The notes under the pieces are model-generated. The model was not told the origin of the DNA and ran no database searches. It worked only from the letters and a program-made list of their open reading frames with translations. 64,000 bases of DNA from Microcoleus sp. (GTDB taxonomy: Bacteria > Cyanobacteriota > Cyanobacteriia > Cyanobacteriales > Microcoleaceae), in assembly GCA_042408215.1 (NCBI GenBank), contig JAYFMW010000026.1, positions 1 through 64,000 on the forward strand, in the 5' to 3' direction. Made by a program: the position numbers and the translations under genes. Shown in pieces: positions 1-64,000 of the stretch (the first letter of the stretch is position 1; the number at the start of each line of letters is the position of its first letter).

Positions 1-120
1 TATATATATGGCGGCACGGATTCCCATGATTTAATGATATGTCAAGGGCGCGAAAATGTCAAGCAAAATTGTAATTCGATCGCCCAAAATTTTTGCTATA
101 ATTCGATAAGTCGATCGCAC

Positions 121-1875
121 TTATTGTTTAACTTTCACATCTGGGCCGCCCGGTGTTTGTTTTCCAGTCCGAAAAACCACGACTCCATTCTCAATAGCCA
201 CTAAATCTATTTTCAGCGGGCCCGCAATGTATGTGACATCAGTGGCGATCGCCTGAACCTCCAGGGCTTTATCATATTGTTGCAGGCGATCGACAAAACC
301 AGCCAAAGTTTCAATCCGATTATCCGCCACTTGGACTCTACCGCCCACAACGCCAATCAAACGAGCGCGAAACTGACAAGCTTCAATTAATTGCTGCAAC
401 TGCTGTCTTACCTGTTCATCTGTCGAGGTAACAGGATCGACAGAAATCCCTACAATCACATCTCCAGCCCGGAATACCACTCGATTGATTTCGGCTTCTG
501 CAAATACTTTGATTCGCTTTTCTTCCCGCAGGTAATTAGCGCCGGCGACTATTCTGACTACATAATCTTGACCGTCTTTAATCTGATTAATTAGTTGCTC
601 AATTTCAGCATTAGTAATTTGAACTATCTGCTCTTTAACCTTTGTATTTCCAGGCTGCATCAGTCCAACAGTGGTTTTATTTGCTTCTTGCAATAGTCGA
701 TCGATGGCGCGACTTGCTAAGGCGGGATCGACGATGCGAACAACTCCAGCCGCTAAAATTTGACCGCGCCTGATGGCCACAGTCCCCTCGCGAATTGCCT
801 GAAAATCTCGTTCCAAAACTTGCACTTGCTGTTGTAATATAGCTTGTTGTTGTTCGAGTTTTGTTTGTTGCTCTGCTAAGGTTTGCAAAAGTGCTTCTCT
901 CTCAGCAATCACTTTGTCTCGATCGACTATAGCTCGATCGCGATCGGCAAGATTTTGTACTCGCTGAGCAATTTCCTTGTCCCGCTGAGCAATTAATTCG
1001 TTGCGCGAAACAATTTCCTTGTCCCGCTTGGCAATTTCCTTGTCCCGCTTGGCAATTTCTCCCTCTCGCTTAGTAATTTCTGCGTCTCGCTTAGCAATTT
1101 CTCCGTCTCGCTGAGCAATTTCTGCGTCTCGTTGAGCAATTTGAGTTTTTACCTGCTCTCGTTGCTCGATTAACTGTTGGCGCTCCCCTTGTAGTTGGGA
1201 AATTTCCGAGCTCAGACTCGTTTTTTGAGCAGAAACGGTGTTCAATTGACTCTCAGTGCGATCGAGCTGAGATTTTGTAGTCGCCCGCGCCGTTTCCACC
1301 ATCTTCAATTGTGATTCCGTCCGAGATTTAGCCGCTTCCACACTGAGTAATTGTTCCTCAGTCTGGGATTTAGCCGCTTCCACCTCACTTAATTGCTTTT
1401 CAGTTTTAGACTTAGCGGCTTCCACGCTATTAAGTTGGGTTCGCAGCGAGTTTAATTTTGCTTGCGTCTTAGCTTGTTCCGCATTAGCTGCCTGCAACGA
1501 ACGATTAATCTCCTCTAAATTGCCTCTAGCTTGCGCTTGAGCAGCCCTAGCTTGACCTAATTCAGTTTCAACTCGATTTTTTTCTTGCGTGGTTTGATTG
1601 AGTTCTCTGCGGGCGTTATTGAGTCTTTTTTGAATCTCATCTATTCTAAAAACCCCCGTTCGTAGTGGCTTGCTAGTAGCAAACAGGATGCCAAGAGTTG
1701 TGGCTGACAGAATGCTACCAGCCATCACTGTCACCACAACAGCAGTATCGCGGGGGCGAAGTTTGAACAAGCTTAATCTTGCCTTGCCGACTTTTGTCCC
1801 AAGGCGATCGCTAACAGTAGCGATCACACCCCCTAAAACTAAAATTACAAATACTAGGATGTATCCAGCAGTCAT
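121..1875 (-). CDS. DUF3084-type coiled-coil membrane protein
   Basis: Two N-terminal TM segments (ILVFVILVLGGVIATVSDRLGTKVGK...LRPRDTAVVVT), long coiled coil with AQRDAEI/AKRDKEI heptads; typical position downstream of ntcA. Confidence 0.8.
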   Translation of the reverse strand: MTAGYILVFVILVLGGVIATVSDRLGTKVGKARLSLFKLRPRDTAVVVTVMAGSILSATTLGILFATSKPLRTGVFRIDEIQKRLNNARRELNQTTQEKNRVETELGQARAAQAQARGNLEEINRSLQAANAEQAKTQAKLNSLRTQLNSVEAAKSKTEKQLSEVEAAKSQTEEQLLSVEAAKSRTESQLKMVETARATTKSQLDRTESQLNTVSAQKTSLSSEISQLQGERQQLIEQREQVKTQIAQRDAEIAQRDGEIAKRDAEITKREGEIAKRDKEIAKRDKEIVSRNELIAQRDKEIAQRVQNLADRDRAIVDRDKVIAEREALLQTLAEQQTKLEQQQAILQQQVQVLERDFQAIREGTVAIRRGQILAAGVVRIVDPALASRAIDRLLQEANKTTVGLMQPGNTKVKEQIVQITNAEIEQLINQIKDGQDYVVRIVAGANYLREEKRIKVFAEAEINRVVFRAGDVIVGISVDPVTSTDEQVRQQLQQLIEACQFRARLIGVVGGRVQVADNRIETLAGFVDRLQQYDKALEVQAIATDVTYIAGPLKIDLVAIENGVVVFRTGKQTPGGPDVKVKQ

Positions 1876-1952
1876 TCCGATTTTGGATTATGGATTTGGG
1901 ATTTTGGATTGAATCTAAAATCCCAAATCCATAATCCTATACTTTCTCGGCG

Positions 1953-2642
1953 TCAAGTGAATTGCTGGCCTAAAGCCACCGGGTTATGGACTGTGATCTT
2001 TTTCTTGTGGATCGAGATCATTTTTTCTTGTCTGAGATCCCCCAGCAAACGAGTCACCGTTACCCGCGTTGAGCCGATCGCCTCTGCGATCGCCTGATGG
2101 GACAGCTTCAAATCAATCGTAATCCCCTCAGTACCAGGGATACCAAAATCCCGGCACAGAATCAGCAAAAAGCTGACCAGTCTCGATCCCATATCTCGAT
2201 GGGCCAGGGTTTCGATCATCATCTCAGTTTGCAAAATCCGAGATGAAAGTCCCCGCAGCATCACTATTGACAGTTCAGGGTCTTCCTTAAGGGCTTTCTC
2301 GACTTGTTCGATCGGCAGTGAGATTAATTCCACCGGCGTAAAGGCTACCGCGTGGTAAAACCTGTCGGAGCGGTGTCCCGTAATCAGAGACAGCACCCCA
2401 AATACGCTGTTTTCGCGCAGGAGGGCGACTGTAATTTCTTCTCCTGCTTCATACACCCTGGAGAGCTTCACAGCACCTTTAATGAGAACGTAGACGCGCT
2501 CAGCCGGGTCTCCAGGAAAAAAAATTGTCTTACCCCGTTCAAAGCTTTCCACAATGGGTGGAAACGCCCCGCCGCTGATTTGGCGGAACACGGCTGCTAG
2601 CGGTCTATCATGGGTCACGACCTGATCCTTTGTACTAATCAA
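1953..2642 (-). CDS. ntcA: Global nitrogen regulator NtcA (CRP family)
   Basis: [14 protein letters not shown]...[10 protein letters not shown]...[25 protein letters not shown]; divergent from fabI; exact start (TTG or nearby GTG) uncertain. Confidence 0.97.
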
Positions 2643-2816
2643 TGCTCTGTAAGTTGAAAATTAACATTATTCAGTAAATATACTTCCCAACCTCCTGTAT
2701 CCAGGGATTCAGTTACTTCCATTCAATGTTAAGGTAAGCACGCACTGTATGATTAAATCTAGCCCTTCTCTTAACTTTCTCAATGCCGCCCCCTTGTAGC
2801 TCCACAGCCAAATTAA

Positions 2817-2860
2817 TCTCAATTGTGTCTCAATTGTGTCTCAATTGTGTCTCAATTGTG
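2817..2860 (+). repeat. Tandem 11-mer (TCTCAATTGTG)x4 in the ntcA-fabI intergenic region
   Basis: Read directly; followed by two TCTGAATCAGTT copies. Confidence 0.85.
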
Positions 2861-2959
2861 TCTGAATCAGTTAAATCTGAATCAGTTGTGTCTAAACAGG
2901 CGGGGTTGTCCTGTATAGCGAATGAGAACGGTGCAAGTTGCTTCTAGAATAAACTACCG

Positions 2960-3736
2960 ATGATAGATTTGACCGGAAAAAATGCTCTTGTTACGGGCAT
3001 TGCTAACAATCGCTCGATCGCCTGGGGCATCGCTCAGCAGCTCCACAAAGCAGGAGCCAACCTCGGCATCACATATTTGAAGGACGAGAAAGGCAAGCAC
3101 GAGCGCAAAGTCGCTGAACTCGTGGAACCACTCAATCCCAGTCTGTATTTGCCCTGCAATGTCCAAAATGAGAGCGAAATTGAGTCTACTTTTGAGACGA
3201 TCGCCCAAAAGTGGGGCAAATTAGATATTCTGGTTCACTGTTTAGCCTTTGCCGGCAAGGACGAACTGTCAGGAGACTTCAGCAACACTTCGCGGCAAGG
3301 TTTCTCTAATGCTTTGGATATTAGCGCTTATTCCCTAGTACGGCTTTGTGCGGCGGCTAAACCGCTGATGGCCCAAGGCGGCAGTATTGTCACTTTGACT
3401 TATCTGGGCGGTGTCCGAGTAATTCCTAATTATAATGTGATGGGAATTGCGAAGGCAGCATTGGAAATGAATGTTCGCTATCTGGCGGCGGAACTCGGCC
3501 CGTTAAATATTCGGGTAAATGCGATTTCTTCAGGCCCGATTCGGACTTTAGCTTCCTCAGCAGTTGGCGGAATTCTGGACATGATTCACCACGTTGAGGA
3601 AGTCGCCCCCCTACGGCGCACGGTGACTCAACAGGAAGTAGGAAATGCTGCGGCTTTTCTGTGCAGCAATCTGGCTAGCGGGATTACCGGTCAGATTTTG
3701 TATGTGGATTCTGGTTACGAAATCATGGGAATGTAA
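2960..3736 (+). CDS. fabI: Enoyl-ACP reductase FabI
   Basis: GIANNRSIAWGIA, YNVMGIAKAALE, RVNAISSGPIRTLAS motifs. Confidence 0.97.
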   Translation: MIDLTGKNALVTGIANNRSIAWGIAQQLHKAGANLGITYLKDEKGKHERKVAELVEPLNPSLYLPCNVQNESEIESTFETIAQKWGKLDILVHCLAFAGKDELSGDFSNTSRQGFSNALDISAYSLVRLCAAAKPLMAQGGSIVTLTYLGGVRVIPNYNVMGIAKAALEMNVRYLAAELGPLNIRVNAISSGPIRTLASSAVGGILDMIHHVEEVAPLRRTVTQQEVGNAAAFLCSNLASGITGQILYVDSGYEIMGM

Positions 3737-3737
3737 C

Positions 3738-3864
3738 ACTGAGATCTTGCACCATTGTCAGCAACAGGCTTTCCGGCCTGTTCCACAAAGACTCTATTTT
3801 CTTGTAGAACAGGCCGGAAAGCCTGTTCATAAAAGGCTAATTGAGAATGGTGCAACATCTCAGT
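3738..3864. mobile_element. MITE-like element with ~19-bp TIR
   Basis: ACTGAGATCTTGCACCATT ... AATGGTGCAACATCTCAGT (1 mismatch); internal AACAGGC..GCCTGTT hairpins; related copy at 56336-56451. Confidence 0.7.
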
Positions 3865-3909
3865 TAAAATAAACCCGCCCCCACCGACGAACTAGCTATC
3901 AATTATTTA

Positions 3910-4569
3910 ATGAATGACCAATTGCGACTTATGGAAACAATCGATCGCCCTTCTCTTCCTCCTGTAAATTCAGTTAACCAGCCCAGGGCCGCCTCCGTGA
4001 AGCGCACAACACTGGAAACCGATGTCAATGTTAGCCTCAATCTCGACGGTTCGGGAACTTGCAAAGCGGCGACGGGAATTCCCTTTTTAGACCATATGTT
4101 GCATCAGATTGCTTCCCACGGATTGATCGATTTGGACGTCCAGGCGATCGGCGATTTAGCCATTGACGATCACCACACCAACGAAGATGTGGGAATTACC
4201 TTAGGACAAACCCTAGCAAAAGCGATCGGAGATCGATCGGGAATTTCTCGTTTCGGCCATTTCATCGCCCCCCTCGATGAAGCTTTAGTTGAAGTAGTGC
4301 TAGATTTTTCGGGAAGGCCTCACTTAAGTTACAATTTGCAGATTCCCAATCAGCGGATTGGTAATTACGATAGCGAGTTAGTCAAAGAGTTTTTTTCGGC
4401 GGTGGTGAACCACTGTCAAATGACACTTCACATTCGACAGTTGCAGGGCGGAAATTCCCATCACATTGTAGAAGCTGCGTTTAAAGCCTTTGCGCGGGCT
4501 TTGCGGATGGCCGTAGAAATCGATCCACGGCGCGCCAGCCGGATTCCGAGTTCTAAAGGGGTTTTGTAG
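3910..4569 (+). CDS. hisB: Imidazoleglycerol-phosphate dehydratase
   Basis: [47 protein letters not shown]. Confidence 0.97.
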
Positions 4570-4841
4570 TTTGGGGTTTGTAGTAGCGCTTCTGGGCTAC
4601 TGCAAACCTGGAAATCAAAATAAGGATATTAATAACACCATTTCCCATCAGCGTTCATCAGCGTTCATCTGCGGTTAACAAAAAGAGCGATCGCCCAAAA
4701 TCAAATATTACCAACCTCCACCAACTCAACATCACTAACAGAACCTTCTTCTTCCCCTTTCTCCTCTTGAGTAACAGCAACTGTTAACTTCAATCCCAAA
4801 GCATTCAGCCAATTTGCCAAAGCATAAACAATTCGATTTGA

Positions 4842-4904
4842 GTAAGGTGCGTCAGACCGGAAAACCTCGATAATCGTTATAGAACTTCATCTGACGCACC
4901 CTAC
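4842..4904. repeat. REP-like palindrome GTAAGGTGCGTCAGA...TCTGACGCACCCTAC
   Basis: Inverted arms between convergent genes; similar copy at ~56462-56525. Confidence 0.65.
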
Positions 4905-4942
4905 AATTCGATTTGAGTGTGACACGCTTGCTTGATTCCTGT

Positions 4943-7900
4943 CTATCCAAACTTCGTCAAGAATCGGAAAGCATCCAGTACGTGACTCGCGCAAACGTAG
5001 GGCGAAGTGTTGTAAAATGCTTGCCAAGCCGCCGCTTTGTCTTCGTCGTACTTATCGGCTCTTTCCGGGTGTTCTCCTTGCCAATTCAGGCGCACCGCGT
5101 GACCGACTAACACATCTAAGACGATGTATTCTTCGATTTGCAGTCCAGGGTTGCGTTGGGCGATCGCAGATAACTCCATCAGCGCCTCAATATTGACTTG
5201 TCGGTATTCGGGCGCGACAATTTTATTCAGCAAATGCTCAATTTGTAGCGCGAAATTCTTTTCCCCAGGCGTCATCTCTGATAAAATTATATCACTGTCC
5301 AACCGATTGCGCCGCTCTAATTTGTCGCCAATTATCAAGCCTTTGCAGTGCCGCAGCAGTCCCCAAACATTCGGATAGAAATCCTTGGGTACGCGATTAA
5401 CTGCGCCTTCCATTTGCCGCTTTCTGCGCCATCCTCCCCCAGGCATTTTTGGTTCTTCAAAAACGGGTGCGACTACCCATTCTATCTCTTTTTCCGATTG
5501 TTTGACGCGCAGGGATTCTTGCTGTTTGAGGATTTGATTCATTTCCTCGTATTCTGTCAAAACTTGACCCAGGCGATTTTGGATTTCAAAGGGACTTAAC
5601 TGCATTAAATGTTCGTAAGCTTCATTCTGCGTAACTCCCAATTCGCGGGCCAATTCGCTAGTTAACAGCAGAATAAAATAGCTAACTCTCAGCGTCAGTA
5701 ATCCTTTAAATAACTGCGGTTCAGCTTTAATTAGCAAGCCGAGGTAGATCAGAATTTCTTGGGTGAGAACTCGATCGCGAATATCTTCTCCGCAGAATTG
5801 GCGAATTTTGTCCATCACTTCGGTGTAGGAACCGGGGCGCGAAATCACCGAATCTTCGCTGTAAGCTTTTCCCACAGCAATCTGCTTTTGTCGCACCAAA
5901 ATATCCGTGACTGCATCCGACAAGCTAATATCAACTTTATCCAGCAAACCGGCGGCGTGGCGGATTACAGCCCACTGGATTTTAGATTGCGAACCTTCTC
6001 CAGCTTTAGTATAAACTTCGTTGAGCAAATCCGCCACTTTAACTGTTTCTCCCCAAGCTCCAAATCCCGTATCAAAATTTATTCCCTTGAGACGAACTAG
6101 CGTGTGGAGCAACTCAATTTGTTCGTACAAATTTTCGGAACCCCGCAGGCTGTTGAGCAATAATTCAGTATTAGTTTCACACTCCAGTTTAAATTCTTGG
6201 GTGTGACCCAAAGGCAAAGTTTTCTCATGGTTATAAGTCAGATATTTCCGCACTTCAACAGCACCTGTTACCGGAGATTCGGTGAATTCAAAATCGTGCA
6301 GAAAATCAATTTTTTCTGTCCCAGCAGTCAGCATTAACTGGTTGAGATTTCCGAGTTTGATTGGCGTATTATTGCAGTGTCCGTCGCGGAGTTCCTTCAT
6401 CAATTCTAACAAAGCTTCCCGGCCAGTTTCCAGCATGGTGTGAGTCAGCATCAGCGTGACTGTAGGTCGTCCCAACTGATACCAGTGGCGGTGAATGTGA
6501 GCTAGTTCACTTTTGATTTTAGCTACGAGAAAATGGTAATCTAGAGTTAGGTAAAACTCTTGTCTGTCTAAGAATGAGGGGAGAAAGACGATCGCCTCTC
6601 CGCGAATTTTAAACACTCTTGAAGTTGTTAAACTCCTCAGCCTACGGACGGGCCTGCCGGTTAAACCTAATTGGTCGTTGCGTCCAATTTGCGCGTACAC
6701 AGCCGATAATTCTTTGGTTTGGCGAACTTGAATTGGTTCTACTTGTTTTGGTGTTTGGGCGGCCATTCCGTTAGCGGCTAATTCTGCTTGCAAATCTTCG
6801 TCTTCAGCTAACAGCGCAATTTGCACGCTTGGTTCTCTGTGCCGGCCGACACAGAGGTGTCGTCCCAGGGGATCGATATCGCCAATTGCGATTAATCCTT
6901 CGTTCAGCAATTGACAGAGAAAATACAAGCTTTGCGCCCAAACTAGGGGAATATTTTCATTGGGTAAGCGCTGTTGGCTGCGGGAATTTAACTTTTCGGC
7001 TTCTATTTTTTCCGCTGGTACGTAATACAATTCTGGTAGCAGTTGCAAACCATTTCGCTCGACTGCGAGAGCTTCTAAACGCTGCTGGTAATCTTGTACT
7101 TGTGACTGATTTCCCTGAAATATGCCGTCTAATAGTAAATAGGTGAAAAACAGCGGCCACTCGCATTCAATATGCTCGAACTGCTTCAATTCTGTGGGTT
7201 CGTAGTGCAGGCGATCTGCATTTTCTAACACTGTTTGATGCCCGTCCCGCAGAAACCGCTTGCAGCCGTAGTTTCCTTGCAATTTGTCAATAATTTTATT
7301 TCTCGTCCGTTCAACTAATTCTTGGTCTTCAACCGCAAAACCCGGAAAACTAATCACGCTTAATAAAGCGGCATCTACTTCTTTTGAACTAGATTCGCGA
7401 GGCAAAAGCGATTCTAAAGTTATGCGAGTTCTGGCAATTTCGTCTGGCAAAACGTGAATTACAGAGGCTTGAGAGCCTCTAACTCCGAACAAATCTAATC
7501 CATTGATTGCTTCCAGGGCTGCTTTTGCCATGCCAACCGAACTGGCATTTAATTCTGCATTGCCGCGATTAATTTTATGACCTCTTTCCCAAATTCCGTA
7601 ATCGGGCGTGCGGTAGGCTCTACCAATATAGTAAACTAAATTTTGCACGAAATTGACTTCATCAATTGTAAAAATGATGTGCAGCCCCGAAGCCGTCATT
7701 TGAGCTAGAATTAACAGAAATATAGATGTAGCGTCTAACTGCAAGTGTCCCCACTTGTCATCGCCGACAACAATACTTCCCGTCTGGGTGTTGTATTTGG
7801 CGTGTAAGGCATCTAAGGGCGATTGAGTATTTTTGAAACTTTCTACTTTGTTGGCTTGCTGCATCATCGCAAACATCAAGCCGCGCATCAATTTGACTGT

Positions 7901-8152
7901 GCTTTGTTCGAGCTCAAAGGTGCGGCCCCGATCGCCGTCAATTTTACGGTAAGCTAAACCCAAACCCCAAACTGCGAGAATGCTGTAAACGTTATCCCGC
8001 ACCCAAGCATCGGTGTAGTCGCCGTGAGCGTTAACGGCTGTACTCGCCGGCAGCAAACCCGTAATTGGGTTCTGACGCTTGAGAATGACGCTTTTGATTT
8101 GCTGGTAGTAATAATCTAACCTGATTTGTCGCTGAGTTGCTGCGATCGCCAT
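4943..8152 (-). CDS. GH15-like / phosphorylase kinase alpha-beta-like protein
   Basis: DAWVRDNVYSI, WGHLQLDATS, PDYGIWERG, ELNASSVGMAKAALEA, IECEWPLF; C-terminal MTPGEKNFA...PEYRQ. Confidence 0.88.
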   Translation of the reverse strand: MAIAATQRQIRLDYYYQQIKSVILKRQNPITGLLPASTAVNAHGDYTDAWVRDNVYSILAVWGLGLAYRKIDGDRGRTFELEQSTVKLMRGLMFAMMQQANKVESFKNTQSPLDALHAKYNTQTGSIVVGDDKWGHLQLDATSIFLLILAQMTASGLHIIFTIDEVNFVQNLVYYIGRAYRTPDYGIWERGHKINRGNAELNASSVGMAKAALEAINGLDLFGVRGSQASVIHVLPDEIARTRITLESLLPRESSSKEVDAALLSVISFPGFAVEDQELVERTRNKIIDKLQGNYGCKRFLRDGHQTVLENADRLHYEPTELKQFEHIECEWPLFFTYLLLDGIFQGNQSQVQDYQQRLEALAVERNGLQLLPELYYVPAEKIEAEKLNSRSQQRLPNENIPLVWAQSLYFLCQLLNEGLIAIGDIDPLGRHLCVGRHREPSVQIALLAEDEDLQAELAANGMAAQTPKQVEPIQVRQTKELSAVYAQIGRNDQLGLTGRPVRRLRSLTTSRVFKIRGEAIVFLPSFLDRQEFYLTLDYHFLVAKIKSELAHIHRHWYQLGRPTVTLMLTHTMLETGREALLELMKELRDGHCNNTPIKLGNLNQLMLTAGTEKIDFLHDFEFTESPVTGAVEVRKYLTYNHEKTLPLGHTQEFKLECETNTELLLNSLRGSENLYEQIELLHTLVRLKGINFDTGFGAWGETVKVADLLNEVYTKAGEGSQSKIQWAVIRHAAGLLDKVDISLSDAVTDILVRQKQIAVGKAYSEDSVISRPGSYTEVMDKIRQFCGEDIRDRVLTQEILIYLGLLIKAEPQLFKGLLTLRVSYFILLLTSELARELGVTQNEAYEHLMQLSPFEIQNRLGQVLTEYEEMNQILKQQESLRVKQSEKEIEWVVAPVFEEPKMPGGGWRRKRQMEGAVNRVPKDFYPNVWGLLRHCKGLIIGDKLERRNRLDSDIILSEMTPGEKNFALQIEHLLNKIVAPEYRQVNIEALMELSAIAQRNPGLQIEEYIVLDVLVGHAVRLNWQGEHPERADKYDEDKAAAWQAFYNTSPYVCASHVLDAFRFLTKFG

Positions 8153-8363
8153 TTCGTTTTCCTTTTTTTTCCTGATGCTAGATCGGTTGCGGTGAATAGA
8201 CTTTTAAATATATCAGAAATTAGATCGTTCTGTGCAACTCTCGCTTTCTAATCTTTGAGCGCCAGATTGTCACATTTCCTGATTTGTTTGGGGGTTGACA
8301 GTAATGTTGACTCAATCTGATTCCCCCAAAATCTAGGCAGAGCAGAATTCAGATTTGATTAAA

Positions 8364-8377
8364 GTATCAATTTCTAC
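8364..8377. promoter_or_regulatory. Candidate NtcA box GTA-N8-TAC
   Basis: GTATCAATTTCTAC, 21 nt upstream of the small-ORF ATG, overlapping a TAAAGT -10-like hexamer. Confidence 0.55.
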
Positions 8378-8398
8378 AAACACAAGGAGATCGTCGCC

Positions 8399-8533
8399 AT
8401 GTCTTGTCGTAACAACAATAATAACAGTGCTCCTTTCGTAAAAATAGTCTATACTACCGTCAAAGTTAATGGTAAAATTGAGTTAGTACCGATGGAATGG
8501 TACGCCGACGGCTCTGTGAAAAAGTGCGAATAG
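8399..8533 (+). CDS. Small protein, 44 aa (MSCRNNNNNSAPFVKIVYTTVKVNGKIELVPMEWYADGSVKKCE)
   Basis: AAGGAG RBS at 8384-8389, ATG 8399, TAG 8531-8533; below the ORF-track length cutoff. Confidence 0.65.
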   Translation: MSCRNNNNNSAPFVKIVYTTVKVNGKIELVPMEWYADGSVKKCE

Positions 8534-8692
8534 CTGATGAGTTGCCAGCCTGGGCGATCGCCTTGGAAAATTGTTGCATAAGTGCGATCGCCCCTACTTG
8601 AATTTTTGAATGGGCAGAAAAAGCTTAGCATTCAATGCTAATATTAAGCTGATTTAAAGAACTCGGTGTGTAGGAATCTCAAAGAAGGCAAT

Positions 8693-9424
8693 ATGGATCG
8701 ATCGCGCCCGCAATTTTCAGTGCTGGGACTACCAGTCCACATCTTAGATGATTACGCAGGTTGGCTGATCGAGCGCCTGCATCAAGGCTTGGGAAGTCAT
8801 GTGGTGACGTTGAATGCTGAAATGGCGATGCAAGCCGAGCAAAATCCGTCTTTAGCAGGTATAATCCGAGAAGCCGAACTCGTGATTCCCGATGGTTCGG
8901 GAGTGGTGCTATATTTGCGGCTGCGTGGCAAACCGGCACAGCGGTATCCGGGGATAGAATTAGCAGAATCGCTGTTACAAGCAGCCGGAAAATTGCCGAA
9001 TTCTGAACCAATATTTTTCTTTGGAGGTTCCCCCGGAGTTGCGGGCGCTGCGGCAGAAACTTGGCAGCAACGGGTTAAGGGATTGTCGATCGTTTCTCAG
9101 CACGGCTATCTCTCGCCCGATGAAGAAAAAGACTTGGATCAAAGCCTCAAAGAAATGCAGCCAAAACTGATTTTTGTGGGCTTGGGAGTGCCGCGCCAAG
9201 AGTTTTGGATTGCCAAACACCGACACCTTTGTCCTCAGTCTATTTGGGTGGGAGTTGGTGGCAGTTTCGATATTTGGGCGGGTACAAAAACTCGCGCGCC
9301 GGCTTGGTTTTGCGACAATCATTTAGAATGGCTCTATCGGCTTTATCAAGAACCTTGGCGCTGGCGCAGGATGTTAGCTTTGCCACAGTTTGCATTGAAA
9401 GCTTTGGGGAATTTTCGAGGGTAA
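8693..9424 (+). CDS. WecB/TagA/CpsF family glycosyltransferase
   Basis: VVTLNAE, IPDGSGVV, FVGLGVPRQE, GVGGSFD, LEWLYRLYQEPWRWRR; ATG start chosen at 8693. Confidence 0.93.
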   Translation: MDRSRPQFSVLGLPVHILDDYAGWLIERLHQGLGSHVVTLNAEMAMQAEQNPSLAGIIREAELVIPDGSGVVLYLRLRGKPAQRYPGIELAESLLQAAGKLPNSEPIFFFGGSPGVAGAAAETWQQRVKGLSIVSQHGYLSPDEEKDLDQSLKEMQPKLIFVGLGVPRQEFWIAKHRHLCPQSIWVGVGGSFDIWAGTKTRAPAWFCDNHLEWLYRLYQEPWRWRRMLALPQFALKALGNFRG

Positions 9425-9580
9425 ATTAGGCGCAAGCACTACGGGAGATTTAGGGGGATCGAGACTCGACTACAAGGGACACAAATCCTGTTATTTCTTC
9501 AGTTGATAATTTTGTCAGGTTGTCGCGGAAAGTTCGATCGATTGTGTCATCAGAAATGCCCCTGTTGAATTTTGATCCAG

Positions 9581-9738
9581 TCTTACTATATTCTCAAGAA
9601 CAGGCAAGATGCCTGTTCCACAAAAACTGAATTTTCTTGTGGGGCGGGCATCCTGCCCGTCTTACTATATTCTCAAGAACAGGCAAGATGCCTGTTCCAC
9701 AAAAACTGAATTTTCTTGTGGGGCGGGCATCCTGCCCG
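9581..9738 (+). repeat. Tandem duplication (2 x 79 bp) of a REP-like hairpin unit
   Basis: TCTTACTATATTCTCAAGAACAGGCAAGATGCCTGTTCC...GGGCGGGCATCCTGCCCG twice. Confidence 0.85.
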
Positions 9739-9777
9739 CCTCTGAAAGGCTTATTAACAATAATGGAATAACTCCCA

Positions 9778-10176
9778 TCATATAAATACGCTCGGATTAA
9801 CGTTGAAAAATTCTCCCAACGCCTTAGCTTGCGCTTTGCTAATTGCCCGTTTGCCATTAACCACCTCAGAAACTACTCCCTTTGAACCAATCACCCCCAC
9901 CAGATCCGCTTGTTTGAGCTCGCGAACTTCGATGAAATGCAATAGAACATCCCGGGGAGTCACTTCTGGATCTGGGTAATATTTTGATTCGTATTCTTCG
10001 ATCAACAGCCCCCAGAGACTCAGTAAAGTTTCTTCTTCTACTGTTAATTCTTCCTTAGACATCAGAAAATCGACTTCTGCGAGGGCAAGATCATTATCTG
10101 CTTCGTTCAGGATTGGCTTAGGCTGAGATTTAGCCAGCAGTTGACCGTAAGCTGTTTTTTCAATTGTGATGTTCAT
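9778..10176 (-). CDS. higA: HigA-type antitoxin (XRE HTH)
   Basis: LIEEYESKYYP...LKQADLVGVIGSKGVVSEVVNGKRAISKAQAKALGEFF. Confidence 0.88.
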   Translation of the reverse strand: MNITIEKTAYGQLLAKSQPKPILNEADNDLALAEVDFLMSKEELTVEEETLLSLWGLLIEEYESKYYPDPEVTPRDVLLHFIEVRELKQADLVGVIGSKGVVSEVVNGKRAISKAQAKALGEFFNVNPSVFI

Positions 10177-10332
10177 TTCTCATTCCTTTGCTTGCTTACT
10201 TAGACATGGTTCTCAAGTAGAAGGTGGGTGTTTGTTTCTCGGTATCATGATTTTGATGTTGGGAGTAAATGTTTTTAATTGATTGAATACATCAGGGAAT
10301 CTGTAATTTTCCCCCGATATTTTTAGTGGGAG

Positions 10333-10653
10333 TTAACCTATTTTATGTTTAACTTCATCTTCATCATTCCACTTGATTTTGTCATATTCGGTATGAGTTA
10401 AAAAATTTTTAAAATATATAATTTTGGCGGTATAGTTGATTTTTACGATTAATCTATACTGATTGCCTTTAATATTAAATATGGTATATCCACAGACTTG
10501 ATCGACCGATTTGGAATATCCCTGTCGAATCTCTTCTAGTGATTCCCAATCGTTGTCTTTGATGGCCTTGCGCCAGACTGCGATCGCAGCCTTGGCATCG
10601 TCGGAGTAGGATTCGATCGCACTCTCCAGATTTTTCTTGGAAATTAGTCTCAT
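10333..10653 (-). CDS. higB: HigB-type mRNase toxin
   Basis: MRLISKK...IFNIKGNQYRLIVKINY...FLTHTEYDK; toxin-first order upstream of higA. Confidence 0.88.
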   Translation of the reverse strand: MRLISKKNLESAIESYSDDAKAAIAVWRKAIKDNDWESLEEIRQGYSKSVDQVCGYTIFNIKGNQYRLIVKINYTAKIIYFKNFLTHTEYDKIKWNDEDEVKHKIG

Positions 10654-10684
10654 TCCAGTACCGTTTTTTACACGACACCTCTAT

Positions 10685-10711
10685 GTTCTCACAATGAGAA
10701 CCTCCTGTCAA
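10685..10711 (-). promoter_or_regulatory. higBA promoter -35 (TTGACA) with palindromic operator GTTCTCA-N3-TGAGAAC
   Basis: Perfect 7-bp inverted repeat 10685-10701 immediately downstream of minus-strand TTGACA at 10706-10711. Confidence 0.6.
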
Positions 10712-10808
10712 GTCTCTACTTGAATTTTTCCTAAAGAGCCTTTTGCCCTGACGGTGTTACGCTTTACAACCCTGAACAAACAGGGCATACGCGATAGCAA
10801 TACTCTCA

Positions 10809-12092
10809 CTATTGATAGAGAGAGCTCTCGTAGCCGTCCCTCAAAGCTCGAATCATAATGTTTCGAGCGCCGCCCCAATCTCGGTCATGTTCGTGACCGC
10901 AGTTGGGGCATTTAAATGTTTTTGAACCACCAAGCTTTGAATGTTTGTGTCCGCATTTGGTGCAAGTTTTGCTAGTGTAGGATTCGTTAACGTCAATAAC
11001 AACAACACCCCGTTTTTTAGCTGATTGCTTGAGGTGGCATTCAAAACGATAATGCCCCCAAGTGAGCATCTGCCTAGCAGTCTTGGTGCGTAACTTGCGC
11101 TTTGATTTAACAACCATTCGTGATGTTTCAAATGTAGGCAGCAATATGACTTTGTATTGACTTGTCAGGTAATTAACTACCTGCTTGTGGCACTCGTCAA
11201 CCAAGTCACGAATCCTGATTCTCAGCTTGCTTGCCGCTTCTAGCATCCGGCGTTTCTGCTTTCTACTAGCTTTTGACACACGTCCCATTAGTTTGTCAAG
11301 GTGAGAACACAATCTTTGAATGCGTCCAATGTCTGCCTTGCCAAATTCTTGAAATGAGTCGCCGTCGTAGCCAGTCAAAAAGGTTCTAACGCCAGGGTCA
11401 AGTGCAATTACCTTATCCAGTTCCTTCGTCCTCACCTCTTCTGTTACTGGGATACAAGCGAACCATCGCTTTTTGTCTCTAATAAGTTGGGTCGCAAACT
11501 CGGTCTTTTGAATTGGCTCTGTACTTCTAAAGCTAAGCCCTTTAACTAAGGATGGGAACCAAGTCTCGCCGTTGAAATTAACCTTGTGGAATTTGATTGA
11601 TTGCGAGGGTTGACGGCAACTCCTAAAATTTGCCTCTCCTTTTACAAACTTGGCTTGTTTCCAGGCATCCCAAGCGTCAAAAATAGCATTTTCTTTTGGG
11701 TGAGACGGTGCTGACTTAACCCAATCAGGTAAGTCCAGTCCTAACACGTAGTCCCTCAAAGAATAAGCACTGGTTATTTTTTCGCCTGCTTTCAAGGCTG
11801 CAATAGCTTTGTTGTAGCAGTAACGCGATGCTGATAGCCAAGACTTCCATTTTTGGTGCAGTCCCAGCTCAGGATAAACCCGAATCTTAAGTGTTTTGTT
11901 GGGCGACTTCTTCTCCTTCTTGTGCCTCGGATTCGACTTGTAACTCCTGTTTGATTTGGTTTTCAAGCCTTCTGATGGAGTAAAGTCGGCTGGAAAAGCT
12001 GTGGAGGATTGCGACGATATCTTGAACGAGTTCGGCGTGTGGAGAGAGACTGATTTGGTTGAGAACCACGATTTTGCAGTCAAATTGCTCAC
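10809..12092 (-). CDS. tnpB: IS607 TnpB RNA-guided endonuclease
   Basis: TLKIRVYP, RYCYNKAI, VIALDPGVRTF, VNESYTSKTCTKCG, CPNCG, DRDWGGARNI; true start may lie downstream of 12092. Confidence 0.92.
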   Translation of the reverse strand: MSNLTAKSWFSTKSVSLHTPNSFKISSQSSTAFPADFTPSEGLKTKSNRSYKSNPRHKKEKKSPNKTLKIRVYPELGLHQKWKSWLSASRYCYNKAIAALKAGEKITSAYSLRDYVLGLDLPDWVKSAPSHPKENAIFDAWDAWKQAKFVKGEANFRSCRQPSQSIKFHKVNFNGETWFPSLVKGLSFRSTEPIQKTEFATQLIRDKKRWFACIPVTEEVRTKELDKVIALDPGVRTFLTGYDGDSFQEFGKADIGRIQRLCSHLDKLMGRVSKASRKQKRRMLEAASKLRIRIRDLVDECHKQVVNYLTSQYKVILLPTFETSRMVVKSKRKLRTKTARQMLTWGHYRFECHLKQSAKKRGVVVIDVNESYTSKTCTKCGHKHSKLGGSKTFKCPNCGHEHDRDWGGARNIMIRALRDGYESSLYQ

Positions 12093-12515
12093 AGAGCCAT
12101 TCGATAATGTCGAATCCGAATCTTGCCAGTCGGTCTTTGTGGGGCAACCACAATAATTGCGATATCACCTCGCAGAACTCGTCCCAAAATATTGATGAGT
12201 CCTTTCCTCCTAAGATTGAGTCCTCCTCCCACTTCCTTAACGACTTCAGCGCCTGGGTAGAGCGTTGATAGTCGTTCAACTTGTCGATCGAGGTCTGCCT
12301 TTTGTGGCCTGGTAGAGACGCGAGCATAGACAACAGTGGCGCGTCCAGAGTCTGGTTCTGATTCCTTTTTGATGAATTTTTCGATGTCGTACCGTCTTTG
12401 ACCTGACGGCGTTTTGACGGTGGAGATATTGCCGTTTGCTTCCCATCGTCTGAGGGTTCGCAGGCAAACTCAAGCGAGTGTTAGCTGCTTCATTGGGTTT
12501 CACATATTTAGCCAT
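11887..12515 (-). pseudogene. tnpA: IS607 TnpA serine recombinase with two frameshifts
   Basis: Three frames join as MAKYVKPNEAAN / VCLRTLRRWE...VVYARVSTRPQKADLDRQ...IIVVA / HKDRLARFGF...ELVQDIVAILHSFSSRLYS; +1 shifts near 12475 and at GGGG 12141-12144. Confidence 0.85.
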
Positions 12516-12704
12516 AGGAAAACTTTCGCACCATATGTGCTTGTTGTCCAGCTTTTTCCAATTAATTAATTATTAGAGGCTAACCGATCGCCCCTTTGAC
12601 ATTTCCCAAAATTTGGTTTACACTTAGCCGGTTGCGATCGCCAATGGTAAGATCAGCTCAAGCTAAATATTTTTTTTCACGGCGCCGAGGCGCAAAGTAA
12701 TTGC

Positions 12705-13331
12705 ATGGTACACTCTGGAACTGTTTGCTGGCTCCGCTCCACCGCCCGGATTACGATCGGGGCGATCGCAGCTTTTACCCTGTTGCAACCGCTTCAAGCC
12801 CACGCACAACAACCTTCTGGGTCAGAGAACCGCCCGCAAGTCGAACCAGCAGACGACCCCACAGATCCCAACAATCTCCGCCCTCTCACCCAAGACAACA
12901 GCCTGCTGAGCATTCCCGGAGGTCAGCGATTGATGACAGAAGCCAGTAATGCTATCTCCAATCAAAATTACGCTTTAGCAGCTCAAAAACTCCAAGAATC
13001 CCGCCAAATTTTCAATCAGTTGTCTAACTTCTACCAACAACTGGGCGGCAGTTTTGCCGGAATTGACACCCGCTTAGCCGACAGCAACCGCACCAAAGCT
13101 GTGGAAACAGCCCAAATGCGGGACGAAGCTACCTATCGGCTAGCGTTGGTACACCGGGCGCAAAATAAGCCAGAACTCGCAGTACCACTGCTGATTCAGA
13201 TTATTCGCTCCCAGCAGCCAACTCGCGAATTAGGCAAAAAAGCTTACCAGCAGTTACTAGAGTTGGGGTTTGTGGATACCCCCTATCCTCGATCGGGTAC
13301 CAGCACTCAGCCGCGATCGTCTAACAAATAG
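12705..13331 (+). CDS. Conserved helical (TPR-like) protein with N-terminal signal-like segment
   Basis: Hydrophobic N-terminus with AHA-Q; RDEATYRLALVHRAQNKPELAVPLL; upstream of bolA-grxD. Confidence 0.7.
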   Translation: MVHSGTVCWLRSTARITIGAIAAFTLLQPLQAHAQQPSGSENRPQVEPADDPTDPNNLRPLTQDNSLLSIPGGQRLMTEASNAISNQNYALAAQKLQESRQIFNQLSNFYQQLGGSFAGIDTRLADSNRTKAVETAQMRDEATYRLALVHRAQNKPELAVPLLIQIIRSQQPTRELGKKAYQQLLELGFVDTPYPRSGTSTQPRSSNK

Positions 13332-13373
13332 TTCAACTAAAATCTAAATTGCAGCCGTTTATCAAAAAAACCA

Positions 13374-13634
13374 ATGGTTACACCATCTCAAGTAGCAGAA
13401 ATGATTCAGACTGGATTACCCGACGCTAAAGTAAAAGTTGACGATTTGACCGGCGGCGGCGACCACTACCAAGCAAGGGTAGTTTCGTCTGCGTTTGAAG
13501 GTAAAAGCCGAGTACAGCAACACCAACTGGTTTACGGTACTCTCAAACAAGCAATGGCTAGTGAAGCCATCCACGCTTTGGCTTTGCAAACTTTCACTCC
13601 CACAGAATGGGAAGCGCAAAGTCAAGTTGCTTAA
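13374..13634 (+). CDS. BolA family protein
   Basis: [27 protein letters not shown]...IHALALQT. Confidence 0.93.
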
Positions 13635-13736
13635 CTGTTGAGGTGGAAAAATATCACAAGTTGGTATTTTTGTCAATAGTTTCTGAACAGACAACTGTCA
13701 CAGGTTAAAATTTTTCAAGCAATATTAGGAGCGACC

Positions 13737-14060
13737 ATGAGTACAGCAGCACATCAGAAAATTGACGAATTGGTTAAGCAAAACAAAATCATGGTATTCA
13801 TGAAGGGCAATAAATTAATGCCCCAATGTGGTTTCTCTAACAACGTAGTGCAAATTCTCAACACTTTGGGAGTACCCTATGAAACTTGTGATGTTTTGGC
13901 AGACCAGGAAATTCGTCAGGGAGTAAAAGAGTATTCCAACTGGCCGACAATTCCCCAAGTTTATATTAACGGCGAATTTCTTGGTGGCTCGGATATTCTG
14001 ATCGAGATGTATCAAAAAGGCGAATTGCAAGAAGCCGTAGAAGTGGCTTTAGCTTCTTAA
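13737..14060 (+). CDS. grxD: Monothiol glutaredoxin Grx4
   Basis: PQCGFS, WPTIPQVYINGEFLGGSDI. Confidence 0.96.
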   Translation: MSTAAHQKIDELVKQNKIMVFMKGNKLMPQCGFSNNVVQILNTLGVPYETCDVLADQEIRQGVKEYSNWPTIPQVYINGEFLGGSDILIEMYQKGELQEAVEVALAS

Positions 14061-14076
14061 ATTAGACAGAACAAAC

Positions 14077-14109
14077 AGATCCCCGACTTCTTAAAGAAGT
14101 CGGGGATCT
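14077..14109 (+). terminator. Hairpin downstream of grxD (terminator-like or dispersed palindrome)
   Basis: AGATCCCCGACTTCT-TAA-AGAAGTCGGGGATCT. Confidence 0.6.
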
Positions 14110-14159
14110 AACAGCCATCGCGTTTTAAGTTGAATTAGGTTGATTTATAGCAGATGTTG

Positions 14160-14376
14160 AAGGAAGAAGGAAGAAGGAAGAAGGAAGAAGGAAGAAGGAA
14201 GAATTAAAAATTACGAATTACGAATTATTCACTCGTAATTAGGAATTCGTAATTCGTAATTCCCTACTCGTAATTAGGAATTAGGAATTAGTAATTCGTA
14301 ATTCCCTACTCGTAGCCCGATGCCCAATGCCCGATGCCCAATGCCCGATGCCCGATGCCCAATTACCAATGACCAA
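14160..14376. repeat. Heptamer STRR tracts (AAGGAAG)n, (TTCGTAA/TTAGGAA)n, (CCCGATG/CCCAATG)n
   Basis: Read directly. Confidence 0.85.
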
Positions 14377-14409
14377 ATAATCAAGGGTTAATTAAACCGA
14401 ATTTGCTAT

Positions 14410-14658
14410 TTAGTAGTAGTCTGCTTCAGTTTGTGTCTGAGGCATTTCAAAATTCGAGGGGTCGTGAATGTAACGCGCTGCTTCTTCCTCTAATCTGTGA
14501 ATCAAGTAGGGTTCTAGACCGTTTGAATGTCGCAAGGCTGCTAGATAGCCGTCTAAGTAAAGTCGCAGGTCATCGAATCGATAACCTCTGTTCCACATCT
14601 CGACGAGGGCGTCGGTGAGTTTTTGGTAATGCCGGATTGTCTGAGTGTCTTGAAGCAT
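14410..14658 (-). CDS. Conserved small cyanobacterial protein (DUF6761-like)
   Basis: MLQDTQTIRHYQKLTDALVEMWNRGYRFDDLRLYLDGYLAALR; divergent from nrrA. Confidence 0.75.
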   Translation of the reverse strand: MLQDTQTIRHYQKLTDALVEMWNRGYRFDDLRLYLDGYLAALRHSNGLEPYLIHRLEEEAARYIHDPSNFEMPQTQTEADYY

Positions 14659-15181
14659 GGTGAGGTTGAAATCCTTTGTGGTGTGTATAATGACGGCGGG
14701 ATTTTAGAAACGGCTTTGATTTTTACGCTGGTTACTCAGGTCTAGGCTATTTCTAAATAACAGTTTTTACCCAGCTCAACAGGCTACCCTCCATAAAAAA
14801 TTTCACGCGCTGATGAAGCACGACTCGAATTTTTTGCACACACCTAGACTATTCGTCCTGGGTTTAATTGAGTCGGGATTTTCCTGAACTTTGCGGTTAA
14901 ACTGCGTGAGTCTTCCGGCTACCGAGGGAACGGTTGGAGGAATTCTAATTGCAGTCGGTAAATTTGTCAACTTTTGAGGATTTGGGGCTGGGTCTTCGGA
15001 TCGGGATGGGCTGGCGGTTGGGGCCTGGGGTCGATCGGCTGTACACTGTATTGTGTTCATTCTAAGATCAGCGCCTGAATGCTTTAATCTTTCTGGGGGC
15101 TGATAATCGCAAATAGACAACAAGTTCTTGAAAATTCAGCCACGAGCCTGATTGGCCACTTTCAAGGGAGCCTAGGCTTGG

Positions 15182-15223
15182 GTAGCTATGGTTACAAAAC
15201 CTTGACAAAAGTTCTGTTAATCT
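15182..15223 (+). promoter_or_regulatory. Canonical NtcA-activated promoter of nrrA
   Basis: GTAGCTATGGTTAC (15182-15195), 22-nt spacer, TAATCT (15218-15223). Confidence 0.85.
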
Positions 15224-15256
15224 GGTAGCCATTAGTGATAAGGGAAGCTCGCCGCT

Positions 15257-15988
15257 GTGGGATCTGCTAGTATTTCAATTGTTGAAGGGAATCCGCACCT
15301 GCGATCGCTCTTGGGTTGGCATCTACAGCAGGTCGGTCATTGGGTACACCAGTCAGCGGATATTGGTCACGCTAGGGAAATATTTTACACTCGCCAGCCT
15401 TCCCTAGTGATTCTGGATGCTGAATTGCCAGATGGGGATGGTTTGGAATTTTGTCGATGGCTACAACAACAGCAGCAGTCGCTGATTTTGATGCTGTCGG
15501 CGCGGAATTCCGAAGCGGATATTGTTGAAGGTTTGAAGTCGGGGGCCGACGATTACCTGACTAAACCCTTTGGGATGCAAGAATTTATGGCGCGGGTGGA
15601 GGCTCTGATGCGCCGCAACCGCACGATGATACCGCCGGCGACGCTGGAGTGCGGGTTGCTAAAAATTGATTTGGTGCAGCGCCGAGTCCGGTTGCACGAG
15701 GCAAACATTGAGCTCACTCCCCAGGAATTCAGCCTGTTGTACGTGCTGGCTCAAGCTGGAGGAGTGCCGCTGTCGCGATCGGATTTACTGCGGAGAGCTT
15801 GGCCCGATGCTATTGACAACCCGCGCACCATTGACACTCACGTACTGTCTTTGCGGAAAAAAATCGAAATCGATCCGCGACAGCCGAGTCTGATTCAAAC
15901 TGTGCGGAATGTTGGCTATCGGCTGAATCTGGAATTGTTGAATGGGAATGAATGGCATTCAGCGGTGCCGGGAGTTATGAGATCTTAA
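15257..15988 (+). CDS. nrrA: OmpR-family nitrogen-regulated response regulator NrrA
   Basis: IVEGNPHLRSLLGWHLQQ...WPDAIDNPRTIDTHVLSLRKK; upstream NtcA promoter supports the call. Confidence 0.85.
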   Translation: MGSASISIVEGNPHLRSLLGWHLQQVGHWVHQSADIGHAREIFYTRQPSLVILDAELPDGDGLEFCRWLQQQQQSLILMLSARNSEADIVEGLKSGADDYLTKPFGMQEFMARVEALMRRNRTMIPPATLECGLLKIDLVQRRVRLHEANIELTPQEFSLLYVLAQAGGVPLSRSDLLRRAWPDAIDNPRTIDTHVLSLRKKIEIDPRQPSLIQTVRNVGYRLNLELLNGNEWHSAVPGVMRS

Positions 15989-16079
15989 TCTGCTTTCTGA
16001 TTTTAGGTTGGGAATTGAGTGGCGATCGCATCTGTTTTTGCCGCCATAATAAAATCATTACGGACACTTCTGATGTGAA

Positions 16080-16508
16080 TTATTTGGGACAGGACAATTG
16101 TCCGTTAGGAGTTAGGTAAACATTGTGGTTGAACTCATTAATAAAACATACGAGCAATCCTTCTCGGTGATTTTTTTTGCCATCATTCCACCGCAATACT
16201 TCGGTATTTGCGGTGGTCCGGCGTGGTGCATCGGAAGTTTTTTCTAATGTGCTTTCCCCTGGGTTTAGCGATGATCCTACGCGAATGCTCATTTCCTCAA
16301 CTTCTCCAGTTCGCTTGCCAAATTCGTTGACTTTGTGATTGTGGAGGACAAAGTTTTTTACATAAATGCGCTGATTGGAAATATTAGTCAGCCGCAGCAT
16401 TCCCTGTTTTACAGTTTCTACTCGCAGCACGTAGCTGGGTGGAATGAAAGCAGCAACGGAGACAGAGGCGATCGCAATTCCTGCCAGAAGTGATAAGACC
16501 TTGTTCAT
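16080..16508 (-). CDS. Hypothetical secreted protein
   Basis: Signal-peptide-like N-terminus MNKVLSLLAGIAIASVSVAA; no family recognised. Confidence 0.6.
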   Translation of the reverse strand: MNKVLSLLAGIAIASVSVAAFIPPSYVLRVETVKQGMLRLTNISNQRIYVKNFVLHNHKVNEFGKRTGEVEEMSIRVGSSLNPGESTLEKTSDAPRRTTANTEVLRWNDGKKNHREGLLVCFINEFNHNVYLTPNGQLSCPK

Positions 16509-16774
16509 GTTATTATAATACGCGCATCTGATTTTTAGAATAAGCGCATTGCATTTTGAGGAATTATACTACAGTAATATTTTGTTTGTCAAGTTAAATT
16601 AATGAGCAGGCGATCGCGGTGGCTCTGTTTGAGGTACGGGATATTTAAATGGAAGTATCAGCAGTGACAACAATAATTGATCTTATTTTAACTCAATTCA
16701 TCTCATAACTCAGCGGCCTTCTTGTCCCCCCCTTGTGAAGGGGGGTTAGGGGGTATCCATCGCCTAAAAACCCA

Positions 16775-18136
16775 TCAACCGATCGCCTTTTTAATCAAAT
16801 CCAACTTACCCTTATAGGGAGCATAGCGCCATTTCAAGTCAAGCCAAAATGACTTGTGCAGCACGCTTTTGTAATGAGAAAAAGTATCAAAACTGGCTTT
16901 CCCATGATAACTCCCAATCCCGCTCTCGCCAACTCCACCAAAAGGCAAAGTTGTCACCCCGACTTGCATTACAGTATCGTTGATACAAACTCCCCCAGAG
17001 GAAGTTTCCCGTAAAACTCGCTGTTGTTTCTCTTGATCCTTCGAGAAAAAATACAAAGCCAAAGGTTTGGGACGAGCATTAATTTTGGCGATCGCCTCCC
17101 CGAAATCATCATATTCCAAAACTGGCAAAATCGGCCCAAAAATCTCATCTTGCATCACCGGCGCATCCCAGGAAACATTATCTAAAACTGTTGGTGCAAT
17201 ATATCTATCTTCCGGGTGAGTTTCCCCACCAACGACAATTTCTCCGTCTTTGATAAACGCACTCAAACGTTCCCATTGCCTTTGATTGATAATTCTGCAA
17301 TAGTCGGGACTTTTTTGCGGATCATCGCCGTAAAATTCTAGAATTGATGCTTTAATTGCCTTCATCAAATCTGGCTTGACTTTCCGATCGACTAACAGGT
17401 AATCTGGAGCAATGCAAGTTTGTCCAGCATTGATAAATTTGCCCCAAGCAATGCGTTTTGCGGTGTATTCAATCTGAATGTCTGAATCGACAATGCAAGG
17501 ACTTTTGCCGCCTAATTCCAATGTTACAGGTGTCAGGTGTTTGGCGGCGGCTTCCATCACAATTCGACCGATTTTTGTGCCACCTGTAAAGAAGATGTGG
17601 TCGAATTTTTCGGCTAGCAATTGTTGGCTGATTTCCACGCCTCCCTCGACGGCGGCTACATAGGCGGGATCGAAGGTTTTAGCAATCATGTCGGCGACAA
17701 CTGCTGAGGTGTGTGATGCTATTTCCGAAGGTTTGAGAATCGCACAGTTGCCGGCGGCGATCGCACCTACTAACGGTGATATCATTAACTGAAATGGATA
17801 ATTCCAAGGCCCGATAATTAAAACTACGCCTAAAGGTTCGGGAAAAATGCGGGCTGATGCGGGAAATTGGTCGATCGAAGTAGGAACTTTTTTCGGTTTT
17901 ACCCAGGATTTGAGGTTTTTGATGGCATACTTAACTTCTGCGATCGATGCGATTTCAAAATAAGCCTCAAATTCCGGTCGATTGAGGTCGGCATTGACAG
18001 CATCGACAATTCGTGATTGATTAGATTCGATCGCACTTTTGAGTTTATTCAGTTGTTCGAGCCGAAAATCCACATCTTTAGTTTTCCCAGTCGCAAAAAA
18101 CTGTCGCTGCTGCTGGATCGTATCGCTGATTACCAT
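16775..18136 (-). CDS. Aldehyde dehydrogenase (class 3-like)
   Basis: PWNYPFQL, FFTGG, LELGGKSPC, NAGQTCIAPDY, EIFGPILP, PFGGVGESGIG. Confidence 0.95.
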   Translation of the reverse strand: MVISDTIQQQRQFFATGKTKDVDFRLEQLNKLKSAIESNQSRIVDAVNADLNRPEFEAYFEIASIAEVKYAIKNLKSWVKPKKVPTSIDQFPASARIFPEPLGVVLIIGPWNYPFQLMISPLVGAIAAGNCAILKPSEIASHTSAVVADMIAKTFDPAYVAAVEGGVEISQQLLAEKFDHIFFTGGTKIGRIVMEAAAKHLTPVTLELGGKSPCIVDSDIQIEYTAKRIAWGKFINAGQTCIAPDYLLVDRKVKPDLMKAIKASILEFYGDDPQKSPDYCRIINQRQWERLSAFIKDGEIVVGGETHPEDRYIAPTVLDNVSWDAPVMQDEIFGPILPVLEYDDFGEAIAKINARPKPLALYFFSKDQEKQQRVLRETSSGGVCINDTVMQVGVTTLPFGGVGESGIGSYHGKASFDTFSHYKSVLHKSFWLDLKWRYAPYKGKLDLIKKAIG

Positions 18137-18200
18137 CTTTTGTCCTCCATGTCTATAAATAAATGTTACAACATTTCCGAAAATAGGCTATAACACTTAG

Positions 18201-18351
18201 ACCAATTTAATAGGTCGTTGCATATATTTCGATCCCCCTAAATCCCCCTTAATAAGGGAGTAGGGGGTGACGAAAGACCACCCTCTTGTCCCCCCCTTAT
18301 TAAGGGGGGTTAGGGGGGATCAGATTCTATGCAGCCTCATAAAAAATTGGT
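18201..18351. repeat. MITE-like palindromic element with CCCCCTTAATAAGGG core
   Basis: ACCAATTT...AAATTGGT ends and nested inverted repeats. Confidence 0.55.
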
Positions 18352-18394
18352 ATTAGACAATTGACGATCGTACTAAATCCGGCTTAAATACTCC

Positions 18395-18565
18395 CTAGGG
18401 CGTGTTTTCAAAGTCTATATTTACCTGTCTGTTGCGAAGAAGATCCCCCCCGGCCCCCCTTAATAAGGGGGGAGAATGAGCGTCAAAGTCAACTCCTACT
18501 GACACCCTACTCCCTGATTAAGGGGGATGCGAGGGGGTTCTCCGGGGCAAGAAAACACGCCCTAG
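18395..18565. mobile_element. MITE with CTAGGGCGTGTTTTC / GAAAACACGCCCTAG ends
   Basis: Perfect 15-bp terminal inverted repeat including CTAG; internal CCCCCTTAATAAGGGGG palindrome. Confidence 0.75.
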
Positions 18566-18575
18566 TCCCTGCTTT

Positions 18576-19187
18576 TTACAACCTTGAACCCAGATCGATC
18601 GCCAGTTTAAAGCTATCAGAAAAATCCTGCGGAGGCACACCCACCATCAAAGCCGAATCATCTCGCAAATGGATTTCTACATCACGTTTCCGCTCTACAA
18701 ACAAACTCGCTTCCGACAAATGGCGGGGACTCAAAAAATGCACAACTTGATTAGCAGAACCCCGCCAACCTTTATTATCATTCAATTCTGCCACATACTG
18801 CCCATCAATCAGAACATCAATCAAAGCCAAAACTCGATCGATAGCAGCATCAGATTTCCCTTGTAACTGTGCCAGAGTAAAACCCGTAAAGCACATAATA
18901 GATATGTCGCGGTGTTCGCGGAGATAGGCAAATAAAACACCAAGCGCCGCCGCTTGCAACATCGGTTCCCCGCCGGAAACAGTCAGCCCTTCCGTACCGG
19001 AAACAGATAAAATATAGTCAGCCAATTGTAGCGGTTCAACTAAAGTCGCTTGCTGTTGAGGAATCCATTCCGGGGAAACGCAATGGCGGCAATTAAAACA
19101 ACATCCTTGCACCCAAATCACAAAGCGTTGATTCGGGCCAAGAGTGCGAGTAGCAGGACAAATTTCAGCAACATTGAGTAAAGTCAT
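18576..19187 (-). CDS. Radical SAM protein, NrdG/activase-like (single 4Fe-4S cluster)
   Basis: GPNQRFVIWVQGCCFNCRHC (CxxxCxxC), GLTVSGGEPMLQ, DVLIDGQY, WRGSANQ. Confidence 0.88.
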   Translation of the reverse strand: MTLLNVAEICPATRTLGPNQRFVIWVQGCCFNCRHCVSPEWIPQQQATLVEPLQLADYILSVSGTEGLTVSGGEPMLQAAALGVLFAYLREHRDISIMCFTGFTLAQLQGKSDAAIDRVLALIDVLIDGQYVAELNDNKGWRGSANQVVHFLSPRHLSEASLFVERKRDVEIHLRDDSALMVGVPPQDFSDSFKLAIDLGSRL

Positions 19188-19189
19188 AG

Positions 19190-20254
19190 CTAAAAAACCA
19201 ACGTATTTTTGGGTTGAGCTTCTTCGTGTTTTCTGCGAGCATTCCCTAACTCTCCGTCAATTTCTGCTAATATTTGCTGTACATTTCTCAGCAGAGAATC
19301 TACTTTTTGGCTATCTATTGGCAGCCGATTTCCTAATCCCAGATTTGATAGATAGTGAGTATTCAAAGCTGTCAGAATTTCCGCCGTTGCTGTTTGATAT
19401 TTCTGGAAGTCTTCCCCAGCTTTTTGTAATTGCTGCTGGGCTTCACCGTAAGATTTCTGCTGCTGTGCGAGCTCCGTGCGCTGTTGTTCCAGAGTGGCTA
19501 ATTCCTGCGTTAAAGCTGCGGATAAACGCTCTCGCTGTGACTGGGTTAAAATTATCAGTTCAGCAACAGTATCTTCTGTGCTGGTTTCTAGACGATTCTG
19601 CCGGGATTGCCAATAATTGATTTCTTCTTTGAGCGTAGATTGCTGTCGTTGCATGGCGCTAATTTGGTCATCTAATTCGGCTTTTTGTTGTTGGAGCGAT
19701 CGCAGTTTTTCCTTTTCCGGTTCTAACGTCGCCTTGTGTGTCGCAATCTCTGCCCGCAATTTGTCTAAATTGGTGCCTTCGAGTTCAGTTTGAATCTCTT
19801 GCAGTTGTCTAGCTTTCTCTCTTAAACTTTGCAATTCAGAGTTAGATTGCTGCAATTTTTCTTCCTGTTGCAGCAAGTTAGCTGCTGACTGAAGTAGTTT
19901 AGATTTATCGTTGGCTATTTGGTTGATGGCTGAAGTGCGATCGCCTATCTTTTCTTTTAGTGTAGTCGGTATCGGTAAAGTTGTCAAGTGGGGGAGCCAA
20001 GAATTGAGTATTTCTAACTGGGTGTTGAGAGTTTTGGAAAGTGCGATCGCCCACGCTTCCAAAGTTTCTGGATCTGCACCAGCCAACTGTCTCAAAACTT
20101 CTGGATAAAAAGTTGACTCCCAGAGGCTCATTCCTGCTTGTACTAATTCCAAAGGCAGTTTAATAGTTTCAAATTCTCTGAAGTTTTGACTTTTTTGTAT
20201 TTGCTGCAATACAATTGTTATTGCTTCTATATCATGTTGCTGATTTGGCTGCAT
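19190..20254 (-). CDS. Long coiled-coil protein of unknown function
   Basis: Q/E/L-rich heptads; ATG 20254 preceded by GGAGG; stop 2 nt before the radical SAM start. Confidence 0.8.
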   Translation of the reverse strand: MQPNQQHDIEAITIVLQQIQKSQNFREFETIKLPLELVQAGMSLWESTFYPEVLRQLAGADPETLEAWAIALSKTLNTQLEILNSWLPHLTTLPIPTTLKEKIGDRTSAINQIANDKSKLLQSAANLLQQEEKLQQSNSELQSLREKARQLQEIQTELEGTNLDKLRAEIATHKATLEPEKEKLRSLQQQKAELDDQISAMQRQQSTLKEEINYWQSRQNRLETSTEDTVAELIILTQSQRERLSAALTQELATLEQQRTELAQQQKSYGEAQQQLQKAGEDFQKYQTATAEILTALNTHYLSNLGLGNRLPIDSQKVDSLLRNVQQILAEIDGELGNARRKHEEAQPKNTLVF

Positions 20255-20282
20255 AAACACCTCCAATTATGGTATCATCAGA

Positions 20283-21884
20283 TTAGTCTTCATCAAAGAA
20301 AACATAACCGGGAAACATTTTAGCAAGAATATTTCCTAGCTCATACTCGACGCACTTTTTACTGCTTACTTCCTCGATCGCCAAATAAGCAATTTGCGAT
20401 CTATCCACTTTCATCCCAGCTCGATATCTTGCCCCAGATTGGTGATTTGGTACTTCAATATTTTGCGGCATCAATTCTTGGTGTCTTTTGCCTTTAGAAT
20501 TAATTTGTACCCACAGACTAACAAACATTTGTGACTCAGCAGTTTGATATGATTCCGTACAAAAATTAGGCTTTGCTAAAGCATCTAAATTAGAACCACC
20601 TTCGATTAAGGTAATTTCCTTTTGCACCTTTTGATCGGCAATGATACTTCTTAAACCAATACCAAGGGTATGAATATATTTCTCCGTTGGATCGACCAAA
20701 CCGTTAGCAATCAGACAAGCCCCGTAGGAAATAGCATAGGCACTATTAGTAATATTAAATGTTTGGTCAATGCGGGGGTCATTTTTCACAATTCCTAAAG
20801 CGTCAGTAATTGCTTTTTGAACTAGGAGAAACTGACAGAAACCACCTACCAGAAAAATGCGATCTATTGCCAATCCTTGTTCCTGAGTGTGGGCAATAAT
20901 TTTGTTAATTACCTTTTTGATGCCTTGGGAAATAGGGGCAAAAGCTTCGTCAACTTCTCCCAGCGTTACCGCGTAGCCACTGAATTTATAAGCTTCTTTT
21001 TGGGCTGTGTCATCGGGATCATCTAGATAGTTGGTTAGTTTTTTAGTGGCGTTGACATGACTGCCTATTTTTACACTTTCAAAGTCTTTGAGCAAGCTAG
21101 TAAAATCAGCAGTATTTTCATCTAAAGATTTACCATGTTTTTTAGTATAAGCTTGTTGGACAACGCGCCGATCGAAAGCGACTCCTGCTGATTCTAAACC
21201 TTTGTCACCTTGTCCGTGAAAGTAGAGAACTTCCACTTTCTTGTCCCCATAAATCCGACACAGGCTAACATCAAATGTACCGCCTCCCATGTCGCAAACA
21301 AGTATGTTACCGCTGAAAGGTTCGGTTCCCTTTGCCTTAGCACGCCGTTGAGTTTCCCAGGTATAATAAGCAGCAGCGGCCACAGGTTCGCTAACGAGTT
21401 GAATTAGCTGTTTTTCTAGTCCTAAATCTTTTTTAATTAATTCTTGCAGGCGCTCTCTACCTAAATTACGGATATCCCGTTGCCAAATTTCGGGGACTGA
21501 CACAACAATGCTGGCAATTTCCCCTTTTTCCCTGCTAAAACTGTAGTCATTCTCATTAGAAATTAGCAGTTCCCGCAGGTAATCAATGGTAACACTAATC
21601 GGAGTGCGATCGCCTGAAAAATATTGACCAAATTCAGACTCCTTTAGCGGTAATCGCATTTTGAAATTGCCGTAGGTTTCCACAGAGGAATCGTGGGCGG
21701 CGGCGGTACGGGCGGGAGTGCCAATTTCGGTGTCACCATCTGAATGATAGGCGATGAAAGAAGGGATGTATTTCTCTCCGTTTGGTGGCGGATACGGAAA
21801 TGCTTCGAGGTCTCCGTTGGGGGTGAGATAGGAGATGATCGAGTTGGTTGTACCGAAGTCTAGACCGATTTTGTAAGTTGACAT
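20283..21884 (-). CDS. Atypical Hsp70-family ATPase
   Basis: IGLDFGTTNS, VSVP, VSEPVAAA, DMGGGTFDVS, LVGG; short divergent C-terminus without a canonical DnaK lid. Confidence 0.88.
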   Translation of the reverse strand: MSTYKIGLDFGTTNSIISYLTPNGDLEAFPYPPPNGEKYIPSFIAYHSDGDTEIGTPARTAAAHDSSVETYGNFKMRLPLKESEFGQYFSGDRTPISVTIDYLRELLISNENDYSFSREKGEIASIVVSVPEIWQRDIRNLGRERLQELIKKDLGLEKQLIQLVSEPVAAAAYYTWETQRRAKAKGTEPFSGNILVCDMGGGTFDVSLCRIYGDKKVEVLYFHGQGDKGLESAGVAFDRRVVQQAYTKKHGKSLDENTADFTSLLKDFESVKIGSHVNATKKLTNYLDDPDDTAQKEAYKFSGYAVTLGEVDEAFAPISQGIKKVINKIIAHTQEQGLAIDRIFLVGGFCQFLLVQKAITDALGIVKNDPRIDQTFNITNSAYAISYGACLIANGLVDPTEKYIHTLGIGLRSIIADQKVQKEITLIEGGSNLDALAKPNFCTESYQTAESQMFVSLWVQINSKGKRHQELMPQNIEVPNHQSGARYRAGMKVDRSQIAYLAIEEVSSKKCVEYELGNILAKMFPGYVFFDED

Positions 21885-22022
21885 GATTGGTATTTTAATT
21901 AGCTGAAAACTCGCTTTTATAGTACCGTCGGCAGAAACCGAGTTTTTTTACGAAAACATTGCACCATAGCCTTTAATATCAGTAAAAACCCGGTTTCTTG
22001 AGTATTCAACAAATAACAATAA

Positions 22023-22679
22023 CTATTCCGGTTCAATTCCCAAGGCCCGCAACTGGTCAGCTAATCGCTCTGCACGTTGTTGTGCTTGCAATGCCGCTTC
22101 TTCCGGCGTGGGAACTAACAGCCCATCCAGGGTAAAATAGCGCAATTTCCCCTCATAAATTCCCAGATATAATTCTAGTATATCACTCCACAATCTACCA
22201 GATTCATTGGCAACAATGGCTTGATACTCTTGACCGATTAAACGAAAACCAGCAAATTCCAAATCTTCAGGATCGAACCAAAAATATTCGGGAGTTCTAA
22301 ACCGATTTTGATACAAGATTTTTTTCTCGTTTCGGTCAACTTTGGCGGTGGATTCAGAGAGTAATTCTATAATTATATCAGGGTACTTACCATCTTCTTG
22401 CCAAACCACCCAAGACCGACGCGGACGTTTTTGCGTATTCCTGATTAAGAAAAAATCCGGGCCGCGAAAATCCCGATTCCGCAATTGTTGCTCGCTGTAA
22501 TAAACTGTGAGGTTAGCCCCAATAAAAAAGTCATTTTTATTGCGCCACAGCCATTCTAAACAAGCCACTAATAAAGATAATTGTACATAATGTAAAGAAC
22601 TTTCCATTTCTGGTTCATCACTTTCAATTTTACTAGCATCTGGCATCAGTTTTGCCAGTTCTAGGGCTGTAAACACCAT
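22023..22679 (-). CDS. Uma2 family (PD-(D/E)xK) endonuclease
   Basis: ESDEPEMESSLH, FRGPDFF, PDIIIELLSESTAKVDR, PEYFWFDP. Confidence 0.92.
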   Translation of the reverse strand: MVFTALELAKLMPDASKIESDEPEMESSLHYVQLSLLVACLEWLWRNKNDFFIGANLTVYYSEQQLRNRDFRGPDFFLIRNTQKRPRRSWVVWQEDGKYPDIIIELLSESTAKVDRNEKKILYQNRFRTPEYFWFDPEDLEFAGFRLIGQEYQAIVANESGRLWSDILELYLGIYEGKLRYFTLDGLLVPTPEEAALQAQQRAERLADQLRALGIEPE

Positions 22680-22682
22680 CGC

Positions 22683-25220
22683 TTAATCCTCCCAATCTGG
22701 TATATCTGCTAACGCAAACCTCCTCATCGCCTCCCCAATCAAATTATCTCGCACCATGCGACTTTTGAGGCGATTCACCATTTTTTCATAAAAATTCCGC
22801 ACACTGCGTCCATTCCCAAAATTCCGCCCTCTATTTTGGTACGCAGCCATCAAAACTGCTTGTAAGCGCGCCGAGACATCGGGAGGACAAATCCACCCAT
22901 CCCCCTGACACATACTGAGGAAAATTTGGTGCAATTCTTCACCATTATAATCGGGAAACTCGATTTTGTAAGCAATCCGCGAAGCCATCCCGGAATTTGC
23001 ATCCATAAACTGTTCCATCTCGCGGGAATATCCAGCTAGAATTACTATTAAGCGATCGCGCTGATTCTCCATCATCGGTACTATAGTATCAATCGCTTCC
23101 TTCCCAAAATCAATCCCCGACTCGCTGCGACTGAGGGCGTAAGCTTCATCAATAAACAATACACCATCCAAAGCAGACTCGATCGCCTCAGCAGTCTTTT
23201 GTGCAGTTTCTCCCACAACACGCCCTACCAAACTGCGTCTGTCTGCTTCCACAAATTGCCCTTTCCGCAACAAACCCAAAGCCTTAAAAATCCGCCCCAC
23301 CAGTCGCGCGATCGTAGTTTTTCCCGTACCAGGATTCCCCGTAAACAGCATATGCCGCGTTTCGGTACTATTTTTAGTTAACATCCCAGCTTCCCGCAGC
23401 CGTTGATTAGCAATTTGGCTATTGACAATTTCTCCAATCGCTGCTTTCACAGAATGCAAACCAATTGTCCTGTCTAATTCCTGCAACAACTCCTGTAAAA
23501 TCGCCTCATCTTTTCTCGATTCTTGTCGGTATTCAGCAGGTAAATCCGCAACTTGAAAAGGTTCCAAAAGCCGATCGCACTTTTGTTCAATCACCCGCTG
23601 ACTACGCAACTCATCCATCAAATTAAACAAATTTTCCACCAAGCCCGCATTCCCAAAAGTGCGATCGCGCCTTTGATACAATTCACCAAACAAATTCATC
23701 AAAGCCACCTCCAAATCCGGCGTAATCGAACACCGCACCCGCGCCACCCGCTGTTGAAAAATCGCCAACAACTCAGCCGGATTATAATCTTCAAACACAA
23801 TTTCAGTCAAGCGGCGCTGCAAACCCGGATTTGCCGCCACAAATTCCGCCATTTCATCAGGATATCCCGCCACAATTACCGCCAGTCGGTGTCTGTCATC
23901 CTCCATCCGTTTTACCAGCACATCCACTGCTTCTTTCCCAAACTGATCCCCTTGAGTTAAGGTATAAGCTTCATCAATAAATAACACTCCATCCAGGGCT
24001 GCATCAATAGCTTCATTAGTCTTAATCGCAGTTTGTCCCACATATCCTGCCACTAAATCTTGCCTTCCTACCTCCTTCAAATGTCCCCGCTTCAACAATC
24101 CCAAATCGCGATAAATTTCCCCAATTAATCTCGCCACAGTAGTTTTCCCAGTACCAGGATTACCCTTAAAAATTACGTGCAGCCGAATCGGTTCAGTGCT
24201 AATACCTTGTTGCAGCCTTTCTCGCTCAATTTCCAACACTTGCATCCGTCGCCGAATCGTATTTTTAACAGCAGCAAGCCCAGTCATTTCTGCCAATCTT
24301 TCTAAAGCAGGTTTAGTATTCATATCAGCAGATAACCATCCCAATCTTTTCGCTTCTGTCAAGGAAATTTCGCGAGCAGTTTCAAAGCGATCGCACCAAT
24401 GTTTCAGCGGCTTATTTTCCGCAGCTATCCAACTGCATAATTTATCCGCCCCATTCCAGTCTACCACCTTGCGGTGTTCCAGTCGAAAATAATCCCGCAA
24501 GGCTCTAATTTCTCCCGCATCAGGCGCACTCAAACGCACGAAATTAACCGCGCGACTGTTAGAATCATCGCCATTGTTTGCCAGATTTGCTAGAAATGTG
24601 AATCCAATCCGTTGACAAAACTGCTGTAAAGTAGTACGATTTTCATGGTGAAAAATGAAGATACAAAGATTGCGATTGTTGGGCGGGAAACGCGACCAAT
24701 CTACAATCCGTCCAAACAGTTCGCGGCGGTTGTCAAAATTAGCCAAATCTTCAGCATTAGAAAAGACGATCGCCGATTGTTGCGAACTCTCCCGCATCGC
24801 GGTTTCAAAAATCGGCAGGATTTGAGTATCTTGGAGCCTGGGGCTTGAATTGGGTGCTGCGGGGGTAGGTGTAGCGGGGGTATTTGTCTGGGCTGATTGC
24901 TTCCCTAACAATCCGCCCTTGTTCCCTAAAGCACCTCTGAATCGCATCGGCTGTGAAGATGCGGAACTAGCGGCAGATTTGGGTTGTAAACGCGATCGCG
25001 CGCGCGATTTCTCATCCAGAAAATACAGTTTTTTAGTACCAGAATAAAATAGAATTCGCTGATAGCCTTCGCAGCGCAAATATTCATGTAAAACCTGTTC
25101 AATATTTCGCAACAATAAATCCTGACTGCAAAACGTATCGCTCGTATTCGCCCCGTAGAGGACTAAAAAGCGATCGCCCGACTGTAAATTCAATCCTGAT
25201 GTCACCCTTTCAACTGTCAT
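22683..25220 (-). CDS. Tandem AAA+ ATPase, CbbX/SpoVK/EccA-like
   Basis: Two modules, each with GNPGTGKTT, GVLFIDEAY and R.FGN motifs, after a ~300-aa N-terminal domain. Confidence 0.92.
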   Translation of the reverse strand: MTVERVTSGLNLQSGDRFLVLYGANTSDTFCSQDLLLRNIEQVLHEYLRCEGYQRILFYSGTKKLYFLDEKSRARSRLQPKSAASSASSQPMRFRGALGNKGGLLGKQSAQTNTPATPTPAAPNSSPRLQDTQILPIFETAMRESSQQSAIVFSNAEDLANFDNRRELFGRIVDWSRFPPNNRNLCIFIFHHENRTTLQQFCQRIGFTFLANLANNGDDSNSRAVNFVRLSAPDAGEIRALRDYFRLEHRKVVDWNGADKLCSWIAAENKPLKHWCDRFETAREISLTEAKRLGWLSADMNTKPALERLAEMTGLAAVKNTIRRRMQVLEIERERLQQGISTEPIRLHVIFKGNPGTGKTTVARLIGEIYRDLGLLKRGHLKEVGRQDLVAGYVGQTAIKTNEAIDAALDGVLFIDEAYTLTQGDQFGKEAVDVLVKRMEDDRHRLAVIVAGYPDEMAEFVAANPGLQRRLTEIVFEDYNPAELLAIFQQRVARVRCSITPDLEVALMNLFGELYQRRDRTFGNAGLVENLFNLMDELRSQRVIEQKCDRLLEPFQVADLPAEYRQESRKDEAILQELLQELDRTIGLHSVKAAIGEIVNSQIANQRLREAGMLTKNSTETRHMLFTGNPGTGKTTIARLVGRIFKALGLLRKGQFVEADRRSLVGRVVGETAQKTAEAIESALDGVLFIDEAYALSRSESGIDFGKEAIDTIVPMMENQRDRLIVILAGYSREMEQFMDANSGMASRIAYKIEFPDYNGEELHQIFLSMCQGDGWICPPDVSARLQAVLMAAYQNRGRNFGNGRSVRNFYEKMVNRLKSRMVRDNLIGEAMRRFALADIPDWED

Positions 25221-25290
25221 TGATTTTGAATTTTAGATTTGAAAGCCCGTCATTATTTTTGCTTTTTACATCTTACACCCAAATCAAAAT

Positions 25291-25657
25291 CTCGTGCGGA
25301 TTCAAGAAACCGGGTTTTTTCCTGAATTTTCGCACCCCATCCTAAACCTTGATAAAAACCCGGTTTCTCACCCCTCGCGTAGACTCAAGAAACCTAGACT
25401 CTAGAAACCGGGTTTTTTCCTGATTTTTCGCCCCCCATCCTAAACCTTGATAAAAACCCGGTTTCTCGCCCCTCGCGTAGACTCAAGAAACCTAGACTCA
25501 AGAAACCGGGTTTTTGCCTGAATTTTTTGCACCCCATCCTAAACCTTGATAAAAACCCGGTTTCTCGCCTCGCGTAGATTCAAGAAACCGGGTTTTTTCC
25601 TGAATTTTCGCACCCCATCCTAAACCTTGATAAAAACCCGGTTTCTCGCCTCTCGCG
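25291..25657. repeat. Tandem array (4 units) of the AAGAAACCGGGTTTT...AAAACCCGGTTTCT hairpin repeat
   Basis: Near-identical units with CCCCATCCTAAACCTTGAT loop. Confidence 0.9.
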
Positions 25658-25759
25658 TAAACTATTTAAATAATAAATTAGGAAATAAAAACCCCGCGCT
25701 AGGGCGCGACAGAAAAAGAGAAGAGAGAATAAAGAGCAAAAACTCAAGAGAGCAAAGGG

Positions 25760-27457
25760 CTAGGGAAACCTCGCGGCAACACAAGCAACCCGAAAACCGA
25801 AGCCGTAGTAGCGGAACGCCGATCGATCCCCGAGGCGAAAGGCCGAACGGCAGCGCCACGGATAGTGGCTCCATGAACCACCGCGCAAGAGCCGGGAATG
25901 ATTATCATTATCATTCAGCTTCTGCCTAAGATTTATTAAATGATTTTTATCCAAATCATCCCAAGCACTTCCATCTACGGGAGCGCCATTGTAATTTTCA
26001 TGCCAAACATCGCTGCACCACTCCCAAACATTGCCGTGCATATCGGATAACCCGAAAGCATTAGCAATTTTTAAACTGCCAACAGGGGTGGTTTTTTGGC
26101 GATACTCGCCCTTGGGGCCCTCACCGTAAGTATAATTACCGTTGTAATTTACAAACTTAGAAGAAATAGTTTCTCCAAAATGAAAAGGAGTAGTTGTCCC
26201 AGCGCGGCAGGCATATTCCCACTCAGCCTCGCTGGGGAGACGGTAGGGAAGTTTTGTATACTCTGTCAGTCGTGCACAAAACTCTACTGCATCATACCAT
26301 GAAATCCTTTCAACTGGCAAGTCTTTTCCCTTAAAATTGGCAGGATTGGCTTCGATGTCTCGCACCACCTTCGGCAAACCAGCCACCGCCGCCCACTGAG
26401 CCTGCGTTACCGGAAATCTCCCCAAATAAAAAGGCGAAACCGTAACTTGGTGCTGGGGACTTTCCGAATCTCTCCTTTCCAGTTCAGTATCGGGAGAACC
26501 CATCCAAAACTTGCCACCAGGAATCGCCACCATTTCCAACATTATACCACCGGGCAATGCTTGAATCAAGGCCTGGGCAGTTCCATTTTGGCGGCTATTT
26601 TCCCTTCCTTGTCTATCAACAGTCACCACCGGAAACGAAAACTCCCGGTGATTTCCTACTACTAACTCCCGCTGCACCAGTTGTTGCTCCAATCCCACTT
26701 GCAATCGAGAATTTTCTGTATGAGCTTTTGCCAATTGCGCGGCTAATTCATCCCGTTCCCGTGCTATGCTTTGCCTGCGAGCATTTTCCGTCTGAGACTG
26801 TGACAATTGAGTAGCCAAGTCTGATTGCAAGCGAGCAATTTCTGTATGAGCTGCTGCAAGTTGGGTTCCTAATTCCGATTGTAGACGAGAATTTTCCGTC
26901 TTAGCTGCTGCAAGTTGTGCGACTAATACCAAATGTTCTTGTTTCAGCTTGTGCAATTCTGCATCAGATTGTGCCAATTGCACAAATAATTCAGCCCGTT
27001 CTCGTGTCACCTGTTCCAATCGAGAAATCCCTAGATTAGCCTGTGCAAGTTGCGCGACTAATTCAGCGCGTTCTCCTGCGAGCTTAGCTATTTCTGCTTG
27101 CAGTGCCGGTGTTTCTTGTTCCTTTTGAGTTAGTTGAGCAGTAACTTGTTCTAATTTAGCTTGAAGTTGCCGGCGCAGACTTCGGCTTTTAGCTAATTGT
27201 TCCTGGACTTGAGTCAACTGTTCGGTTAACTGGGAACTAAGATCGGCTTTTTCTTGGTTGAGTCGCTCTTGAGTAGCGATAAAACTCGACCAAATTCGCC
27301 TCGCACCAGCTAATTGGGATTGTTGATTTTGGACAAAAACATCTGGCAATTCTCCCAACACATACACATTATCCTGGCTCAAATCCCAACCGCAGCTAGA
27401 GCAAAAATTCACTGTTGCTTCGACATATTCTGTTTGACAAATCGGGCAATTCGACAC
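25760..27457 (-). CDS. Zn-ribbon + coiled-coil + FGE-sulfatase (C-type-lectin-fold) protein; probable DGR target
   Basis: CPIC..CSSC; repeated ERAEL.AQLA; IPGGKFWMGS, PVERISWYDA, RLPSEAEWEYACRAG, DMHGNVWEWC, RGGSW...GFRV; GTG start after AGGAGG. Confidence 0.9.
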   Translation of the reverse strand: MSNCPICQTEYVEATVNFCSSCGWDLSQDNVYVLGELPDVFVQNQQSQLAGARRIWSSFIATQERLNQEKADLSSQLTEQLTQVQEQLAKSRSLRRQLQAKLEQVTAQLTQKEQETPALQAEIAKLAGERAELVAQLAQANLGISRLEQVTRERAELFVQLAQSDAELHKLKQEHLVLVAQLAAAKTENSRLQSELGTQLAAAHTEIARLQSDLATQLSQSQTENARRQSIARERDELAAQLAKAHTENSRLQVGLEQQLVQRELVVGNHREFSFPVVTVDRQGRENSRQNGTAQALIQALPGGIMLEMVAIPGGKFWMGSPDTELERRDSESPQHQVTVSPFYLGRFPVTQAQWAAVAGLPKVVRDIEANPANFKGKDLPVERISWYDAVEFCARLTEYTKLPYRLPSEAEWEYACRAGTTTPFHFGETISSKFVNYNGNYTYGEGPKGEYRQKTTPVGSLKIANAFGLSDMHGNVWEWCSDVWHENYNGAPVDGSAWDDLDKNHLINLRQKLNDNDNHSRLLRGGSWSHYPWRCRSAFRLGDRSAFRYYGFGFRVACVAARFP

Positions 27458-27539
27458 GCATTTCCTCCTTGATGGCGAGATGATTCACTAAATTGCGTAA
27501 CAATATTATAGTGCAAAATAAACAAAGGAAGTCTGAGTT

Positions 27540-27900
27540 CTCGTGCGGATTCAAGAAACCGGGTTTTTTCCTGAATTTTTGCACTCCATCCTAGACTTGG
27601 ATAAAAACCCGGTTTCTGAGCTCTCGCGTAGATTCAAGAAACCGGGTTTTTCCTGATTTTTCGGACTCCATCCTAGACTTGGATAAAAACCCGGTTTCTG
27701 AGCTCTCGCGTAGATTCAAGAAACCGGGTTTTTTCCTGAATTTTCGCACTCCATCCTAGACTTGGATAAAAACCCGGTTTCTGAGCTCTCGTGCGGATTC
27801 AAGAAACCGGGTTTTTTCCTGAATTTTCGCACTCCATCCTAGACTTGGATAAAAACCCGGTTTCTCGCCACTCGCGTAGATTCAAAAAACCGGGTTTTTT
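27540..27900. repeat. Tandem array (~4.5 units) of the same hairpin repeat
   Basis: Units with CTCCATCCTAGACTTGGAT loop; abuts the stop codon of the upstream gene. Confidence 0.9.
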
Positions 27901-29413
27901 ACTGATTTTTTGATACACTAGGTGATGGAGGCGGTGCAACTTGACGGCGCTTTACTTCCTCCAAATTCTGATATTCCTGCTGTGCTTTCTGATTGCACAC
28001 CGGTTCACCATCCCCCTGCACTCCTTCCTCCTCCAAAGCATTAAAAATAGCCTTCGCATTTTGCTGCGTCGCTGTTTCATCCACCAGGGTTTGACTGAAG
28101 GTGTTAATCGAAACTGAGTTCGCCCCAAACTCTTTTTCTGGACTGATGACTGTCACCACTTCATCGCCAGCAATATTTTTCACTTTCACCACAAAAGCAT
28201 TGCGCTGGTCATCACCTTCGTAGACAGCATCGGACTCGGAATTAACTAAAGTATATCCCAAAGATTCCAGAGCACTTACAACTTTGTCGGCAATTTCTAC
28301 TCGCAATTGGGAACCCAAGATTGTGAGTTTTGCCTGTTCGACAATCTCGCCTAAAATGGGCTGCAAAGCAATGATTTTTTCGCCCAATTCCTGCACTTGC
28401 TCGGTAGTAAGTTTCGATTCCCCAGCTTTGAGTTGCGATTCCAACTGATTCAACTGCTGTTCGTACTCGCTCAAGCGACCATTAACCCAATAATCTACTT
28501 CTAATTTAAACTTCTGGGCCTCATCGCCTTCCCCCATTTCAATTTCGCATTCTTTGTTAGCCTGGACTTCGACAATTAAACTTTTCAAATCTTCCCAAGC
28601 AGCATTATAAAGCAACAGCCATTCTTGCTCCTTCTGTTCTAATTGGATTCGCAAATCAGCTAAATCTAAATAGGTTTGCTGGGTAGTAGCAATGGCCGCT
28701 TCTGTCAAGCCAGCTTGGATATTGCTCTGTGCCATTTCTAAGCCGCGGTGCAAATCTGCCAGTTTTCCCGGAGCAAAGCGTTGATGTTGGTAATCGCGAT
28801 TTATTTGTTCCCAAATTACTGCCACATCGGACAATAAATCTTCGGCAATTTTGGCTTTCCGCTGGGTTTCCTGTTCTAGATTATCAACAACTCGATCTAT
28901 TTGCACCTGTAAAACTTTCTGTCCCCGTTCTCGCGCTTGCTGTTCCTCCGCAATCAACTGGGTGAATTTCCTGTCTTGGCGATCGATCAAACCCGTGTAT
29001 TCCTGCCGCTGCTGGGCGGTAATTCGCAGATATTCGCCCCGCTGCTGCTCAAAACCTTGACGCTGGGCGGACTCCAAGCGGCTTGTTTCCTGCTGCAAAG
29101 CCTGCTGCTGGCGAGATTCGGCTTCGCGCACGGCGGTTTTAAAGTCCTGTCGCTGCTGTTGCAAGCGCTTTTGAGTATCTTGTTCTAAGCTGGCTATATT
29201 GCTTTTGAGGTTTTGGGTTTCTTGTTCCTGCTGTCTGGCGCGCTGTTCCAGGGGGGCCAAGCGCTGTTGAAACTCTTGCTGTGCTTGTTGTCGGACGGCA
29301 TTTAACCGTTCTGGTAAATCGTTCTGTACGGAGCGCAAACGGCTTTCCTGTTCGCGCAATCGTCGCAATTCTTGTTCTTCTACGCTGACATATCGAGATT
29401 TTACACCGCTCAT
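27899..29413 (-). CDS. Coiled-coil protein with small C-terminal alpha/beta domain; first gene of the cluster
   Basis: MSGVKSRYVSV start, ~370 aa Q/E/R-rich helix, then ALESLGY...VVTVISP domain. Confidence 0.8.
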   Translation of the reverse strand: MSGVKSRYVSVEEQELRRLREQESRLRSVQNDLPERLNAVRQQAQQEFQQRLAPLEQRARQQEQETQNLKSNIASLEQDTQKRLQQQRQDFKTAVREAESRQQQALQQETSRLESAQRQGFEQQRGEYLRITAQQRQEYTGLIDRQDRKFTQLIAEEQQARERGQKVLQVQIDRVVDNLEQETQRKAKIAEDLLSDVAVIWEQINRDYQHQRFAPGKLADLHRGLEMAQSNIQAGLTEAAIATTQQTYLDLADLRIQLEQKEQEWLLLYNAAWEDLKSLIVEVQANKECEIEMGEGDEAQKFKLEVDYWVNGRLSEYEQQLNQLESQLKAGESKLTTEQVQELGEKIIALQPILGEIVEQAKLTILGSQLRVEIADKVVSALESLGYTLVNSESDAVYEGDDQRNAFVVKVKNIAGDEVVTVISPEKEFGANSVSINTFSQTLVDETATQQNAKAIFNALEEEGVQGDGEPVCNQKAQQEYQNLEEVKRRQVAPPPSPSVSKNQ

Positions 29414-29535
29414 TTTTGCTCAGGTATTGCTAAACTTAAGTTTAGTTTATATCAAAGATGGCTGAGTATGGTTGTCAAAGATCAAATTTCAGGTGTGGCT
29501 ATTAACTTTTGTAAAATTGAAAACCGAGTTAACTC

Positions 29536-30456
29536 ATGAAAATATCGAAAAACGATTTTTTTTTCTCTTTCTTCTTGCTGCTTTGTTTGTTTGCAGTAGC
29601 AGGATGTACCTCTAGTTCCGAAAAGCGAGTTGTCATCTGCTCGAAAGACTTTTCCGAACAAGTGATTCTCGCAGAAATTTTAGCACGCCGTATCGAAGCT
29701 AAAACAAATATTAAAGTAGAACGGGAACTGAATCTCGGAGGCTCGCTTTGTCATCAATCCTTAACAGCAGGTAAAATCGATTTGTACGTGGAATATACGG
29801 GTACTGCTTACTCCAGCATTCTCAAACAAAAGCCGATTTCAGACCCCAAAAAAGTCTTCGATTATATCAAAAAAGAGTATCCTAAACAGTTTAAAGCAGA
29901 ATGGATTGAGCCCTTGGGATTTAATAACAGTTTTGCGATTATTGTGCGGGGAGATGATGCGAAAAAGCTCAATCTACAAACTCTCTCGCAACTGGGGCAA
30001 GTTGCTCCCAAACTGCGGGCTGGTTTTGGCCCAGAATTTAAAGAGAGAGAAGATGGATTTCCCGGATTGGCTAAAACTTACGGGATTAAATTTGCCCAAG
30101 AACCGAAGGAATTGTTGTTAGGATTGCTTTATCAAGCGCTGCAACAAAAAGAGGTGGATGTGATTGCTGGAGGTACAACCGACGGTTTGATTCAAAGCTT
30201 GGGTTTGGTGGTGCTGCAAGATGATAAAAACTATTTTCCGCCCTATGAAGCAGTGCCGGTTGTGCGATCGCAAATTTTGGATAAATACCCGGAATTGCGC
30301 CCGGTGATCGCAGAATTTAGTGGCAAAATCTCCGAGCAGGATATGCGGAAACTCAACTATCTAGTTGATGGGAAACAGCAGGATGCTGGAAAAGTTGCCC
30401 AGCAGTTTTTGCGGGAAAAATTTGGCGATTCAAAGCCTGTCGCTCCCGCAAAATAA
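29536..30456 (+). CDS. Glycine betaine/osmoprotectant ABC substrate-binding lipoprotein (OpuAC/OsmF-like)
   Basis: Lipobox AVAGC, SKDFSEQVILAEI, YVEYTGTA, LQDDKNYFPPY. Confidence 0.9.
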   Translation: MKISKNDFFFSFFLLLCLFAVAGCTSSSEKRVVICSKDFSEQVILAEILARRIEAKTNIKVERELNLGGSLCHQSLTAGKIDLYVEYTGTAYSSILKQKPISDPKKVFDYIKKEYPKQFKAEWIEPLGFNNSFAIIVRGDDAKKLNLQTLSQLGQVAPKLRAGFGPEFKEREDGFPGLAKTYGIKFAQEPKELLLGLLYQALQQKEVDVIAGGTTDGLIQSLGLVVLQDDKNYFPPYEAVPVVRSQILDKYPELRPVIAEFSGKISEQDMRKLNYLVDGKQQDAGKVAQQFLREKFGDSKPVAPAK

Positions 30457-30550
30457 ATAATTTAAATTCTAGCGCAGTGCGAGCTTCTAGCTCGCGATCG
30501 GGACCCTCGCACTGCACAATAATTATCAGCGCAGATTTGTAGGGGTAGTG

Positions 30551-30748
30551 CATTGGTGTCAACTTAACGTCAAACCCTGTCAGAAACTGCTGTTTGACTA
30601 TTAAGCCTAGATCCCCCCTAGCCCCCCTTCTTAAGGGGGGGACAAGATTCCGATCAAAGTCCCCCTTCTTAAGGGGGATTTAGGGGGTTCTAGACTCAGG
30701 TAAAAGCGAGATATACCAAGGCTTTCAGGCTGGTTGTTGACACCTATG
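30551..30748. mobile_element. 198-bp MITE with CATWGGTGTCAAC TIRs and 9-bp TSD
   Basis: CATTGGTGTCAAC...GTTGACACCTATG, flanked by GGGGTAGTG at 30542-30550 and 30749-30757. Confidence 0.88.
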
Positions 30749-30787
30749 GGGGTAGTGCTACCCCTACTCCCCGTGCCTACCCCAGAT

Positions 30788-30877
30788 CGGGGCAACCACG
30801 GGGGGATTGCCCCTACTTCGGGGCAACCACGGGGGGATTGCCCCTACTTCGGGGCAACCACGGGGGATTGCCCCTAC
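30788..30877. repeat. REP-like CGGGGCAACCAC(G)nATTGCCCCTAC x3
   Basis: Three tandem hairpins; inverted copy at ~43420-43448. Confidence 0.8.
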
Positions 30878-30879
30878 TG

Positions 30880-33160
30880 CTAATTCACTTGACTCAGCCG
30901 CCGCAAATTCAAAATATCACTCATATTTTTGATTTGCCTACAAGTTCGCTCGAACTGTCCCTTATCTTCGATATCCATGCACAAGTCAATTAATGCGGGT
31001 AAACCGGGATAGGTTTTTACTTGAGCGCTGCGGACGTTGACTTTGTTGTCCTTTAAATGCGATAATACATCGTTGAGAACTCCTACTCGATCGAGAGCCT
31101 CAATTTGAATGTTAACTGCATAAGTATTCGGGCGGCTACCGCGATCGCCAGCATTCCAACTCACAGGAACTAACCGATCTCCAGGCACATTTTCAACATT
31201 TACACAACCTTGTCGGTGAATCGAAATTCCGTGAGTGCGAGTCACAACTCCAATAATTGCTTCCCCCGGAATCGGACAGCAGCAGCCGGATAAATGATAC
31301 AGCAAGCCCTCAACACCTGCGATCGGCGATTTGCTCGGAGACGAACTCGGTGTCGGTTTCGGCGGCATCATCGCAGGTATTTGCACGGGTAATTCCTGAA
31401 CTCCACCCGCAGGAGAAGTCTCCGTTTTATGCTTGATCTTCACCAAATCTCGCAGTCGATTTACCACCATATTTAAGGTAACTTCGCCGTAGCCTAACGC
31501 CGCTAATAAATCTTCGACGCTGTGGTAGTTGCAGCGCTGAGCCACCGACTGCATAGGTTCGGATTTTAGTAAAGATTCCAAGCCATTTTTACCTAATTCT
31601 TTTTCCAGCAATTCCCGCCCGCGAGCGATATTTTCATCTCGGTGCGATCGCTTAAACCACTGCCGAATTCGATTTTTTGCCCCGTTTGTCTTGACAAAGT
31701 TTAGCCAATCCAAACTCGGATTGCCATTTTTTTTAGTCAGAATTTCGACAATATCGCCATTCTTTAAAACCGTGTCCAGTGTCACCATCCGCCCGCCTGG
31801 CCCGCGCCCCGGTGCAATGATTGCCTATTTCTGTGTGAATGCGATAAGCAAAATCTACAGGTGTTGAGCCTTTGTTGAGAGCAACCACATCTCCGTTAGG
31901 AGTGAAAACGTAGATATCTTCGTCAAATAAATTGTCTTTAATACTCTCTAAATATTCCCGATCGTCTGTGAGGTCGCTTTGCCATTCTAGCAGTTGCCGC
32001 AGCCAAGTAAATTTCTCGTCGTCACCGGTAACTTTAGTGTTGCTAGAACCACCAGTTTCTTTGTATTTCCAGTGCGCGGCAATCCCGTATTCCGCAATGT
32101 GGTGCATTGCTACCGTGCGAATTTGTACTTCGATGGGACGGCCGCTTGTTCCGATTACTCCTGTGTGCAAAGATTGATAGCGATTCGCCTTCGGTAAGCC
32201 GATATAATCTTTAAAGCGACCGGGTATGGGGCGGAAAGAATCGTGGACGATCGCCAAAGCTCGATAACAATCATCATTGGTTTCTACAATGATCCGCACC
32301 GCAGCAATATCGTAAACTTGGTTAAACCCTTTTTGCCTGCGCTGCATCTTCCCGTAAATTCCGTACAAATGTTTGGGACGACCGCTGACTTCATAGCATT
32401 TAATGCCTAATTTTTCAAGTCTTTCTCGCAGTGTATCTGTAACTTCTGCGAGTTGAGTTTCTCGATCGGACCGCTTCACCGCCACCAAATCCTGAATTTC
32501 GCGGTAAGCATCCGGTTCCAGGTATTTAAAAGCTAAATCTTCCAATTCCCACTTAAAGCGACCGATACCCAAACGATTCGCCAGGGGAGCAAAAATTTCT
32601 CGTGTTTCTAGGGCAATGCTGCGCTGCTTTTCTTCTGGCAGATGCTCTAAGGTCCTCATGTTGTGCAGCCGGTCTGCCAACTTGACTACAATTACGCGAA
32701 TATCTTTAGCCATTGCCAAAAACATTCGGCGGAAATTTTCAGCTTGGCGTTCAGTTTTGCTGGAAAAATTAAACTTAGAAAGCTTTGTGACTCCTTCCAC
32801 CAACTGTCGCACTTCATGGCCGAAACGCTGTTCTAAGTCTTCGACTGTAACTTCTGTATCTTCCACAATGTCGTGGAGGAAACCCGCTGCGATCATGGCA
32901 CTGTTAGCGCCCATATAGCGCAACATCCCGGCTACAGCTATCGGATGGCAAATGTAAGGTTCTCCTGACTTGCGGTATTGTCCTTCGTGCAAGTCGCGGG
33001 CAAATTCAAAGGCCCGACAAATTAAGCTGTTGTCAGTCGGGCAATTGAGGTTGGGGTCAGCATCAACTTGCGATCGGGCATTCAGGCATTCTTGCAGCCA
33101 ATCGGGAACGATCGCAGGATCGATCGAGGGAGTCAGAGTTTGAGCGTTCATGGTAGGCAC
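30880..33160 (-). pseudogene. spoT: RelA/SpoT homolog (HD, synthetase, TGS, ACT) split by a +1 frameshift at ~31800
   Basis: RKSGEPYICHP, LHDIVEDT, KLADRLHNMRTL, YQSLHT, EVQIRT, then TGS; C-terminal half (MVTLDT...LDRVGVL ACT) continues in another frame; may be a sequencing error. Confidence 0.85.
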
Positions 33161-33614
33161 CTTTAAAACTTAGAAATACCAATGGTTAAAAGTCTATTAT
33201 CGGTTCAATTGCCGAAATTATGTGTCTAGCTATGCTAAACTAATCGATCGTCACAAATTGCCCTTGAAAAAAATAGTCGATTTTTCGGTCAAATATATCT
33301 ATCTAAATCCAAGTTGCCCACCCCCGCAGGGAGGAAAAGATCGTGACAGGATTGTAGCCACTTCGGGGTGAGGATCCTGTAAAATCAGAACATTTGGGCA
33401 GTTGCAGTAGAGGGAAGGGCGATCGATCGACATCATTCACAGGCAATGCCAGTGCTAAAAGCAGAAGCCAGACGGATCGAGTCACGCCCTGAGCGTGCAG
33501 AAATTTTCTCGCTTAAACAGGGAATTGCTGCAAAAATGCAAGACTTCCCTTAATCTTTACAAACCTTAAGCAAGTATCTAATTTAATTATAGGTACAAAT
33601 TTATTTACACAATT

Positions 33615-34037
33615 ATGATATTGTCCGAAAATCGGTATCAGCGCTACCAGGAATTGCAGCAAGCACTCGAACAGCTACAAAAAACCGCTGCACAGGATAA
33701 TCTAGATAGGGCAGCGCTGGCGGCCGAATACAAAAAAGTGCAACAATTTTTCGGAAACCAAATTATGAGAGCCGACAGCGGTGAGTTAGAGCCGTCAGAA
33801 ACACCCCCTGAACAGTCCTATCTGACGGAAATTCACAAGCAACTACGGCTGCTGGGGACAGACGTAACGTTTTTGCAAGCATCGCGCCAGCCAGCGACAG
33901 CGACAGCGAGGCAAACTGCGGCGATGGCGAGGCTCAAGACGCTAATTGGCTACTGCGGTGCGCTGCTGCCCAAAAATTATGGTTCTTCAGATACCGCTCA
34001 GAAGGCAGAATTAACAACTGAGTTAACCAAGAATTGA
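33615..34037 (+). CDS. patD: PatD-family protein
   Basis: EQSYLTEIHKQLRLLGTDVTFLQASRQPAT...RLKTLIGYC; divergent from the RSH gene as in other cyanobacteria. Confidence 0.75.
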   Translation: MILSENRYQRYQELQQALEQLQKTAAQDNLDRAALAAEYKKVQQFFGNQIMRADSGELEPSETPPEQSYLTEIHKQLRLLGTDVTFLQASRQPATATARQTAAMARLKTLIGYCGALLPKNYGSSDTAQKAELTTELTKN

Positions 34038-34060
34038 GAAGGCAAGGAGAAATTAAAGCC

Positions 34061-34642
34061 GTGGAATGTCCAAAATGCAAACATCCCAACTTAGAGGGCG
34101 GCACTTTAGCCGGCACTATGTCGGTACAGTGGTGTCCCAACTGTTATGGTATCTGGATTGCAGGCAGAGAATACGAAGCTTGGCAAAAGATCCAGGGCCA
34201 GTGGTCGATTAAATCCGATCGCCAGCAGACAGGCACTCTGGGCATAGAATTCACACCGTCTCTCTACGACAGCAAAGCCGCCCTGTGTCCCGAAGATGGT
34301 CACTATCTGTCACGAGCGAAAGTTCCTTTCAGCAAAGTGCCCTTTTACATAGAGCGCTGTATGCTGTGCGGGGGCATTTGGCTTGATAACGGCGAGTGGG
34401 ACATTCTCGAAAGTTTGGGATTCCACACCGAGATTGACCAGATGTTTTCCCCTAACTGGCAAGCGAAGGCCCGTTTGCAGGAACTCGCCGAAAGGGAGCG
34501 TCAAGTCCTGATTGACAAGCTGGGGCCGGACATTGCCGGGTATGTGTTGGAACTCGCGGAAGTTTTAGCAGATCATCCCCACGCAGATTGTGCGGCTACT
34601 TATATATTGCGGAAAGCTGAGCTGAAGCGAAAGGAAATTTAG
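34061..34642 (+). CDS. zf-TFIIB-type zinc-ribbon protein
   Basis: CPKC, CPNCYGIW, CPED, CMLCGGIWLDNGEW; GTG start after AAGGAG. Confidence 0.8.
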   Translation: MECPKCKHPNLEGGTLAGTMSVQWCPNCYGIWIAGREYEAWQKIQGQWSIKSDRQQTGTLGIEFTPSLYDSKAALCPEDGHYLSRAKVPFSKVPFYIERCMLCGGIWLDNGEWDILESLGFHTEIDQMFSPNWQAKARLQELAERERQVLIDKLGPDIAGYVLELAEVLADHPHADCAATYILRKAELKRKEI

Positions 34643-34651
34643 TTATTTGTT

Positions 34652-34857
34652 AGTTGACAGTTGACAGTTGACCGTTGGCTGTTGGCTGTTGACTGTTGAC
34701 TGTTGAGAGTAAAAAAAACAACGAATAACTAATGACTAATGACTAATAACTAATGACTAATAACTAATGACTAAGGACTAAGGACTAATAACTAATGACT
34801 AAGGACTAAGGACTAAGGACTAATAACTAAGGACTAATAACTAATGACTAATGACTA
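34652..34857. repeat. Heptamer STRR tracts (GTTGACW/GTTGGCT)n and (ACTAATG/ACTAAGG/ACTAATA)n
   Basis: Read directly; tract runs into the ABC gene start codon. Confidence 0.85.
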
Positions 34858-36556
34858 TGCTCTATTTTCCGTCGAAAATCTACGAGTAGCTTATCCCCAG
34901 CGGCGAGGCCAATCCGGTTGGGCCGTTGACGGTGTTTCCCTAACGCTGCAACCGGGGGAAAAGCTGGGATTAGTTGGGGAGTCGGGGTGCGGTAAGTCAA
35001 CTTTGGGACGGGCGGCGATGCGGTTGCTACCGGAGTCAACGCTGATTGAGGGGCGAGTTGGTTTTGCTGGAGAGTCTGTGTTTGACATGAATGCGTCGCG
35101 ACTCAGACGGTTTCGTGGGGAAGCTGTGGCATTGATTTTTCAAGACCCGATGACTCGTCTCGATCCTTTGATGACTGTTGGCGAACACTGCATTGAAACT
35201 TTGCAAGCTCACAGACCGAATTTGTCTAGGGCGCAAGCTAAGAAAAGGGCGATCGAAATTCTGGAAGCTGTGAAAATTCCGGCTTCTCGCTGGTCGCAAT
35301 TTCCCCATGAATTTAGCGGCGGAATGCGGCAAAGGGTGGCGATTGCTTTGGCTCTTTTGCTCGATCCTAAATTAATTGTGGCGGATGAACCGACGACGAG
35401 TTTGGATGTAACTGTCGCGGCCCAAATTATGCAGGAATTAACGCGACTTTGTGCCCAACGGGGAACGGCTATTTTGTTGATTTCTCACGATTTGGCGATG
35501 GTGGGTGAGTATTGCGATCGCATTGCGGTGATGTACGGCGGTAAAGTAGTGGAAACTGGGCCTGTGCAGGAGGTTTTTCAACAACCGCAGCATGAATATA
35601 CTCGATCGCTCTTAAAAGCAGCTTTGCACATTCAGAAGGAAGAAGGAAGTTCGGCAACGGATTGTGTAACTGATGTAACGGATGTAACGGATGTAACGGA
35701 TAGAGGGGAGAAGGAAAATTATCGGCTTAAGTCCCAGTTAAATTCTCCTCTGTTGACTGTGACGAATTTGCAGCAGCACTACAGTTTAGAAAGTAATTTG
35801 TTAGAGCAGTTATTTTCGAGGAAGCGCGATGTAATTAAAGCTGTAGACGGCGTTAGTTTACAGCTAGAACGGGGGGAAATCCTAGGGCTTGTAGGGGAGT
35901 CCGGCTGTGGCAAAAGTACCTTGTCACGCACGATTTTGCAGCTAATTCCTTCTACTGGTGGCAAAGTGGAATTTCAAGGAATAGATCTTACTGCACTGGA
36001 TCGCGATGCTGTGAGGAAACACCGCCGCCAAATGCAAATGGTATTTCAAGACCCCCACGCTTGCTTGAATCCGATGATGACTGTCGGAGAAAGTATTGCT
36101 GACCCTTTATTTATTCACAAACTAGCTAAGGCCCCCGAAGCTAAAAGACAAGTAATGCAAATGTTAGAGCGGGTGGGTTTGACTCCTGGGGAGGATTTCT
36201 TTCGCCGCTATCCAGGGGAATTGTCGGGAGGACAACAGCAGCGTGTGGCGATCGCCCGCGCTTTGATTACTCGGCCGCAATTGATTATTTGCGACGAACC
36301 GGTGAGTATGCTGGATGCCAGCGTGCAGACGCAAGTTTTAGAACTAATGCTGGAATTGAAGCAGGAGTTTAATCTAACTTATTTGTTTATTACGCATGAT
36401 TTGTGGGTGGCGAGATTTTTTTGCGATCGCATTGCAGTTATGAATGCCGGAAAAATTGTGGAAATTGGCAAGACTAGAGATATTTTTACTAATCCACAGC
36501 ACCCTTACACTCAGCAGTTGTTGCAGGCTGCTCCTTTATTGGCTAGGACTAATTGA
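34844..36556 (+). CDS. Fused peptide/nickel ABC transporter ATP-binding protein (two NBDs)
   Basis: GESGCGKST twice, FSGGMRQR and LSGGQQQR, ADEPTT and CDEPVS. Confidence 0.93.
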   Translation: MTNDYALFSVENLRVAYPQRRGQSGWAVDGVSLTLQPGEKLGLVGESGCGKSTLGRAAMRLLPESTLIEGRVGFAGESVFDMNASRLRRFRGEAVALIFQDPMTRLDPLMTVGEHCIETLQAHRPNLSRAQAKKRAIEILEAVKIPASRWSQFPHEFSGGMRQRVAIALALLLDPKLIVADEPTTSLDVTVAAQIMQELTRLCAQRGTAILLISHDLAMVGEYCDRIAVMYGGKVVETGPVQEVFQQPQHEYTRSLLKAALHIQKEEGSSATDCVTDVTDVTDVTDRGEKENYRLKSQLNSPLLTVTNLQQHYSLESNLLEQLFSRKRDVIKAVDGVSLQLERGEILGLVGESGCGKSTLSRTILQLIPSTGGKVEFQGIDLTALDRDAVRKHRRQMQMVFQDPHACLNPMMTVGESIADPLFIHKLAKAPEAKRQVMQMLERVGLTPGEDFFRRYPGELSGGQQQRVAIARALITRPQLIICDEPVSMLDASVQTQVLELMLELKQEFNLTYLFITHDLWVARFFCDRIAVMNAGKIVEIGKTRDIFTNPQHPYTQQLLQAAPLLARTN

Positions 36557-36726
36557 TTTGGGATTGGGGATTTGGGATTTTCGATTAAAAGATTGACAAT
36601 TTTTTGGCTTTCCATGACGTGCTAACGGCGATTCATAGCGAAAACGATAGATTTTGGCAATGTGCCTTTAAATTCGCTAAAGTGGAAGCAGACATTTCAA
36701 ATCATTCCACCGACACCAAGCACCAT

Positions 36727-37800
36727 ATGGCAGAATCTGACCTAGGCAGTTTTGCGGTGGCACCGGAAGCCTCACTCGCGATCGCAGAAGATGAGGACAT
36801 CGAGATCGATCGTCCCATTTCAACTCGCTCAGAAGCATACAACAACTGGTCGGCCGACGATCCGGTGGGAGCTTTGTTCAAGGAAATGGCTCGCTATCCT
36901 TTGCTGACTGCCAGCGAAGAGGTGGAGTTAGCACGCCGTGTCCGAGAATTGGTAGCCCTTGAGGAACTAGAAAAGGGTTTACAGCAGGAATTGGGAAGAG
37001 TTGCGACAAAAGCTGAACTAGCTCTGGCTATGGGTTTGAGCGAAACTCAACTGCAAAACCTCCGGCATCAGTGGCAGTCGGCAAAACGAAAAATGATTAG
37101 CTCGAATTTGCGGTTGGTGGTTTCGATCGCCAAACGCTATCTGAATCGGGGCGTGCCTTTTCTGGATTTAATTCAGGAAGGAGCTTTGGGTTTGAACCGA
37201 GCCACGGAAAAGTTCGACCCGGAAAAGGGTTATAAGTTTTCTACCTATGCCTATTGGTGGATTCGCCAAGGAATTACGCGGACAATTGCCAATCAAGGGC
37301 GGACGATTCGCTTGCCGGTTCATATTGTCGAACAGTTAAATAAGCTAAAAAGAGTATATCGGGATTTGAGGCGATCGCTCCAACGCAATCCCACTGAAGC
37401 TGAACTTGCTAAAGCAATGGAAATTACTTGCGAACAGCTTCGCTATCTTCAGCAAGTACGCCGACAATCTTTGTCTCTCAACCACCGCATCGGCTCGGAA
37501 GAAAGTTCGGAACTGTTGGATGTGATAGAAGATAGTGTGACCCAATCTCCTGAAGCTCAGATGAATGAGATGATGATGCGCCAAGATATTTTGGAGGTGT
37601 TGGACTCAATTTTGACTGAGCGGGAAAAAGAGATTGTTGCTATGCGTTATGGTTTGGTGACGGGGGAACCTTACACTTTAGAAGAGGTGAGTAGTTTGTT
37701 CAATTTGTCCCGCGAACGAGTCCGTCAAATTCAAAATAAGGCAATGCGGAAACTGCGACGACCTCAAGTTACGGAACGATTAAAGGGCTGGTTGAAATAA
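36727..37800 (+). CDS. Group 2 sigma-70 factor (RpoD-like)
   Basis: NLRLVVSIAKRY, DLIQEG, GYKFSTYAYWWIRQGITR, SRERVRQIQ; ATG start chosen at 36727. Confidence 0.92.
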   Translation: MAESDLGSFAVAPEASLAIAEDEDIEIDRPISTRSEAYNNWSADDPVGALFKEMARYPLLTASEEVELARRVRELVALEELEKGLQQELGRVATKAELALAMGLSETQLQNLRHQWQSAKRKMISSNLRLVVSIAKRYLNRGVPFLDLIQEGALGLNRATEKFDPEKGYKFSTYAYWWIRQGITRTIANQGRTIRLPVHIVEQLNKLKRVYRDLRRSLQRNPTEAELAKAMEITCEQLRYLQQVRRQSLSLNHRIGSEESSELLDVIEDSVTQSPEAQMNEMMMRQDILEVLDSILTEREKEIVAMRYGLVTGEPYTLEEVSSLFNLSRERVRQIQNKAMRKLRRPQVTERLKGWLK

Positions 37801-37861
37801 GTGAACATTAAACCGGTTTGATATGGTATTTTAATGTTTGATTGTCACTTACTGCTTGTTT

Positions 37862-38347
37862 ATGTCTTATGAGGTAATTTTGCGTCCAGCTACGCGGGCA
37901 GATGTGCCGATGCTGTTTGATTTGATTAAAGCTTTGGCTGAGTACGAGAAGTTGTCTGATGCTGTGACTGGTAGTGCGGTAGATTTGGAGAATCATCTGT
38001 TTGGCGATCGACCTTTTGCCGAAGCGATTTTAGCAGAGTGCGAGGGTCTAGTTGTTGGCTGGGCACTGTTTTTTCATAACTATTCTACTTTTTTGACTCA
38101 GCCGGGAATTTATTTGGAAGATTTGTTTGTGCTCCCTGAGTTTCGAGGGCGGGGAATTGGCAAGTCTTTGATAGTTTATTTAGCACAGTTGACGGTTGAA
38201 AGGGGCTGCGGGCGTTTGGAATGGAGTGTGTTGGATTGGAATGAATTGGCGATCGGATTTTACCAGGGTATCGGTGCTGATGTGATGCCTGATTGGCGGA
38301 TTTGCCGGGTGGCGGGCGAATCTTTGGCGAATTTGGCATCAAAGTAA
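37862..38347 (+). CDS. GNAT acetyltransferase (diamine acetyltransferase-like)
   Basis: LAEYEKL, YSTFL, YLEDLFVLPEFRGRGIG, RLEWSVLDWN. Confidence 0.9.
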   Translation: MSYEVILRPATRADVPMLFDLIKALAEYEKLSDAVTGSAVDLENHLFGDRPFAEAILAECEGLVVGWALFFHNYSTFLTQPGIYLEDLFVLPEFRGRGIGKSLIVYLAQLTVERGCGRLEWSVLDWNELAIGFYQGIGADVMPDWRICRVAGESLANLASK

Positions 38348-38413
38348 TTGTAGATAATTGCCAAAAATATAGGAAAATTCAGGTAATAGTTAACTTAATT
38401 AGGAGAACAGATT

Positions 38414-38620
38414 GTGATTATTTGGGTAAACGAGCAAATCGATCCGTCAGGTATTGTTTATGCTTGCATTGCTTGTGTCGATGAGACTCAAGCTCAGGAA
38501 TGCCATGATTCTTTTGAGCAGAATTTGACCGCAGAACAAAAAGAACAGGGCTGGGTTGCTACATTACGGATTGTTAGTTCTTGGGATGACGTGCCTGTTA
38601 ACGCTTTGAAATTGAATTAA
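38414..38620 (+). CDS. Conserved small cyanobacterial protein (68 aa)
   Basis: IWVNEQIDPSGIVYACIAC...SWDDVPVNALKL; AGGAG RBS. Confidence 0.75.
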   Translation: MIIWVNEQIDPSGIVYACIACVDETQAQECHDSFEQNLTAEQKEQGWVATLRIVSSWDDVPVNALKLN

Positions 38621-38921
38621 TATCAAATCCGTTGACATCGGAATCATTCATCTCTCTCTTCTCTGACTCTGCGTTCTCTGCGTTCTCTGCGGTTAAATAA
38701 TTCCTAAAAAACCGTAGACGATCAAACATATTGCGGTTCAATGCGATCGCCCATATCGCCCTGCACATTAGTTAAAAAAAAACAAGACCACTTGAATACA
38801 AATTGGTCAAATAAAAAAAAGTAAACTCCCTCGGGAGTTTTAGCATTATTATTAATAAATAGAGGCATTTCAAATTGCTTAGGATTGCTGCTGTTTTTGG
38901 TTTAGTTGAAGTTGGGCGATT

Positions 38922-39675
38922 TGTGGGGAGTCAGAAACCGGGTTTCTCACCAAAATCTTGGTGAGGATGGGTAAATTCTCGCAGAAACCCGGTTTCTTGG
39001 AGTTTTTGGAGTTTGTCTGTGGGGAGTCAGAAACCGGGTTTCTCGCAAAATCTCGGTGAGGATGGGTAAATTCTCGCAGAAACCCGGTTTCTTGGAGTTT
39101 TTGGAGTTTGTCTGTGGGGAGTCAGAAACCGGGTTTCTCACCAAAATCTCGGTGAGGATGGGTAAATTCTCGCAGAAACCCGGTTTCTTGGAGTTTTTGG
39201 AGTTTGTCTGTGGGGAGTCAGAAACCGGGTTTCTTCCAAAATCTCGGTGAGGATGCGTAAATTCTCGCAGAAACCCGGTTTCTTGGAGTTTTTGGAGTTT
39301 GTCTGTGGGGAGTCAGAAACCGGGTTTCTTCCAAAATCTCGGTGAGGATGGATAAATTCTCGCAGAAACCCGGTTTCTTGGATTTTGGGGCGATCGCGTG
39401 GGGAGTCAGAAACCGGGTTTCTGAGCAAAATCTCGGTGAGGATGGGTAAATTCTCGCAGAAACCCGGTTTCTTGGAGTTTTTGGAGTTTGTCTGTGGGGA
39501 GTCAGAAACCGGGTTTCTCACCAATATCTCGGTGAGGATGGGTAAATTCTCGCAGAAACCCGGTTTCTTGGAGTTTTTGGAGTTTGTCTGTGGGGAGTCA
39601 GAAACCGGGTTTCTCGCAAAATCTCGTGAGGATGGGTAAATTCTCGCAGAAACCCGGTTTCTTGGATTTTGGGTT
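38922..39675 (+). repeat. Tandem array of 8 x ~95-bp hairpin repeats (AGAAACCGGGTTTCT...AGAAACCCGGTTTCT)
   Basis: Unit starts at ~38922, 39018, 39113, 39209, 39304, 39397, 39493, 39589. Confidence 0.92.
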
Positions 39676-39694
39676 TCTCAAAATTATATAATAT

Positions 39695-39974
39695 CTATGT
39701 GACGGCTCAATATCCGCCTAAGTTTATCAGGGGATTGTTTGACCTGACAGAGGAACAAATTAACGCAGCTTTAGCTTATATTGAGGCCAATCGCGCTGAT
39801 GTTGAAGCTGAGTATCAAATGGTGCTTAAGGAAGCTGAGGAACTGCGGCTGTATTATGAAGAAAAAAATCGCGATCTCATTGCTAGAATTGCCGCCGGGC
39901 CACCAAAACCAGGAACGGAAGCTGCATGGGAAAAGCTTCGAGCGGCTAAGGCCAAGTTTAAGTCTGAACTATAG
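39695..39974 (+). pseudogene. 5'-truncated DUF433-like protein
   Basis: YVTAQYPPKFIRGLFDLTEEQINAALAYIEANR resembles the second half of DUF433; N-terminus replaced by the repeat array. Confidence 0.65.
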
Positions 39975-40027
39975 TTTTTTTTCCCAAAGTATGATAGAGT
40001 TAGTGTATCAAAAAATAATTAAATACT

Positions 40028-40258
40028 ATGACACTTGAAAATCTTGAAGCTGAGGTTCTTGCACTTCCACAAGACTCTCAAGCAATATTGCTATCTCGAC
40101 TCCTAAAACACTTGGGACAAAGTAGAGAAATCGATCCAGAAGTTACAACTATCTGGAGTGAGGAAGCTGAAAGGCGCGATCGCGAAATGGATAGTGGTGA
40201 AGTTACTGGTATTCCGGCTGAACAAGTGTTTCAGAAGATTCGTGGGCTTCTGCAATGA
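40028..40258 (+). CDS. Addiction-module antitoxin
   Basis: EVLALP...WSEEAERRDREMDSGEVTGIPAEQVF; ATGA overlap with toxin. Confidence 0.85.
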   Translation: MTLENLEAEVLALPQDSQAILLSRLLKHLGQSREIDPEVTTIWSEEAERRDREMDSGEVTGIPAEQVFQKIRGLLQ

Positions 40259-40551
40259 AAAACGTGATATTTCATCCACTAGCCGAACAAGAATTAATTG
40301 ATGCCACCGCCTATTACGAGGAACAAAAACCTGGGCTTGGGTTAGAGTTTTTAGGAGAAGTAGAAGAGGCAGTAAACTTCCTCATGCTATATCCTGAAGC
40401 TGGTTCAAATGTAGGAGTTTCTGTTCGTCGGGTAATTTTGCCCAAGTTTTCTTACTCTCTGTTTTATCGTATCCTAGAAGAAGAGCAGATTCGGATTTTA
40501 GCGGTTGCACATCACAAGCGTAAACCACAATACTGGGTTGACCGAGAGTAG
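40255..40551 (+). CDS. RelE/ParE family toxin
   Basis: FHPLAEQELIDATAYYE...GLGLEF...ILAVAHHKRKPQYW. Confidence 0.88.
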   Translation: MKNVIFHPLAEQELIDATAYYEEQKPGLGLEFLGEVEEAVNFLMLYPEAGSNVGVSVRRVILPKFSYSLFYRILEEEQIRILAVAHHKRKPQYWVDRE

Positions 40552-40649
40552 CAACCTAAAGTCAGGAGTTAAGGAGGTGCGATCGCGGTTTGATTACCAA
40601 TAGATATCGCGCTTCTTCTGCTACTTATGAAGTTTGAATTTAATTTCAA

Positions 40650-41528
40650 TTAATCAATTCTAGTAAACCTAATACCCCAAGCAGTAAATGTATTTGCATC
40701 TACAATACTTAGCTTATTTTCAGCAGAGCAACAAGCTGGTCTATCTGGCCAACCAGTCTTAAAAGTGACAGAAAAAGAACTACCCTTTGATACAGATTGG
40801 GGAATTGTTCCTTGAAAAGTTATATTTCCTGCTGGTACACAGTTATCACCTGTAATCTTTTTGGCAACTAGAGAATTACCACTAACAGAAATCTGTACTT
40901 CTTCTGTTAATCCTCCTCTTTCACAAGTGTAACCATTTCCTCTCCATGTACCTACAAACATTTTACGCCAATATTCCTCTCTAATCTTTGCTGTGAAGTT
41001 CTGGCAGTTATGTCCAATTCCCAGGTATTTACCATCTCCTTCAAGTACACATCGATCTGGAAGAATTGCAGGGGAATCGGTCAAAACTAAACGCACAATA
41101 TTAGAATTATATTTCTCATTACGATCAATTGGCACGAAATTATCTACGTTACTCCCGTTAGGTTCTTTTCCACTGTCAAGTGATTTTTTGGAGTATTGGA
41201 ACCTTCCATCTGGACCAAAACCAATGTTATCTACAATCTCGCCATTATCGCAGAAGAAGATATGTTCGTGGGAAAGTTCCGTATTTGTAATATCTTGTCC
41301 TGGTAATATATCTCCACCTGGTCTCCTTAGCTCTGGAGGAAGCCAGTAATTCAATAAACCCTGAACATTCCACGCACCGAACAACAGAGGATGTTGAGCG
41401 AAGACTACATATTTCCCACTCTGGAGGCATACTCTTTTGGAGGCAAGGGATTGTGCTTGGGCTGTACCTGAAAAAAACAGAGGAGATAAAAAGCCGAGTG
41501 TGGTCGCAATAATAGCCAATTTTTTCAT
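40650..41528 (-). CDS. Secreted protein, possible permuted papain-like domain
   Basis: Signal peptide MKKLAII...AQA-Q; HEHIFF and YLGIGHNCQNF; C-terminal KITGDNCVPAGNITF; AT-rich. Confidence 0.7.
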   Translation of the reverse strand: MKKLAIIATTLGFLSPLFFSGTAQAQSLASKRVCLQSGKYVVFAQHPLLFGAWNVQGLLNYWLPPELRRPGGDILPGQDITNTELSHEHIFFCDNGEIVDNIGFGPDGRFQYSKKSLDSGKEPNGSNVDNFVPIDRNEKYNSNIVRLVLTDSPAILPDRCVLEGDGKYLGIGHNCQNFTAKIREEYWRKMFVGTWRGNGYTCERGGLTEEVQISVSGNSLVAKKITGDNCVPAGNITFQGTIPQSVSKGSSFSVTFKTGWPDRPACCSAENKLSIVDANTFTAWGIRFTRID

Positions 41529-41730
41529 AATGTTATTTCTCTTGACTATCCTCATTGTTCAGAAAAATCATTAATTGGGCTTGAGCAAGAACACAATGAT
41601 TATATTTTGTCAGTTTTACCTTTGACAACTCAAAACCGTAGCATTCAGCACCCAATTTTCCCAACCATCCCGAACCAATTTAGTAGAATATGGTACAATT
41701 CAGTTGACAAAGTAAGATTTAGTAGGATAT

Positions 41731-41927
41731 CATAGGTGTCAACTTAAGGTCAAACCCAGTCAGAGACTACTGTTTGACGATTAAGGCCAGATCCCCCCTA
41801 ACCCCCCTTAAGAAGGGGGGGACAGGAGTCCGATCAAAGTCCCCCTTCTTAAGGGGGATTTAGGGGGATCTAGACTCAGGTAAAAACCAGATTTCTCAGG
41901 GCTTTCAGGCTTAAGTTGACACTAATG
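41731..41927. mobile_element. 197-bp MITE (second copy of the 30551 family) with 9-bp TSD
   Basis: CATAGGTGTCAACTTAAG...CTTAAGTTGACACTAATG, flanked by GTAGGATAT at 41722-41730 and 41928-41936. Confidence 0.9.
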
Positions 41928-41966
41928 GTAGGATATAGTTCACTCAACCTCACTCAACCCAGACCC

Positions 41967-43340
41967 ATGAATGTTGAAGATGTTGTAGAATGGGCGAATA
42001 ATTCGATTTTTGATAAAACTGGAGAACATCTCACACCCCTACAGGAAGCAATACTAACGGGTGTTTGGCAAAGACAAAAATATCCTCAAATCGCTAAAGA
42101 CTTCCATTGTAGTGAATCTCACGTAAAAAAAGAAGCGGCTAAGTTATGGGAAAAGTTGCGTGAGGAATTAGGAGAAGACCTTAATAAATTTAATTTTCGT
42201 TCTAAGTTAGAGAAAAAGCATAGGGTTTCTCAAGGATCTAATTTTGGTTACTGCGTACAAATTAATGAGGGTAGTATTAATATTTGTGGTGAATGTTTAC
42301 ATCCTTTGAACGATGTACAAACCCGATCGCCCAATCCCCCTAACTCTCCCCAAAATAAAGAGCAATCGCCCATAATCGATTTAACAGACGCACCCGAATT
42401 AACCAGCTTTTACGATCGCACCTCAGAACTCTCCACCCTCAAACAATGGATATTACAAGCCCACACCCGCTTGATTACCGTCTACGGCTTAAGTGGAATT
42501 GGCAAAAGCGCGATCGCCCTCCAACTCATCGAACAAACTCAAACCGAATTTGACTATATTATTTGGTTAAGTCTCACCAACACACCCACACTCTCAACCC
42601 TCCAAACCGAACTCAAGCAATTTTTTGGGCGATCGCAACAAAACCCATTACCCACAATCATTGATTATTTTCGCACCTCACGCTGTTTAGTAATCCTTGA
42701 TGACGTACAAAATATTTTTAGAAGCAGTCAATTAGCAGGTCAATATTTAGCAGGCTATGAAGATTATAGCAAATTTTTCAAACAAATTGCCACATCCTCT
42801 CATCAGAGTTCTTTAATCCTCCTCAGTTGGGAAAAACCCAGAGAAATTACTGCTTTAGAAGCCGAAAACCGAGCTACCCGAACCTTACACCTCAAAGGGT
42901 TAGGGGAAAAATCGGCAGAAATTCTCAGAGAAAAAGGATTAGCCGATGAGGAAAAATGGTCAGACTTAATCACCCTTTATCAAGGACATCCTTACTGGTT
43001 AAATATTATAGCTGCAACAATTGTCGAATTATTTGACGGTAGCGTCTCCCGGTTTTTAGCAGATAAAAATGATATCTATTTAGGCGATTTAGAACCTATT
43101 TTAGCATCTCACCTAGAGCGTTTATCAGACTCAGAAAAAAAGGTATGTTACTGGTTAGCGACTCAAAATGAAGCTGTAGATATTTCACAACAACCTGCTG
43201 ACAGTGAATTATCTAAATCAGAATTCTGGCAAGCAATACAATCTTTAGCCCGACGCGGCTTAGTGGAAAAAGTGTTAGTAGGAGGGCGATCGAAGTTTCA
43301 GATCGATCCTGTATTTAAAGCATATATTCAATCTAAGTAA
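41967..43340 (+). CDS. N-terminal HTH + NB-ARC/STAND ATPase without a repeat domain
   Basis: HLTPLQEAIL...YPQIAKDF HTH-like; FYDRTSEL, GLSGIGKS, LVILDDV, YQGHPYWL; the track's TTG start lies inside the MITE. Confidence 0.85.
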   Translation: MNVEDVVEWANNSIFDKTGEHLTPLQEAILTGVWQRQKYPQIAKDFHCSESHVKKEAAKLWEKLREELGEDLNKFNFRSKLEKKHRVSQGSNFGYCVQINEGSINICGECLHPLNDVQTRSPNPPNSPQNKEQSPIIDLTDAPELTSFYDRTSELSTLKQWILQAHTRLITVYGLSGIGKSAIALQLIEQTQTEFDYIIWLSLTNTPTLSTLQTELKQFFGRSQQNPLPTIIDYFRTSRCLVILDDVQNIFRSSQLAGQYLAGYEDYSKFFKQIATSSHQSSLILLSWEKPREITALEAENRATRTLHLKGLGEKSAEILREKGLADEEKWSDLITLYQGHPYWLNIIAATIVELFDGSVSRFLADKNDIYLGDLEPILASHLERLSDSEKKVCYWLATQNEAVDISQQPADSELSKSEFWQAIQSLARRGLVEKVLVGGRSKFQIDPVFKAYIQSK

Positions 43341-43467
43341 CATTCCACCTCTTTATTTCTTAGTCTGCGGAGGCAGACTTTGTTTGTGTAGTCGCGGTTT
43401 CAACCGCCGGGTTTGTGTAGTAGGGGCAATCCCCCCGTGGTTGCCCTGTTTCAACCGCCGGGTGCGC

Positions 43468-43716
43468 TTAACTTAACTCAACGCGAAAAGATTGCCCCAT
43501 CGCTTGAAATTCTTGAGTTTCTTCCCGTTGTAACTGCTGTCTAATTTTGGCAAATTTCCTCACTGTTTCCACAGAGTACAACCGTTCTCCACAGCTTAGA
43601 CAAACTTCAGCGGATACTTTTAAGATAGCAGTATGGTTGCCGCCCCGTAAAAGTTTATCGACTTCTTTTATAACTATTTCACCGCCGCAAATAGGGCATT
43701 TTTCTACAGATAGCAT
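43468..43716 (-). CDS. YgiT-type zinc finger protein (antitoxin-like)
   Basis: CPICGG...VSAEVCLSCGERLY. Confidence 0.82.
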   Translation of the reverse strand: MLSVEKCPICGGEIVIKEVDKLLRGGNHTAILKVSAEVCLSCGERLYSVETVRKFAKIRQQLQREETQEFQAMGQSFRVELS

Positions 43717-43718
43717 TG

Positions 43719-44030
43719 TTAATTTATCCTTTGTATCCAATTAATCCATCGATTCGCATCGGGGCGATAAACTGTAATTAGGATGGCTAGTTTATTACTA
43801 GGGACATAAGACCAAACACTGTGAATGGGATCGCCTCTAAAGCTTTCACCATAGATTAAGTATGGGGGATAGGGTTTTTCTTTGGGATAATTTTCAATGA
43901 TTTCACCATAAAGGACGGAAAAGTAGATTTCATCAAATGAGAGACGATCGTTCTCTGCTTCTTCATCAGCATGGTCTGTAATTCGCACCCGATTTTCTAA
44001 TATTGCTTCTATGATATCGTTTAGATTCAT
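43719..44030 (-). CDS. DUF4258-like protein (putative toxin)
   Basis: RITDHADEE, GEIIENYP, PIHSVW, ILITVYRPD..RW. Confidence 0.8.
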   Translation of the reverse strand: MNLNDIIEAILENRVRITDHADEEAENDRLSFDEIYFSVLYGEIIENYPKEKPYPPYLIYGESFRGDPIHSVWSYVPSNKLAILITVYRPDANRWINWIQRIN

Positions 44031-44202
44031 TCGTTGAAAGATGAGTTGGCCTTGGGAGTAATGGGAGGCCGTAGACCCGGTGATTCTGGCGGTGGCAGAA
44101 AAATTTATCTTTGCTAATTGTTACAAATTTATCAACGGCGACCTATAAGAGCGATGCTACCGAACATGATATCACAGGACAATTAGTAGAGATGGGCGAT
44201 TG

Positions 44203-44620
44203 GGGAGTCAGAAACCGGGTTTCTTCCTAAATCTTGGTGAGGATGTTTAAATTCTCGCAGAAACCCGGTTTCTTGGATTTTGGGGTTTCCTCGTGGGGGA
44301 GTCAGAAACCGGGTTTCTTCCTAAATCTGGGTGAGGATGCCAAGATTGTCGCAGAAACCCGGTTTCTTGGATTTTTGGGGCGCGGGGAGTCAGAAACCCG
44401 GTTTCTTTCCAAAATTTCGGTGGGGATGCCAAGATTCTCGCAGAAACCCGGTTTCTTGGATTTTTGGGGCGTGGGGCTCAGAAACCGGGTTTCTGACTAA
44501 ATCTGGGTGGGGATGCGTAAATGATCGCAGAAACCCGGTTTCTTGGATTTTGGAGTTTGTGGGGATTCAGAAACCGGGTTTCTTCGCAATATCTCGGTGG
44601 GGATTCCAAGATGATCGAGG
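44203..44620 (+). repeat. Degenerate array (~4.5 units) of the AGAAACCGGGTTTCT hairpin repeat
   Basis: Same core and orientation as the 38922 array. Confidence 0.88.
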
Positions 44621-44815
44621 CAACTTAACTAACTTATTCCCATTTACCACAAACCGCGACAATCTTCTGTAGCGATACTTACTTTTCCTATAAGGATCGA
44701 CAGGAATATCCTTGAAAAATTGCTGAAAACCTTCTAGCTTAATCGAGTTTACTTTTTTGAAAGTAAACATGGAAGCATAATCAGAAGAAATGAATTCTAA
44801 TGCCGTTTTTATCAA
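44615..44815 (-). pseudogene. 3'-truncated 2OG-Fe(II) dioxygenase-like gene
   Basis: FFKDIPVDPY...YRYRRLSRF...LVKLP N-terminal motif, then the frame runs into the repeat array. Confidence 0.6.
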
Positions 44816-44922
44816 TTCTTATTTATAAAGCCTTGCTCCCCTCTGTAATTTTTTTTGCCGCCGATGAACGCGCAAGATGAACGGGAATTAACGCTGATGT
44901 TAAATGCAGTTTAATCAGTGAG

Positions 44923-45432
44923 TTACTCAGGGAACAGGGTTAGTAAAAATTTGGTGGTTGCTTTGGCTTCTATTTTAAATGGGATTAGGCACAAAAGCCA
45001 GCCCAAAATAAACATTCCTAGGATCGGTAAAAATATTGCCCCCACGGAGCGATCGACAAACCAAGCACATAAGGCGAACATCCCGATACTGCCAGTTGTC
45101 CACAGCCAATAAATCAGAATTACGATCGCAATTTTATGTAAATTCATGCTAATTTTTAGAGAAGAACCGGGTTCTTGAGGATGGTTCTCTCCTTGAATCA
45201 CTGGCAAGAATGGGTGGCGGACAGTGGCGATGCGACTAATTTTGAAAGTGTTGCCAGAGATGATTCCTTCGTAAGGTTTAGCTGGTCGCTTGAATAGCGT
45301 GAGTCTGAATATTTTGGGAGGCTCAACAATTTCATCCAATTTTTCTAAGACTTCAGAAAATGTGAATTTGGTCGCTATGTTTAAAGTTTCAAAAGGCAGC
45401 AAAAGTCGATAAAATCTGATGATGTTATTCAT
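44923..45432 (-). CDS. Hypothetical membrane protein (2 TM)
   Basis: PYEGIISGNTFKISR...PVIQG followed by two hydrophobic helices. Confidence 0.7.
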   Translation of the reverse strand: MNNIIRFYRLLLPFETLNIATKFTFSEVLEKLDEIVEPPKIFRLTLFKRPAKPYEGIISGNTFKISRIATVRHPFLPVIQGENHPQEPGSSLKISMNLHKIAIVILIYWLWTTGSIGMFALCAWFVDRSVGAIFLPILGMFILGWLLCLIPFKIEAKATTKFLLTLFPE

Positions 45433-45561
45433 CGGGTTAATCCTATGGAGAGTTATTGTCGTTGAAGAGGCCCCCTACCAAGAAAAAACTTCCCGTGACC
45501 GCACCTCGTCATACCAGTATAGTGGAAAATAAAGATTTGGAAGCTACAGCTATCTTTACTT

Positions 45562-47715
45562 GTGTCAAAATTCAACCAACAATCTCCTATGAAACTTTCA
45601 CGGTATCTATTCTCGCTCAAAAGTCGATCGCGACTTTGCCTCTCTCTCGGTCTACTTTCCGTCATATCGAACATTTTGCCAGTGTTTGCGGTAACCCCAC
45701 GCAATCCAGAGCAAGAGGAAACTTGCGACATTCTCGTAGCAGGTGGCGGACTTGCAGGTGCTGCTACGGCTTACGAAGGTTTGCTGGCGGGTCGTACAGT
45801 TTGTCTCACCGACATTACTGACTGGGTGGGCGGTCAAATCTCGGCTCAGGGAACCTCTGCACTGGATGAAAGAGATACTCAGCGATCGCTCTTATTTTAC
45901 CCCCGCGGCTACCTAGAATTGCGGCGGCGAATCAAAGAACATTACGGTAGGCTAAATCCGGGGGGCTGTTGGGTTAGCTATTCCTGTTTCATGCCCTACG
46001 ACGGCCACAAGATTCTGTTTGAAATGTTGCAGGATGCGGCCAGCAGAGGTAAAGGTACGCTGAAATGGTTTCCTAATACTGTGATTAAAGAACTAGGAAT
46101 TACTCCTGCTGTGGCGGGAAATGCTGTTGGCGGACAACAAATTAAAAGTGCGATCGCCATTGGGCACAAACCAGCCGCCAATACCCCACCAATCAACACC
46201 GAAACTCTTTCTCAAACTATCGAAGACGCCTATCGCTACGAAAATTCGGCGCGATTTAATAAAACGATTATCCGCTTTATTCCTAAAGCATCTCAGACCC
46301 CCCCTAACCCCCCCTTACCAAGGGGGGGGAATTCCACAAGTTCCCCCCCTTTACAAGGGGGGGCTAGGGGGGGTGTTGATTGGTATGTTGTAGATGCCAC
46401 TGAAACCGGCGAATTAATCGCACTTGCCGATGTTCCCTACCGCCTCGGAATTGACCCCAGAACTTCTCTAGAACCCTCTTCGGGAAGCCCCACAGGCGAC
46501 GCTTATTGCACTCAAGGTTTTACCTACACCTTTGCAATGGAGGCAACTCAAGAACCACAACAGCATCAAGGGCCGTCTTTTTATCAACAATATGCTCCTT
46601 ACTACAGTTACGAATTGCAGAGATTAGCCAGCTTTCCCTTAGTTTTCAGCTACCGCCAAATTAGGAGCATGAGACCTGATGAAACGCGCCCTGCTGACCC
46701 GAAACAATTCCCGATTTATCCAGGGGATATTTCTATGCAAAATTGGACTTGGGGTAATGACTACCGTCCGGGTTCTTCCCAGGATAATTTAATTTACAGT
46801 CGCGAGCAACTGTCAGCTAACGGTCAACTGCAACCGGGTGGATGGATGGGCGGTTTGCGAACAGAAACTTTGCGGCGCGGAGAAGAAAATGCTCAAGGAT
46901 TTTTCTACTGGTTGGTAGCAGGAACGACAGACTCGCAACTAGGAAATGGTGTGAAAAAGCCTTATCCAAATAATCGTTTATTGAGCGGTTTTGATTCGCC
47001 GATGGGGACGGTACACGGACTTTCTAAATATCCTTATATGCGGGAGGGAAGGCGGATTATTGGTCGGCCGAGTTTCAACGATCCTCAAGGCTTTACAATC
47101 TGGGAAGTTGATATGTCTCGCACTGATTTTAAGGCGGATTTTTACCGCCAGAATTTATCAGAGAAAGAGTACCGGAATTTGTGGCTGGCCGTGGGTGGTT
47201 TGAATGCGCCGGCTTTGGCTGTGGGAAGTCAATCGGTAGAGGATACAAAATCTCGATCGCGCGCTAGGATTTATCCTGACAGTGTTGGTATCGGTCACTA
47301 TGCGATCGACTTTCACCCCTGCATGACCAACAGTCCCCCGGAAGCACCGGGAAACACCGAACGGGAAGGAACTCGCAAAGGTCAAGGCCAAGCTTATCCG
47401 TTCCAAATTCCGCTGCGAGCAATGATTCCTCAGAAAATTGACAATATGTTAGTAGCTGGCAAAAGTATTGCTGTTAGCCACACAGCGGCGGCGGCTTATC
47501 GAGTGCATTCTTTTGAATGGTCAGCCGGTGTGGCGGCGGGTGTTACTGCTGCTTTTTCCCTAGAAAATGGGATTATACCTTATGAATTGGTGGACGAATT
47601 GCCATCCCGCGAGCCGAATTTGGAGGTGTTGCAGTTGCGGTTGCAACAAAATGCCAATCCGATCGCATTTCCGGGTACTTCTATTTTCAATAGTTCTTGG
47701 CAAAATTGGAAGTAA
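45562..47715 (+). CDS. FAD-dependent oxidoreductase (exported)
   Basis: DILVAGGGLAG, WVGGQISAQG, DATETGEL, YMREGRRI, PFQIPLRAMIP. Confidence 0.9.
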   Translation: MSKFNQQSPMKLSRYLFSLKSRSRLCLSLGLLSVISNILPVFAVTPRNPEQEETCDILVAGGGLAGAATAYEGLLAGRTVCLTDITDWVGGQISAQGTSALDERDTQRSLLFYPRGYLELRRRIKEHYGRLNPGGCWVSYSCFMPYDGHKILFEMLQDAASRGKGTLKWFPNTVIKELGITPAVAGNAVGGQQIKSAIAIGHKPAANTPPINTETLSQTIEDAYRYENSARFNKTIIRFIPKASQTPPNPPLPRGGNSTSSPPLQGGARGGVDWYVVDATETGELIALADVPYRLGIDPRTSLEPSSGSPTGDAYCTQGFTYTFAMEATQEPQQHQGPSFYQQYAPYYSYELQRLASFPLVFSYRQIRSMRPDETRPADPKQFPIYPGDISMQNWTWGNDYRPGSSQDNLIYSREQLSANGQLQPGGWMGGLRTETLRRGEENAQGFFYWLVAGTTDSQLGNGVKKPYPNNRLLSGFDSPMGTVHGLSKYPYMREGRRIIGRPSFNDPQGFTIWEVDMSRTDFKADFYRQNLSEKEYRNLWLAVGGLNAPALAVGSQSVEDTKSRSRARIYPDSVGIGHYAIDFHPCMTNSPPEAPGNTEREGTRKGQGQAYPFQIPLRAMIPQKIDNMLVAGKSIAVSHTAAAAYRVHSFEWSAGVAAGVTAAFSLENGIIPYELVDELPSREPNLEVLQLRLQQNANPIAFPGTSIFNSSWQNWK

Positions 47716-47719
47716 GTTA

Positions 47720-47943
47720 GTTGATTGTTGACTGTTGATTGTTGGCTGTTGACTGTTGACTGTTGACTGTTGGCTGTTGGCTGTTGACTGTTGGCTGTTG
47801 GCTGTTGATTGTTGGCTGTTGACTGTTGATTGTTGGCTGTTGACTGTTGGCTGTTGGCTGTTGACTGTTGGCTGTTGGCTGTTGGCTGTTGGCTGTTGGC
47901 TGTTGACTGTTGGCTGTTGACTGTTGATTGTTGGCTGTTGGCT
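47720..47943. repeat. Long heptamer STRR tract (GTTGACT/GTTGGCT/GTTGATT)n
   Basis: About 30 units, read directly. Confidence 0.92.
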
Positions 47944-48136
47944 AATCACCAAGGCCCAATGGCCAATGCCCCATTTTCCCAGTCTTCCGTGCCGATTTCT
48001 GAGAAAAATATTAAGCTAGGTTAAAGCGCGATCGACAGTTGTGAGCAAGACACCCGTTTTGCCACAAACAGCCCGATATTTGCCGTTTTTTGCTTCAACC
48101 TGCTGTCACAATCCAAAATTACCCGTCAATCAATAC

Positions 48137-48964
48137 ATGAATATTTTTAGCAGTCTGCTTTCTGGGAAAACTCAACAACCCGAAGTGAAAAAACAGCGCC
48201 GAGGAATTGAAATTAAGTCGGAACGCGAAATCGAAATTATGCGGCAAGCGTCGAAAATTGTTGCTACGGTACTCAAAGAAATTTCCCAAATGGTGCAGCC
48301 GGGAATGACTACTGCTGACTTGGATTCCTATGCCGAAAAACGCATCCGTGCTCTGGGTGCAACGCCTAGTTTTAAAGGCTATCACGGTTTTCCAGGCTCG
48401 ATTTGCTCTAGCATTAATCATGAAGTTGTTCATGGCATCCCCAAGGCCAAAAAGGTAATTCGGGCTGGAGATGTTCTCAAGGTAGATACTGGGGCCTATT
48501 ATCAAGGCTTTCACGGTGATTCTTGCATTACGATCGCAGTTGTGGAAGTGACTCCTGAAGCGGCAAAATTAATCCGAGTAGCAGAAGAAGCTCTCTACAA
48601 AGGTATCGAACAAGTGAAAGCGGGAGCCTATTTGCTCGATCTGGCTGGTGCGATCGAAGATCATGTCAAAAGCAACGGTTTTAGCGTGGTTGAGGAATTC
48701 ACAGGCCACGGTGTGGGCCGAAATTTGCACGAGGCACCTTCGGTTTTCAATTTCCGTACCCGCGAAATGCCGAACGTGAAATTGCGATCGGGTATGACAT
48801 TGGCGATCGAACCGATTCTGAATGCGGGTTCTAAGTATACTCGGACGCTTTCTGACAAGTGGACTGCTGTAACGGTTGACAATGCTCTATCGGCTCAGTT
48901 TGAGCATACTGTGTTGGTGACGGACAGCGGTTACGAAATTTTGACCGATCGATCGAAAGTTTAA
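48137..48964 (+). CDS. map: Methionine aminopeptidase type I
   Basis: [44 protein letters not shown]. Confidence 0.96.
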
Positions 48965-49223
48965 TGGTTCGGGAAAGGGAAGAGTTTTGAGTGCTTGAGT
49001 TTTGAGTGCGTGAGTTCAATTTCAAAAAGAGTGCGTGAGTTCATTAATTAATCAAAATTGCTCTCACGCACTACTTTTACTAACCGCTTGAATGCAACTA
49101 TTATTTAGGAATTGGGAATTGGGAATTGGTAATCGAGCGGCGCATACCTGACTGCAAAAGAGAACCGAAGTAGTTAAATTAGGCTAAATTAAAAGAGAGT
49201 GGTAAAGCACAAAGGTAAGAAAG

Positions 49224-49916
49224 ATGTCAGCACGATTATTATTAGTAGATGACGAACCGGGCTTGCGGGAAGCGGTACAAGCTTATTTGGAAGATAGCAA
49301 TTTTGCGGTTGAGGTTGCCAGTAATGCTCGCGACGGCTGGGAACTTTTGCAGCGTTACAATCCCGATTTGCTGATTTCAGACATTATGATGCCGCAGGTG
49401 GATGGTTATCAATTTCTGAAGCAAGTGCGGGAAGATCCTCGCTACAAGGCTTTACCCGTGGTGTTTTTGACGGCTAAGGGTATGACGAGCGATCGCATTC
49501 AAGGCTATCAAGCAGGTTGCGATGCTTATCTTTCTAAGCCTTTCGATCCCGACGAATTGGTGGCAATTATCACAAATTTGCTGGCTCGCCGCGCGGCTGC
49601 TAAGGAGATGAGCGACAATGCTGAAACTCCCGATATTGCTGCTTTGGCGAATCAAATGGCGAGAATTGAGTCTTTGCTGAGCGGGCGGAGTTCGATCGTT
49701 CAACTTCCTTCACCAATTAAAATAGATTTGACTCCGCGAGAACAAAGTGTTTTGGATTTGGTGGCTCAAGGTTTGATGAATAAAGAAATTGCTCGCCGCT
49801 TGGAAACAAGTGTGCGTAATGTGGAAAAGTACGTTAGCCGTTTGTTCAGCAAGACCGGTACTAACAGCCGTACTGAGTTAGTTCGCTACGCTCTTGAACA
49901 CGGCTTGACTAAGTAG
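49224..49916 (+). CDS. ycf29: NarL/LuxR response regulator, Ycf29/Rre1-like
   Basis: LLVDDEPGLREAV, DIMMP, LTPREQSVL, RNVEKYVSRLFSKTGTNSRTELVR. Confidence 0.82.
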   Translation: MSARLLLVDDEPGLREAVQAYLEDSNFAVEVASNARDGWELLQRYNPDLLISDIMMPQVDGYQFLKQVREDPRYKALPVVFLTAKGMTSDRIQGYQAGCDAYLSKPFDPDELVAIITNLLARRAAAKEMSDNAETPDIAALANQMARIESLLSGRSSIVQLPSPIKIDLTPREQSVLDLVAQGLMNKEIARRLETSVRNVEKYVSRLFSKTGTNSRTELVRYALEHGLTK

Positions 49917-50365
49917 GGGCCCAGAGCTCTTAGGAGGCTCTTCCGACCGCATTGCGTTCCCAGGCAGAGCCTGGGAACAAAGAAAATGTTAAGATCTAAG
50001 TGTTGACATATATATATAGTGTATTTGTGGTAATGCACATCAGTCTGCTGGCCGCAGAAAGCCGGTGTTACCACTGCTGTGCGATCGAACTTCTAACCGT
50101 TATGAATCTGATGGGTAAACTCCCAAAACCCGGGGAATTACTTAGCCCGAAAAACTTACTGTTTCAGAGTATTTACTTAGTAAATAGAAAGGAGAACTCT
50201 TCGCCCGACACCATCCGCCTCATAAACTTTCCACGGAGTGTCACAGATGCGGGTATATTTTGTCTGAAAACCCACCAGTATTAATGAATGGGATCGCAGA
50301 TGAAAGTAGTCGCGGCTCTTGAAGCGAGGACAGCATCTAAACTCAGTTTCTACAAGGAGGATAGC

Positions 50366-50725
50366 ATGAGGAACATGACCACGCGACAAGCTATAAGTGC
50401 CATAGTAGCACTGCCGCTCCTGCTCCTGGCAAATACAACAGAAGCTTGGGCTAATATTGGCGGCCAGAAAATAGATCCTATCAAAAAAGTTTCCAATTTG
50501 GGCGATCGGCTGGATTTCGACATGACGGCATCAACATCAATCAACATCGAAGAAAGCGAGGATTGGGATGAACCAGATTTTTCAGCTAATTTAGATATGC
50601 AGATTACTAAATTTATGACAGAAAGTGTTCCCGCCGAAATTGATGAGCTTCCGCCAATACTTGATCTGAGTGTTGCGAGGGACAACTCAACCAGAGCGTG
50701 TCGCATTTCAGTAATCTGCGAATAA
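50366..50725 (+). CDS. Hypothetical secreted acidic protein
   Basis: AAGGAGG RBS, signal-like AIVALPLLLLANTTEAWA. Confidence 0.55.
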   Translation: MRNMTTRQAISAIVALPLLLLANTTEAWANIGGQKIDPIKKVSNLGDRLDFDMTASTSINIEESEDWDEPDFSANLDMQITKFMTESVPAEIDELPPILDLSVARDNSTRACRISVICE

Positions 50726-50848
50726 GTGAATCGATCGTCATTAGTCATTAGTTATTGGGCATTAGTGATTGGGCGAAGCGAAGCTCCGGGATGGGGAATT
50801 GGGCATCGATGCACTCTCCTATTGGGCATTGGGCACGATCGCTAATAA

Positions 50849-51088
50849 CTAACCAATTCCCAATTACCTATTCCCAATTACCTATTCCCAATTCCCTATT
50901 ACCTATTACCTATTACCTATTACCAATTCCCTATTCCCAATTCCCAATTCCCAATTCCCAATTCCCAATTCCCAATTCCCTATTCCCAATTACCAATTCC
51001 CTATTCCCAATTACCTATTACCTATTACCTATTCCCTATTACCAATTCCCAATTCCCAATTCCCAATTCCCAATTCCCAATTCCCAAT
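50849..51088. repeat. Heptamer STRR tract (TTCCCAA/TTACCTA/TTCCCTA)n
   Basis: Read directly; abuts the start of the WD40 gene. Confidence 0.9.
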
Positions 51089-54000
51089 ATGACTAATTCG
51101 CACTACCAGCAAGACACCGCAGCACAGCAAAATAAAATTTCGATGCAAACTCTCACCCGCACTTTGAGAATGTCTCAGGGGCAATTTTCCCTGACTTTGG
51201 TGCGGTGCAATTATGATATCCTCAGAGATAAAATTATCGGGCAATTGCGGGAAGAGTCTGCTATCGAGATTCGAGAAATTTTCCTGCCGGCATCTGTTAA
51301 AACCCTTTACACAACGATAGAAACAGAACTGTCTGGCAGTCAGCCCCAGGCTTTAATGGTGTTTGGGTTAGAGTCGGTAAATGCGATCAATAAAGTGCTG
51401 ACTTCTACGAACTACGTGAGGGAAGAATTTCGGAATAATTTTCCATTTCCGGTGGTGCTGTGGGTGACAGACAAAATCTTAAAAAAACTGATTCGGCTAG
51501 TAACAGATATCGAGAGTTGGACGACAACTGTTGAATTTGTCCTGGGCCCCGATGAGTTGGTGGATTTCTTGGGCAAAAGTGCCGATCGCATTTTTTCTGG
51601 CATTTTAGAAAGCGGCAATTGGCGTTTAACTAATTCTGCCATTCTCGGAGCCAATTCTTTGACTGAATTAGAGTCTGCCACCCAAGACTTGACAAATTAC
51701 AACGTCAGGTTAGAACCAGCTATTGCAGCTAGTATGCAATTTATTCGGGGGCGGGATGAATATCATGAAAAACGGATGACTTCCGCTATTGAATCCTATC
51801 AAAAAAGTCTCAAATTTTGGAAGTATCAAGTAGCATTGCTCGGCGGGGGCACAGAATTTAGCAATTTGTTATTTACCCTTCACCCTTCACCTGTATTAGA
51901 GGGAATTCTGCTCTTTCACATCGGCCTTTGCTACCGCTTCCAAGGCGAACATCACCGCACGGGCAACCGTCCTTACTGGACGGAAGCTAAAAATTATTTT
52001 CAAGAGTGTATAGATGTTTTAGAACGGGCAAGACAGCCAGATGCTGTTGGGAAATTCATTAATCAACTCGGCGAAGTCTTGCAGTATTTAGAAGAGTGGG
52101 ATGCACTCTGGAATTTAGCTATTAAAGCTCGGAGGTTACATGAAAATATGAAAAATTTAGAACCCGTTAATTTGGCTCAAGATTACGGCTTTTTGGCTCG
52201 CGTAGCCTTAGAGCAAAAAAATTGGAAAGGGGCCAAAGAATGGGCTAAATTTGCTCTAGATGTTCTCAACTCTAATCAGGAAGGAACTGGAAAAGGAACG
52301 CCGATCAAATCGCAGCATCAAGGCTTGTACTTATTAATTTTAGCAGAAGCAGAGAAGGAGTTGGGTGAAATACAGCAGGCGATCGCACATTTAGAAATTG
52401 CCCGCTCGGAAACTGAACCTTGCTACAACCCGCAATTGTATTTGCGGGTTTTAGAAATGTTGCGATCGGTTTATTTTCAGCGGGGAGAATATCTCGCAGC
52501 ATTTCAACTTAAGCAAGATTATCGAGCGGTAGAACATATGTATCGGTTCCGAGCTTTTATTGGGGCCGGAAAGTTGCAGCCGCACAGACAAGCGATTAAT
52601 CCCGCCGCAGAAACTAATGTCGCCGCTGCTGCTATTGCTGATGAAATTACTGCTTCCGGCAGAGAACAATACCTCAAACGTTTGATAGATAGGATGCAGG
52701 GTTCCCGAGACAAATTGACAGTAATTTACGGTCAATCAGGAGTTGGCAAAAGTTCAATTGTAGCCGGGGGATTAGTGCCTGCACTCAAACAAAAAGTGAT
52801 AGAATCGCGCACTGTTTTGCCGGTAGTGCTGCAAGTTTACAACAACTGGCCCCTGGAATTGACAAGAAAGTTATCTGCTGGGAAAGCTGAAATATTTGAG
52901 CGGGTAATTTCAGAAGAAATGCCGGGAGTTGCGGAGGTAGAATCTGAAGTAGCAGTCGGCGAAATTAAGCGGAATTTTATTTCACGATTGAACGGCGAAT
53001 TGCCGGTCGATCGAGAGCAGAATATTCAGGAACTACCGCTAGAATTGATCGTAGAAAAGCAGGCTATCGAATACGATAAAATTATCAAACAGTTGCAGAT
53101 AAATTCGGAACATCTATTTACAGTTCTGATCTTCGACCAATTTGAAGAATTCTTCTTTGTCTGGAAAGAGCCAGCGGAAAGGCAAATATTTTTTGAGTTT
53201 ATGCGAGAGTGCATGAAAATCAAATATTTAAAAGTTATTCTGTCTTTGCGAGAGGATTACCTGCACTATTTGCTGGAGTTTGGCCGACCCAAAAATAATA
53301 TATATTTCATCAATAGCGACATTTTAGACGATATTCTCAGCAAAGATATTCTGTTTTACTTGGGCAACTTTTCTTTGGCTGATGCGCGATCGGTAATTCG
53401 CACTTTAACTCAACGATCGCACTTTTACTTGGAACCGGAACTGATCGAAGAATTAGTCAAAGATTTAGCTGGAGAATTGGGAGAAGTTCGCCCGATCGAG
53501 CTACAAGTTGTCGGAGCGCAACTGCAAGAAGAGCAAATTACAAGTTTAGCACAATATCAGGAACTTGGCAACAATCCGCAACAAAAATTAGTCGAAAGAT
53601 TTCTGGAAGAAGTCATCCAAGACTGTGGCCCGGAAAATGAAGGAGCGGTGCGCCGAGTTTTATACTTGCTGACAGATGAAGATGATATTCGCCCTCTGAA
53701 AACCCGCGCTGAATTAGCCTCGGATTTAGCAACATTTAAAGAAGCGGACAAATTAGATTTAGTCTTAGAATTGTTAGTAAAATCAGGTTTAGTTTTTCGG
53801 TGGACAGAGTTGCCGGCAGAGCTTTACCAGCTAGTTCATGACTATCTAGTTAGCTTCATCCGCCAGCAGCGGGAATTAGATACGAAGGCAGAATTCGAGG
53901 AACTACGAAAGCAGTACAAAATTAATAAAGATGAAATACAGCAACTTCGCAAGGAAAAAGAGCTAAATGCTTTGCTTTCGGAAGCTAGAGACAAACAGCG

Positions 54001-56320
54001 CCAAGCGAGAGAAAAACAGCATGATGCAGAAGCTCAACTCTACGAAAATCGGAGATGGCTACTGCGACTGGCGGTTCTAGGAGTAATTGTATTGGCGTCT
54101 CTTTCGGTGATGGCATTTTATCAAACAAAATTAGCAGAAATTGCGCGACAGGAAGCGGAGCAAGCTCGGACTGATGCCCTAACTTTGGGGTCGGAAGCTC
54201 TGGTGCTTTCTCATGTAAAAAATCAACTAGGAGTGTTAGAAACCAGTATCAAAATTGGCAGAGACGCTCTCAAGAGTAAACTGTTGCCTGTAGATACTAA
54301 AAATCACATCGCCGAACGACTCAGACAAGCAGTTTCTGGGGTGCAAGAACGCAACCGTTTTGAGCAGAATGGCAAGTTTGTTTTGGATGTGAGTGTGAGT
54401 CCAGATGGTAAATTAGTTGCTTCGGCAAGTGCAGATCAAACTGTTAAATTGTGGAACAATAAAGGTAAGTTATTAAAAACTTTCAATCACAGTGATAGTG
54501 TCACGAGTGTTAGTTTTAGCCCGGATGGTAAAACGATCGCAACTGGTTGTGCCGATCGTAAAATTAGAATTTGGCAAGTGGATAATGACCAAAGTGCGAT
54601 TCCCTCCGGGATAGCTTCGCTTCACGCAACTTTAGAAGGCCACAGCGATATCGTCACCAGCGTTAGTTTTAGCCCCGACGGGAAAACCCTCGCTTCCGGT
54701 AGTCACGACAATACCGTCAAAATCTGGAACGTCGCCAGCAAAAAATTGCTGCAAACTTTGAAGGGACACAAAGATTGGGTACTCGGCGTCAAATTCAGTC
54801 CCGATGGCCAAACAATTGCCTCAGCAAGTGCTGACAAAACTGTCAAACTTTGGAACCGAGAAGGTAAAACTCAGAAATTTCAAATTAATCCCCAAACTTT
54901 AAACAAGCATTCTGACATCGTTTACAGCGTCAGTTTCAGTCCGAATGGTCAAGAAATCGTCTCCGCAAGTGCCGATACTACAGTCAAAATCTGGAACCGA
55001 AAAGGTGAGGAAATTAGAACTCTCAAAGGACACAACGATGAAGTTGTCAGTGCCAGTTTCAGTCGCGACGGCGAAAAAATTGTCACCGGTAGTGCAGATG
55101 ATACGGTGAAAGTTTGGAACCGCAGCGGCACTTTGTTGAGCACTTTTATAGGACACCAAGATGATGTGAGGGCCGTAAGTTTCAGCCCAGATGGCACTAT
55201 TGCTTCGGCAAGCAAAGACAAAATGATTAAAGTTTGGAATCCTGACAGCACTCCTTTGAATAAGATTTTATTGGGACATGATGACTGGGTTTATAAAGTC
55301 AGTTTTAGTGCGGATGGCCAAACAATTGCTTCGGCTAGCCGAGATAAAACGGTGAGACTTTGGGGCGCTGATGGGAGTTTATTAAAAAGGTTAGAAGGTC
55401 ATAAGGATTCTGTTACTTCGGTGAGCATTTCGCCGGAGAATAAAACTGTGGCTTCTGCTAGCGATGACAAAACGGTGAAAATCTGGAGTTTACAGGGTAA
55501 ACTGTTAAATACTCTAGCACATGGTGGTATTGTTAAAAGTGTCAGTTTTAGTCCAGATGGGAAAATAATTGCGGCCGCAAGTGCCGATCGCAAATTGTAC
55601 CTCTGGCGTTGGAATGGTTCGCGGGCAAGTTTGCTAGCAAAACTCGACCACAGCAACCCGCTAATTAGTGTTAGTTTCAGCCCCGACGGCAAAACTATCG
55701 CAACTGCTATCGCTTCAGAGGATAGTCCAACTGAGAACAAAAATGCTTTGGGAATGGCCGGAGTAAATAGGGTTTACCTGTGGCAATTTAATGGTTCCTC
55801 GGCGAAGATTCTGAAAACTCTCGACCACGGGGACAGGGTTAAAGATGTGAGTTTCAGTCCAGACGGTAAGACAATTGCTACTGCTTGTGCTGACAAAAAA
55901 GTTTACTTATGGCGGTTTGATGGGAAAGGGGCAACAATAGCGGAAAAACTCGACCACAGTGATACTGTTGAAAGCGTGAGTTTCAGTCCTGACGGCAAGT
56001 TAATTGCGGCGGCGAGTGAGGGAAATACTGTTAAGCTGTGGAATTTTGATGGCCAGAATGCTATGCTATCTAAGACTTTGGAATCGAGCGATCGAGTGTT
56101 GAGCATTAGTTTTAGTTCTGATAGTAAAACTCTGGCTTTTGCTAGCAGGAATAGAAGTGTAATTTTGTGGCTTTTGGATAATTTGGAATTGAATAATATT
56201 ATAGATCGGAGTTGCGATTGGTTGGGGGATTATTTACAGAATGATCCGAATGTGCCCGAGGGCGATCGAATGCTTTGTCTCGGATTTGGGCAGCAGGCGT
56301 TCAATAAGATTAAGCGGTGA
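51089..56320 (+). CDS. TPR + STAND NTPase + TM + WD40-repeat protein
   Basis: TPR-like helices, [30 protein letters not shown] segment, ~14 WD40 repeats. Confidence 0.92.
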
Positions 56321-56335
56321 AACTTGAGTAAGTTA

Positions 56336-56451
56336 AACTTATATGTTGCACTATTCTTAAGAACAGGCTCTCCGCCCCATTCCACAATCAAATTCACTAT
56401 TTGTGGAACAGGCATCTTGCCTGTTCTTGACAGAGGTGCAACATATAAGTT
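56336..56451. mobile_element. MITE-like element with 16-bp TIR
   Basis: AACTTATATGTTGCAC...GTGCAACATATAAGTT; related to 3738-3864. Confidence 0.7.
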
Positions 56452-56670
56452 AAATCAACTTGTATGGTGCGTCAGACATTGATTGTTTCGATTTCAACAG
56501 GTTTTCTCGATCTGACGCACTCTACGCATCTACCTTTAGTCGATTTCCCAATTCCCAATTCCCAATTACCAATTACCAATTACAATTAAAAAATCTATCT
56601 ATTGGCTAATTTTATGATAGTAAATTTACGGTAAAATTCCAGTAATCAAATCAACCGCGAGGTAAACCGC

Positions 56671-58947
56671 ATGGACACCAACTCACCAAATATCCAACCA
56701 ATCCCGCCATTCAGCGAGACAAACGAGGAAACGCCAGAGATAGGTGGCGGTTTGCCCATAATTGAGTATTGGGCAGAACATACATTGTCCCAGTCAGGCC
56801 CAAAACTTTGGAAAACTTTGCTGCATAAAAGTGCGTGTTTGTCATGTTCTTGGGGCACTGGCGGGCAGAAAGGAGGCTTTACCAATGAAGAGGGCGAAAA
56901 ACTTCAGCGGTGTATGAAAAGTGTGGAAGCAATCTCCGCAGAAATCCAGCCTGCTATCTCAACTAACTACTTTGAAAAACACAGTATTGCAGAACTTCAG
57001 CAATTAACTTCAATGGAAGCTGATCGGTTGGGAAGGTTGAGTTTTCCGATGATTTTGCGGGCTGGAAAATCTCATTACGATCGCATTTCTTGGCAAGAAG
57101 TTTATCAAATTGCCGCAGATGCTTTCACCAAAACCCCGGAACGAGTGGCATCCTACAGTTCGGGTCGCTCTTCCAACGAGGCGGCTTTTCTGTTGCAATT
57201 GATGATGCGGGCGATCGGCTCTAATAATTTAGCAGATTGTTCGGATCTCTGCCACGCTCCCTCAACAACCGGGTTAAGAGAAATGTTTGCTACCGGCACC
57301 TCGGTAGTGAGTCTAGAAAACCTGAAACAAGCAGATTGCGTCGTGCTCGCGGGGAGCAATTGTTCCTACAACCATCCCCGCTTGATGAACGAATTGATTA
57401 AAATCCGCGAAAAAGGCGGTAAAATAATTGTGATTAACCCAATGATGGAAATCGGGTTAGTCAAGTTTGGTTCCCCGGCTTTTCCCGTCAAGTCGCTACT
57501 CACGGGTTACGATATTTCGTCGCTATACTTGCAACCAATTCCCGGCAGTGACACAGCCCTATTTGTCGGGATTCAAAAGTCTGTAATCGAACAAGGATTG
57601 ATTGCAGAAAACTATTTGAAAGCTTATACAGAAGGCTGGGAAGCAGTAGTGAAACAAGCCCGTGAAACCTCTTGGGAAACTATTACTGAAACTTGCGGAG
57701 TTTCCCGCGCCGAAATTGAAGCAGCCGCCAAAATTATCGGCTGTTCAAAGCGAGTTGTATTTGGTTGGGCGATGGGAATTACCCAACATGATAACGGCGT
57801 AGATAATGTTTTCAGTATTGCCAACACTGCCTTAATGACAGGAAATGTCGGCAAAGAAGGTGCTGGATTAATGCCCGTGAGAGGACACTCAAACGTGCAA
57901 GGATTCGGCTCTATGGGCGTGACTGTGAAGCTTAAAAAAGAAATTCAAGAAGCTTTAGAAAAGTTATTGGGACGTTCTCTGAGCGCTGTTAAGGGCTATG
58001 AAACGCGATCGCTCATTGAAGCAGCAGATGCAGGCAAAGTCGATACGCTGATCTGTCTAGGCGGTAATTTGTATGGGGCGAATCCAGATTCAACTCAGGC
58101 CAAACGCGCTTTAGGTAAAATTGAAACAATCATTTACCTCGCAACTAAACCCAATTTAGGACATTTTAGCGGATTGGCAAAACACAATACAATTGTGATT
58201 CCTGTACTTAATCGCTTTGAAAATCCCCACAAAACAACGGTGGAATCTGGGAATAATTTTGTGCGTTTAAATGAGGAGGGTGAAACTCATCTCAAAAATG
58301 CCGATCTGATTCCAGAGGTGCAATTTTTGACGGAATTAGCGAGCCGAATTCACGGCGAGTTTCCCGTAGATTGGCGCAAACTTCAAGACACAAAATACGT
58401 GAGAAAACTGATTGCTCAAACTATTCCTGGCTATGAAAAAATAGCGACAATTGATGAAACACAAGAGGAATTCACCATCAGCGGTCGCATTTTTATGGAA
58501 CCAAAATTCCCTACTGATTCTGGCAAAGCGCAGATGTTTGTTACGCCTTTACCAGTGCTGAAATTACCCGAAGCGAAAGAGTTTGGAGTATCTGAATCAG
58601 TGCGGGGTATAGTTGTGGCATTGATGACGGGACGTAGCTATTCTCAGCACAATACTGTGGTTTACAAAATTGATGATAAGTACCGGGGAATGCCGCACCG
58701 TAACTGCATTTTGATGAATCGTGTGGATGCAGAAAGTGCTGGTTTGCAGGAACATCAGCGGGTTACGGTGCAGGGAAATGTGGGGAAATTGGAGAATGTT
58801 GAGGTGATTTATGGGGCTGTTCGTGTGGGTGCTGCTTTGATGTTTTATCCTGAAGTTAATGTGATTTTTAATGCGAGAATTGAAAGGCGATCGGGCACGC
58901 CTGCTTATAAGCGTGTACCTGCTTTTGTTTATGCAGAAGTTCGGTAA
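56671..58947 (+). CDS. FdhF/YdeP family molybdopterin oxidoreductase
   Basis: CLSCSWG, YSSGRSSNEAAF, NNLADCSDLCH, WAMGITQH, PVRGHSNVQG, RSYSQHNTVVY. Confidence 0.92.
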   Translation: MDTNSPNIQPIPPFSETNEETPEIGGGLPIIEYWAEHTLSQSGPKLWKTLLHKSACLSCSWGTGGQKGGFTNEEGEKLQRCMKSVEAISAEIQPAISTNYFEKHSIAELQQLTSMEADRLGRLSFPMILRAGKSHYDRISWQEVYQIAADAFTKTPERVASYSSGRSSNEAAFLLQLMMRAIGSNNLADCSDLCHAPSTTGLREMFATGTSVVSLENLKQADCVVLAGSNCSYNHPRLMNELIKIREKGGKIIVINPMMEIGLVKFGSPAFPVKSLLTGYDISSLYLQPIPGSDTALFVGIQKSVIEQGLIAENYLKAYTEGWEAVVKQARETSWETITETCGVSRAEIEAAAKIIGCSKRVVFGWAMGITQHDNGVDNVFSIANTALMTGNVGKEGAGLMPVRGHSNVQGFGSMGVTVKLKKEIQEALEKLLGRSLSAVKGYETRSLIEAADAGKVDTLICLGGNLYGANPDSTQAKRALGKIETIIYLATKPNLGHFSGLAKHNTIVIPVLNRFENPHKTTVESGNNFVRLNEEGETHLKNADLIPEVQFLTELASRIHGEFPVDWRKLQDTKYVRKLIAQTIPGYEKIATIDETQEEFTISGRIFMEPKFPTDSGKAQMFVTPLPVLKLPEAKEFGVSESVRGIVVALMTGRSYSQHNTVVYKIDDKYRGMPHRNCILMNRVDAESAGLQEHQRVTVQGNVGKLENVEVIYGAVRVGAALMFYPEVNVIFNARIERRSGTPAYKRVPAFVYAEVR

Positions 58948-59138
58948 CGGATTCGCTCCACGGATGTAACGGATGTTATGATTACCTCTGCCTTGTTCTT
59001 TCTGCCTTCTTCCTTCTTTCTTCTTTCTTCTATAACTCACATTTTAGAGGATTTTTAATAACAGGCTTTTCGGCCTGTTCCACAAGGAGTTAATTTTTTG
59101 TGGGTGGGCCGGAGAGCCTGCCCATATGCAAGTCTTAA

Positions 59139-60380
59139 TTAACTCTTGATTTGCAATGCTCTCCCCCGCCAAGTCCATCCCCAACCGGTTTCTGTTTTAA
59201 TTGCAGAGGCGATCGCAATTGCCGCGACTAACGTTCCTCCCAAACCTCCTAACCACCAGTATTTCGTCGAACAGTCGGAAATCTGGGCACCTAAACGTCG
59301 CAAATTGTACTGTTGCCAAATTACTATTATTGCTAAACAGATAGTTAACAAAGTAACTGGTAATTGGTAATTGGTAATTGGTAATTGGTAATTGGTAATT
59401 GTGATGACTTTTGCCAATTCCCCCTGAGCTAGCAAAATAGCTAAGGCCAACCAGGGAATTGGATAGAGAAATAACATAATTGCTGCCATGTAAACCATCA
59501 ATCCCCAACTGCGGTGAGCACCCAGATACAAATTCTTCGTCCAGCCTTCCCACAAGGCGCTCCAAGACCGATACATCCGCACAAATGCCAAATTTGACCC
59601 TGCATAAAGTGCTAGCTTTAAACCCGCACGTTTGATGCGTCTAGCTAGTTCTACATCTTCGACAATTTCGCTGGCAACTGATGCGTGACCGCCGATTTTT
59701 TCGTAAGCCGATCGCCTAAATAACATGAACGGCCCTGCGGCAAAAGCACTGTCTGTTGTCGGATCATTGACGGCGGTAAAGTCGAAGCAAACTGCTAGGT
59801 GATTGAACATTAACGGCTGCACTAACCACTCGGCAAAACACTCGCAAACCAGGGCGGGCATACAGGTTAGTAGGTCTATTTTTTCGGTTTGGACTGTTTC
59901 AATGGCGGTTTCGATCGCCCCTGGTTTGAGCCGCACGTCGGCATCAATAAATAATAAGAATTCTCCCGTTGCTACCTGGACAGCTTCGGCGCAGGCCCAG
60001 TTCTTTCCCGCCCAATATTGGTTGGCTGGTCGCGCCTCACCTGCTAATATTTTGAGGCGGGGGTCATTAACCTGCTGTTGGAGAGTTTGGGCGATCGCCA
60101 GTGTGTCGTCTGTCGATCGATCGTCTACGATCAAAACTTCTAGGTTGTTCACAGACAGCGGTGTACTCTGCAAAATGGCGATCGCGCAATCCCGAATATT
60201 CTCTGCCTCGTTGTATGCTGGTACGATGACCGAAACTTTAGGGAACTGAGCGGTGGACGGGGATAACTGCTGAGCCGAACTTGGGCTCGTTCGAGGCGCG
60301 TTTTTGACCGAGCGGCGTAAATTCTTAGTGTAGGCTGTACTGACAATTAGGGAAAAAATTAGCAGGGTTAACAATATCAA
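59139..60380 (-). CDS. Family 2 glycosyltransferase (membrane-bound)
   Basis: VSVIVPAYNE, VDDRSTD, GKNWAC, FIDADV, IVEDVELAR, RMY...WEGWTKN. Confidence 0.9.
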   Translation of the reverse strand: MILLTLLIFSLIVSTAYTKNLRRSVKNAPRTSPSSAQQLSPSTAQFPKVSVIVPAYNEAENIRDCAIAILQSTPLSVNNLEVLIVDDRSTDDTLAIAQTLQQQVNDPRLKILAGEARPANQYWAGKNWACAEAVQVATGEFLLFIDADVRLKPGAIETAIETVQTEKIDLLTCMPALVCECFAEWLVQPLMFNHLAVCFDFTAVNDPTTDSAFAAGPFMLFRRSAYEKIGGHASVASEIVEDVELARRIKRAGLKLALYAGSNLAFVRMYRSWSALWEGWTKNLYLGAHRSWGLMVYMAAIMLFLYPIPWLALAILLAQGELAKVITITNYQLPITNYQLPVTLLTICLAIIVIWQQYNLRRLGAQISDCSTKYWWLGGLGGTLVAAIAIASAIKTETGWGWTWRGRALQIKS

Positions 60381-60495
60381 AGTGAACTGACCTCAAAATT
60401 TCGGTGCGGGTACGCAGTTGACCTGCTTAAATATGAAAAAATATTACAGCAAAAAGCTAGTCGATCGCCCGGAAAGTTATTTTGGCGATCGCTCT

Positions 60496-60504
60496 TGCTA
60501 TAAT
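60496..60504 (+). promoter_or_regulatory. Extended -10 promoter TGcTATAAT
   Basis: Perfect match ~100 nt upstream of the small membrane ORF. Confidence 0.55.
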
Positions 60505-60606
60505 TTGTGAGCATCTTGCGCTCAACCTGGCTTGATGGGTCAAACCCCTCACCCAGTCGGCGACGGAAAAACCGAGGATAGATATCAGTTGTCAGAGGAT
60601 AGTGCA

Positions 60607-60714
60607 ATGGGTGAATTTCTTACAGTCGATATATTGGCAGATGGGATAGCAATACTGGGTGCTTTGGGCTTCTTCTTTTTAGGATATCAAGCTTTGCAGA
60701 TGTTGAAAAGATAA
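60607..60714 (+). CDS. Small single-TM protein, 35 aa (MGEFLTVDILADGIAILGALGFFFLGYQALQMLKR)
   Basis: AGAGGA RBS at 60594-60599, hydrophobic helix, basic C-terminus. Confidence 0.55.
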   Translation: MGEFLTVDILADGIAILGALGFFFLGYQALQMLKR

Positions 60715-60955
60715 ATTATTAGTCCATTGAGCCTCCTGACCAACGATTGGCTCCTCTATCCCCCCTAGCGAGCGGGCGGGCACGGGGGCACCGCCCCTAC
60801 AAAGGGGGGGACAAGAGCATTCTTTCGTCAACCCCTACTCCCCTTTTTAAGGGTGATTTAGGGGGAGCGAGGCTTCGCTATAAAAAATAGCAATTCCTGC
60901 TAACAGTAAAACTGTTTCTTGCGAAAATCAACCAAAAAAAGGCTGCGTTATTATC

Positions 60956-63457
60956 ATGGTGAGCCCACTTTTAGATGGACGCTATCAGATCATTGAAGTC
61001 ATAGAAACAGGAGAATTTGGACTAACCTATCTCGCCAAAGATATTCGCCGTCCGGGTGAACCGCAATGCTTCGTTAAACACCTGCGTCCGGGGACTAGCG
61101 AACCGGAATTAATTAATACTACGCGCCGTCTTTTTCAAAAAGAAGCCGAAGTTCTAGAAAAGCTCGGTCAACACGACCAGATCCCTCAGCTATTCGCTTT
61201 TTTTGAAGAAAATGAAGAATTCTTCTTAGTTGAATCCTTTGTGGCTGGTCATTCCCTATCAACAGAGATTGTCCCCGGCAAACCTCTCACTGAAGAAAAA
61301 GTAATTCTTTTGTTGAAGGAACTGTTAGAAATTTTAGTATTTGTACACGGGCAGGGAGTAATTCATCGAGATATAAAACCGGGAAATTTAATCCGTCGCT
61401 ATTCAGATAATAAGTTAGTTTTGATCGATTTTGGATCGGTGAAAGAAATCCACATAGCTCAAAGACAAGCGCCGGTGACTGTGCGGATCGGGACAATGGA
61501 ATATATGCCGATCGAACAATTTCAATACAACCCGCAACTGAATAGCGATATCTACGCTTTGGGAATGATTGGCATCCAAGCAATGACGGGATTGCCAGCT
61601 TACGATTTGCCGAAACTGCGAGATTTGAAAAAATCCCAGAAAGGCGAAATTATTTGGCGGCATTTAGCAGTGTGTTCTCAAGGGCTAGCCGATGTTTTAG
61701 ACAATATGGTGTGCTACGATTTTCGCGAACGATATCAGTCGGCGGCGGAAGCTTTAGCCGACTTGAGAAAAATAGGCGATCGCTCGAAAGCACGAATTCC
61801 GAAACTAACAGTATATCGCGAAGAAGTCGGTAGACGCACCAGCAGTCGTGGTGACATTACACTTGTCGGCAGAAGAATATTAGACGAACTGTGCGTCAGT
61901 TTAGAATTGCTGCCAGAAGAAGCAGAAAGAATCGAAGACGATGTATTGAATCCTTACCGAAAATACAGGGAAAAAGGGGAACGCTACGAACAAGCACTGC
62001 AAGAAGCAATGCAGCAAGAATATCCCTTTTCTGTCGCAACTCGCGAAGAATTAAAACGCTTGCAGCAAGTTTTAGGACTGACAGACGAAGATGCATCGAC
62101 CATCGAAGAATTAGTCGTTCCTAAATCTTTATTATCGAAATTGTACAAGGCAATTTCCACAGTTTTGGCAGGACACCGCAAGTCCAATGCGCCACCAGCA
62201 GAAAGCATTTCTCCACTCAACTTGCAGACCAATTCTGCGACATCGCCGCAGCTTAATTTGAACGGAAAAACCGACTTGCCGATTAACAGTGCAGCAGCGA
62301 TTGTCCAGAAAGAAACTAGCAAGTTCAATCCTTATCTAATCGGGGCAACCCTTGCTGCTATTTTAGCTGCTATCGGGGGAATTTACGGATATCTCAAATG
62401 GCAAGAATGGCAGCAGCAAGTGGCGATAGAATCCCAAGCACTGAATCAAATTAATGCCCTTTATCAAGAAAGCAATTATGAAGGCTGCATCGGCGAAATA
62501 CCAAAAATTGCCAACACTTCCAGTAGCTACACGTCAGCTCAAAACTTGCAGAATCAGTGCGAAGCAGGCCTCCGCTGGAAAAATGCCAAAGTCAAAAATT
62601 TTGCTCAACATTCAGATGCAGTTGGAGCCGTTGCTTTCAGTCCAGACGGCTTGATGTTAGCCAGCGGTTCCAAGGACAAAACTATCCAAATTTGGGATTT
62701 AGCTACAGGTAAGTCAATCCGCACTTTTGAGGGAGATTCATCCACCATTTGGTCGGTTGCTTTTGACTCAAACGGCACGCGACTTGCCACAGGTACTGGT
62801 TTTTGGAGAGTGATGCTGTGGGATATGAAAACAGGGCAATCGATTCGCAGTCTCGACCACGCTGCTTCTGTTTGGTCCGTCGCTATTAGCCACGACGGAC
62901 TGCTAATTGCTAGCGGCAGTGGAGACAAGACAGCGAAGATTTGGGATGCGGAAAACGGCAGGTTAATTCACAATTTGCCAGACCACACAGATTTTGTTTA
63001 TTCTGTGGCTTTTAGTCCCGATGACAAAACTTTGGTCAGCGCTTCTAAGGACAAGAAAATTACAATTGTTGATGTGGCAACCGGGAGGTTTCTGAAGACT
63101 ATTGATGGTCATGCTGACCAGGTGAGGTCCGTTGCTATTAGTCCTGACGGACAAACATTAGTTAGCGGTTCTTATGATGAAAGTATTAAAATTTGGAATC
63201 TGGAAACTGGGGAGCTAATTCGTTCTCTTAAGGGACATTCTGATGATATTGTATCGGTTGCTATCAGTCCAGACGGACAATTTATTGCTAGCGGGAGTAA
63301 GGATAAAACTATTAAAATTTGGGATTTGGCTACCGGAGAATTGTTGAATACTTTGACAGGACATTTAGATGAGGTTTATGTGGTGACTTTTAGTCCCGAT
63401 GGTAAAACTATTGCTAGCGGCTCTAAAGACAATAGTATTAGGTTGTGGCTGAGGTAG
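60956..63457 (+). CDS. Ser/Thr protein kinase with TM and WD40 repeats
   Basis: HRDIKPGN, LIDFG, SDIYALG; TM YLIGATLAAILAAIGGIYGYL; 7 WD40 repeats. Confidence 0.93.
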   Translation: MVSPLLDGRYQIIEVIETGEFGLTYLAKDIRRPGEPQCFVKHLRPGTSEPELINTTRRLFQKEAEVLEKLGQHDQIPQLFAFFEENEEFFLVESFVAGHSLSTEIVPGKPLTEEKVILLLKELLEILVFVHGQGVIHRDIKPGNLIRRYSDNKLVLIDFGSVKEIHIAQRQAPVTVRIGTMEYMPIEQFQYNPQLNSDIYALGMIGIQAMTGLPAYDLPKLRDLKKSQKGEIIWRHLAVCSQGLADVLDNMVCYDFRERYQSAAEALADLRKIGDRSKARIPKLTVYREEVGRRTSSRGDITLVGRRILDELCVSLELLPEEAERIEDDVLNPYRKYREKGERYEQALQEAMQQEYPFSVATREELKRLQQVLGLTDEDASTIEELVVPKSLLSKLYKAISTVLAGHRKSNAPPAESISPLNLQTNSATSPQLNLNGKTDLPINSAAAIVQKETSKFNPYLIGATLAAILAAIGGIYGYLKWQEWQQQVAIESQALNQINALYQESNYEGCIGEIPKIANTSSSYTSAQNLQNQCEAGLRWKNAKVKNFAQHSDAVGAVAFSPDGLMLASGSKDKTIQIWDLATGKSIRTFEGDSSTIWSVAFDSNGTRLATGTGFWRVMLWDMKTGQSIRSLDHAASVWSVAISHDGLLIASGSGDKTAKIWDAENGRLIHNLPDHTDFVYSVAFSPDDKTLVSASKDKKITIVDVATGRFLKTIDGHADQVRSVAISPDGQTLVSGSYDESIKIWNLETGELIRSLKGHSDDIVSVAISPDGQFIASGSKDKTIKIWDLATGELLNTLTGHLDEVYVVTFSPDGKTIASGSKDNSIRLWLR

Positions 63458-63513
63458 TCATAACAGCGGAAACCGCTGTTATGAGGTACACCCACTTATC
63501 GTTCAATCCTCCT

Positions 63514-63583
63514 AGGGACACGGCAATGCCGTGTCCCTACCGTGTTTCATAACAGTAGGGACACGGCAATGCCGTGTCCCTAC
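63514..63583. repeat. REP-like TAGGGACACGGCAATGCCGTGTCCCTAC x2
   Basis: Two hairpins between convergent genes; (ACCAATA)n tract follows at ~63700-63750. Confidence 0.8.
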
Positions 63584-63786
63584 CGTGTTTCATAACAGCG
63601 GGAACTGCTGTAGTTATTATTGCTTGGTTATGAGTGATTAGTTATGAGTTATTATTGCTTGGTTATGAGTGATTATTTATGGGTTATTAGCACAACTAAA
63701 AACCAATAACCAATAACCAATAACCAATAACCAATAACCAATAACCAATAACAACCAACAAATAACAAATAACTCTTGACTAATGA

Positions 63787-64000
63787 CTATTGAAATTGAC
63801 CGCTAATTTCGTAGGCGATCGCCCCCAAAGACGCCAAACTAGCTAGGATCAACAATCCGGCCGGCATGAATTTACGAGTTTTTACAAGGCGCAGAATAAA
63901 GACAATTACTAAAGCAGCAGAAATGGCTGCTGCTAATATCAAACCCCAACTTTGCCCCATAAGTTGCGCGGTGCCGGCAAAAATTAGCAGCGAACCGCTA
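63787..64000 (-). CDS. TMEM14-family small membrane protein (3' part, runs off the window)
   Basis: Manual translation SGSLLIFAG...RLVKTRKFMPAGLL...GQFQ*; KFMPAG motif. Confidence 0.8.
   Translation of the reverse strand, partial: SGSLLIFAGTAQLMGQSWGLILAAAISAALVIVFILRLVKTRKFMPAGLLILASLASLGAIAYEISGQFQ

Follow-up and report, generated by a model that had tools for sequence, protein, structure and literature searches.

A DGR-type variable region in a Microcoleus lectin-fold gene, with its cassette beside the same gene end in metagenomic relatives

Introduction

In a diversity-generating retroelement (DGR), a reverse transcriptase (RT) and Avd copy a template RNA, adenines are randomized, and the copy replaces the variable region (VR) of a target gene. 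The window analyzed here is a 64,000-nt stretch of contig JAYFMW010000026.1 from the Microcoleus sp. assembly GCA_042408215.1 (G000; 30 contigs, 99.98% complete, zero N). A preliminary description claimed that the 3' end of an FGE/CLec gene in this window is the VR of a remote DGR target and that the window contains no RT, Avd or template repeat; the absence of all three from the window is confirmed. The locus raises the questions of whether this gene end is a genuine VR and, if so, where the machinery that wrote it resides.

Sequences compared

Orthologous loci came from Tychonema bourrellyi FEM_GT703 (L041), a metagenome (L145) and a MAG (L152), and were compared together with a 1,511-nt metagenome contig (L148). 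The sequencing runs X1, X3, X5, X6 and X7 were used in the form of assembled contigs, not of reads, and therefore reveal alleles but no rates; these contigs stem from four studies at most, and those of X3 leave the VR uncovered and were left out of the interpretation. The 90% protein cluster of the target has 16 members, 15 of them listed, and 12 of those 15 extend to the C-terminus. For gene context, 17 distinct related loci were compared, several of which are cut by contig ends, after one duplicate was dropped.

The target gene and its variable region

The features of the target gene and its 3' end are as follows.
25760..27457, minus strand: DGR target gene, an ORF of 565 aa with an N-terminal CxxC...CxxC zinc-ribbon-like motif, a long coiled coil and a C-terminal FGE-type CLec domain
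25784..26536, minus strand: FGE/CLec domain, from profile match and AlphaFold2 model
25770..25895, minus strand: VR, as the extent of homology to the template repeat in metagenome contigs (the alignment covers 25774-25895 for X6 record 9 and 25773-25895 for X7 record 17, each showing 19 differences; identity to the 3' end of the presumed template extends as far as 25770)
25801..25874, minus strand: mutagenized core of 14 variable codons, residues 530-553, with 23 variable sites among four orthologous DNAs (25874 varies too among alleles)
25770..25800, minus strand: invariant 3' stretch common to the target and the presumed template, putatively IMH-like in function; identical in four orthologues and shared as a 31-32-nt contig node in X5 and X7
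about 25711..25759, minus strand: pyrimidine-rich spacer past the stop codon, present behind related VR ends too
25695..25708, minus strand: GC hairpin whose stem of 5 bp (in L041 and L148, of 7 bp) closes a 4-nt loop, and which also fits a terminator-like pattern
25660..25690, minus strand: junction at which the target runs into a repeat array here, but into avd and RT in L148 (similarity of L148 to G000 ends at 25683; L041, L145 and L152 share the cassette-free junction)

PF03781 (FGE-sulfatase) matches residues 308-558 of the protein (E 8e-54), and the coiled coil gives weak SMC-like matches at residues 44-254. The label zinc-ribbon-like for the N-terminus derives from its cysteine motif; an Atlas search with this segment returned leads below 0.8 only, a zinc-ribbon lead scoring 0.78. 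The AlphaFold2 model of the FGE/CLec domain, built from 109 sequences, has a pLDDT of 93.9 (an earlier model from 17 sequences was poor, with a pLDDT of 53.5, and was discarded). Foldseek ranks the enzyme PvdO first and Treponema TvpA (2Y3C) third (E 7e-19, TM 0.71) as matches to this model, and the target's C-terminal region is also similar to TvpA in sequence (E 8e-16).

The codons quoted in the preliminary description are the last ones of the 565-aa ORF (minus strand, 25873-25787), and the positions it gave for the pyrimidine tract and hairpin are exact. The GC enrichment it reported is likewise borne out: GC content is 64% in 25770-25895, compared to 38% in the 126 bases upstream and 47% in the whole gene. 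Its argument that codons ending in C or T mark a DGR is correct as an observation (17 of 24 VR codons do so) but weak alone, as 50 of 500 upstream 24-codon windows of the target gene reach the same count; the decisive DGR signal of the segment is the comparison of orthologues. The hairpin folds with a z of -3.07, and 2 of 200 shuffles fold as well. L041 and L148 have a stem of 7 bp, compared to 5 bp in the window, in L145 and in L152, and the loop in the window does not match the GRNA consensus, which PMC3240598 gives for phage DGRs.

Variation among orthologues and populations

Relative to the window, L041, L145 and L152 carry 16, 15 and 18 substitutions, respectively, in the 70 bases at 25801-25870, compared to 49, 67 and 62 in the 1,628 bases outside this segment (3-4%; Fisher p 2e-9, 4e-7 and 6e-10). 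By codon position (1/2/3), the changes inside fall 9/5/2, 8/7/0 and 10/7/1, and thus 46 of the 49 are at position 1 or 2; outside, third positions form the largest class. One L041 difference, at 25853, occupies a third codon position and is not explained by any adenine. Aligned with the template of G012, which is real and of the same genus but does not match, the VR is variable at 20 of 28 adenines versus 3 of 42 other positions (p 2e-8). The preliminary description had proposed looking for strain-level variation at these codons; the orthologues vary there, at 15-18 of 70 bases, and invariance was not seen.

The pattern extends to proteins. The 12 cluster members with a C-terminus, among those listed, represent eight distinct VRs that vary at the same codons, and comparing seven full-length members with the window gives 10-13 differing residues among the 24 of the VR and 20-32 among the 541 elsewhere. 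All eight alleles, four of which were unused in deriving the pattern, are reachable through changes at the inferred adenine positions alone (about 26 sites, 10^14.6 possible peptides), a permissive test given that such codons reach many residues. The VR is identical within record groups (P0125 and P0128; P0122, P0123 and P0134; P0124 and P0129), and VRs are also shared between locus L012 of G014 and L041, and between locus L156 of G063 and L152. With three groups of distinct records each having one VR, alleles look stable once they are at cassette-free loci.

Two runs show variation at the population level. Contigs of X1 have no difference to the window over 26306-27568 and 25961-26233; in the VR stretch they have 12 differences, and the six displayed ones all fall on variable sites. 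X5 contains a pair of VR alleles, each 156 nt long and differing at 16 and 19 sites, respectively, next to one identical shared flank. Both X1 and X5 hold a loose contig end resembling template 3' flanks. We also considered a recombination tract around the VR and rejected it, because the 137-base difference-free run relative to L041 is ordinary; another part of the gene has such a run of about 210 bases.

Paralogous CLec genes with this VR backbone and 3' stretch occur in two other genomes (L118:5101-6012 and L119:8231-9283), indicating that one template type serves several different targets. No Avd match was found in either of these genomes.

The cassette in relatives

L148 begins within the invariant 3' stretch, so that the gene upstream lies beyond the contig, and its first bases are the last codons of the target, 94% identical to G000 over 118 bases. 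These are followed by the 7-bp hairpin, an Avd (NF033474, over cut-off) and an RT truncated at the contig end, the DNA of which is about 70% identical to cyanobacterial DGR RTs. X6 record 9, a contig of 1,847 nt, matches 25700-25800, continues for 1,621 other bases and then has a second repeat that matches 25774-25895 with 19 differences; the spacing expected from L148 and the length of the G012 RT is 1,619 bases, and the middle of this contig would therefore encode avd and RT. The repeat in X7 record 17, a 917-nt contig, also has 19 differences. Ten of the 19 are displayed, and all ten, phased by contig depth, are the same in X6 and X7 and are adenine on the gene strand. The alleles predict that the 19 differences split 9/7/3 by kind, which the run tallies, mixing several contigs, allow. 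The ten displayed differences strongly indicate that this second repeat is the adenine-type template of the VR.

A connection of the cassette to a full-length target gene is indirect. In X6, the shared 3' stretch is where the cassette contig (depth 10.7) meets a single gene contig of 1,795 nt (depth 11.4), and the ENA entries P0131 and P0133 (pieces of the target) and P0137 (Avd) all list a 4,323-nt contig; both observations are consistent with physical linkage. When used as a DNA query, the L148 avd-RT segment found no matching cassette in 79 genomes of the genus and 401 of the order, the best identity being 68-73%.

The hypervariability of orthologues, the bias in codon position and the metagenomic occurrence of a matching avd-RT-template cassette together uphold the central claim of the preliminary description; 25770-25895 is almost certainly a genuine DGR variable region.

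Search for the machinery in G000

A template repeat adjacent to an RT, which the preliminary description had suggested seeking by BLASTN, is absent from G000: BLASTN, an adenine-tolerant scan and a motif scan all failed to find a template in this genome. Apart from the locus itself, BLASTN and the adenine-tolerant scan matched ends of paralogous genes and, by chance, one other site. None of the four RTs in G000 is a DGR RT. Their best matches are group II intron RTs, they are 26-30% identical to the G012 DGR RT, and two score over the cut-off and two are truncated, so they were rejected as drivers. The same G012 query recovers DGR RTs with 65-100% identity in 10 of the 79 genus genomes. The known DGR templates of the genus (G012, G097, G017, G064, G063, G069 and G067) have at least 23 non-adenine mismatches over 136 bases and were likewise rejected. 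G063 has a DGR, but its template fails to match the VR (34 non-adenine mismatches), and G014 (92% complete) has no DGR RT or Avd. Pattern scans with a guessed template and with the presumed template flank gave no match in genome contigs and in 0 of the 79 genus genomes, and the invariant 3' stretch has no match in viral contigs.

The claim that this is a remote target is therefore only partly sustained. The target does lack a cassette of its own here, yet in relatives the cassette adjoins the gene end, and G000 has no template or DGR RT elsewhere. The gene falls outside the term remote target as Wu et al. 2018 and Vallota-Eastman et al. 2020 use it, because no matching template occurs elsewhere in the G000 assembly.

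G000 does contain remains of other DGRs. Its Avd is a lone 19-codon stub on contig C28, behind the decayed target end of another template type. This remnant cassette (G000:C28:148800-149060; L008:3820-4060, minus strand) consists of a target's last codons, a pyrimidine tract, a 6-bp hairpin and the 19 avd codons. It fits the G097/G012 template type, with 15 adenine and 5 other mismatches, and was for this reason rejected as the matching cassette. On C30, near 699299 (L175:15285-17261), the end of a kinase-CLec gene matches the template of G069, a DGR of another species, with 14 adenine and 2 other mismatches in 146 bases; on this match it is a second clean orphan target. Four further, more decayed VR-like CLec ends (G000:C30:689322-689962, C17:616565, C17:659002 and C3:313175) represent the template types G063/G069, G017 and G097; the one at C30:689322-689962 lies in a broken gene. 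Besides the VR studied here, the genome thus has six or more VR-like ends, belonging to three other template types, which makes about seven such gene ends and four template types altogether, and no DGR RT.

The junction and cassette decay

The target gene is flanked on both sides by palindromic repeats.
25283..25680, no strand: palindromic repeat array downstream of the target, with units of about 80-100 nt
27532..27899, no strand: array of the same palindromic repeats upstream of the target

The core 15-mer of this repeat has 855 copies in G000. The window, L041, L145 and L152 have one cassette-free junction into the palindromic array and four different VRs, which suggests that new alleles arrived after the junction arose, unless the same deletion recurred.

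Cassette decay is common in relatives: the G069 RT contains a stop, and the RT genes of G068 and G009 run into repeats, with no template found after either. Repeats similar to those of the window come after these truncated RTs. G146, from another genus, has an Avd and no DGR RT in its genome. In this other genus, the same cluster slot contains a zinc-ribbon/CLec gene whose VR type matches a distant target beside an avd gene (L217:4485-8817, G146:C94; L198:5784-7187); the G146 gene in this slot has no adjoining cassette.

The surrounding gene cluster

The target lies between the genes for a 504-aa coiled-coil protein and a tandem AAA+ ATPase, in a cluster with the following other members.
27899..29413, minus strand: 504-aa predicted coiled-coil protein, no family match; neighbor of the AAA+ gene in 14 of the 17 loci compared
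22683..25220, minus strand: 845-aa tandem AAA+ ATPase of SpoVK/CbbX/EccA type (TIGR02881, 480 bits, cut-off 423)
22023-22679, strand not given: Uma2-family gene between the AAA+ and Hsp70-like genes; also in L179 and L180, absent there in L041
20283..21884, minus strand: Hsp70-like protein, 533 aa (PF00012); in 10 of 17 related loci
19190..20266, minus strand: 358-aa coiled-coil protein
18576..19187, minus strand: NrdG-like radical SAM protein, 203 aa (PF13353; TIGR02491 below cut-off); in 10 of 17 related loci

The cluster at 18576-29413 is patchy in cyanobacteria, and some relatives add FHA-like domains. The AAA+ N-terminus occurs in 11 of 401 genomes of the phylum, G000 included. Homologues of the zinc ribbon are present in 10 of the 17 related loci; the zinc-ribbon N-terminus is joined to CLec in L177 and, in another genus, in L198 (G146), and other such N-termini are fused to repeats that by eye resemble WD40 or TPR, or stand alone. 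This arrangement suggests a conflict system in which the zinc-ribbon protein serves as the adaptor and its sensor domains can be swapped. By gene context, the target is the predicted variable sensor of the AAA+/Hsp70/radical-SAM cluster.

PADLOC identified no coherent system, with scattered partial AAA, coiled-coil and viperin-like matches in six proteins, and no MoxR or vWA family match was found among the scanned cluster proteins; L181 has a vWA-like gene nearby on the opposite strand. No description of a SpoVK/Hsp70/radical-SAM cluster was found in the literature searched, which mostly excludes subscription journals. PMC11090510, in its relevant passages, describes CoCoNuT extensions and not this cluster.

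Origin of the allele and alternative explanations

We favor, with a probability of roughly 0.7, the reading that the VR was written by a DGR whose cassette adjoins the same gene end in metagenomic kin and is missing from this assembly, the allele likely being an orphan that is frozen in the strain. In cassette-bearing kin, the copy that RT and Avd make of the template RNA would have random bases in place of about 26 adenines; it would take over the position of the VR at the invariant 3' stretch and hairpin, rewriting the 14 codons that end the lectin-fold domain, as the alleles show. Lineages without the cassette would keep whatever allele they hold. One junction and four VRs at four cassette-free loci make it likely that such loci occasionally gain new alleles, possibly by recombination with cassette-bearing kin or from a cassette elsewhere in the cell. 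The predicted sensor may dock to the cluster through its zinc-ribbon/coiled-coil N-terminus, as the gene context suggests. The preliminary description's hypervariable ligand-binding receptor with an adaptive-recognition character accordingly holds for the population, while the allele in this strain is probably frozen.

One observation that counts against a frozen orphan is X1, which equals G000 over about 1,500 bases of the gene, has 12 differences in the VR stretch and holds an apparent template 3' flank at similar depth; the G000 lineage may thus carry a cassette that the assembly missed. In that case the gene would be an active remote target, its VR rewritten in trans by a matching cassette in an assembly gap, on a plasmid or in an unbinned contig. 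The different VRs behind a common junction in the four cassette-free loci would fit such activity too, as would the division of G000 into 30 contigs, and trans activity has been inferred for Thiohalocapsa DGRs 4 and 5 (PMC10907252). Nevertheless, we regard this as unlikely, given that an assembly 99.98% complete and free of N contains no DGR RT, Avd beyond the stub or template, that none of the 79 genus genomes has a matching cassette (best DNA identity 68-73%), and that distinct records with identical alleles recur. The hairpin here is also 5 bp rather than 7 bp, and in BPP-1 shortening the stem by 2 bp markedly lowers homing (PMC3240598), although this phage system differs.

Two other explanations have far less in their favor. 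The cassette could be truly adjacent in the strain and have been collapsed out between repeats during assembly: palindromic arrays lie on both sides of the gene, and target and template share about 30 bases that break short-read graphs. A collapse at the shared stretch would, however, put the VR onto the template flank, and the window has the VR followed by its own stop and hairpin; the cassette-free junction moreover recurs in three other assemblies, making an artefact very improbable. Still harder to maintain is a history without any retroelement, in which the C-terminal loop of an FGE-family enzyme or binder was diversified by ordinary positive selection or recombination. PvdO, an enzyme, is the top fold match, ahead of TvpA in third place, and the C/T-ending pattern alone is common in the target gene, but variation is confined to template-adenine positions, an avd-RT pair comes after the same gene end in L148, and the second repeat, rich in adenine, is found at the distance predicted.

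Relationship to known systems

In cyanobacteria, CLec targets, remote variable proteins and dispersed paralogues have been described (PMC7517822; Vallota-Eastman et al. 2020), and removal of diversification components after variant selection has been proposed in the same paper; non-adjacent DGR targets are surveyed in PMC5758913. Like the targets in PMC7517822, the Microcoleus gene joins a CLec/FGE module at the C-terminus, with its 3' VR, to a different N-terminus, and has dispersed paralogues. In contrast to the remote targets there, for which the template is in the same genome, G000 has no template, the cassette adjoins the gene end in kin, and the N-terminus is a zinc ribbon and coiled coil. 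Microcoleus and Tychonema are absent from the main text of PMC7517822, the supplementary tables of which may list relatives.

The VMAP/iSTAND MoxR-vWA ternary conflict systems (PMC7159879; Kaur et al. 2020) resemble this locus in having a hypervariable C-terminal FGS domain and an NTPase-centered cluster in a filamentous cyanobacterium. The ATPase here is instead of tandem SpoVK/CbbX type and is accompanied by Hsp70-like and NrdG-like radical-SAM genes, with no MoxR/vWA match; SpoVK and CbbX do not appear in the text of PMC7159879, and its source data may list relatives. DGR loci 3 and 7 of Thiohalocapsa PB-PSB1 (Dore et al. 2024, PMC10907252) are similar in that the reference locus is incomplete and population variants have an intact RT and template. 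The likeness extends to MITE-like repeats at degraded DGR parts and to targets proposed as antigen sensors. PB-PSB1 differs in keeping several complete DGRs, compared to none in G000, and in its host cluster. TvpA of Treponema denticola (PDB 2Y3C) shares the fold and C-terminal sequence similarity; TvpA, however, is described as an outer-membrane lipoprotein (PMC10907252), and the target, with a cysteine motif and coiled coil at its start, is presumably a cytoplasmic protein.

Implications

Published work already covers DGR targets, remote targets and decayed cassettes in cyanobacteria, and a VR alone is unsurprising. A tentative and rather doubtful extension of our reading is that hypermutation is outsourced: a minority of mat-forming cyanobacterial lineages would carry the cassette, and cassette-free ones would import mutated lectin tips by recombination, arming an undescribed coiled-coil/SpoVK-AAA+/Hsp70-like/radical-SAM conflict system that has zinc-ribbon adaptors with swappable sensors. 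RT-centered surveys would miss G000 entirely despite its roughly seven VR-like gene ends. The same gene end occurs with and without the cassette in close kin, and the cassette-free copies are still varied, providing a tractable system for the spread of hypermutated alleles once their generator is gone. With DGR diversification tied to it, the AAA+/Hsp70/radical-SAM cluster offers a further candidate case for asking what cellular DGR targets sense.
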